A program made the position numbers and the translations under genes. The notes beneath the pieces were generated by a model. The model was not told where the DNA came from. It was given only the letters and a program-made list of their open reading frames with translations, and searched no databases. A stretch of DNA of 44,363 nucleotides, taken from assembly GCA_964444375.1 (NCBI GenBank), contig CAYUGX010000004.1, positions 1 through 44,363 on the forward strand. The letters run 5' to 3'. Shown piece by piece: positions 1 through 44,363 of the stretch. This DNA comes from an uncultured Porphyromonadaceae bacterium (lineage in GTDB: Bacteria > Bacteroidota > Bacteroidia > Bacteroidales > UBA12481). The stretch's first letter is position 1. Every line of letters begins with the position of its first letter.

Positions 1-135
1 ATTTTGTGCCTAAATTTATCGGTCCAAAACGGTCAACGTATTTCAGTCGAGGACATAGATGATTCCAGCTGTGATGAACCGTGTTGGCGGCCAAATGACG
101 GTGAGGTGGATTGCAAGATCATTTTAACACCTTAA

Positions 136-3100
136 CTAGTAAACGACTTCAATTACTTCACCCGATTTCAAATACAAGAGAAATCCTTTCACAGATTGGT
201 AGCCCATTGATTTAAGCGTCTTGCAATACTTCCTTACCTGCTTTTTGTGTCCATTAAGGGCTTTACCTGTTTTATACTCTATAATACAGGCCTCCGTACC
301 GTCTACAAATACCTGATCGGGTCGCAGCACTGATCCATCATTCAGTAAAATACTTCTTTCGGTTAATGATGAATAGCGGCCAGAATAGTAATTCGACACG
401 AGGGGATTGTTGACCAGTCTCTTAATCTCATAATTCAGTTGTTGGCCTTCTCCTGGCGTAAATTGATTTGCATTTACATATCGATCAATGGTATCATCTA
501 TATCAAGTACTGAATTAAGGTGGCTCAATAGTTCATGAACTATTTTACCCTGTCGGGTTTCTGCAGATTCAACCTCACTTTTTTCGGGCTCAGCGAGGAA
601 ATGATCGCCTACCGGATACTGATCTTGCCTGCAAACATCGGTGACATTGGCATCTGTCACAGAGGCATTTCGTGTATCTGCATCCCCAAACCAATACGAT
701 TTCTCAAGATTCACATTGAGCACCTCATCGATAATTCCAGCCACCCTAGTCAATCTTGTTCTATTTTTTTCAGGTGTGAACACATACAGCATATCTATGG
801 CCCGGGTAAATGCCACATACAGCAAATTCAGATTATCAAGGTAGACCTGCATTTTCTCAATTAAATAGGGTGCTGATAAATGAGCCTTTACCATATTCTT
901 TTGATAGCTTACCGGTATACGTCTTTGTTCATCCAATACACCGAACGGATCCTCGAGCCATAAAACCGGTGCATTCTGAGCATTGTGGTCCAGATTCCAA
1001 TCGGCCTCGGGCATGATCACTACCGGGAATTCCAGTCCTTTCGCTTTATGAATTGTCATTACCCGAAGTGTATCTGAAGCATCAGTCATCGGAAGCAATT
1101 CCAGGCTACCTGTGGATTCCCACCATTCGTAAAACTCGACTGTTTCCAGAGTCATACCCTTATTTGTTCCATCGAGCAAGATTTGTTTCAACCCGATGAG
1201 AAACGGGGCAGCACCTGCATACTGAGTTAATTCTAAAAATGAAATGATGACTTCCAGACAATCCTGTAGTGAGGAACTATCAAGATTCGATAGCATACCG
1301 TCAAAGTCCTTCCCAAGCCATTTGTTTATTTCGGATTGGTTCTGTGTGATATGCAGCAGTTCATTGTAAAACCCATCCGGGAGGTGATCATTGCCTAAAC
1401 GAGCATACTCAATCGCAAATTTTCCAAGTATATGTAAATTTTCACGATCGTGAATCAAAGCGATGGCACAGGCCAAACAATTCAGACCCGGGGATGCATT
1501 GAGACGGTAGGTTTGAGTAGATACCAGGTTGAGTTTAACAGATTCTGGAAATACATTTGAAGTCGCATAAGTATCGAAGTACCGGATAAGTTCAGCACAC
1601 TGCTTATTGTTTCGCACCAGAAAAACAATATCGCCGGGTTGATATCCTTTTTCTGACTGTAATTCTATTGTGAGCTTGACCAAATCCTGGTAATGCACCG
1701 GTGCCTGGTTAAGCTCTTCATTTGGTGTGAAACTCACTTGCACCAAGCCACCCTTTGCTTTGCGGCCGATTTTCTGCCGTAAACCAGCGTAGGCCAATTT
1801 AAATTGGTCTAATCGTGGTTGAAGAAGTGGGTGTTCTTCAATTTGGACGGTCAACTCATCTGTTACTATCTGATGTGCTTTTTCAAAAAAGATATTATTA
1901 AACTCAATAATGGCTGGTCTGCTTCTAAAATTGAATTCAAGGTTGATCTCTTTTGGATCGCCTCCTTCAAGATCTTGTTTAGCTCGACCGGCCATTAACT
2001 CCCACGAACTATTTCTCCATCGGTAAATGGATTGTTTGATGTCACCAACCAATAAGTTTTGTCCACCTGAGGCGATACTGTCGTTGATCAGAGGCAGGAA
2101 GTTTTGCCATTGCAAAACTGAGGTATCCTGAAACTCATCAATCATAAAATGATCAAAGAAAACACCCATTTTCTCATACAGATACGGGGTTGGTTGATCT
2201 GCCACCACCTGTCTGATCAGGGGGTTGGTTAAAGCCAGTAAGAAATTTCTGTTCTCCTTCCCTACTCCGATGATCTCATTTGCGATCACCTGAGCCATTG
2301 CCAGAGAAGGTATCTTTTGAACTACCAGGTTGGCAGTAAGGTAATCAGTACTGTGTTCGTCATGCAAACGGTTAGCACGAACCAACAGCTGAAAAAGGTC
2401 TGATTTTACTGCCTGTATGACCGCATTCTGCTTATTTTGCTCGCTTTTTTTCTTGACCCAAGACTTCTCCGGTTCTAGGAAGGCCCGCCTCGACTTTGGA
2501 TCTGTTTCTTTCGGATCCAGGTGACTCAGGTACCCAACAGGTCCGTTTCGGCCTCCAAAAAAGTCAGTCATACTGAGTCCATGGAGATCCAGCACTTGCC
2601 TAGCACGACTTTTTATCTCAAAGACTTCATGTTGAAAATCATTAATTAAACGATCCAGCTTATTCTTGTATTCAAGCAAATTACCTGCTGACAACGCCTC
2701 ACTACTGGGATTAAAAAAGTGAATAGACAGGTTTTCTTTGAGCAATTCATGGCCCATGCTTTTCAGATCGTTCTCGAAGCGTTTCCAGGGATACCCATTA
2801 TCGATGTGCTGTTGGATGGCGCTAATAATCCATTTAGCTTCTGGGCTTTCCTGATCAAAGCCACGGAATACCCGTTCGATGGCCTGATCGATTGTGTTTG
2901 CCGTATTTAATTCAATTTCATATCCTGTAAACAAGCCTACCTCACGAGAGAACACCCGCAATATATGTTGAAAGAACTCATCTATTGTACCAATAGAGAA
3001 CCGCGAATAATCAAACAAAATTAACTGAAGAATATTTCTTGCACGTGCAATCAGTCGCCCAGGTTCAATCTCCAAAGCATGCGAAATATAGTTCCCATGT

Positions 3101-3312
3101 TCACTATGCTTCAGATCTCCTTTCGCCAGGCATACAAGTTCTTCAAGAATCCGGCTTTTCAGTTCAATCGCAGCCTTATTGGTGAAAGTGACCGCCAGTG
3201 TTCTTTTGTAATTAGTTACCTGGTCGAAGAGTAATAACAGAAATTGTCTGGTGAGACTGTAGGTTTTTCCAGATCCTGCTGAAGCCTTGTATATCAAAAA
3301 CTCACTTCCCAT
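136..3312 (-). CDS. UvrD/AddA-type ATP-dependent helicase with C-terminal PD-(D/E)XK nuclease domain
   Basis: SF1A motifs ASAGSGKT, TFTNKAA, IDEFQDT, VGDIKQSIYRWR, MTIHKAKGLEF and YVAFTRA; C-terminal RPD...EYKTG nuclease motif. Start placed at ATG 3312 (MGSEF), overlapping the upstream stop. Confidence 0.9.
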   Translation of the reverse strand: MGSEFLIYKASAGSGKTYSLTRQFLLLLFDQVTNYKRTLAVTFTNKAAIELKSRILEELVCLAKGDLKHSEHGNYISHALEIEPGRLIARARNILQLILFDYSRFSIGTIDEFFQHILRVFSREVGLFTGYEIELNTANTIDQAIERVFRGFDQESPEAKWIISAIQQHIDNGYPWKRFENDLKSMGHELLKENLSIHFFNPSSEALSAGNLLEYKNKLDRLINDFQHEVFEIKSRARQVLDLHGLSMTDFFGGRNGPVGYLSHLDPKETDPKSRRAFLEPEKSWVKKKSEQNKQNAVIQAVKSDLFQLLVRANRLHDEHSTDYLTANLVVQKIPSLAMAQVIANEIIGVGKENRNFLLALTNPLIRQVVADQPTPYLYEKMGVFFDHFMIDEFQDTSVLQWQNFLPLINDSIASGGQNLLVGDIKQSIYRWRNSSWELMAGRAKQDLEGGDPKEINLEFNFRSRPAIIEFNNIFFEKAHQIVTDELTVQIEEHPLLQPRLDQFKLAYAGLRQKIGRKAKGGLVQVSFTPNEELNQAPVHYQDLVKLTIELQSEKGYQPGDIVFLVRNNKQCAELIRYFDTYATSNVFPESVKLNLVSTQTYRLNASPGLNCLACAIALIHDRENLHILGKFAIEYARLGNDHLPDGFYNELLHITQNQSEINKWLGKDFDGMLSNLDSSSLQDCLEVIISFLELTQYAGAAPFLIGLKQILLDGTNKGMTLETVEFYEWWESTGSLELLPMTDASDTLRVMTIHKAKGLEFPVVIMPEADWNLDHNAQNAPVLWLEDPFGVLDEQRRIPVSYQKNMVKAHLSAPYLIEKMQVYLDNLNLLYVAFTRAIDMLYVFTPEKNRTRLTRVAGIIDEVLNVNLEKSYWFGDADTRNASVTDANVTDVCRQDQYPVGDHFLAEPEKSEVESAETRQGKIVHELLSHLNSVLDIDDTIDRYVNANQFTPGEGQQLNYEIKRLVNNPLVSNYYSGRYSSLTERSILLNDGSVLRPDQVFVDGTEACIIEYKTGKALNGHKKQVRKYCKTLKSMGYQSVKGFLLYLKSGEVIEVVY

Positions 3313-4057
3313 GCTTGGGGAATATAGGCAAAAATCCATCACCAAGTTTTACGCGCCTGGCTGCCCGATTGAGATTATCTGAGGTCCCCAAATCAAACCA
3401 GTAATCATCTGAATGGTCAAATCCAGCAATGGGGAAGTCTTTTGACTGTTCAAGTAGCCAGGGCATAATCGAAAAAACCGGATCATCTGGGAAAAGGGTG
3501 AAGAAATCCGGATTCATGACATAGATCCCGCTGAAGGCTGTTTCTGCATAGCCTTCTTTTGAACGGCGCGAAATGATTCGCATGTGCTTTTCAGGATATT
3601 CCCATCCAGCTAAAAGGCCATCATGGTTGAATAATAAGTTTCTTGAGGTATCTCGGTTTTTGACGGCCAAGGTGACCGGAGCTCCGTGATCCAGATGGAA
3701 ATCCATTAGCGCTTTCAGGTCGATATCCGATAGGATATCAATATTATGGAATAGAACAGGTAAATCACCGAGCAGGTAGGCAGCCCTTTTGATTCCACCA
3801 CCGGTATCAAATAATTACGATTCTTCTGAGAAAGTGATCTTTAGTCCAAAGTTGCCCTGTGATCTGACATATTCAATAATTTGGTCTTTGTGGTGGTATA
3901 CATTGATCACCAGTTCATTGAACCCAACTTCAGCCAACTGACTAATAATCATCTTTAAGATTGGTACACCATGAAATGGGACAAGTGCTTTGGGCATTTG
4001 CTCAGTCAGTGGCAATAACCTGGTTCCTTTTCCAGCTGCCAGAATCATGGCTTTCAT
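3302..4057 (-). pseudogene. MurU-like sugar-phosphate nucleotidyltransferase interrupted by an in-frame TAA at 3815-3817
   Basis: ORFs 3815..4057 and 3302..3706 share a frame. Read-through gives MKAMILAAGKGTRL...PKAL...SEES*LFDTGGGIKRAAYLLGDLPVLFHNIDILSDIDLKALMDFH, a continuous nucleotidyltransferase sequence. A sequencing error is possible. Confidence 0.8.
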
Positions 4058-5091
4058 ACGACGATGGTCTTGATCTGTTGTTCAATTTTTAAGCGAAAAG
4101 ATGATTCGGGAAGAAGTGACAAGATCCTTTTTAGTTCAGGGAAGTGGAAAGGAAAACTATAGTTCTCAATGATCCATTTGAAGTTATCCAGCGCAAACGG
4201 AATACTCTGCAAAAAATGGGTTTTACCCTCAAATATTCCTCTGAATCCAAAAGCACCGAGGGCTTGCAACTTTCTGATCAAAACAAAGCCTGGATAAAGC
4301 CGGGTAAACTCTTTGATGTCAAAATGCCCATATTGGCTGGCCTTACTTAAATAGGAAACAAGTAATGATTCTCTAAGATCGACTGATAAATCTGCTTTTG
4401 CGTCAAAAAGAAGTGAGGCCAGATCATACGCTGGGTGGCCTTTTCTACCGCCTTGAAAATCAATAAACCAAACCCTTTCATCATGGACCATTATGTTTCG
4501 GGTTTGGAAATCACGGTACATAAAAAAATTCCTCGGTGCTGACTTTAAGACACCTATTAGAGTATCAAAATCGTTCTCCAGGGCTTGTTCGTTGAATACA
4601 ACCCCGGTAAATTTAAGGAAATGGTACTTGAAATAATTCAGATCCCACCGCATCGACTGCGAATCAAAGGCTTCACGCGGATAGGCAATCCCATAATCGA
4701 GTCCTTCATGGGCTTTGACCTGGAACTCGGGAAGAAGACTGACTGCCGATTCAAGGTATTGTTTGCAATTGCATGAAGACTCGGTTTCATGTTGCAAAAT
4801 AGAGAATAAGGTCTGGTCACCCAGATCTTGCTGCAAGTAAACCTTTTCTCTTAGATCATCCACCAATACCTCAGGTACTGAAAGCCCTTGCTCCCTGAAA
4901 TGCTTGGCAAAATGAACAAAAGCCCGGTTTTCAGCGTCATCATGGTGGTGCACACCAACCACTGATAGATCATTGTGCCGAATGCGATAATACTGTCTGG
5001 CCGAACCCGATTCGGGTAAAGGCAAAATGGTCTGGGCAACATGTCCAGACCATTTCGTAAATAAGGTTAATAATTTCTCTTCAGCGGTCAT
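4054..5091 (-). CDS. Aminoglycoside-phosphotransferase-fold kinase, AmgK-like anomeric MurNAc/GlcNAc kinase
   Basis: SGSARQYYR, YRDFQTRNIM, IDFQGG and YDLASLL motifs; 4-nt overlap with the nucleotidyltransferase start. Confidence 0.8.
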   Translation of the reverse strand: MTAEEKLLTLFTKWSGHVAQTILPLPESGSARQYYRIRHNDLSVVGVHHHDDAENRAFVHFAKHFREQGLSVPEVLVDDLREKVYLQQDLGDQTLFSILQHETESSCNCKQYLESAVSLLPEFQVKAHEGLDYGIAYPREAFDSQSMRWDLNYFKYHFLKFTGVVFNEQALENDFDTLIGVLKSAPRNFFMYRDFQTRNIMVHDERVWFIDFQGGRKGHPAYDLASLLFDAKADLSVDLRESLLVSYLSKASQYGHFDIKEFTRLYPGFVLIRKLQALGAFGFRGIFEGKTHFLQSIPFALDNFKWIIENYSFPFHFPELKRILSLLPESSFRLKIEQQIKTIVV

Positions 5092-5097
5092 GTTCCA

Positions 5098-6633
5098 CTA
5101 TTTCGCAAAACTAACGGCTCGGGTTTCTCGAATTACTGTGATTTTCACCTGTCCTGGATAGGTCAATTCGTCTTGAATCTTCTTGGCTATATCATAGGAG
5201 AGTGACTCAGCATCTTTATCGTTGACTTTTTCACTACCCACAATTACGCGCAGCTCACGACCGGCCTGGATGGCATAGGTTTTCACGACGCCAGGGTAGC
5301 TGAGTGCCATGTTTTCTAATTCCTTGAGACGTTTGATATAAGACTCAACAGCTTCTCTTCGTGCTCCTGGACGGGCTCCTGAAATAGCATCGCAAACTTG
5401 TACGATAGGCGCTAATAAGGTGGTCATCTCGACTTCTTCATGATGAGATCCAATCGCGTTGCATACATCAGGCTTTTCTTTGAATTTTTCAGCCAATTTC
5501 ATACCCAGGAGTGCATGCGGCAATTCTGGTTCATCATCAGCCACTTTACCGATGTCGTGTAGAAGACCAGCCCTTTTGGCTAATTTGGCATTCAAACCGA
5601 TCTCGGCGGCCATGATAGCGCACAAATTGGCTACTTCGCGTGAGTGTTGCAATAAATTCTGTCCGTATGAAGAACGATATTTCATTTTACCCACTAATCG
5701 AATCAGCTCAGGATGAAGGCCATGAATGCCCAAATCTATCGTGGTGCGTTTGCCGGTTTCAATGATTTCATCCTCTATCTGTTTGTGTACTTTACCTACT
5801 ACCTCTTCGATTCTTGCAGGATGAATTCGACCATCTGTAACTAGTTGATGAAGAGCCAATCGGGCAACCTCTCTACGAACTGGATCGAACGCCGACAGAA
5901 TAATGGCTTCAGGCGTATCATCGACAATGATCTCAACCCCTGTAGCAGCCTCAAGGGCCCGGATGTTTCTTCCTTCACGCCCAATTATTCGTCCCTTGAT
6001 GTCATCGTTGTCAATATTGAAGACGGTCACAGAATTTTCGATGGCTTCTTCTGAGGCCACTCGCTGGATGGTGTTCAATACGATCCGTTTGGCTTCTTTG
6101 TTGGCAGTCATTTTTGCCTCTTCCATAGCATCGCTAATGTATCCCATGGCTTCGGCCTTTGCATCCGATTTAAGTGATTCAACCAATTGTGATTTTGCTT
6201 CATTGGCTGAAAGACCAGAAATGGCTTCTAACTGCTCAACAGCCTGTTTATGTGAACGTTCCAGCTCTTCGGTACGTTTCGTAACCAGATCCATCTGATT
6301 GGTCAGATTCTCCCGGATTGAATCAACTTCTTTTTTCTTTCTTTGATGGTCTTCAATTCTTTGAGAAAGAGAAGCTTCGCGTTGTTTTAGTTTGTTTTCG
6401 GTCATCAAGATTTTACTATTCTTCTCGTTGATGGCCTTTTCATGTTCGGTTTTCAGTTGCAAGAATTTTTCCTTGGCCTGAAGGATCTTGTCCTTTTTTA
6501 TCATTTCTGCCTCATTCTCAGCCTCTACTATGATATTGCGTGATTTATTCATCAGCATCAATCGGCCAAAATAAAAGGCAATGGCTCCACCCACTACAAA
6601 AGCGGCAGCCCCTATTAGTATCTCATTAATCAT
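5098..6633 (-). CDS. rny: Ribonuclease Y
   Basis: N-terminal TM helix, coiled coil, KH domain ([13 protein letters not shown]), HD domain (LLHDIGK), C-terminal [10 protein letters not shown]. First ATG at 6633. Confidence 0.97.
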
Positions 6634-6660
6634 AATCAATTAGGTGTTATATATATAAAA

Positions 6661-6854
6661 ACCCGTATCATCCTTTGCAAGAAAACCCCAATTCTGTCAG
6701 GGAAGGAGCCGCCAATTGTCTCGAACGTCCACCGGTTTCCGAAGAAACTCTCCCGACGAGTCGGGATAAAAGAGGCCTGTCCTAAACAACTATGAGCTTA
6801 ACTCCAATTTGATAAGTGTTGAGTTTTACAAATACGCAAAGGATTAATACGGGT
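6661..6854 (-). ncRNA. ssrS: 6S RNA
   Basis: About 194 nt between zapA and rny. Closing stem ACCCGUAUUAAUCCUUUGC/GCAAAGGAUGAUACGGGU, then AAAACUCAA/UUGGGGUUUU, a central bubble, GGAGUU/GGCUCC and AGUUGUUU/AGACAAUU; apical C(UUCG)G hairpin; U-run after the 3' end. The position downstream of zapA is typical of 6S. Confidence 0.85.
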
Positions 6855-6879
6855 AGTATTTTTTATGCAAAGAACGCTG

Positions 6880-7170
6880 TTACTCTTTTTTCACGAAATC
6901 ATCAACTTCCTCAGTCAATTCTTTTATCACAGACATCATTGGTCGTTCATCAATCTTTTCTTCCAACTCCAATTCCTTTAACACAAATTGCAACGCAGCC
7001 ATTGACAAAAAATCTTGTAAGTCTTTATCTCTGTATCGCTGCTTATATTGTGCTATTTTGTCATTTATCAACTTCGCTGCCTTCCTAAATCGCTCCTCAT
7101 CTTTCCGCTCAATGATCAGTGGATAGTAACGCCCTGCAATCTGCAACTTAATGTGGAATTTACCATCCAT
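6880..7170 (-). CDS. zapA: Cell division protein ZapA
   Basis: IKLQIAGRYYPL...EERFRKAAKLIN...LSMAAL pattern, 96 aa, upstream of 6S/rny. Confidence 0.92.
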   Translation of the reverse strand: MDGKFHIKLQIAGRYYPLIIERKDEERFRKAAKLINDKIAQYKQRYRDKDLQDFLSMAALQFVLKELELEEKIDERPMMSVIKELTEEVDDFVKKE

Positions 7171-7177
7171 TTCACCA

Positions 7178-7471
7178 CTATCTGTTCAAAAGAGCAATAC
7201 AATCATCTATCTCCCGCACAATCCTGTTAATTTCTGCTCTGGCTTGCTTTGAATCCTCATCTTTGGCCAGAACTCCTGTGGCTAATTTCGCCGTGTTATA
7301 CTGTTGCTCTAATGTTTCTATTCTAATTTTCTTCTCACTAACCTGGTCAGCTAAGACCTGGTTCTCCTGGACAATTTGCAAGTATTGCTTTTTCAGTGCA
7401 GAATACTTTGCCATTAACAAGTGAACCTGATTCTTCAATGCTTTAACAATCTCCTCCTGTTCACCGGTCAT
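7178..7471 (-). CDS. Small coiled-coil protein (ZapB-like) upstream of zapA
   Basis: 97 aa heptad-rich; C-terminal INRIVREIDDCIALLN typical of the Bacteroidota gene preceding zapA. Confidence 0.8.
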   Translation of the reverse strand: MTGEQEEIVKALKNQVHLLMAKYSALKKQYLQIVQENQVLADQVSEKKIRIETLEQQYNTAKLATGVLAKDEDSKQARAEINRIVREIDDCIALLNR

Positions 7472-7485
7472 TATCCTTTTTAAAA

Positions 7486-7530
7486 CAAAAATACTACTCC
7501 TCGGGGTGAAATCAAAATTTTATAATTTTG
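7486..7530. promoter_or_regulatory. Divergent pair of Bacteroidota primary-sigma -7 boxes
   Basis: TATTTTTG on minus (7486-7493) toward the zapB-like gene and TAATTTTG on plus (7523-7530) toward the M23 gene; both match TAnnTTTG. Confidence 0.7.
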
Positions 7531-7536
7531 GCCCTC

Positions 7537-9270
7537 ATGACACCAGTCAAATACAGCAGGTATTTCTACATATCGTTTTTCATGCTTGTGAGCATGCTTT
7601 CATCTTTACGGGCCCAGCCCATAACAGATCACAAATTTCTGTCTCCATTAAAGATCCCTCTTGTTCTAGCCGGCAATTTTGGCGAGATAAGGGGCAATCA
7701 TTTCCACTCGGGTCTTGATTTTAAAACCAATGGAGCAAGCGGCCATGCAGTACATGCCAGTGCGAGCGGTTTCATTGCACGAATCAAAGTGGAGCCTGGC
7801 GGATATGGAAAAGCTTTATATGTTCAGCATCCGAATGGGTATACTACTTTGTACGGACATCTGTCCTCATTCAGAAAGGATATTGCTGAGTATGTCAAAG
7901 AAATACAATACCAGAAAGAGCGTTTCTCCGTCGATTTGTATTTGTCGCCCCAGCAATTCAAGTTAAACGCTGGCGATTTCATAGCACTATCAGGTAACAC
8001 CGGCAGCTCCCAGGCGCCCCATTTGCATTTTGAAATACGTGAAAGTGCAAACCAACACCCGGTTAATCCTCTATTGTATCCTTTTACTGTCAATGATAAC
8101 CGTCCACCCCAAATAAAGAACATTCTCCTTTACAGCCTCGAGGGACGGTATGACTTGAAAAGACCTTATGTTGTAGAAGTTTCTGGGAGCAATGGAAGAT
8201 ACAGAAGCAAATCGAATGTCAGTTTTCCTGTCGATCAGATTGCAGGAATCGGAATTGAAGCGATTGACTATCTTGACGATAGTTCTAATAAATGCGGGGT
8301 ATACTCCATTGACTTACAGGTTGACGGTCAGACGATCTTCCAAAGTCGTTTAGATGAGTTTTCTTTCTCAGAAAGCAGATATATAAATACGCTGATTGAC
8401 TATCGTCTTTACACTGAATCGCGTCAACAGGTCATTAAAACCTATCTAGATCCCAATAACCCGCTTAGTATATATGATTTTATTAAGAATCAGGGAAAAA
8501 TTGTTCTCACCGATCATGAAGACCATCTGGTCTCAATCCAGATAACAGATGTGCACGGAAATCAATCGAATATTGAATTTCTCATACATCTCAGCCCCGA
8601 TTCTTACCAACCGTATGAGCTTGACTTACCATTTTACTCAGCGTATTTCAGTTACCAAGAAAATCACCGTTTTGAAGATCAGGGAATCACTTTGGATTTC
8701 AGCAGTCGGTCATTTTATGACAATATATACTTCAGATATCAGCAAGAGCCCATGCAGCCTGGGACCTATACTCCTTTGCACCGTATTCATGACGAGGGAG
8801 TTCCTGTTCACCGAAGCTACCGTCTAGCCTTACAGCCTACCGGGCTACCTGAAGAATTTGAACCATTTGCGTTGATAGTCAAGCTCGACAGTGCAAATGG
8901 TCCGGTTCCCGTTGGCGGAAACTGGGAAGGCGAACTTCTGGTGACACAAACACGGAATTTTGGTAATTATACCATTATGCTCGACAGCATTGCCCCGAGC
9001 ATCAGGTTCCAGGGCCAATCAAATGCCGAAGGAATAAAGGTTGGCTCGAAAATAAGTTTTAAGATTGACGATGACTTTTCGGGTATTTCTTCCTATCGCG
9101 GAACCCTTGATGGCCAGTGGATATTATTCGAATGGGATCCCAAGACCAATAGGCTGTTTCATAAAACTGATTCGAGGCTCCTACCAAAAAATGTGGCAAA
9201 ACAGCTTCGACTTACAGTGATTGACCGGGTTGGAAATCGCAGTATATTTACTCAAATGATAAAACGATAA
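7537..9270 (+). CDS. M23 family metallopeptidase, exported
   Basis: Signal-like N-terminus; HSGLD (HxxxD), GYG, YGHL and PHLHFE (HxH) motifs. ATG 7537 preferred because the TTG at 7528 lies inside the promoter box. Confidence 0.9.
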   Translation: MTPVKYSRYFYISFFMLVSMLSSLRAQPITDHKFLSPLKIPLVLAGNFGEIRGNHFHSGLDFKTNGASGHAVHASASGFIARIKVEPGGYGKALYVQHPNGYTTLYGHLSSFRKDIAEYVKEIQYQKERFSVDLYLSPQQFKLNAGDFIALSGNTGSSQAPHLHFEIRESANQHPVNPLLYPFTVNDNRPPQIKNILLYSLEGRYDLKRPYVVEVSGSNGRYRSKSNVSFPVDQIAGIGIEAIDYLDDSSNKCGVYSIDLQVDGQTIFQSRLDEFSFSESRYINTLIDYRLYTESRQQVIKTYLDPNNPLSIYDFIKNQGKIVLTDHEDHLVSIQITDVHGNQSNIEFLIHLSPDSYQPYELDLPFYSAYFSYQENHRFEDQGITLDFSSRSFYDNIYFRYQQEPMQPGTYTPLHRIHDEGVPVHRSYRLALQPTGLPEEFEPFALIVKLDSANGPVPVGGNWEGELLVTQTRNFGNYTIMLDSIAPSIRFQGQSNAEGIKVGSKISFKIDDDFSGISSYRGTLDGQWILFEWDPKTNRLFHKTDSRLLPKNVAKQLRLTVIDRVGNRSIFTQMIKR

Positions 9271-9290
9271 ACCAATAATAACAGTATAGA

Positions 9291-10937
9291 ATGAAAAAAC
9301 TTGTTTTTTTACTTGCTCTAGTCCTACTGACAGCACCTACCGGATGGACGTGTACCAATTTTCTGGTTACTAAAGGTGCCTCAGTTGACGGATCTACTAT
9401 GATAACTTATGCTGCTGATTCTCACGTCCTTTATGGTGAATTATATCATTGGCCAGCAGCCAAGTGGCCAGCCGGTAGCATGATTGACGTACATGAATGG
9501 GACACTGGCAAATACCTGGGTAAGATACCTCAGGTAGCTAAAACCTATGCCGTAATTGGCAACATGAATGAATATCAACTGGCCATCGGAGAAACAACCT
9601 ATGGAGGACGTTCAGAACTCAGGAATAAGGATGGTATCATTGATTATGGAAGCCTGATCTACATCACTCTGCAACGGGCAAAAACTGCCAGGGAAGCCAT
9701 TAAGACAATGGTCGAATTGTGTGATAAATATGGATACTATTCCTCAGGCGAATCCATCTCGATTGCCGATCCTAACGAAGTTTGGTTACTTGAAATAATT
9801 GGTAAAGGTCCAGGGCAGAATGGGATTCTGTGGGTGGCCCATCGCGTGCCCGACGGTTATGTAAGTGCACACGCCAATCAAGCCAGGATCACCACCTTTC
9901 CTCAAAACGATCCTGAGAATTGCTTGTACGGAGAAGATGTAATCTCTTTCGCCCGAGAGCAAGGCTGGTTTGATGGTGAGGACAAAGACTTTTCATTCAG
10001 AGATACCTACGCTCCACTTAGCTTTGGCGGCCTGCGGTATTGCGAAGCCAGAGTCTGGTCATTTTTCAATAAAATTAGCCCTGGAATGGATGAATACCTT
10101 GATTATGCTATGGGCCGTGATGCTAGATCCCCAATGCCTTTGTTTATTAAACCAAAGAAAAAACTAAGTGCTCAAGACCTGATGGCCTATATGGGAGACC
10201 ACTACGAAGGGACTCCAATGGATATGACCACTGACCTGGGTGCAGGTGCTTTTGCTAATCCCTATCGCTGGAGGCCACTGACCTGGGAAGCCGATGGTGA
10301 AACTTTTTGTAACGAGCGTGCCATTGCCACCCAACAGACAGGATTCTCTTTTGTATCTCAATCAAGATCCTGGCTTCCCGATCCAATCGGAGGCATACTT
10401 TGGTTTGGTGTTGATGATGCCGCTACTAGCGTTTATGTTCCCATGTACTGTGGGATTGTTGATGTTCCACATAGCTTCGAAGAAGGTCATGGAGATATGA
10501 TGGAATATGCTGATGATGCTGCATTCTGGGCCTTTAACCGGGTTGCCAATATGTGCTATTCAAGATACAACTACATGGTTAAGGATGTGAAGAAAGTTCA
10601 GAAAGAATATACACAGAAGTTTGCAACAAATACCGCGGCTATTGATAAAGCAGCTCAAGTACTCTATAGCCAGAGCCCTGATTTGGCCCGTGAGTTTTTG
10701 ACTGGTTACTGCCAGCAACAAGCAGACGGTCTGACAAAGCGTTGGAAAGAACTAGCCAATTATTTGCTTGTCAAATACATCGATGGTAACATCAAAAAAG
10801 AAAAGGATGGCAAGTTCCTGGATAACGGAACAGGTGTAATTGTTTCACCTGACCAGCCTGGTTACAGCGAAGCCTGGAAAAAGGCCGTAGCCAGAGATGC
10901 AGGAGAAAAATTGAAGGTGGTTGAAACGAAGAAATAA
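9291..10937 (+). CDS. Peptidase C69 family dipeptidase (Ntn hydrolase)
   Basis: Signal peptide followed by CTNFLVTKGASVDGS (N-terminal nucleophile Cys); GNMNEYQLAIGETT; HANQARI. Confidence 0.92.
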   Translation: MKKLVFLLALVLLTAPTGWTCTNFLVTKGASVDGSTMITYAADSHVLYGELYHWPAAKWPAGSMIDVHEWDTGKYLGKIPQVAKTYAVIGNMNEYQLAIGETTYGGRSELRNKDGIIDYGSLIYITLQRAKTAREAIKTMVELCDKYGYYSSGESISIADPNEVWLLEIIGKGPGQNGILWVAHRVPDGYVSAHANQARITTFPQNDPENCLYGEDVISFAREQGWFDGEDKDFSFRDTYAPLSFGGLRYCEARVWSFFNKISPGMDEYLDYAMGRDARSPMPLFIKPKKKLSAQDLMAYMGDHYEGTPMDMTTDLGAGAFANPYRWRPLTWEADGETFCNERAIATQQTGFSFVSQSRSWLPDPIGGILWFGVDDAATSVYVPMYCGIVDVPHSFEEGHGDMMEYADDAAFWAFNRVANMCYSRYNYMVKDVKKVQKEYTQKFATNTAAIDKAAQVLYSQSPDLAREFLTGYCQQQADGLTKRWKELANYLLVKYIDGNIKKEKDGKFLDNGTGVIVSPDQPGYSEAWKKAVARDAGEKLKVVETKK

Positions 10938-11021
10938 GCTTCTGCATATCTGTTTTTAAGTTATTAACTGCCAACTGTTAAAAATACAAATTCGAGACTC
11001 GCTTTTTTGAAATATTTTTAG

Positions 11022-11029
11022 TATGTTTG
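11022..11029 (+). promoter_or_regulatory. -7 promoter box for rplS
   Basis: TATGTTTG matches TAnnTTTG, 38 nt before the ATG at 11068. Confidence 0.65.
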
Positions 11030-11067
11030 CAGCCAATTTTCAGAACAACAATAAAGCGACAACTGAA

Positions 11068-11415
11068 ATGGACTTAATTAAAGTAGCAGAAGATCAATTT
11101 GCCGTGAATAACGAGTTTCCGAAGTTTAAGGCTGGAGACACCATTACGGTACACTATAAGATTAAAGAAGGTGACAAGGAAAGAATCCAAATGTTCCGTG
11201 GGGTTGTCATCCAAAGAAAAGGCAACAACGCCAGTGAAACCTTTACTGTACGTAAAATGTCGGGGAACATTGGTGTAGAGCGAATCTTTCCAGCCCAATC
11301 ACCATTTATTGACAAGATTGAAGTAAATAAGCATGGTCGTGTTCGTCGTGCACGTATTTATTACCTGCGCGGTCTGACGGGTAAGAAAGCCCGAATTAAG
11401 GAAAAAAGATACTAG
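11068..11415 (+). CDS. rplS: 50S ribosomal protein L19
   Basis: [48 protein letters not shown]. Confidence 0.98.
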
Positions 11416-11434
11416 AGTTATCTATTCGAATATT

Positions 11435-11466
11435 GAAAAAGGTGCTGAAAATCAGCACCTTTTTTC
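11435..11466. terminator. Bidirectional intrinsic terminator between convergent rplS and the NfeD gene
   Basis: AAAAAGGTGCTGA-AAA-TCAGCACCTTTTT perfect inverted repeat with A/T tails. Confidence 0.9.
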
Positions 11467-11468
11467 AT

Positions 11469-12902
11469 TTAGTCGATTTGTCGCACGTACAATTGGGTTG
11501 TCTCCTGTCTGATCACCTTTATTTGAGAACCCTTTTCTATCCAGGCCGTTTCTGCTATTGCATCATAGACGTCACCCTCAATCAATACCTTGCCCGATGG
11601 TCTTAAGATGGTGTGGGCTTCTCCGAACTTTCCAACCAGAGTGGGATTTACCTGATCAACACTGACAAATCCTTCCGCCTTTTTCTGGTCTGCCTGAAGG
11701 GCCAAGAAGGCAAAAGGAGTAGAGGTTATGAGTTTCTGTCCAGCCCATATCGCCACAATCAACGACAAGAAGAAAGAAAAGATGACAAAGGCGAAGGCCC
11801 TAAACAGTTCAATAAAGGGAACATTACTAAAATCGAAAACTACATTTCCGACCATACTTAAAGCCAGTCCAGAGATCATAAAGATAATCCCACTGACTCC
11901 GGCCACACCAAACCCGGGGATAGCGAATATTTCTACCAAGACCAGGATGATACCAACAACAAACATGATGACTTCCCAATTGGCAGCAAGTCCCTCAAGA
12001 TAAAGAGGGGCGAAATACAGCAAGCCCGCAATTACGGCTGCAATGATCGGAAAACCAATCCCTGGGGTTTGAATTTCGAAATAAATTCCACCCACAATGA
12101 TCAAGATTAGTATGCCTTGCATAGCCGGACTCAACAAGAAACCAATTATCTTGTCTAAACCAGTCTGGGTGTAGGATTTCAATACATATGGATTCGAACT
12201 TGTTCTTTCGATAACCTCCTCTAAACTATTGACTTCGCCTTCGCAAAACCCCCAGTTCATCGCTTCCCTGGGAGTAAAGGTCAATACTTTACCCGTATCC
12301 GAAACAAATTCCACAAACAATGAGGGGTCCACCATGGCTTCTGCAATCTGAGGATCCCTGCGCCAGGTGTAAAGGGTCTCTCCGTTAATCAGCACAGTAT
12401 CCTTCCCCTTGGCTTCAGCAGTTGAACGCATGGTTGAACGCATATACGACTGGAACTTATCTGCTTGCTGTTCACCAGTCTGATCAACGACGGTGGCGGC
12501 TCCAATATTGGCACCGGGTCGCATATAAATGCTGTCACAGGCCATCGATATAAGAGCCCCTGCTGAGGCGGCATTATTATCGATGAAGACCCAAAATGGA
12601 ATCGAACTATTCAGGATTTTTGTCCTGATACTATCTGCCATATCCACCAGACCTCCATATGTATTCATATGTATCAGGATCAAATCCGCATTCCATTCTG
12701 AAGCTTCCTCATAGGCACGCTGCGTAAGCCTCCATAAGGCTTTATCCACCATTTGTTTCATTTCGAAAGAATACACCCTGAGTGTATCCCCACTTTCGTT
12801 GCCCTGCTCGACTGAGCTTGTAACTCCGAAAGATGCCTGTGGCAATAGTATTCCATTGGTCAACAATAGACTAATAGCCAGAAATAGTATTTGTCTCTTC
12901 AC
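11469..12902 (-). CDS. Long-form NfeD membrane-bound serine protease (ClpP-class domain, TM region, OB domain)
   Basis: MNTYGG, NAASAGA, PGANIGAA; multi-TM segment with EIQTPG and IPGFGVAG; C-terminal LRPSGKV. Confidence 0.9.
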   Translation of the reverse strand: MKRQILFLAISLLLTNGILLPQASFGVTSSVEQGNESGDTLRVYSFEMKQMVDKALWRLTQRAYEEASEWNADLILIHMNTYGGLVDMADSIRTKILNSSIPFWVFIDNNAASAGALISMACDSIYMRPGANIGAATVVDQTGEQQADKFQSYMRSTMRSTAEAKGKDTVLINGETLYTWRRDPQIAEAMVDPSLFVEFVSDTGKVLTFTPREAMNWGFCEGEVNSLEEVIERTSSNPYVLKSYTQTGLDKIIGFLLSPAMQGILILIIVGGIYFEIQTPGIGFPIIAAVIAGLLYFAPLYLEGLAANWEVIMFVVGIILVLVEIFAIPGFGVAGVSGIIFMISGLALSMVGNVVFDFSNVPFIELFRAFAFVIFSFFLSLIVAIWAGQKLITSTPFAFLALQADQKKAEGFVSVDQVNPTLVGKFGEAHTILRPSGKVLIEGDVYDAIAETAWIEKGSQIKVIRQETTQLYVRQID

Positions 12903-13026
12903 AATTCTTCAGTTTCAATGATTTAAAAGTAAGAAATTAATGGCTAATTGTGCTATGAGTCTCGATACCCTGATGGCTTTTCATTAGACCACTGAGGCAA
13001 ATGAAATGACTGGTACAGAAAAAGTG

Positions 13027-13034
13027 TAACTTTG
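13027..13034 (+). promoter_or_regulatory. -7 promoter box
   Basis: TAACTTTG 19 nt before ATG 13054. Confidence 0.65.
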
Positions 13035-13053
13035 CCCGATTAATTGATCGTTC

Positions 13054-14208
13054 ATGCAAAATCGGCGACTAACCCTTGACAGAATTCTGGCTATTCCTGC
13101 CGGCATTTTGATTGTGACTGCATGGTTTATAGGCTCTCACCTCCATGAGCAATCCTCAATTGATCAGATTAAGGAGCAGCTACCTGATGTTGAAAGTATA
13201 GAGATGTTATCTCCTGGAATATTTAGTTTAAACCAGGCAACCAACTTATATTTTATTACAGGAAAAGGGAATGGCTATGGAGGACAGGTGACAACACTAT
13301 TCCCATTTGATTCATCTGGAAATGTAGCAGAACCAGACATTCTCAACCACCACGAGACTCCCTCTTTTATTAAACGGCTCGAGAATCGAGGTTTTTTAAA
13401 ATCCTTTACGGGTATTTCATGGGAAGATGCCATTACTCAGCAGAACCTACCAGATGCCATTTCTGGAGCTACTTATAGCTGTGAAGCTATTTCTCTTGGA
13501 CTCATTGAAGCAGCAAGCCAATTTGCTGATTTTACCAACCAATCCATACCCCAGACCAAGTTGCCCAGAGCAGACATAAAATGGGATCACTCACATACTA
13601 TTTTATTGATTGTTTTTGTTCTGGCATTTATTACTACCCAATCCTGGTTCAGACCAAAGAAAAGCGCTCGCTGGATAATGATAGTATTCAACGTGATCTT
13701 CCTGGGATTCTGGATGGGTAATCAACTCTCAATTGTGCAAATGACCCGTTTTGGATATGGTGAGGTTCCCACCATTCAGCAACACCTCTTTTTCTATATC
13801 ATGTTGACCGGTTCGTTGCTATTTATCTTCTTCTTCAGGAAAAACATCTATTACGACCGGATATGTCCTTTCGGTGGAGCCCAGGAATGTCTCGCAGCAA
13901 TCGGAGGAGCAAAAAGATCACTTGTCGACAAAAAAAACCGGACAAGATGGCTGCCCAGAATTCTAGCTCTGGCGATCATACTAATCGCCATCTTGTTCAG
14001 GCATCCATCAAGTATTAACTATGAAGTGTTCTCTGCTTTTTTTCAGTTAATTGGAAATACCTTGCAGTTTTCGCTCCTGATCATAATTCTGGTAACCGCT
14101 CTCTTTTTTAGACGTCCCTGGTGTAGCCTGATGTGTCCAGTAAAACCCGTTTTTGATTTTGTGAAAATGCTTCAAAGCTGGCTCTTTCAGTTTCACGGCA
14201 GAAATTAA
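13054..14208 (+). CDS. Membrane protein with FMN-binding domain and CxxxCP-type membrane domain (NosR/NirI/RdhC-like)
   Basis: GYGG, HHETPSF and DAISGAT flavinylation motif; several TM helices; YDRICPFG and WCSLMCP. Confidence 0.8.
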   Translation: MQNRRLTLDRILAIPAGILIVTAWFIGSHLHEQSSIDQIKEQLPDVESIEMLSPGIFSLNQATNLYFITGKGNGYGGQVTTLFPFDSSGNVAEPDILNHHETPSFIKRLENRGFLKSFTGISWEDAITQQNLPDAISGATYSCEAISLGLIEAASQFADFTNQSIPQTKLPRADIKWDHSHTILLIVFVLAFITTQSWFRPKKSARWIMIVFNVIFLGFWMGNQLSIVQMTRFGYGEVPTIQQHLFFYIMLTGSLLFIFFFRKNIYYDRICPFGGAQECLAAIGGAKRSLVDKKNRTRWLPRILALAIILIAILFRHPSSINYEVFSAFFQLIGNTLQFSLLIIILVTALFFRRPWCSLMCPVKPVFDFVKMLQSWLFQFHGRN

Positions 14209-14251
14209 TATTCCCTTAATTTCAGAACGGTCTATCTAGCAGTTTTTTTCA

Positions 14252-14259
14252 TACATTTG
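14252..14259 (+). promoter_or_regulatory. -7 promoter box for pfk
   Basis: TACATTTG in the intergenic region upstream of ATG 14330. Confidence 0.6.
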
Positions 14260-14329
14260 TCCTGTTTATTCAAAAACAGACCAAAAATAGAATACAGAGA
14301 TTACTTACTCATTTTAAATAGGCTGAATT

Positions 14330-15532
14330 ATGTCAACAAAGAAAAAAGGGACCATCGCCATTTTGACTGGTGGTGGTGATGTGCCGGGTCTCAACCCAGC
14401 TATTAGGGCAGTAACCATTAGGGCAATACGAGAGGGATATCAGGTAATTGGACTCAGAAGAGGATGGGCCGGTATTACTGAGATGATTTGTGATAAGAAG
14501 TACGACAACAGCAAAAACTTTATTTATTTAACTGAAGAAGTTGTTAATCGTGCTGGACGTACTGGAGGTACTTTCTTGCATAGCGCCAGAACCCGCCCCA
14601 GTCACATGCCGAAAAGTGCAGTACCAGATCACCTAAAGGAGCGATATACAGAGGAGATTAACGACCTTACGCCAACCGTTATCGAAAACCTTAATTGGTT
14701 AGGGGTTGATTACCTTATTCCAATTGGTGGTGACGACACATTGAGTTATGGAGTCAGACTATATAGTGAAGGCGTTAAGGTAGTTGCCATTCCTAAAACC
14801 ATGGATAATGACGTTCCAGGAACTGATTATTGTATTGGATTCAGCACCTGTGTAACTCGGACTATTCACCTGGTGAATGCCTTGAGAACCAGTGCCGGAT
14901 CACATGAACGGATTTTAGCAATTGAGGTCTTTGGTCGTTATGCCGGATTTACAGCCATGTTACCTACTATGGCAGGGGCTGCTCATCGCTGTGTCATCCC
15001 AGAACATGAATTTGATCTGGAACAACTGACTGATTTACTGGTGCACGACAGAAACAAAAACCCATCTCAGTATGCTATTTGCTTGATTTCAGAAGGAGCC
15101 AAATTCAAGGGAATGAGCGACATGAGCTTCATGGATGCCGAGAAAGACATGTTCGGACATGCCAAATTGGGCGGCATTGGTTTGACTGTAGGAAATACAA
15201 TTAAAGAACTGTCTCCAAAATTCAATAACGGCAAGCGAATCAATATTATTAATCAAAACCTGGGTTATCTTGTCAGGGGAGGCGATCCCGATGCACTCGA
15301 CTCCGTTGTTCCTATGGCCTTTGGTAACCTGGCTCTTGACCTAATTCTGAAAGGGATACATGGTCGGCTAGTCATATTAAAGAACGGTCGCTATGACAAT
15401 GCTCCAATTGATGTAGTGACAGCTACCAAAAAGTTCGTTGATGTCAATAAGCACTATAATATTGAAAGATTACGCCCTAAATACAATGCTTTCGACTTCC
15501 AGCCACTGCTGATCATGACTGGATCTGAATAG
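14330..15532 (+). CDS. pfkA: PfkA-family phosphofructokinase, probably PPi-dependent
   Basis: TGGGDVPGLN, GGTFL, GGDDT, PKTMDND, EVFGR, LGYLVRGG. Confidence 0.9.
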   Translation: MSTKKKGTIAILTGGGDVPGLNPAIRAVTIRAIREGYQVIGLRRGWAGITEMICDKKYDNSKNFIYLTEEVVNRAGRTGGTFLHSARTRPSHMPKSAVPDHLKERYTEEINDLTPTVIENLNWLGVDYLIPIGGDDTLSYGVRLYSEGVKVVAIPKTMDNDVPGTDYCIGFSTCVTRTIHLVNALRTSAGSHERILAIEVFGRYAGFTAMLPTMAGAAHRCVIPEHEFDLEQLTDLLVHDRNKNPSQYAICLISEGAKFKGMSDMSFMDAEKDMFGHAKLGGIGLTVGNTIKELSPKFNNGKRINIINQNLGYLVRGGDPDALDSVVPMAFGNLALDLILKGIHGRLVILKNGRYDNAPIDVVTATKKFVDVNKHYNIERLRPKYNAFDFQPLLIMTGSE

Positions 15533-15553
15533 TTTGTAATTGACAACTACGCA

Positions 15554-16336
15554 TTACACATAGGGTATACGGTAATTGCCGTATCCAATTTTTTCAAAAA
15601 AGGCCGCGAGGCCTTTTTTCTTTTCTGAATCAAAAGTATAGGATATGTTCTTAGAAAGATAGTCTGGTACATTCACTCCTTCGAATCCCAATCGTGTGCC
15701 ATAGTCAACAGCAACCTGGCTAATTTGGTCAAGACCTAGCTGTAAAGCTGCATCAAAATCAATCTGAAAAGATTTGGGCAAGTCGATCATACTTACCCAA
15801 GTAGCAAATACAAAAGGCAACTGATAATGGCGGTACCATTCATTAGATAAATCAAGCCTATACGGGTACTTGTGCTCCAGGCTGAAAACCTTATCACCGA
15901 TTATTAGCATACCACAATCCTCCTCGAGCTCCTCGGTCTCAAAACCAGGCTGACCATCTACCAGTTGAATGTGCTCCAAACCTTTGAGTGAGATCAGACT
16001 TTTTAATAGTTCGACAGATGTTCTTGAATGAGAATCTAATCGCACCTCTCGAAGCTGCTCAAGTGGAACTTTTGATACCAACACAACTGTTCTGACCTCA
16101 CCTGTTGCACCAATGCAATAGCTTGAAAAAACACTTTTCGGTCTCAATTCAGGCAAAGTAACAACTGGAACCAGTCCTATCTGAGTCTTACCGACCGCCA
16201 GTTTTTTCGCGCAATCTGCCGGGTGGTCCAAGAACAGCTCTATCTTGCCACCTTTTTCCAGTTTTCGAAGGCCCCTGACTAAGACAGCAGTATTCAGATA
16301 CTCCACAGCTGAAACAGGTATCGGTTTTTGCATCAT
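15554..16336 (-). CDS. mqnA: MqnA-family chorismate dehydratase (futalosine menaquinone pathway)
   Basis: VEYLN, PADCA, CIGATGEVRTV, SRTS, LIIGD and LPFVFATW motifs. Confidence 0.8.
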   Translation of the reverse strand: MMQKPIPVSAVEYLNTAVLVRGLRKLEKGGKIELFLDHPADCAKKLAVGKTQIGLVPVVTLPELRPKSVFSSYCIGATGEVRTVVLVSKVPLEQLREVRLDSHSRTSVELLKSLISLKGLEHIQLVDGQPGFETEELEEDCGMLIIGDKVFSLEHKYPYRLDLSNEWYRHYQLPFVFATWVSMIDLPKSFQIDFDAALQLGLDQISQVAVDYGTRLGFEGVNVPDYLSKNISYTFDSEKKKGLAAFFEKIGYGNYRIPYV

Positions 16337-16340
16337 TATG

Positions 16341-16402
16341 CAAAAGTAGCTTTTTCACCGCAGCTATAAAGCAACCGCAATCTATATAAATTCGTAAATT
16401 TG
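16341..16402. promoter_or_regulatory. Divergent -7 boxes for mqnA and purB
   Basis: TACTTTTG on minus (16341-16348) and TAAATTTG on plus (16395-16402). Confidence 0.7.
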
Positions 16403-16425
16403 CCTGTCTTTGACACATTATTCAT

Positions 16426-17790
16426 ATGGAACTAAACAAGCTGACAGCCGTTTCACCTATTGACGGGAGATATCATACTAAAACACAAGAATTAAGCCAG
16501 TATTTTTCTGAATGGGCCTTGATTCGTTACCGCATACAAGTTGAGATAGAATATTTCATTGCCTTATGTGAATTACCGATCAAACAGTTAGATCGGTTTA
16601 GTCAATCTGAGTACCAACAAATGCGTCAGATTTATAAGACATTCACTCCGAACGACGCGAAGCGAGTTAAGGAGATTGAAAAAACAACCAATCACGACGT
16701 AAAGGCTGTGGAATATTACATTAAAGAACAATTTGATAAATTCTCGTTTTCTGCATACAAGGAGTTTATCCATTTTGGTCTGACCTCACAGGATGTTAAT
16801 AACACAGCAACACCCTTAAGCCTTAAAGAAGGTATAAATTCATCCTATCTACCTCATTTGCATGACTTGGTACTCACATTAAAGGCATTGGGAAATGAAT
16901 GGCAAGAAGTACCCATGCTGGCTAAAACCCATGGCCAACCTGCATCCCCCACCCGACTGGGCAAAGAATTATTTGTTTTCGTTGAACGGCTCGAAAGCCA
17001 GATCACCGCACTTGAAAACCTGTCATATCCTGCCAAATTCGGAGGAGCCACCGGAAATTTCAATGCGCATGCAGTGGCTTACCCTGATATAGATTGGGTT
17101 GAGTTTGGCAACCATCTGGTTAATGAGGTTCTGGGTTTGAACCGGTCACAAGTAACCACCCAAATTGAGCATTATGACAACCTGGCTGCTCTCTTTGATG
17201 CCATTCGTCGGATTCAAGTCATTTTAATTGATTTGTGTCGTGATATTTGGACCTATATTTCGATGAATTATTTTGGCCAGAAAATAAAAAAGGGAGAAAT
17301 AGGATCTTCAGCTATGCCACACAAAGTGAATCCCATCGACTTTGAGAATGCAGAAGGGAATTTAGGAATAGCAAATGCCTTGCTTGATCACCTTAGCAAC
17401 AAATTACCCGTTTCTCGTTTGCAACGTGATCTGACAGACTCAACCGTTTTGCGAAACATTGGAGTACCCCTGGGACATGGCCTTATCGCAACTCAATCAA
17501 TCCAAAAAGGTCTTAGTAAACTGGTATTAAATCCAGTGGCCATTCATCAGGATCTTGAAGACAACTGGGCTGTAGTTGCTGAAGCCATTCAAACAATTTT
17601 GAGAAGGGAGCAATATCCTAATCCTTATGAAGCCTTACTGCAACTGACCCGTAAAAACGAAAAAATAACCGCCGATGCAATTCATACTTTTATTGACAGT
17701 CTCGACGTTAGCCATCATATAAAAGAAGAACTAAAGGCCATAAGCCCTCAAAATTATACCGGGATCGATACCAGTCAGCAAAGTCAGTAG
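16426..17790 (+). CDS. purB: Adenylosuccinate lyase
   Basis: SPIDGRY, TNHDVKAVEY, THGQPASPT, GSSAMPHKVNPIDFENAEGN, SRLQRDLTDS. Confidence 0.97.
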   Translation: MELNKLTAVSPIDGRYHTKTQELSQYFSEWALIRYRIQVEIEYFIALCELPIKQLDRFSQSEYQQMRQIYKTFTPNDAKRVKEIEKTTNHDVKAVEYYIKEQFDKFSFSAYKEFIHFGLTSQDVNNTATPLSLKEGINSSYLPHLHDLVLTLKALGNEWQEVPMLAKTHGQPASPTRLGKELFVFVERLESQITALENLSYPAKFGGATGNFNAHAVAYPDIDWVEFGNHLVNEVLGLNRSQVTTQIEHYDNLAALFDAIRRIQVILIDLCRDIWTYISMNYFGQKIKKGEIGSSAMPHKVNPIDFENAEGNLGIANALLDHLSNKLPVSRLQRDLTDSTVLRNIGVPLGHGLIATQSIQKGLSKLVLNPVAIHQDLEDNWAVVAEAIQTILRREQYPNPYEALLQLTRKNEKITADAIHTFIDSLDVSHHIKEELKAISPQNYTGIDTSQQSQ

Positions 17791-17791
17791 C

Positions 17792-19633
17792 ATGAAATCG
17801 TTTTGGCGAATTTTTAAAACCTATGTTTTCCCTTACAGGGGATATGCAGGATTGAATATTGCTTTCAATCTGCTGGGGGTAATATTTTCTCTGCTTTCTT
17901 TGATACTTATCGGGCCTTTTCTCCAGGTACTGTTTGGCACACAGCCCATCGTGAATGAGGCCATGCCATGGGAGTTATCAAAACAGGCTCTGGAACACAA
18001 TTTCAATTATTTTATCAGTCAACAGGTTGTCCAACACAGTGAACAACAGGCCTTATTGGTGGTGAGTTTGCTTGTAATAGTGCTTTTTTTTCTAAAAACA
18101 GCAAACATCTTCCTGGCTAATTTCTTCATGTCTCCCATTCGAAATGGTGTCGTGAAGGATATCCGCAACCAGATTTACCAGAAGATGCTACACCTGCCTA
18201 TTGGCTTCTTTTCTGACGAAAAAAAAGGTGACCTGATGTCGCGTGTTACTCAGGATGTGCAGGAAATAGAATGGTCAATCATGGCTTCTTTAGAGAAGTT
18301 CTTCCGCGACCCCATTAACATCCTTATATTCCTAATCGGCCTTTTTCTGATTTCACCCCTTCTAACTGTTTTTGTGCTAGTCTTATTACCAGTGAGTGCT
18401 ATAGCCATAGGACAAATAGGAAAGAATCTGCGTAAATCCTCCACCAGAAGTCAGGCTCAGATGGGCAGACTCATGTCATTCCTTGAAGAATCGCTATCTG
18501 GACTTCGAGTCATCAAAGCTTTCAATGCTGAAAAAACCATGCAAGGCAATTTTGAAGCACTGAATCAGGACTATACACACACCATGAACCGTATCACCAG
18601 AAAACGCTATCTGGCTTCTCCGCTATCTGAATTCCTAGGTGCCATAGTTATTGTGGTACTATTAACCTATGGAGGAAATCTTGTCATTGGAGGTAAAAGT
18701 GAGCTCAGTGCATCGGCTTTCATTGCATATATCGCCATATTCTCTCAGTTGCTGACACCCGCAAAATCCTTCTCAACAGCCTTTTATCATTTGCAAAAAG
18801 GCCTGGCTTCATATGATCGGGTTAATGAAATCCTAGCTGTACCCATTCAAATCAAAGACCCTGCTAAAGCAACCAGGGTTGATCAGTTTAACCACGCCAT
18901 AGCCTTCCACCATGTTGAATTTGCATACGGGACGAAGCCAGTATTGCATGATATTTCAATTCAAATCAACAAAGGACAAACCGTAGCGTTAGTCGGGCAT
19001 TCAGGTTCAGGCAAATCGACTTTTATTGACCTGATACCCCGTTTTCACGATGTTAACCAAGGCAGCATTACGATCGATGGAATTGATATCCGCCAGTTAA
19101 AAATTGTTGAACTCAGGGGGTTATTAGGCTATGTGCATCAAGAACCCCTACTGTTTAATGATAGTTTCCTGAATAATATCACCATGGGTGATACAAAACC
19201 TGATGAGGAAAAAGTCTTCAAAGTCATACAGGCCGCACACGCAACCGAGTTTATCGAATCAGATCCTGAGGGCATTCACCGTAGCATTGGGGATAGAGGT
19301 GGAAAGTTGTCTGGTGGTCAGCGTCAACGAATCAGCATTGCCCGTGCACTTTACAGTAACCCCGAAATCCTGTTATTGGATGAAGCAACCTCTTCCCTGG
19401 ACAGTGACTCTGAACGACAGGTTCAAGAAGCTTTACAAACCCTCATGAAAGGGCGGACGACAATTGTGGTAGCTCATCGTTTATCAACCATTATTGAAGC
19501 TGATCTGATCGTGGTTTTCAAAGATGGTAGAATTGTTGAACAAGGAAGTCACCAAGAATTAATTGAGCTCAACGGTGAGTATCTGAATCTCTATGAGCAA
19601 GTTAATCAAAGCACAAACAAATCTCATGATTGA
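17792..19633 (+). CDS. ABC exporter, fused permease and ATPase (MsbA-like)
   Basis: N-terminal TM domain; Walker A GHSGSGKST, LSGGQRQR, LLLDEATS, AHRLST. Confidence 0.92.
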   Translation: MKSFWRIFKTYVFPYRGYAGLNIAFNLLGVIFSLLSLILIGPFLQVLFGTQPIVNEAMPWELSKQALEHNFNYFISQQVVQHSEQQALLVVSLLVIVLFFLKTANIFLANFFMSPIRNGVVKDIRNQIYQKMLHLPIGFFSDEKKGDLMSRVTQDVQEIEWSIMASLEKFFRDPINILIFLIGLFLISPLLTVFVLVLLPVSAIAIGQIGKNLRKSSTRSQAQMGRLMSFLEESLSGLRVIKAFNAEKTMQGNFEALNQDYTHTMNRITRKRYLASPLSEFLGAIVIVVLLTYGGNLVIGGKSELSASAFIAYIAIFSQLLTPAKSFSTAFYHLQKGLASYDRVNEILAVPIQIKDPAKATRVDQFNHAIAFHHVEFAYGTKPVLHDISIQINKGQTVALVGHSGSGKSTFIDLIPRFHDVNQGSITIDGIDIRQLKIVELRGLLGYVHQEPLLFNDSFLNNITMGDTKPDEEKVFKVIQAAHATEFIESDPEGIHRSIGDRGGKLSGGQRQRISIARALYSNPEILLLDEATSSLDSDSERQVQEALQTLMKGRTTIVVAHRLSTIIEADLIVVFKDGRIVEQGSHQELIELNGEYLNLYEQVNQSTNKSHD

Positions 19634-20288
19634 TTTTTCTTTTGATGCGGCAATTAAATCCGTCTTTCCTGACATCCATGTCGGCTTGTTCTCTGGACAA
19701 GTAAGCAATACGGCTCACAATGGTGATTTATGGCAAGAAATTGCTCAGCTTTCTAATGAGATTCGGTCTACTCATACACTGGAGTCAATACGACTTATCG
19801 AACCCATCCACGAAGGTAAAAAGGCATACAAAATGCTTGGTAAAGATCCGAATCGGTATCGCATATCAGCTGAAGCACTCATGCGCAGACTCGTGAAAGG
19901 ACAAACCCTATATCAAATCCACACATTAGTGGATTCATTAAATTTCATCTCTTTAAAAACCAGTGTAACGATAGGTGGCTTTGATCTGGAGCAAGTTACA
20001 GGCCCAATCTCACTGGGAGTGGGTCAGGAAAATGAAGAATTTTCTGCCATTGGAAGAGGAGAACTCAACATTTCAAACTTACCGGTTTACCGAGATGCGA
20101 TAGGAGCTATAGGTAGCCCAACCTCTGATTGCATTAGAACCATGATGCAAAAAGAGACGGTGATGTTTCTGATGATCATTACCAGTTTCTTTGGTCCCGG
20201 AATGATTCATTCAACGATTTCTGAACTGAAACAAGTACTGTCATCTTACGCAAGTGGTACTAAATTTGAGGATGTTATTCATTATTGA
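19626..20288 (+). CDS. Stand-alone B3/4 (PheT editing-like) domain protein
   Basis: LGKDPNRYRISAEALMRR, IGGFD, LPVYRD...GSPTSD; ATG overlaps the end of the ABC gene. Confidence 0.85.
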   Translation: MIDFSFDAAIKSVFPDIHVGLFSGQVSNTAHNGDLWQEIAQLSNEIRSTHTLESIRLIEPIHEGKKAYKMLGKDPNRYRISAEALMRRLVKGQTLYQIHTLVDSLNFISLKTSVTIGGFDLEQVTGPISLGVGQENEEFSAIGRGELNISNLPVYRDAIGAIGSPTSDCIRTMMQKETVMFLMIITSFFGPGMIHSTISELKQVLSSYASGTKFEDVIHY

Positions 20289-20297
20289 AATTGAAAA

Positions 20298-21695
20298 ATG
20301 AAGAATACTGTTTTACAATATCTCCTGATCTGCGGCCTTCTATTGACCCTGACAAACACACCTGGATGGTCACAAAAAATGGCCATTGAACCCCTGGAGG
20401 TCCTAAAAAAATGGGATTACTACCATATGACTGATCAGTTGGGTGAGGGAAGTCCAATTATTGATACGATGGCTGGGCAAGCTTATATTGCTGGCATGAC
20501 TTATCACCGAACTTGGTTTGGTCGTCAGGCCCACTTGAGTTTCTATTTTCAGAAAACCGATATTTCTGGATTTAGAGTTCGTTTCTGGTCACCCTATTTG
20601 AGCCAACGCACAAACACCAAGATACCTGAAATTGTTGATAAGGCTACTATAGACTCACTGTTACTCGCCAACAAAACCAGAGATAGTTTGCATCGTGTAT
20701 CCCTGGCCTCTTTCCTTGAAAAAGATCCAGGTCTAATTGATTCACTCAGGGCTGTCGCCTTTGCTGATTCAGTTGAACAAAAGCGATTATATGATCTGGA
20801 TTCTTTGAGATGCGATTCAATTGTTGAAGAAGTCTCAGTCATTATGGGCCAGCCCTTATCCAAGAGTTTAACCCATCATACAGACATGTCTTCAAGGTAT
20901 GCTGCAACATGGATTAATCATGGCTATGCTGTCTCACTTCGAGACAACACCGATTATACAGATGTGGTATTCTCAGTAAGTGAGGTAAGCAAAAGCACTG
21001 CCGTTGCCTATGAATTGCCACGAGACGCGGAAATATTCCAGAAAAAAAAGGAGGTGATAGCCAATGAACATTTGCAATTATCACTTATTGGCACCCCGGT
21101 TGGAAATCAATTGTGGACCTATTCTTCCATTTTTCTGCTGGTTGAGCCAGCTAAGGGTGAAATCTTTATTGAAAGAGTATTTGATAATGGTTTGTACGAT
21201 GCACCAAAAATGGAATTGATTGATTTTGATGGTGATGGTATTCAGGAGGTATGGATTAGTGTTCCTGACAAAGAGAAAGCCATTTGCCAATATGATCAGA
21301 TTTACACATTGGAATTGATAGAACCCATTATTCTTTTTGACTTTTTGGAAGAAACTGTTTACAATATCAGTGGTGGCTTTGTTGCTGGTTTTCAAGCGGA
21401 ACTGGAGCTAATCACCGGACAGAAATGGACCTTCAATCTCCCGACCCGGGATAAACTAACAAATACATATTTTGATCAAACCGGCTCTCTTCTCAAAGAT
21501 GAGCGACTAATTCCAAGCTGCCTTCAAAAACTAGAAATAGTTGAAAACGGAGATAATGGATTTCGGTTAAAAGGTTCCATAGCAATAACAGGTGAGCACT
21601 TCTCTGCCGTGCTTGGTCACCTGAGTATTCTCTGGGAGTTGCAATCTGGCATCTGGGAAGTCATTGAAGCAGAATTCACCTCTTCTTCTCAGTAG
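20298..21695 (+). CDS. Hypothetical exported protein
   Basis: 465-aa ORF with a signal peptide; one DFDGDGIQE Ca-binding-like loop; family not recognised. Confidence 0.75.
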   Translation: MKNTVLQYLLICGLLLTLTNTPGWSQKMAIEPLEVLKKWDYYHMTDQLGEGSPIIDTMAGQAYIAGMTYHRTWFGRQAHLSFYFQKTDISGFRVRFWSPYLSQRTNTKIPEIVDKATIDSLLLANKTRDSLHRVSLASFLEKDPGLIDSLRAVAFADSVEQKRLYDLDSLRCDSIVEEVSVIMGQPLSKSLTHHTDMSSRYAATWINHGYAVSLRDNTDYTDVVFSVSEVSKSTAVAYELPRDAEIFQKKKEVIANEHLQLSLIGTPVGNQLWTYSSIFLLVEPAKGEIFIERVFDNGLYDAPKMELIDFDGDGIQEVWISVPDKEKAICQYDQIYTLELIEPIILFDFLEETVYNISGGFVAGFQAELELITGQKWTFNLPTRDKLTNTYFDQTGSLLKDERLIPSCLQKLEIVENGDNGFRLKGSIAITGEHFSAVLGHLSILWELQSGIWEVIEAEFTSSSQ

Positions 21696-22185
21696 ACGCC
21701 AATAGTGTTTTCAGCATGATTCGAGCTGCTTTGATTTCGCTGACCATTGAAATACTAGACAAGGTTGCTCCGGTCATACTGTCAACCTGCTTTCCTAGTT
21801 CAAGCTGGTCGCCTTGAAATCCTTCAAACTGTTTCAACCACGACTTTGAACTAATTTCCGCACCCTTGATGGTGTTCATTTCCAGTATTCCAGCTTTCTG
21901 AGCAACGAGACTGGAATCGAATAAGAAGACAGGGAAATAATTAAGATATGCGTCTACAATCTTCCGGCCAACGATGTAGCCCTTGATTTGTTCTTCGACT
22001 ACAATGGAACAAGCAAGTTCATACCGATCAAAAGTCTCAAGCTGAGTGAGGTTGTGCAATTCAAACTGCTCAACTTTCCATACTTTTTTAACGAGCTTGG
22101 ATAACTTTTTATGATGACGATCAGATAAATCGAATCCGCCCAAGAATTCAAAGACCACCAATGTTAGAAATACTCCAATTTTCAT
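21676..22185 (-). CDS. Small FMN-binding domain protein
   Basis: Hydrophobic N-terminus, GAEI...WLKQFEG, VDSMTGATLS flavinylation motif. Confidence 0.8.
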   Translation of the reverse strand: MKIGVFLTLVVFEFLGGFDLSDRHHKKLSKLVKKVWKVEQFELHNLTQLETFDRYELACSIVVEEQIKGYIVGRKIVDAYLNYFPVFLFDSSLVAQKAGILEMNTIKGAEISSKSWLKQFEGFQGDQLELGKQVDSMTGATLSSISMVSEIKAARIMLKTLLASTEKKR

Positions 22186-22197
22186 TGTACAAACCTA

Positions 22198-23361
22198 TTA
22201 GAACCAAACTCCAACTCCCAGGTTGAGTTGATAGGCAGATTTAGCTGCTGATTCATTTGACAGTACTTGAAAATCAGCTTTAAAGACAGTGCCTTTAGCG
22301 GGATACCAAGCCAATCCCGATGTAAGTTCCATGCGATTGAAAACCGGATTCGCCGCCATCCCTTCTGCCATTTTAGCTTGGGTGTTATATTGCTCATATC
22401 GGCTGAAAAGCATGAGGCGGTGATCCGTTTTCGCCTTTTGGAAAAGATTATAGGCCAGCTCAACATACCAGCCTTGCATCAGGCTACCCAGATCAGATCC
22501 TGTTAAATGATTGTAAGCGCCTGTATTATCAATCCAAACGGTATAAAATTGTGCTCTGGCATAGAGTGCTTTACGATTATACCTACCATCCATCCCTAAC
22601 ATAGTAACATGAACAAGCGATGAATCTGCCAGAGATAAGCCAATTTGATCATCTCGATCAAGACCATTAAACAATTCAGATTGAGTAGGTCCTACTATGC
22701 CAGAAAGACCGAATTGTAATCCTGGTAATCCATAATAGCTCAATCGACCAGTCAGATTAGGACGAGTAAGCATAGATTCAGCACCCTTTTGCCTGCCCTT
22801 TCTCAAACCATCTTTCCCTCGAAGCAGTCCACGATCAGTATAACTTGCGAAACCATTCATTAAGTACAATTCATATTTTATTGAAGCTTCAGGTATGTTT
22901 CCGGCAAAACCAGCACCAATTTCCCGCCAGGTTGTTGGGGCAATGTATTTATCAACGTTGGGACGCTCGACACTATAAAAAGCAGTAGGTTCATGATACA
23001 GGTTAGTCAAACCAATAGGCACTAGCATTAATCCAGCTCTGAAATTCAACCAGGGCAATAGTTGATGGTTTACAAAGGCTTGCTCAACATACACCTCTTT
23101 TACATGTTCTAATTCAACTTCGGTGATGAACTGCGTTTTATTAGTGAATTTGTATCCAAACAATAAAACCAGGCGATGGACATCCATTTTACCATTACGA
23201 TAAGACACGGGATCGATGATCTGGTTGTAGTCAACCTGTCCGTATCCCCCGATTGTCAATTTCTGATCCGCATTCATCAGCGATGAAGCGGCATTTTGTT
23301 CCTGTGCAGCAGCTAAAAAAGGCAGCAAAACTAATAGGAATATATACACTGTTTTAGTCAT
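22198..23361 (-). CDS. Outer-membrane beta-barrel (porin-like) protein
   Basis: Signal peptide; IGGYGQ, DVHRLVL, EVELEH, VEQAF, HEPT, PTTWRE; amphipathic strands; terminal GVWF. Confidence 0.8.
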   Translation of the reverse strand: MTKTVYIFLLVLLPFLAAAQEQNAASSLMNADQKLTIGGYGQVDYNQIIDPVSYRNGKMDVHRLVLLFGYKFTNKTQFITEVELEHVKEVYVEQAFVNHQLLPWLNFRAGLMLVPIGLTNLYHEPTAFYSVERPNVDKYIAPTTWREIGAGFAGNIPEASIKYELYLMNGFASYTDRGLLRGKDGLRKGRQKGAESMLTRPNLTGRLSYYGLPGLQFGLSGIVGPTQSELFNGLDRDDQIGLSLADSSLVHVTMLGMDGRYNRKALYARAQFYTVWIDNTGAYNHLTGSDLGSLMQGWYVELAYNLFQKAKTDHRLMLFSRYEQYNTQAKMAEGMAANPVFNRMELTSGLAWYPAKGTVFKADFQVLSNESAAKSAYQLNLGVGVWF

Positions 23362-23620
23362 GAGATCTTGTATTAATTTCTGATGCTAAGTAATTTACAT
23401 TCCCCATGCAATACAACTAATGAAGTATCCAAATTGCTAAACAACTAGCAAGCTGATAATCTAAGACTTAAGTGCATTCGATATAAAATCTGTCTAAATA
23501 ACCACACAGACCAAAGTGAGTAATATCATGGTTTTCAAGTAAAATCAAGACGGTTTTCAAGGTAAAACGGCACGATAATTGCTTATTATAGTGTTAACAC
23601 GATTCAAACAGCCAAAAGAA

Positions 23621-24352
23621 ATGAAAAAACTAGCTAAAGCGTTGCTTTGGTCTGGTATGTTGGGCATTTTGCTCCTATATACCAGTTGTGAAGATGAATT
23701 CCTACCCGGAATTTCAGGTGAAGGTGCTCCGGTTGAAAGAGAACTCGAATTGCGCTATTTTGAAGGATTTATCAACACCATCAGTGCGAAAATAGAATTG
23801 ACTCAAGGTGATGAGCAGAAGGTGGTCGTAATCGGACAGGAAAACATAATTGATAATATCCGAACAGATGTTTATGGTGAACTCTGGACCATTCGATATG
23901 ACCAATTGGTCAGGCATACCGACGAATTAATTATTAAAATCACTCTTCCATTCATTGATCATATTGGAATTGCCGGAACGGGTAGTGTTGAAAGCACCAA
24001 CTATTTTAACGACCTTACCTCACTTGATTTCATGATCAGCGGAAGTGGAAATATTGATTTTGAAGGTTCATCTGAACAGCTGGGGGTGTTGATCTCAGGA
24101 AGTGGAGATATCAATCTTGTTGGAGAAACGACTAATATGGAAGTTTTTATTTCCGGTTCAGGAATCATGGATTCTTATAATTGCCAAACGCAAGATGCCT
24201 CATTAACCATTACAGGATCCGGTAGCCTATTTCTACTGGTTGACAATTATCTAAAAGTAACAATCTCAGGAAGTGGAGATGTTTACTATAAAGGAGAGCC
24301 TGAGATTGTATCAAAAATCACCGGTACTGGCAGTATCATTAACGATAACTAA
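23621..24352 (+). CDS. DUF2807 (head GIN domain) lipoprotein
   Basis: Lipobox YTSC; repeated I(S/T)GSG beta-helix motifs; C-terminal YYKGEP. Confidence 0.88.
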   Translation: MKKLAKALLWSGMLGILLLYTSCEDEFLPGISGEGAPVERELELRYFEGFINTISAKIELTQGDEQKVVVIGQENIIDNIRTDVYGELWTIRYDQLVRHTDELIIKITLPFIDHIGIAGTGSVESTNYFNDLTSLDFMISGSGNIDFEGSSEQLGVLISGSGDINLVGETTNMEVFISGSGIMDSYNCQTQDASLTITGSGSLFLLVDNYLKVTISGSGDVYYKGEPEIVSKITGTGSIINDN

Positions 24353-24368
24353 TCTAAACCTCCATACT

Positions 24369-25106
24369 ATGAAAGGCGATATGAACAAAAAAGTACGATT
24401 TGGCTTCATTTTAATCCTAGCTCTATTACTTACAAGTTGTTATTATGAAAATTCATCTCGAAGCCGTATTGAAGCTTCTGGTCCTGTTCGAACAGAAACT
24501 CTTGAAATCGATGATTTTGAGGGATTGAATCTAGCGAACTCAGCTGATGTGTTCTTACGACCAGGTACTAAGCAGGAAGTTGTTGTGAGGGGACAGGAAA
24601 ATATAATTAATAACCTATCGACAGAAGTCTCAAGTGGTATATTGAAAATCAGGAATCGCAGACCGGTTTGGCGAAGATATGACCTTGAAATTGAGATTAC
24701 TGTGCCAACCCTACGTCTTATCAAACTTTCAGGCTCAGGTGACATTGTCACCGAACAAGCGTTTGAGGACCTCGATGATCTTGAAGTCATAATCAGTGGA
24801 TCCGGTTCAATAACGGCTAATTGTGAAGCAGAAAACCTTGAATCTGTCATCTCCGGATCTGGGCGAATCGATCTGGATGGCAAAGCGAGACAACTCGATT
24901 GCCGGGTGACTGGTTCAGGTAGCATCCATGCATATGATCTAGAAACAAAGTACGCAACAGTGGTCGTTTCGGGATCTGGAAGTGCCAAAATCAACACAAC
25001 CAAAGAGTTGGATGTCAGGATATCAGGTAGCGGTAGTGTCGCCTATAAAGGCAATCCCCGAGTTGACAAGAAAATATCAGGATCAGGTGGTGTTTATAAC
25101 CGATAA
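24369..25106 (+). CDS. DUF2807 (head GIN domain) lipoprotein, tandem paralog
   Basis: Lipobox LTSC; repeated SGSG motifs; YKGNP. Start at 24369 or 24381. Confidence 0.88.
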   Translation: MKGDMNKKVRFGFILILALLLTSCYYENSSRSRIEASGPVRTETLEIDDFEGLNLANSADVFLRPGTKQEVVVRGQENIINNLSTEVSSGILKIRNRRPVWRRYDLEIEITVPTLRLIKLSGSGDIVTEQAFEDLDDLEVIISGSGSITANCEAENLESVISGSGRIDLDGKARQLDCRVTGSGSIHAYDLETKYATVVVSGSGSAKINTTKELDVRISGSGSVAYKGNPRVDKKISGSGGVYNR

Positions 25107-25143
25107 TTAACATTGCCTTGTCTGATACCTGATGTAATTTCTG

Positions 25144-25151
25144 TAATTTTG
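25144..25151 (+). promoter_or_regulatory. -7 promoter box for the HD-Nudix pair
   Basis: TAATTTTG 10 nt before ATG 25162. Confidence 0.6.
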
Positions 25152-25161
25152 CGTCCGGCAT

Positions 25162-25700
25162 ATGGATCCGCAAAAGCTCATTAACAAGTATTACAAACAA
25201 CACCCTGAGGCCAAACAAATTCTATTGACTCACAGTGAGGCTGTCGCTGACAGGGCCGTACAGATTGCCAAAAACCTTAAGCTCAAGAAGAAGCGAATTC
25301 GTTTTATCTATGAGGCTGCTATGCTTCATGACATAGGAATCTTCATGACCCAAGCCCCTGAAATTAAATGCACTGGCAGCTATCCGTATATTTGTCATGG
25401 GTACCTGGGGCATGACATTCTGGTTCGAGAAGGTTACCCGAAACACGCCAGAATCTGCGAAAGACATACCGGAACCGGCATTGCTAAAAAGGAGATAGTC
25501 AGACGAGACTTACCTATCCCCAATAGATCTATGTTACCCAAAACTCTTGAGGAAAAGATAATCACCTATGCCGATAAGTTTTATTCCAAAGATCCTGATA
25601 AGATAGGTTCAATTAAAACTGTTGAAAAAATCAGGCAAAAGCTATCAAAACATGGTGACCAGAAAGTGAAGACTTTTGACAAGTGGCATAAGAAATTTTC

Positions 25701-25704
<4 letters not shown>
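25162..25704 (+). CDS. HD-domain (HDIG) phosphohydrolase
   Basis: HS...LHDIG...HG...ERHTG...YADKF. Confidence 0.9.
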
Positions 25705-29356
<3,652 letters not shown>

Positions 29357-30358
29357 TTAGTTTCCTAACCTTAATATTTCATCACCAAATTTGATCGATT
29401 CAGCTAAAACATCCTGCCATTGGCCGGACGTTAAATCACAGGCTATGACGTGTGCCCCGGCTTCGGGGAAGGCCATTTCGACTTTCTGATTGGTTGGTGT
29501 AGCCAGTTGATCAAACATCCAATTTATTGCACTCACCGATACCGTATTGTCCTGATTATCTTCATCCTTAAAATAGTAGCCAGTAAAAACAGGGCAGGAT
29601 ACCTGACTGAATACGGATGCTTTCATGCTATGTCTAATCAACTGTTGTAAATAAATCAATGATTCAACCCGATAGGTATTGTACCAATACGGATCAGTTT
29701 CAGGGTCTTCTTCCAATACCCTATAATCCCCACCCATAACGAGTCTGACTATTTGCAAACCCCATGGTCGATCAAGCAAACCAGCAGTTTTATCATAAAT
29801 CCTGACATTTGGTGAATAGAGTAATAACCCAGCCACATCTTCTTTATAATGAGCCGCTAACATCAGGCCTAATGTACCTCCGGTAGAAGTTCCCATTATA
29901 ATCACTTCATTGCCCAGGGCTTTTGCCTGTACAAAAGCCAGTTTTGCTGACTCCCACAGCGCATCTGGCGTCATATTAAGCAATGCGTTTTCAGTTACAA
30001 GGCCGTGCTCTGCTAATCGCGGAATGTAGGCATTCATACCGAACTCATTTGCAAAGGATCGATGAATTGGATTACCTTCCATGGGTGACGCAGAAAAACC
30101 ATGGAGGTATAGCAAACAATAGTTTGTTTTGTTTTTGAGGCTATCACTGGCCCATACAATCTCTGACGCATTACCAGGTTTGATATTCGTAAAGCTACTT
30201 TCAGAAGCTTCAACCATTGCTGCAACCTGTTCAGGAGATTGGATAGCAGGTGGCAAATCTACCTTTAACTCTGGTCTGGGCGCTTTGGGTCCGAGTAGGT
30301 ATACCGCAACAATCAGTGCAATTACACCGATAAGAATAAGAAGACCTTTGCGTTTCAT
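29357..30358 (-). CDS. Membrane-anchored alpha/beta hydrolase (esterase/lipase-like)
   Basis: N-terminal TM helix, LHGFSAS, GTSTGG nucleophile elbow, late D and H candidates. Confidence 0.85.
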   Translation of the reverse strand: MKRKGLLILIGVIALIVAVYLLGPKAPRPELKVDLPPAIQSPEQVAAMVEASESSFTNIKPGNASEIVWASDSLKNKTNYCLLYLHGFSASPMEGNPIHRSFANEFGMNAYIPRLAEHGLVTENALLNMTPDALWESAKLAFVQAKALGNEVIIMGTSTGGTLGLMLAAHYKEDVAGLLLYSPNVRIYDKTAGLLDRPWGLQIVRLVMGGDYRVLEEDPETDPYWYNTYRVESLIYLQQLIRHSMKASVFSQVSCPVFTGYYFKDEDNQDNTVSVSAINWMFDQLATPTNQKVEMAFPEAGAHVIACDLTSGQWQDVLAESIKFGDEILRLGN

Positions 30359-30360
30359 AA

Positions 30361-31107
30361 TTAGAAGATTAGTTTTCCTTGATCAAAATTTACCAGTATA
30401 TCAATCAGATGCACACAATTCAACTGAATATCATGTTGCCTGATGTAGGCATCCAGGTGCATCAAACACGATGCTTCAGTACTGACCATATGCGTAGCAC
30501 CTGTAGCCAGGGCGTACTCAACTTTTTGTTGCGCCATGGCTGTGCTGATGGGTTCATGTTTAACAGAGAAAGAACCACCAAAGCCACAACAAACGTCATG
30601 GTTCTCCATTTCAATTAATTCAAGACCCTGAACATTTGACAGTAACTTTCTTGGCTCTTCAAATAAGCCATATTCTCTGAGAGCAGAGCAGGCATCATGG
30701 TAGGTTATCTTGGCATCAAACCGGGCTCCGAGGTCAACAATACCTAGTTGGTTCACCAGAAAATCTGTAAACTCGAAAAGCTGGGGTTTCAGCTTTCGGT
30801 AGTTATTCATATAGATGGTATTTTCCAGCAAATCGGGAAAATAGTTTTTAACATAGGCGGTGCATGAGGCCGAAGGGCTCACAACAGGTCTGGCACCCTG
30901 AAAATCGTCCAGAAATTTTACCGCTAGCTCTCGAGCAGGATCCCAGTAACCAGAATTGAAAGCAGCCTGACCACAACAAGTCTGGTCAGGGTTGTAGTGA
31001 ACCACCAATCCAATTTTCTCAAGAATGCGCACCATATTGAGACCAGTATCCGGAAATAACTGATCCACAAAACACGGGATAAAAAGATCTACTTCAGTAT
31101 GCTTCAT
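30361..31107 (-). CDS. CCG-domain Fe-S protein, LutA/YkgE-like
   Basis: FIPCFVD, QTCCGQ, YHDAC, CCGFGG, SCLMH. Confidence 0.88.
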   Translation of the reverse strand: MKHTEVDLFIPCFVDQLFPDTGLNMVRILEKIGLVVHYNPDQTCCGQAAFNSGYWDPARELAVKFLDDFQGARPVVSPSASCTAYVKNYFPDLLENTIYMNNYRKLKPQLFEFTDFLVNQLGIVDLGARFDAKITYHDACSALREYGLFEEPRKLLSNVQGLELIEMENHDVCCGFGGSFSVKHEPISTAMAQQKVEYALATGATHMVSTEASCLMHLDAYIRQHDIQLNCVHLIDILVNFDQGKLIF

Positions 31108-31162
31108 AGCAGCCTTAAAGGTAATCTATTTACCCCTTTTTCTGAGATGAAAAACTGATTTG

Positions 31163-32116
31163 TTAAAAAACGGCCTGAGCTATCCGATGGATATTATCTG
31201 AGCGCCCCATGGTAAAAAAATGAATCACTGGTATACCCTTCTTGATCAGCTCCTTACTTTGAGCAATAGCCCATTCTACCCCTAATTCTCTGACCATTTT
31301 ATTATCGGTGCATTTATCAACCTCTTTTGCCAATTCGACTGGAATATCAACTTTAAATGTCTGTGGTAAAAGGTTGAGGTGCTTCTTAATCGAAATGGGT
31401 TTCAATCCCGGTATGATCGGCACCGAGATCCCAGCTTTACGACAGGCATCAACAAAATCAAAAAATTTCTTATTGTCGAAAAACATTTGGGTGACTATAT
31501 ATTCAGCACCCGCATCCACTTTTGCCTTGAGGTACTGGAGGTCTGCTTCTAAATTTGGGGCTTCTGCATGCTTTTCAGGATAACCTGCAACGCCCACCGA
31601 AAATGAGGTGGATACCGGGTTAATCAATTCATCATCCAGGTATTTTCCATCATTCAGATCAATCACTTGTTTTAACAGATTCAGTGCGATGGAATGGCCT
31701 TGGTCTTCAGGTGTAAATCTTCCTCTAGCTGCATCCCCATCTCCCCTGACTACCAACACATTGTGAATACCCAGATAGTTTAAATCAATTAAAGCATTCT
31801 CAGTTTCTTCACGGCTAAATCCTCCACAAATTAAATGAGGAACCACATCAACCTGATATTTACTTTGAACAGCTCCGGAGATAGCCACAGTACCAGGCCT
31901 TTTTCTGACAATCCGGGATTCAAGTAATCCATCAGGACGACTCTTGAGAACCATTTCGGGCTGGTGATAGGTGATATTAATATATGGTGGATTAAACTCC
32001 ATCAAGGGATCCAGGGTATTATAGATGGTTTGTATGCTGGATCCTTTTGTTGGTGGTAAGATCTCAAACGAAACCAGTGGCTTATCTGATTGGGCTATAT
32101 GGTCTGTTACTTTCAT
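31163..32116 (-). CDS. metF: 5,10-methylenetetrahydrofolate reductase
   Basis: [35 protein letters not shown]. Confidence 0.95.
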
Positions 32117-35100
32117 GTATTATTCGTTAAAAATTTCAAAGCCCGTTCCCGCGTACATCCCCTGCGCTGACAATAATCATCGAGCTGATCGGGCAATATT
32201 CGGCCAACATTGAAATACTTGCTTTGCGGATGACTGAAGTACAATCCGGCAACTGAAGCTGCCGGAAACATGGCAAGATTATCAGTCAGCACCATGCCCA
32301 ACTCACTTGCATTGAGTAGCGAGAATAAGGTTTCCTTTTCCTGGTGGTCGGGACATGCAGGATAGCCACTTGCAGGTCTGGTTCCTTGGTACTCTTCGCG
32401 TAGCAATTCATCAATGGGCAGGTTCTCATTAGGAGAATACCCCCAGTATGTTGTCCTCACCTTATGGTGCAGTAATTCAGCATAGCCCTCAGCCAGTCGG
32501 TCAGCTAATATCTTGACCATAATCGCCCGGTAATCATCCTGGTTGTGTTCAAATTCAGCGATTATCTCCTCAATACCTATTCCGGCAGTAACAGCAAACA
32601 TTCCAACATAGTCGACTATATTTTGATCAACCGGATGAATGAAATCTGATAAACACAGATTTGGTAATCCATCTGTTTTTTCTTCCTGGTTTCTCAAATG
32701 GTAAAATCGAGATAGTTCTGATCTGGATTCAGGATCATATAAGATTATGTCTTCATTTTCTGAATGTGCCGGAAATAGGCCCAAGGCTCCTTTTGCCTTG
32801 AGTCGCTTTTCCTTTGCCAGCCAGGTCAGCATTTCCTCACCGTCTTGTACCAGCTTTCTAGCCTCCTCTCCTTTAATAGGATCGTTCAGTATCGCTGGAT
32901 ACTTACCCCGAATATCCCAGGAGAACAAGAAAAAGCTCCAGTCAATATACGGGAGTATTTCGGTCAAATCCTGATCATCAAAATGCTTCACGCCCAAGAA
33001 TTTAGGCACATAGGGCTCAAAATTGTTCCACTGAATAGCCAAGCGATTCATTCGAGCTTGCTCAAGGCTGATGTAAGGTTGGTCGGTGTGCCTCTGGGCA
33101 TAAGCCACTCTGATCTGTCGGTATTCTTCGTCTAGTTTGGCTGAAAATTCGGGCTCTGTATTCTCATTCAGCAGCGATTTCACTATCGCCGTCGATTTAG
33201 ATGCATCTCTAACATGAACAACTGGAAAACGGTATGAGGGATCAAGTTTAATGGCCGTATGTTGTTTTGAGGTAGTAGCCCCGCCGATTAAAACCGGAAC
33301 TTGTATTCCAGCCTTCTCTAACTCAGCCAACGTAAAGCGCATCTCTTCCAATGAGGGAGTAATCAGTCCACTTAGGCCAATCATATCGGCTTTCCAGTTT
33401 TTAGCTTCTTCAATGATACGGGCCGCTGGTACCATTACTCCCAGGTCTTTTATTTCATATCCGTTACAGGCAAGAATTACACCCACTATATTTTTCCCGA
33501 TATCATGAACATCGCCTTTTACTGTTGCTAACAGAATTCTTGCCGGAGCAGTTGATTGATTACCTGATTTCTTCTCTTCCTCAATATAGGGAGTGAGGTA
33601 AGCCACTGCTTTTTTCATAACACGAGCGCTTTTCACTACCTGAGGAAGAAACATTTTACCAGAACCAAATAGGTCTCCTACTCGGTTCATCCCATCCATT
33701 AATGGACCCTCAATCAAGTGCAAGGCCTGTGCAAAAGCTGGTCTGGCTTCCTCAAGATCTTCCTCAATGTGATCCGTCAAGCCGTTGACTAAGGCGTAGC
33801 TGAGTCTATCATTAACATCCTTTTGCCTCCAAGAGGCCAGTTCTTGTTTTCGCTTGTCTTTGTTTTCAACTTGATCGGCATAAGCCAGGATGCGTTCTGT
33901 TGCATCTTTCCGACGATTTAAAACCAGATCTTCGGCCAGTTTTAGCAGGTTCTCTTCAACTTCATCGTAGACCTCCAACAAGGTTGGATTCAAGATCCCC
34001 ATGTCCATTCCTGCTTGAATAGCATGATATAAAAAGACAGCATGTATACCTTCACGCACTGCGTTATTGCCCCTGAAAGAAAATGAAAGATTTGATACAC
34101 CTCCTGATATTTTGACATCCGGCAGGTTTTCTTTAATCCAGGTACATGCCTGAAGATAATTGACTGCATAATTATTGTGTTCATCAATACCGGTCCCCAC
34201 AGCCAAAATATTCGGATCGATAATTATATCTGTTGAGGGAAATTCAGCCTCATGAATAAGGAGATCATAGGATCTCTGTGCTATTTCAATTTTTCTTTCA
34301 TACGAATCTGCTTGACCAGCTTCATCAAATAGCATCACCACAACAGCGGCACCAAATCGTTTGATCTCTTTGGCTTGATGGACAAAGGTATCCGAGCCAT
34401 CTTTGAGACTAATTGAATTGACAACTGATTTGCCCTGAAGACAGCGCAACCCGGTACAAATTACCTCCCAATTTGATGAATCAATCAGAATCGGTACGCG
34501 AGCAATCTCGGGTTCAGTGGATATCAGTAACAAATACTCTCTCATGGCTTTAGATGCATCCAAAAGTGCATCATCCATGCACACATCAATCATCTGAGCT
34601 CCACCATCAACCTGATGTCTGGCCACTGATATGGCTTCTTCATATTTCTCTTCGCGAATCAATCGGGCAAACTTTCTTGATCCGGCTACATTTGTTCGTT
34701 CACCAATGTTGAGAAAATTCGTATTCTCGGCTATACTAATTCTTTCTAAACCCGCATAAGATGTCAGACTAGGAACCTTCTGAAATTCCCGGGGTTGGTA
34801 GTTCTTAACCAATTCAGCTATTGCCGTAATATGGGCAGGTGTCGACCCACAGCAAGCCCCAATTAGGTTGATCAATCCTTGCTCCAAAAAAGGTTGAATC
34901 AGATCACGCATTTCAGCAGCCGACTGGTCATAATCACCAAATTCATTTGGAAGCCCGGCATTGGGATGAAGACTGACATAGGCAGGTGAAAGTCTTGACA
35001 GATCAGCTACATATGGAGCCAATTGCTCAGCCCCGAGTGAACAGTTCAAACCGATGAGTAAGGGCTCAGCATGAACCACTGAAGCGATAAAGGCATCCAG

Positions 35101-35763
35101 TGTTTGTCCGGATAGCGTTCTTCCGCTTGCATCGGTTATGGTACCCGAAATCATGATTGGGTAAGCTTCATCCAGTTCATCAAACAATGCCAAAAGACCA
35201 TAAATTGCAGCTTTAGCATTCAGGGTGTCAAAAACAGTCTCCAGCATGAGTAAATCCACACCGCCCTCTATCAGGGCTTTTGCCTGTGACTGGTAGACCT
35301 CAACCAACTCATCAAAGTAGATATTCCTGAATCCAGGATTCTCGACATCGGGTGACAGGCTTGCTGTTCGATTCGTTGGACCCAAACTACCCGCCACGAA
35401 TTGTGTTGGCCCAGCCTGTTCTTTTGCCAGTCGTGCCGCTTCGCGATTCATAGCTTCAATCCATGATTCAAGCTTGTAATCGGCCTGACTGATGGCATTG
35501 GCATTAAAGGTATTGGTGGTGATGATATCTGCACCAGCATCCAGGTAGTTGCGGTGAATTTCAGCGATAAGACTGGGTCTGGCAATATTTAAGACCTCGT
35601 GATTGCCTTTTAACGACAGGTTTGCCTCAGAAAATGGACCAGTACTGTAATCAGCTTCTGATAGTTCAGCTTGCTGGATTTGAGTACCCATGGCACCATC
35701 CAGAACTAAAACTCGTTCGTCCAATGCGGTCTTCAGGCGATGGTATGATCTTGATTTCTTCAT
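32113..35763 (-). CDS. metH: B12-dependent methionine synthase
   Basis: [45 protein letters not shown], reactivation domain [12 protein letters not shown]. Confidence 0.97.
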
Positions 35764-35764
35764 T

Positions 35765-36964
35765 TCATGTTCCGGTAACTGCTAAAAAGACATCCAACTT
35801 AGGTAAAAGTTTTCGAATCCTGTGTAACAAGTCGAGTTTGATGCGTCCAATCACATAATTTTGTTCGGGTCCGGTATACTTTTCTGTGATCTCTTCAAAA
35901 TCAAAGAGGCTCAGATCGCTGGGTTGACTGTAGCGTAAAAAAACCTCAAGACTGAGTTCTCGACTGAATGAAAGCAGGCTATAGAAATTCCGCTTCTTGT
36001 ATTCGTAACGATAATTGTGCTTACGAGCTGTAATATCACTCAATACTGCTGATCCGGTAGGATGTCCGCCAGCCCCCTTCCCAAACATAAACTGTTTGTC
36101 ATAAAACTGTCCCTTTATGACCACCCCATTGTATTCATCTTCAACATTGTAAATGTATTTTGCTTTAGACACCAGGCGTGGTAAAACATAGATGGTGAAT
36201 TGATTATCAGGCAGTTTACATATTTCTGCAACGAGCTTGATGCGTCTGTCTTTTTCTTTAGCAAAACGTACATCGAAGTCAGACAGACGGCTGATACCAA
36301 AGTTTACTACCTCATCTGGATTGACCCATGTTCCCAGGCCATGAAGGGCTAAAATGACTGATTTAAACTTTGAGTCAAAGCCTTCCACATCAAAAACTGG
36401 ATTACTTTCAGCAAATCCCAAGGCTTGTGCATCACCCAGGGCCTGAGCATAATCAAGATTCTCATTAAACACCTTTGACAGGATATAATTGGATGATCCA
36501 TTCAAAATACCTGTTATCGATTGAAGCAAATCATTGTCATAGTATTCTTCTAGATTCCGAATGACTGGTATACTGCCACAGGCCGAAGCATCGTATAGCA
36601 AGGCTGCTCCGGTCTTCTCCTGCAACTCAATTAATTCAGGCAGGTGATATGCCAGCATTTTCTTATTGCCAGATACTACACTCTTGCCTTTCGATAAGGC
36701 CGATCGAACAATTTCATAGGCTGAATCAGCATCATCAATGAGCTCTACAACCAGGTTGATATCCTGATCATCCAAAATATCATTGGGTTCCAGGGTAATT
36801 AGCTCCTGAGCTACTTTCCGTTCTTTTTGAGGATCTTTTATGCAGATTCGTTTAATCGTTGCATCAGCCGTTTGAATGTCTTTTAAAACGGTATAGAGGC
36901 CTTGTCCAACAACCCCGAACCCAAACAAACCTATGGTAATTTTTTCACTCTTCTTTGATACCAT
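35765..36964 (-). CDS. hom: Homoserine dehydrogenase
   Basis: [41 protein letters not shown]. Confidence 0.93.
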
Positions 36965-36970
36965 TGTGTT

Positions 36971-37984
36971 CTAATTCAAAAAGTTAGTAATTGCTTTGGT
37001 CAATTGATCAACTTCAAGAAGGAAGCCATCATGACCATAAAAAGAATCTATCTCGATCAAACTGGCGCCAGGAATGTGTTTGGCAATAAAACGTTGCTCG
37101 TGAACCGGAAATAACAAATCTGAGCTGATTCCTATGACCATTGTTTTGACCTCGATTTGAATCAGCGCTGATTCAAGGCTTTTTCGTCCTCGTCCCAAAT
37201 TTTGAGAATCCAGGGCTTTGGTCAAAGTATAATAGGAAAAATGATCAAATCGCTTATCGAGTTTTTCACCTTGATACTGTTGATACGAACAGGCCTTGAA
37301 GTCTTGGAGCTTGTCCTTACTGGTTTCTGCTTGTGTCTTATTGTACGTCTGGGCATTCCGGTAGCTGAGAAGTGCAATGCTTCTTGCAGCCCGCAAACCG
37401 GCTGAAGGATAGGAGAATTGACCGGCCTGAAAACCAGGATCCGCTTGTATAGCCATCCGTTGAGACTCGTTGAAGGCGATACCCCAGGGTGATGCAATGG
37501 CGTTTGTTGCAATGGGAACGAGATGTGCAAATAAATCCGGATTGACCACTGCCCATTCCAATGCTTGCTGCCCGCCGAGTGATCCCCCGGTTATGAGTTG
37601 GATTTGTTGAATCTCGAGGTAGTCACATAACAATTGATGTGCGTTCACCATGTCTTTAACGGTGACCATTGGGAATTCTTTTCCATATTTCGCACCAGTG
37701 TGTGGATTCAAACTGACTGGTCCGGTACTGCCATAACAAGAACCCAGGATATTTGCACACAGGATGAAGTAGCGATCGGTGTCAAAAGCCAAGCCCGAAC
37801 CTACCATGCCTGGCCACCAAGCTTCTACATTAGAATTGGCGGAAAGGGCAAGACATACCCAGATGACATTGCTATTGTTCTCATTCAACTCGCCTGTGTA
37901 ATGATAGTGTATCTCTAACTCAGGCAGTATTTCTCCACACTCGAGTTCAAAAGGTTTTTCAATACGTATTCGGTGTTCTTTCAT
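36971..37984 (-). CDS. metX: Homoserine O-acyltransferase (MetX family)
   Basis: NILGSCYGSTGP, GGSLGG, SDLLFP, GHDGFL. Start at ATG 37984 preferred; acetyl versus succinyl specificity is not resolvable here. Confidence 0.92.
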   Translation of the reverse strand: MKEHRIRIEKPFELECGEILPELEIHYHYTGELNENNSNVIWVCLALSANSNVEAWWPGMVGSGLAFDTDRYFILCANILGSCYGSTGPVSLNPHTGAKYGKEFPMVTVKDMVNAHQLLCDYLEIQQIQLITGGSLGGQQALEWAVVNPDLFAHLVPIATNAIASPWGIAFNESQRMAIQADPGFQAGQFSYPSAGLRAARSIALLSYRNAQTYNKTQAETSKDKLQDFKACSYQQYQGEKLDKRFDHFSYYTLTKALDSQNLGRGRKSLESALIQIEVKTMVIGISSDLLFPVHEQRFIAKHIPGASLIEIDSFYGHDGFLLEVDQLTKAITNFLN

Positions 37985-37994
37985 GGATGCAAAA

Positions 37995-39272
37995 TTAAGC
38001 CAAGGCTTGCTCAAAATCAGCCTCTATATCAAGATAGTTTTCTAGTCCGACCGATACCCGCAATAATCCAGGAAAAACGCCTGCTGCGATTTGTTCAGCC
38101 TCAGTCATTTGTTGGTGTGTAGTCGTTGCCGGCTGAATGATCAGAGTCTTTGCATCACCCACATTAGCCAAATGGTGAACAAGTTGCAAGCTGTCAACCA
38201 CCTTCGTAGCCTGATCAGTCCCACCAGAGACTGTAAAGCTTAATACACCCCCAAACCCATTTGACAGGTATTTACTGGCCAAGTGGTGGTTAGGGTCAGC
38301 CGGTAAACCCGGATAGATTACTGAGTCAACAGCAGGATGGGCATTCAGATAGTTCGCCAGTCGCAGAGCGTTTTCACAATGTCGGTCCATTCTAAGGGAG
38401 AGCGTCTCCATTCCGTGCAAAATCATAAAAGCATTAAATGGGCTCAATGAGGGTCCAAAATCGCGAAGACCAATAGCACGAGCCCGGGTTATAAATGCCA
38501 ATTCTTTGAACTCTTCAGTAAAGCAAATGCCGTGATATTCATGAGCTGGCTCAGTAAATTGAGGGAATTTTCCGTTATTCCAGTCGAATGTGCCTCCATC
38601 AACAATCACACCTGCGATGGTAGACCCATTCCCCGATATCCATTTTGTTGCAGATTCCACCACAATATGAGCTCCCTGCTTCAAGGGTTGGCATAAATAG
38701 CCCCCTCCTGCAAAAGTATTGTCTACAATAATGGGTATTTGGTGAATTTCACTCAATCGATTAAACGCCTCAAAATCGGGCACCTCAAAACCTGGATTAC
38801 TGATAGTTTCCATATACAAGCCCCGGGTATTTTCATCGATTAATTTCTCAAAGTCACTTACTTTTGAAGAGTCAGCAAATCGAACCTCAATTCCAAGCTT
38901 TCTAAAACTGTGCTTAAACTGAGAAACGGTACCCCCATAAAGGAAAGGTGAAGTCACCAGATTTTTCCCCGGTTCGATCAAGTTCAAAACCGTCAAGAAC
39001 TGTGCAGCATGTCCAGATGACACTGCCAATGCCGCAACTCCTCCTTCAAGGGCTGCCATCCGTTCCTCTAAAATGGAAACTGTTGGATTTGATATTCTTG
39101 AGTAAATATGACCTTCAGCGCGTAGCTCAAAAAGATCAGCCGCATGGGCCGTATCTTTAAATACGTAGGCTGCGGTTTGATGTAAGGGGATGGCCGCGCT
39201 CTGCGTGTCGGTGTCAGCCTGGTATCCTGCATGGATTTGCAGGGTTTCGAAATGAAATTTATTATTTGTCAT
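37995..39272 (-). CDS. metY: O-acetylhomoserine aminocarboxypropyltransferase (sulfhydrylase)
   Basis: YSRISNPT, SGHAAQ, LYGGT, VDNT, SATKW (PLP Lys), LANVGDAKTLII, LRVSVGLE. Confidence 0.93.
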   Translation of the reverse strand: MTNNKFHFETLQIHAGYQADTDTQSAAIPLHQTAAYVFKDTAHAADLFELRAEGHIYSRISNPTVSILEERMAALEGGVAALAVSSGHAAQFLTVLNLIEPGKNLVTSPFLYGGTVSQFKHSFRKLGIEVRFADSSKVSDFEKLIDENTRGLYMETISNPGFEVPDFEAFNRLSEIHQIPIIVDNTFAGGGYLCQPLKQGAHIVVESATKWISGNGSTIAGVIVDGGTFDWNNGKFPQFTEPAHEYHGICFTEEFKELAFITRARAIGLRDFGPSLSPFNAFMILHGMETLSLRMDRHCENALRLANYLNAHPAVDSVIYPGLPADPNHHLASKYLSNGFGGVLSFTVSGGTDQATKVVDSLQLVHHLANVGDAKTLIIQPATTTHQQMTEAEQIAAGVFPGLLRVSVGLENYLDIEADFEQALA

Positions 39273-39305
39273 GGTTGTGGTTGTTGTGGTTGTTGTGGTT
39301 GTTGT
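39273..39305 (-). repeat. Tandem repeat (ACAACAACC)x3 + ACAACC filling the aspartate kinase-metY spacer
   Basis: Plus strand reads GGTTGT(GGTTGTTGT)3 between the kinase stop and the metY ATG. Confidence 0.95.
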
Positions 39306-39307
39306 TA

Positions 39308-40675
39308 TTAATTGAATAACTCATCATGGATGGCCAGTAAAGCTTTATTTCGCAGTTTGCGGTTAACGAGGAAATAGATCGCCACTCTTGATGCACCGAA
39401 TGAGATGAAATCGACATTGATTTTTTCTTTTGCGACAGCACTGAAAATTTTTGCTGCGAGTCCGGTTTGTGTCAATACGCCTTCTCCCACAGCTGCGATC
39501 AGGCTCAATGGATTTGATTCGTCGATCAGATCAATACCGGGAATACTCATGCGCTCAATAAGCTGATGGGCAATAAAAACATCCTTATCATTTAATAAGA
39601 GACTGATGGCTACTTGTGAGGTAATCACCGACCGGATATTGATCCGGTTCTGTTCAAGACCGTTGGTGATTTTATTCAGGATTCCTGGGGTAATCCCAAC
39701 ACCGGGTCCACGAACTGTTAGTGTTTTAACTTCATCAGAGTAAGTGACAGATTTGATCCCATCCGGCAGGTGATCTTGCTGACCACCTACGACAGAAAAT
39801 GGCTGCAATTTCTTGCTCACCTGTAAAAAATTAAAAACCCGTACGGGGATCTGATCCGCTTTGAGCGGCTCAACCGTTCTCGGATGTAAAATCTTTGCAC
39901 CGAAATACGACAATTCAGCCGCTTCAGTATAACTAAGCTTCGCAATGGGAACAGGTTTATTGATGATCGTTGGATCACCACTGAGATAGCCCTTCACATC
40001 TTTCCACACATCAAGTGATTGCGCCCCAATACATTTGGCCAAAGCTGCAGCTGAATAATCGCTCCCTCCACGTCCGAAAACAGTGATTTTCTGTTCTTGT
40101 GATATACCGTAGAATCCAGGCACTACCCAGATCTTGTCAGGGCTCAGCCGCTCTCTCAGCTTTGGAGCAGATAAAGCAAAATCGACATTTGCGTTGTGAA
40201 ACTGTCCGTCGGTATATAAACCAATGAGCTCTGGCAAGGCTTCGGCTGCAGGTAGACTTTCTTGTTCGAGGTAGGCTGAAATCAGCAAAGAGCTGATGCG
40301 TTCACCGAAACTAACTACTTCGTCTTCAATAAAATCAGGAACACCGCCAATAAGTGCGATCCCCTTGAGCAAGTCGCCCAGTCGGGCCAATCGCTCATGA
40401 AAGAGCTTGATGGTGGAGAATTGAAGCTCAGTATCGGTTAAAGCTGTATACAGTACCTCCTCAAAAGATTGTCGAATGGATTTAAGAAAGGGCTCAATTT
40501 TTTGATTATTTAATTCATCCTCCCGGATGGTATCATACAATCGATCAGTCAAGCCATGAAATGCAGAAACAACCAGCACAACCGGTTCTTTATAACAAGT
40601 AACTAGCTTTTTGATCTGAACTAAACTTTGGGCGTCATGTAAGTTTGACCCACCTATCTTTATAACAATAGACAC
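39308..40675 (-). CDS. Aspartate kinase with two C-terminal ACT domains
   Basis: KIGGS, VVSA, SFGERIS, PGFYG, GRGGSDYSAA, EAAELSYFGAKILHP; GTG start. Confidence 0.93.
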   Translation of the reverse strand: MSIVIKIGGSNLHDAQSLVQIKKLVTCYKEPVVLVVSAFHGLTDRLYDTIREDELNNQKIEPFLKSIRQSFEEVLYTALTDTELQFSTIKLFHERLARLGDLLKGIALIGGVPDFIEDEVVSFGERISSLLISAYLEQESLPAAEALPELIGLYTDGQFHNANVDFALSAPKLRERLSPDKIWVVPGFYGISQEQKITVFGRGGSDYSAAALAKCIGAQSLDVWKDVKGYLSGDPTIINKPVPIAKLSYTEAAELSYFGAKILHPRTVEPLKADQIPVRVFNFLQVSKKLQPFSVVGGQQDHLPDGIKSVTYSDEVKTLTVRGPGVGITPGILNKITNGLEQNRINIRSVITSQVAISLLLNDKDVFIAHQLIERMSIPGIDLIDESNPLSLIAAVGEGVLTQTGLAAKIFSAVAKEKINVDFISFGASRVAIYFLVNRKLRNKALLAIHDELFN

Positions 40676-40746
40676 GTGTTTACTGGAATTAAGTGTTAAG
40701 AATAAAAGAAATTGGGGAAACGATCGAGACGGGGTAAGGTTTTATC

Positions 40747-40821
40747 CTACCCCAATGGCATTATCATACTGTTCATCTTGGCGATGATAAATAATTGCGC
40801 TGATGTATGTGTATTATCCAT
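40747..40821 (-). CDS. Candidate leader peptide of the met operon (MDNTHTSAQLFIIAKMNSMIMPLG)
   Basis: ATG 40821 to TAG 40747, between the -7 box and the aspartate kinase gene; three Met codons among residues 16-21. Translation is inferred. Confidence 0.6.
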   Translation of the reverse strand: MDNTHTSAQLFIIAKMNSMIMPLG

Positions 40822-40843
40822 CAAATGAAAAAGCTTCAGCCGT

Positions 40844-40851
40844 CAAAGGTA
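40844..40851 (-). promoter_or_regulatory. -7 promoter box of the met operon
   Basis: TACCTTTG on minus, 22 nt upstream of the leader ATG. Confidence 0.7.
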
Positions 40852-40957
40852 CAGATTGATTCTAAAAAAGCAAATCATAATTTCATTCAATAATTTTCAT
40901 GTTTATCCACAACATCTTAGCACCTTTATTGTCTTAAGATCAAATTTTTTTCCCACT

Positions 40958-42088
40958 ATGATAATCGGAATCCTGAAAGAAAACCAAAATGAGAACCGGG
41001 TGGCCCTCCTCCCGGAGGCTGCCGCTGCACTGATCAAGAAAAAAGCGGAGGTCATTATTGAAAAAGGAGCTGGTGAAAGAGCTTATTCTTCTGACCAGGC
41101 CTACATGGATGTGGGCGTTCAACTGGGCACCCATGACGAAGTGCTTAATAAAGCCACTGTTCTGGTGCAAATAAGCAGCCCGACTGAAGAACTTATTCAG
41201 AAGCTGCGTGAAGATCAGACTCTACTGAGTATATTAAATCCACTTGCAAACACCGCTTTGGTCGACAAATTACTCACTAGAAAGCTGACTACCTTCAGTC
41301 TCGACAGTATACCGCGAACGAGCAGGGCTCAGGCCATGGATATCTTATCTTCGCAAGCAACTGCAGCTGGGTACAGGGCCGTATTAGATGCGGCTATGCA
41401 CCTGCCTACTTTTTTCCCCATGTTTATGACTGCCGCCGGAACAATCCCCCCTGCGAAAGTGCTCATTCTCGGTGCTGGAGTCGCCGGATTACAGGCCATT
41501 GCAACAGCGAAACGACTGGGTGCAAAGGTTGAAGCATTCGATGTTAGGGCAGCAGTTAAAGAAGAAGTGGAAAGTCTGGGAGCAAGCTTTGTTGAAGTAG
41601 AAGGAGCCAAAGACGAAGCAGCAGCAGGTGGATATGCTGTTGAACAAACCGAAGAATACAAAAAGAAACAGCAACAAGCAGTTCACGACCATGCTGTCAA
41701 GTCAAATGTAGTCATATGTACCGCCCAGATACCGGGACGAAAAGCACCCACCCTGGTGTACGAAGATACGGTAAAGCACATGCTTCCAGGGGCTGTGATT
41801 GTTGACCTGGCGGCTTCATCCGGAGGAAATTGTGAGTTAACTGAAGATAATAAGACAGTTCACAAAGAAGGAGTTACCATTATTGGGAAGTCTGATTATC
41901 CCTCGACGATCGCGGTGGATTCAAGTAAGATGCTGGGAAAAAATATTGTCAATTTTCTGACTTTGCTGATTGATGAAGAAGGTGGTCTTAATCTGAATTT
42001 TCAAGACGACATCGTACAGGGCACCTGCATTACCCATCAGGGCGAGGTGTACAATGAGAGAGTAAAAACTGTAATGAACCAAAACTAA
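40958..42088 (+). CDS. pntA: NAD(P) transhydrogenase alpha subunit part 1 (NAD-binding domain I)
   Basis: ENRVAL, PRTSRAQAMDILSS, GAGVAGLQA, GGYA, TAQIPG, DLAASSGGNC. ATG 40958. Confidence 0.95.
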   Translation: MIIGILKENQNENRVALLPEAAAALIKKKAEVIIEKGAGERAYSSDQAYMDVGVQLGTHDEVLNKATVLVQISSPTEELIQKLREDQTLLSILNPLANTALVDKLLTRKLTTFSLDSIPRTSRAQAMDILSSQATAAGYRAVLDAAMHLPTFFPMFMTAAGTIPPAKVLILGAGVAGLQAIATAKRLGAKVEAFDVRAAVKEEVESLGASFVEVEGAKDEAAAGGYAVEQTEEYKKKQQQAVHDHAVKSNVVICTAQIPGRKAPTLVYEDTVKHMLPGAVIVDLAASSGGNCELTEDNKTVHKEGVTIIGKSDYPSTIAVDSSKMLGKNIVNFLTLLIDEEGGLNLNFQDDIVQGTCITHQGEVYNERVKTVMNQN

Positions 42089-42094
42089 GAGATT

Positions 42095-42403
42095 ATGCAA
42101 GGCATATTGGAATTTATATTTATTCACAAGGAGGCAATTTTCATAATTGCCCTCTCAATTTTCCTGGGTATAGAGGTGATATCGAATGTGCCGGCTATGC
42201 TCCATACACCGCTCATGTCGGGTGCAAATGCCATACATGGAGTAGTGATTATGGGTGGGTTTATGGTTATTGGACAAGCCGAAAGCACTGGAGCCATGAT
42301 CCTGGGATTTCTAGCCGTTGTGCTGGGTACACTGAATGTGGTTGGTGGATTTGTAGTCACCGACCGGATGTTGGATATGTTTAAAAAGAAACCTAAGAAG
42401 TAA
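42095..42403 (+). CDS. NAD(P) transhydrogenase alpha subunit part 2 (membrane)
   Basis: LHTPLMSGANAIHG, NVVGGFVVTDRMLDMF. Confidence 0.95.
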   Translation: MQGILEFIFIHKEAIFIIALSIFLGIEVISNVPAMLHTPLMSGANAIHGVVIMGGFMVIGQAESTGAMILGFLAVVLGTLNVVGGFVVTDRMLDMFKKKPKK

Positions 42404-42404
42404 A

Positions 42405-43859
42405 ATGAAAGAAATTATTGAATTTAGCAGCAGTCTGAGTTTTACTCTTGGGGATTCGATTTTAGAACTCAGCTATCTCGTAGCATCCATTCTTTTTGTT
42501 TTTGGATTGAAGATGCTCAGCCATCCCGATACCGCCCGACGAGGCAACTTCTTAGCCGCCATTGGCATGGGTATGGCCATTGTTTTTACTATTCTTTTTC
42601 ACAAATCAGATGGTGAGCCCATTGGTAATATTGGTTGGATTATAGCAGCTATTGCAGTTGGAACAGTCATTGGCTGGGTGATTGCAGTTAAAGTCAAGAT
42701 GACCGCCATGCCGCAACTGGTCTCCTTTTTTAACGGTATGGGAGGTGCGGCAGCCGCTTTGATTTCATTAATGGAGTTTCCTCACATCAGCGAAGAGCTC
42801 ATTGCTGAGCACGGCATGTTCAATGGATATGTGCTGGCAATTTTGCTTGGGTTAGTGATCGGAAGTGTTTCATTTGCCGGAAGTATGATTGCCTTTGGTA
42901 AACTGGATGGCTGGATCGGAGATATCCGGGCTAAATTTACCCGCTACCTGAATCTGGCATTTCTTGCCGGTATTGTGGCCTTTGTCGTGTATATCATGAG
43001 TCTCGGTCAGGTTGAGCTGCATGATATTAGTTACCTGGTTTATATCCTTCTTGGATTGTCTCTCCTCTACGGTGTGTTCTTTGTGATGCCTATTGGTGGA
43101 GCCGACATGCCAGTCGTTATTTCCCTTTTGAATTCATTCACCGGGGTAGCGGCGGCTATGGGTGGATTCTTGTATGACAACCAGGTTATGCTGACCGGAG
43201 GAATTCTGGTTGGTTCGGCTGGTACCATTCTCACCATTCTGATGTGTAAGGCCATGAACCGTTCTTTACTGAATGTGATTATTGGTGCATTTGGCGGAGG
43301 TGGAGCTGCAGCAGATAAAGAAGCTGGAGCCATTAAGGAGATCACCTTGAGTGATGCAGCCGTTTTACTGAGTTATTCGCAAAAAGTTGTTATTGTGCCG
43401 GGTTATGGTTTGGCCGTTGCGCAGGCACAACATATCTGCAATGAGATGGAGAAGCTATTAGAAGGTAAGGGCGTAGATGTTAAATACGCCATTCATCCGG
43501 TTGCCGGCCGAATGCCAGGTCATATGAATGTGCTGCTAGCTGAAGCGGATGTCCCATATGAGAAACTCATCGAATCAGACGAGATTAATCCAGATATGCC
43601 CAACACCGATGTGGTTGTTGTTATTGGAGCCAATGATGTAGTCAACCCAGCCGCAGAAGATGATCCAAGCTCACCAATATATGGTATGCCTGTCATCAAG
43701 GCCTGGGAAGCCAAGAATGTGATTGTCATGAAGCGTGGAATGGGTAAAGGCTATGCAGCCATCGAGAATTTCCTCTTCTTCAACGACAAAACCCGAATGT
43801 TGTTTGGTAACGCCAAAGACAGTATTCAGAGCTTGATTGGAGAGATAAAGAACCTGTAA
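42405..43859 (+). CDS. pntB: NAD(P) transhydrogenase beta subunit
   Basis: MTAMPQLV, IGGADMPVVISLLNS, VPGYGLAVAQAQH, HPVAGRMPGHMNVLLAEA, GANDVVNP. Confidence 0.96.
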   Translation: MKEIIEFSSSLSFTLGDSILELSYLVASILFVFGLKMLSHPDTARRGNFLAAIGMGMAIVFTILFHKSDGEPIGNIGWIIAAIAVGTVIGWVIAVKVKMTAMPQLVSFFNGMGGAAAALISLMEFPHISEELIAEHGMFNGYVLAILLGLVIGSVSFAGSMIAFGKLDGWIGDIRAKFTRYLNLAFLAGIVAFVVYIMSLGQVELHDISYLVYILLGLSLLYGVFFVMPIGGADMPVVISLLNSFTGVAAAMGGFLYDNQVMLTGGILVGSAGTILTILMCKAMNRSLLNVIIGAFGGGGAAADKEAGAIKEITLSDAAVLLSYSQKVVIVPGYGLAVAQAQHICNEMEKLLEGKGVDVKYAIHPVAGRMPGHMNVLLAEADVPYEKLIESDEINPDMPNTDVVVVIGANDVVNPAAEDDPSSPIYGMPVIKAWEAKNVIVMKRGMGKGYAAIENFLFFNDKTRMLFGNAKDSIQSLIGEIKNL

Positions 43860-43863
43860 AGAA

Positions 43864-43991
43864 GAGGCGAGTCGAAGCATAGCGTAGATCCCGATTTATC
43901 GGGAAGGCGAGAGGCAAGAGGCGAGAGACGAGAGGCGAGAGACGACGCAAAGGCTGAGGACTGAGGACTGAGGACTGAAAACTGAATAATG
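43864..43991. repeat. Two abutting heptamer tandem arrays (GAG[G/A]CGA and AGGACTG) with an embedded palindrome
   Basis: GAGGCGA/GAGGCAA/GAGACGA units at 43864-43945; AGGACTG x3 at 43957-43977 decaying to AAAACTG and AATAATG; TCCCGA-TTTA-TCGGGA at 43889-43904. Confidence 0.9.
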
Positions 43992-44005
43992 AAGACTAGG
44001 TATTT

Positions 44006-44363
44006 ATGGAACAATATGATGTTCTTTTGCTGTATCCGAAAGAGCGCTTAAATATTTTCGAAAACATTATTCCTCTTGGTTTGGCAACCATTGGTGCAGT
44101 GCTAGAGCAGAGTGGCATCAGTGTGAGAATTATTGACCTGACCACATATAAAGGCCATTGGGAAAAAGAGTTGATTACATGGAAACCAGCCGTTATTGGG
44201 ATCGGTGGAACCACAGCTACTTGCAAAGGGAGTTTTAAGATTGCTCGTACTGTCAAGCAGCACCTACCGGATGTACCCGTTGTATACGGAGGTGTTCATG
44301 CTTCTTTTACTGCTGAGGATACTTTGACTCATGTTCCTGAGATTGATTATGTGATTGTAGGTG
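44006..44363 (+). CDS. B12-binding domain of a probable cobalamin-dependent radical SAM protein (3'-truncated by the window)
   Basis: Manual translation MEQYDVLLLYP...PLGLATIGAVL...VRIID...PAVIGIG...PVVYGGVHAS...IDYVIVG; open to the window end; CxxxCxxC motif not yet reached. Confidence 0.85.
   Translation, partial: MEQYDVLLLYPKERLNIFENIIPLGLATIGAVLEQSGISVRIIDLTTYKGHWEKELITWKPAVIGIGGTTATCKGSFKIARTVKQHLPDVPVVYGGVHASFTAEDTLTHVPEIDYVIVG

Follow-up and report, generated by a model that had tools for sequence, protein, structure and literature searches.

A conserved methionine-codon leader ORF, a putative methionine sensor, ahead of a six-gene methionine operon in Bacteroidales

A short upstream open reading frame (uORF) with three methionine codons close to its stop heads a six-gene operon (AK, metY-like, metX-like, hom, metH and metF) in the 44,363-nt stretch of DNA analyzed here (the window), and it is a real feature. 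On comparison with related genomes, the ORF, its Met codons, a hairpin over its stop codon (H1) and the base composition of the leader were all found to be conserved, and the uORF probably serves as a Met-codon sensor. We lean toward an explanation in which a translated, Met-sensing leader ORF would hold its ribosome during starvation and would thereby set the level of Rho-type termination ahead of the operon. Granting the sensor, the choice of Rho as its output is a tentative one, to which we give somewhat less than even weight.

The leader ORF, its stop-codon hairpin and their conservation

The leader and the operon lie on the minus strand (Table 1), and a pntA-like transhydrogenase gene is divergent on the other side of the leader. 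Rereading of the minus strand reproduced exactly the measurements of the initial annotation: the box TACCTTTG (40851-40844), the 22 nt from it to the uORF ATG (40821-40819), the 24 codons, the 71 nt from the uORF stop to the GTG start (40675) of the aspartate kinase (AK) gene, and the 3 Met, 3 Ile and 1 Lys among residues 12-21. The Met codons are found at 40776-40774, 40767-40765 and 40761-40759. We take the box to be a promoter element of the Bacteroidota -7 type, a type outside the coverage of the sigma-70 scan; a box with a TTTG end is located approximately 10-35 nt 5' of the uORF ATG in all 14 leaders of the set designated group A. No Pfam or NCBIfam family was matched by the uORF peptide. 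The riboswitch-free leader supposed by the initial annotation was borne out, the leader matching no Rfam family even at E ≤ 10, and the whole window likewise matched no Rfam family at the gathering score. Elsewhere in the genome there are two S-adenosylmethionine synthetase genes (C50:18687 and C162:10853-11110); neither a Met uORF nor a riboswitch was seen in the very A+T-rich DNA upstream of the C50 copy, and the C162 copy is cut by the contig end.

Table 1. Coordinates in the window of the leader elements and of the genes of the operon.
Feature	Position	Strand	Basis or remark
Promoter-like box, presumably of the Bacteroidota -7 type	40844..40851	-	22 nt ahead of the uORF ATG
Leader ORF (uORF), 24 sense codons plus TAG (40749-40747)	40747..40821	-	translation as in the initial annotation
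Met-codon patch, codons 16, 19 and 21 (-9, -6 and -4 from the stop)	40759..40776	-	sequence
Hairpin H1, 8 pairs, 7-nt loop	40731..40753	-	MFE and centroid folds
Spacer, 71 nt, pyrimidine-rich and G-poor, candidate Rho-loading region	40676..40746	-	composition
C-run plus U-rich tail, weak terminator-like alternative	40701..40717	-	7-bp pairing with 40750-40756, rivals H1 for the G-run
Aspartate kinase (AA_kinase plus ACT), 455 aa, GTG start, first operon gene	39308..40675	-	domain match
Cys/Met PLP enzyme (O-acetylhomoserine sulfhydrylase-like, metY-like)	37995..39272	-	
Alpha/beta hydrolase (homoserine O-acetyltransferase-like, metX-like)	36971..38014	-	name inferred from context
Homoserine dehydrogenase (hom)	35765..36964	-	
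B12-dependent methionine synthase (metH)	32113..35763	-	
Methylenetetrahydrofolate reductase (metF)	31163..32116	-	4-nt overlap with the metH end

Over all frames, the genome of the window (G000; 4.76 Mb, 43% G+C) has 49,357 short ORFs with a length of 12-60 codons, and 198 of these (0.40%) have at least three Met among their last 10 residues. Twelve of the 198 are intergenic, and the sole one ahead of a met gene is the leader uORF, no further Met leader ahead of a met gene being found among these Met-tailed intergenic ORFs. Taken alone, the observation in this single genome is suggestive rather than compelling, being only weakly above chance, and it is conservation in other genomes that places the uORF above chance. 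An ORF that arose by chance and has no regulatory role, for which the frequency of such tails in G000 leaves room, is contradicted by the comparative data described below, since the feature is seen again in 16 distinct related leaders and also precedes met genes in other families; we consider that reading extremely improbable.

When 40 relatives were searched at the DNA level, only the stretch from approximately 40728 to 40797, corresponding to the second half of the uORF and H1, was conserved in the other three genomes of the genus (g1; G001-G003), with 78-87% identity. Each of the three has a 24-codon ORF ahead of its AK ortholog; the first half of the ORF has diverged, but Met is kept at -9, -6 and -4 relative to the stop, and the last residue is Gly. 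The Arg and Asn codons beside the Met codons show synonymous differences among the genomes of the genus. A 21-codon version is present in all four genomes of the sister genus (g2), two of which show a single Met replacement (Ile for the -9 Met in one, Val for an extra -2 Met in the other). Thus, all eight genomes with an AK ortholog in these two genera, which as related genomes are non-independent samples, have an ORF of 21-24 codons with an in-frame Met patch and a hairpin over the stop codon, and the Met-rich uORF that the initial annotation expected in orthologous leaders is found near the stop and in frame in every one. Orthologous AK is absent from genera g3 (0/2) and g4 (0/19); four of the 19 g4 genomes have a match of 30-31% identity inside an ORF of approximately 820 aa, and the other 15 have none at E ≤ 1e-40. 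The same DNA search returned two weak matches to the AT-rich promoter side (G032 and G039).

Across the 16 distinct related leaders, the length of the uORF is held at 21-25 codons while its first half diverges. The Met positions alone are kept and the positions of Ile and Lys, which had been put forward as possible additional signals, are unconserved across the leaders; sensing of Ile and Lys is therefore not supported. Within group A, the Met patch and H1 form a block that is nearly invariant as DNA, and the -4 Met codon is invariably followed by C, whichever residue is encoded there. Invariance of patch nucleotides despite amino-acid change indicates that there is a constraint at the RNA level too.

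The 5' arm of H1 contains the Gly codon and the TAG stop, and the hairpin begins 5 nt after the last Met codon. Its predicted stability is -13.1 kcal/mol in G000 (z -1.4) and ranges from -11 to -18 kcal/mol (z -1.1 to -4.1) in the group-A leaders, all 14 of which have it; the arms differ between subgroups only by changes that keep the pair (G-U/A-U, U-A/U-G) or by differing inner extensions. H1 was scored leader by leader because ungapped MAFFT alignment misplaces the 3' arms between subgroups. Over 36 leaders, the stop-codon interval has a mean z of -1.8, with 16 leaders below -2. As read from the folds, the distance from the last Met codon to the base of the hairpin is 5-7 nt in nearly all leaders and 3 nt in L041, and this gap holds whether the stop precedes the hairpin, falls in its arm or falls in its loop. 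Given the established geometry of the mRNA entrance, a ribosome with the last AUG in its A site would have H1 at that entrance.

Met-rich leader ORFs and SAM-I aptamers in other families

Among 151 genomes of the order, 14 encode a relative of AK at E ≤ 1e-60, and nine of these, with 40-45% identity, were taken for comparison. A Met-rich uORF ends 87-100 nt before the AK start in five of these nine AK orthologs of other families, and SAM-I is present in all seven of the nine that were scanned with Rfam; the other two (G138 and G169, outside the Rfam scan) have neither feature by eye. We also scored a wider set of 80 AK loci for a short ORF with at least three Met in an 8-residue window. Such a uORF is present at 10 of the 13 Bacteroidota-labelled loci with an AK identity of at least 39%, at none of the six with an identity of 32% or less, and at one of the 61 loci labelled otherwise, the patch in that one being N-terminal. 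Four of the 10 positive Bacteroidota loci (L016, L017, L019 and L026) have no SAM-I at the gathering score. The SAM-I model (RF00162) matches 16 of 20 related loci and gave no match in any of the four genomes G000-G003. The proposal that the leader peptide acts in place of a SAM riboswitch therefore fits this genus, where the uORF is found without a SAM-I match in 4/4 genomes, with the qualification that relatives have both aptamer and uORF. SAM-II (RF00521) gave no match, but its control also matched nowhere.

In the order as a whole, SAM-I gave 53 matches in 46 of the 151 genomes, and 30 of these loci were examined. The start codon that follows the aptamer (L178-L207, L008-L041), whether that of a gene (metH, 3 loci) or that of a uORF, lies 1-17 nt behind it. 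A uORF of at least 18 codons with a Met-rich end is present at approximately 12 of the 30 loci, so that about 40% of the sampled SAM-I loci in the order would include an unannotated, putatively functional small ORF. L178 and L181 have ordinary terminators instead of a uORF. This variety of gene start, uORF and terminator behind SAM-I indicates that the expression platforms in the order are diverse, and the uORF type appears to be undescribed.

To select uORFs blind to their Met content, we took the first ATG no more than 20 nt after the SAM-I aptamer and kept frames of 15-70 codons, which yielded 18 uORFs from 18 genomes of different genera. Over the last eight positions, 29 of 144 residues are Met, versus 10 of 398 elsewhere (Fisher p 1e-10, a value that overstates the case because homologous leaders are not independent events), and the ATG triplets in the last 24 nt of these uORFs are distributed 29/1/1 by frame. 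The genes that follow are metY-like, metH-like, AK and others. At three of the 30 SAM-I loci the first codon of a metH-like gene is found 12-15 nt behind the aptamer. The uORF start thus falls where a start codon under direct control would, an argument both for translation of the uORF and for its gating by SAM.

A scan of metagenome contigs returned 80 loci; the search pattern had the three Met codons and the 5' arm of H1 built in. AK-type leaders make up five of the 80. On seven contigs, an ORF of 23-25 codons with a complete hairpin over its stop is followed 82-219 nt downstream by a Cys_Met_Meta_PP gene; because the pattern forces the Met codons and the 5' arm, only the open frame and shape of the ORF, the 3' arm and the neighbouring gene are independent evidence in these seven. 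Their position before a Cys_Met_Meta_PP gene instead of AK suggests that the leader is tied to met genes rather than to AK. Approximately two dozen of the 80 loci were dropped because the pattern there overlaps a longer gene in a different frame; by eye, a peptidase-like motif was read in these. Five of the metagenome leaders (L109, L115, L119, L130 and L174) have another small, conserved hairpin, which lies 25-35 nt ahead of the metY-like start and has a U-rich run 5' and an A-rich run 3'.

The same comparisons bear on the possibility that the Met patch and H1 constitute an RNA element that binds a ligand or a protein, the ORF being incidental. Such an element could account for the near invariance of the group-A block as DNA and for the constant C after the -4 Met despite residue change, and the patch can indeed pair with upstream codons. 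However, the frame remains open over 21-25 codons while the first half diverges, the ATG triplets of the position-chosen uORFs are almost all in frame, and the residues between the Met codons differ freely between families. In addition, the uORF start sits where the directly controlled metH start does, SAM-I would make a further aptamer for SAM or Met behind it superfluous, and no Rfam family was matched. We therefore regard an incidental ORF as very unlikely and retain the Met-codon sensor as the probable function. In fold predictions for the window, the two Ile codons preceding the Met patch can pair with the region of the first Met codon (40750-40780 and 40783-40800), and the Met patch of SAM-I-linked leaders is often self-folding; such pairings may explain the nucleotide-level conservation inside the patch.

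Spacer composition and the output of the leader

In the mechanism that we infer for the operon from AK through metY, metX, hom and metH to metF, the uORF would be translated, beginning a few nt after the transcription start. When Met-tRNA(Met) is scarce, a ribosome would wait at the in-frame AUG codons, parked against H1, and would keep transcription, or the transcript, alive into the operon. When methionine is plentiful, the ribosome would instead pass through H1, terminate and leave, and its departure would be followed by premature termination in the unstructured, pyrimidine-rich and G-poor spacer. The terminating agent would be Rho, excluded by shielding of an adjacent loading region in the manner of tnaC and speFL, with codon starvation rather than an arrest peptide holding the ribosome; apart from Met and a Gly that H1 fixes, the residues differ from subgroup to subgroup, and no conserved arrest peptide was found among them. 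In related families, SAM would gate translation of the uORF, as the start of the uORF 1-17 nt after the aptamer makes probable, and the lineage of G000 would have kept the ribosome-based half only. Leader-peptide control is in use elsewhere in G000, in leaders rich in His and Phe codons, which we count in favor of the Met sensor.

We propose Rho as the terminating agent because no intrinsic terminator was found: the terminator scan detected no hairpin followed by a U-run on the gene strand between the uORF and AK. The Rho reading rests on this exclusion and on composition. The spacer of G000 is 30% C, 35% U and 7% G, and its C/G ratio of 4.2 corresponds to the 99th percentile of 1059 gene-upstream windows in the same genome. 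In 14/14 group-A leaders, C exceeds G in the spacer as well as in the first half of the uORF, whereas SAM-I-linked leaders have no such skew (C/G 0.4-2.2). A Rho gene is present in G000 (PF07497 match at G000:C78, E 1e-34). Against Rho, the skew is a matter of composition only. Furthermore, a ribosome parked before H1 leaves the spacer uncovered, so that shielding would need steric help from the folded hairpin, which is speculation. Both translation initiation and Rho differ in Bacteroidota from the E. coli model.

Two other leaders of G000 provide a comparison. One (L221, G000:C51:18199-18270, plus strand) is a 23-codon ORF with 5 His in 8 residues, situated 70 nt before hisG (Pfam HisG), and has a strong hairpin with a 9-U terminator; the other (L222, G000:C6:7680-7763, minus strand) is a 27-codon ORF rich in Phe, Tyr and Trp, situated 66 nt before the gene for prephenate dehydratase (Pfam PDT), with a hairpin and 8-U terminator directly ahead of that gene. 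The terminator scan picks up the terminator of the Phe leader as well as, on the opposite strand, the hairpin of the His leader and the T-runs that flank it, and the spacers of both leaders have a C/G ratio near 1. A classical terminator switch of the trp/his type is not borne out, as the hairpin and U-run present in the His and Phe leaders are missing between the uORF and its gene. Because the His and Phe leaders use canonical terminators, a different output for Met needs a reason, and we offer none.

Two structural candidates were set aside. For a classical region 4, the 3' arm of H1 has no G-rich partner downstream, where, as judged from thermodynamic folds only, the G-poor spacer supplies no complement. 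Nor was a long-range helix between the Met patch and a distal site ahead of a U-run consistent across the 36 leaders.

The same sensor might act through a weak intrinsic terminator, with the G-run at 40750-40756 pairing with the C-run at 40711-40717 ahead of the U-rich tail, and with H1 as the antiterminator. The alternative helix has 7 bp, including 4 G-C pairs, and 7 of the 9 nt behind it are U. In G001, a longer counterpart of 11 bp precedes a U-run, and in the g2 leaders a U-rich tract lies 8-10 nt downstream of H1. However, H1 is more stable, is transcribed first and encloses none of the rival helix, leaving no obvious way for a ribosome to favor the terminator. In addition, comparable pairing is found only in G001, where it falls within local repeat hairpins, no U-rich site was found in the G002 and G003 spacers, and the scan was blank on the gene strand of the leader though it detected the Phe-leader terminator and the His-leader hairpin. 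We judge this output improbable.

Alternatively, the output of the sensor could be post-transcriptional, the parked ribosome opening the start region of the first gene or protecting the 5' end of the mRNA from decay. The uORF does lie at the very 5' end of the transcript, and unmasking of a ribosome-binding site by stalled ribosomes is documented for Cys-rich leaderless ORFs (10.1101/834739). In fold models of the 36 leaders, however, the predicted accessibility of the start region is unchanged by ribosome position, the mean unpaired probability being 0.55, 0.55 and 0.55 for the ribosome-free leader and for a ribosome placed at the last Met codon or at the stop, respectively (Wilcoxon p 0.62, 0.90). 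The G-poor spacer of G000 has almost no pairing partner to offer, and it is not obvious how control over only the first gene would extend to all six. A post-transcriptional output is thus unlikely in our estimation, and Rho-type termination, tentative as it is, is the output that we carry forward.

Several relatives have tandem arrays of 7-9-nt units in the spacer between leader and gene (L004:1565-1641, L111:759-945, L002 and L003). The G003 spacer contains an 8-nt unit repeated 9.8 times, and L111 has four arrays, including a 9-nt unit repeated 9.7 times at 100% match; no tandem array was found in the G000 spacer. Most array units have one pyrimidine-C step, resulting in evenly spaced YC dinucleotides, and any link between these arrays and Rho loading is speculation.

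Relation to known leaders

Classical leader-peptide transcription attenuators control trp, his, thr, leu, phe and ilv operons. The uORF resembles them in being a short ORF right after a promoter, with a cluster of end-product codons near its end, conserved before a biosynthetic operon. It differs in that the amino acid is methionine and the codons are spaced (-9, -6 and -4) rather than in a run, and in that, unlike both the classical attenuators and the His and Phe leaders of G000, no hairpin-plus-U terminator or mutually exclusive terminator and antiterminator pair was found. To our knowledge, methionine is the one common biosynthetic amino acid for which the textbook modes of control, namely SAM riboswitches, T-boxes and protein repressors, do not include a leader peptide. 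In Pasteurellales, a predicted thrA leader, reportedly described by Vitreschak and colleagues in 2004, is said to include Met codons; it would be a mixed Thr/Ile/Met leader of the classical type in another phylum. A conserved Met-codon uORF would fill the leader-peptide gap for methionine, and would show how a lineage without SAM-I still senses the end product of the pathway. In other families of the order, the orthologous operons are under SAM-I (RF00162) control.

A different class, Rho attenuation that depends on a uORF and its shielding ribosome, is established for tnaC, speFL and cruR, whose uORFs sense a free ligand via a conserved arrest peptide and stall the ribosome at the stop codon (PMC12360218). 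These leaders and the one studied here share a short uORF beside a C-rich unstructured stretch and a stalled ribosome proposed to exclude Rho, which G000 encodes; here, by contrast, Met codons alone are conserved, the stall would be one of codon starvation, and the role of Rho is a proposed one. From sequence comparison, the element would thus work like a leader-peptide attenuator that departs from the classical type in its lack of a terminator, is not a SAM riboswitch, and lacks a conserved arrest peptide of the tnaC type. With no intrinsic terminator beside canonical His and Phe attenuators, G000 is a compact test case for factor-dependent attenuation.

The aptamer-bearing relatives call to mind the mgtA and corA leaders of Salmonella, in whose uORFs Pro codons take part. 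Those leaders combine a metal-sensing leader RNA with a sensory uORF (mgtL, corL) and Rho (PMC12360218), and in this respect resemble SAM-I followed at 1-17 nt by a Met-codon uORF, with two sensors in one leader; they differ in ligand and amino acid, and the aptamer half is missing in G000. In the relatives, riboswitch and sensory uORF appear to be wired in series, reading SAM and charged tRNA-Met separately. We offer as a possibility, one that we hold to be rather less than evenly likely, that a two-input leader is widespread in Bacteroidales (in the GTDB sense): SAM-I would gate a Met-codon uORF starting 1-17 nt behind it, and the dwell of the ribosome on three to five spaced AUGs, 5-7 nt before the stop-codon hairpin, would decide transcription of met genes in a factor-dependent manner without an intrinsic terminator, the family of G000 having shed the aptamer. 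If true, this would be a first in two respects, as a methionine-specific leader-peptide attenuator and as an amino-acid-sensing uORF gated by a riboswitch. In the literature searched, which left most subscription journals outside, we found neither a Met-codon leader in Bacteroidota nor an arrangement of SAM-I plus sensory uORF.

The polycysteine leaderless short ORFs of mycobacteria act by unmasking a downstream ribosome-binding site (10.1101/834739). They and the Met-codon uORF are both amino-acid-specific sensory ORFs at the extreme 5' end of biosynthetic operon mRNAs with a small regulon, and they differ in that no unmasking of the start region is predicted here.

The initial annotation knew of no well-characterized leader peptide of this kind in Bacteroidota, a statement that needs qualifying. 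The Bacteroid-trp motif of Rfam (RF01692) is a predicted case of leader-peptide control in this phylum as well, for trp, and G000 itself has the His- and Phe-codon leaders; RF01692 gave no match in G000-G003. G000 also contains a 54-codon ORF made up largely of Thr and Ile codons (G000:C129:9650-9814, plus strand), which ends 4 nt before a 468-aa ORF and is either a leader of the thr/ilv type or a simple repeat.
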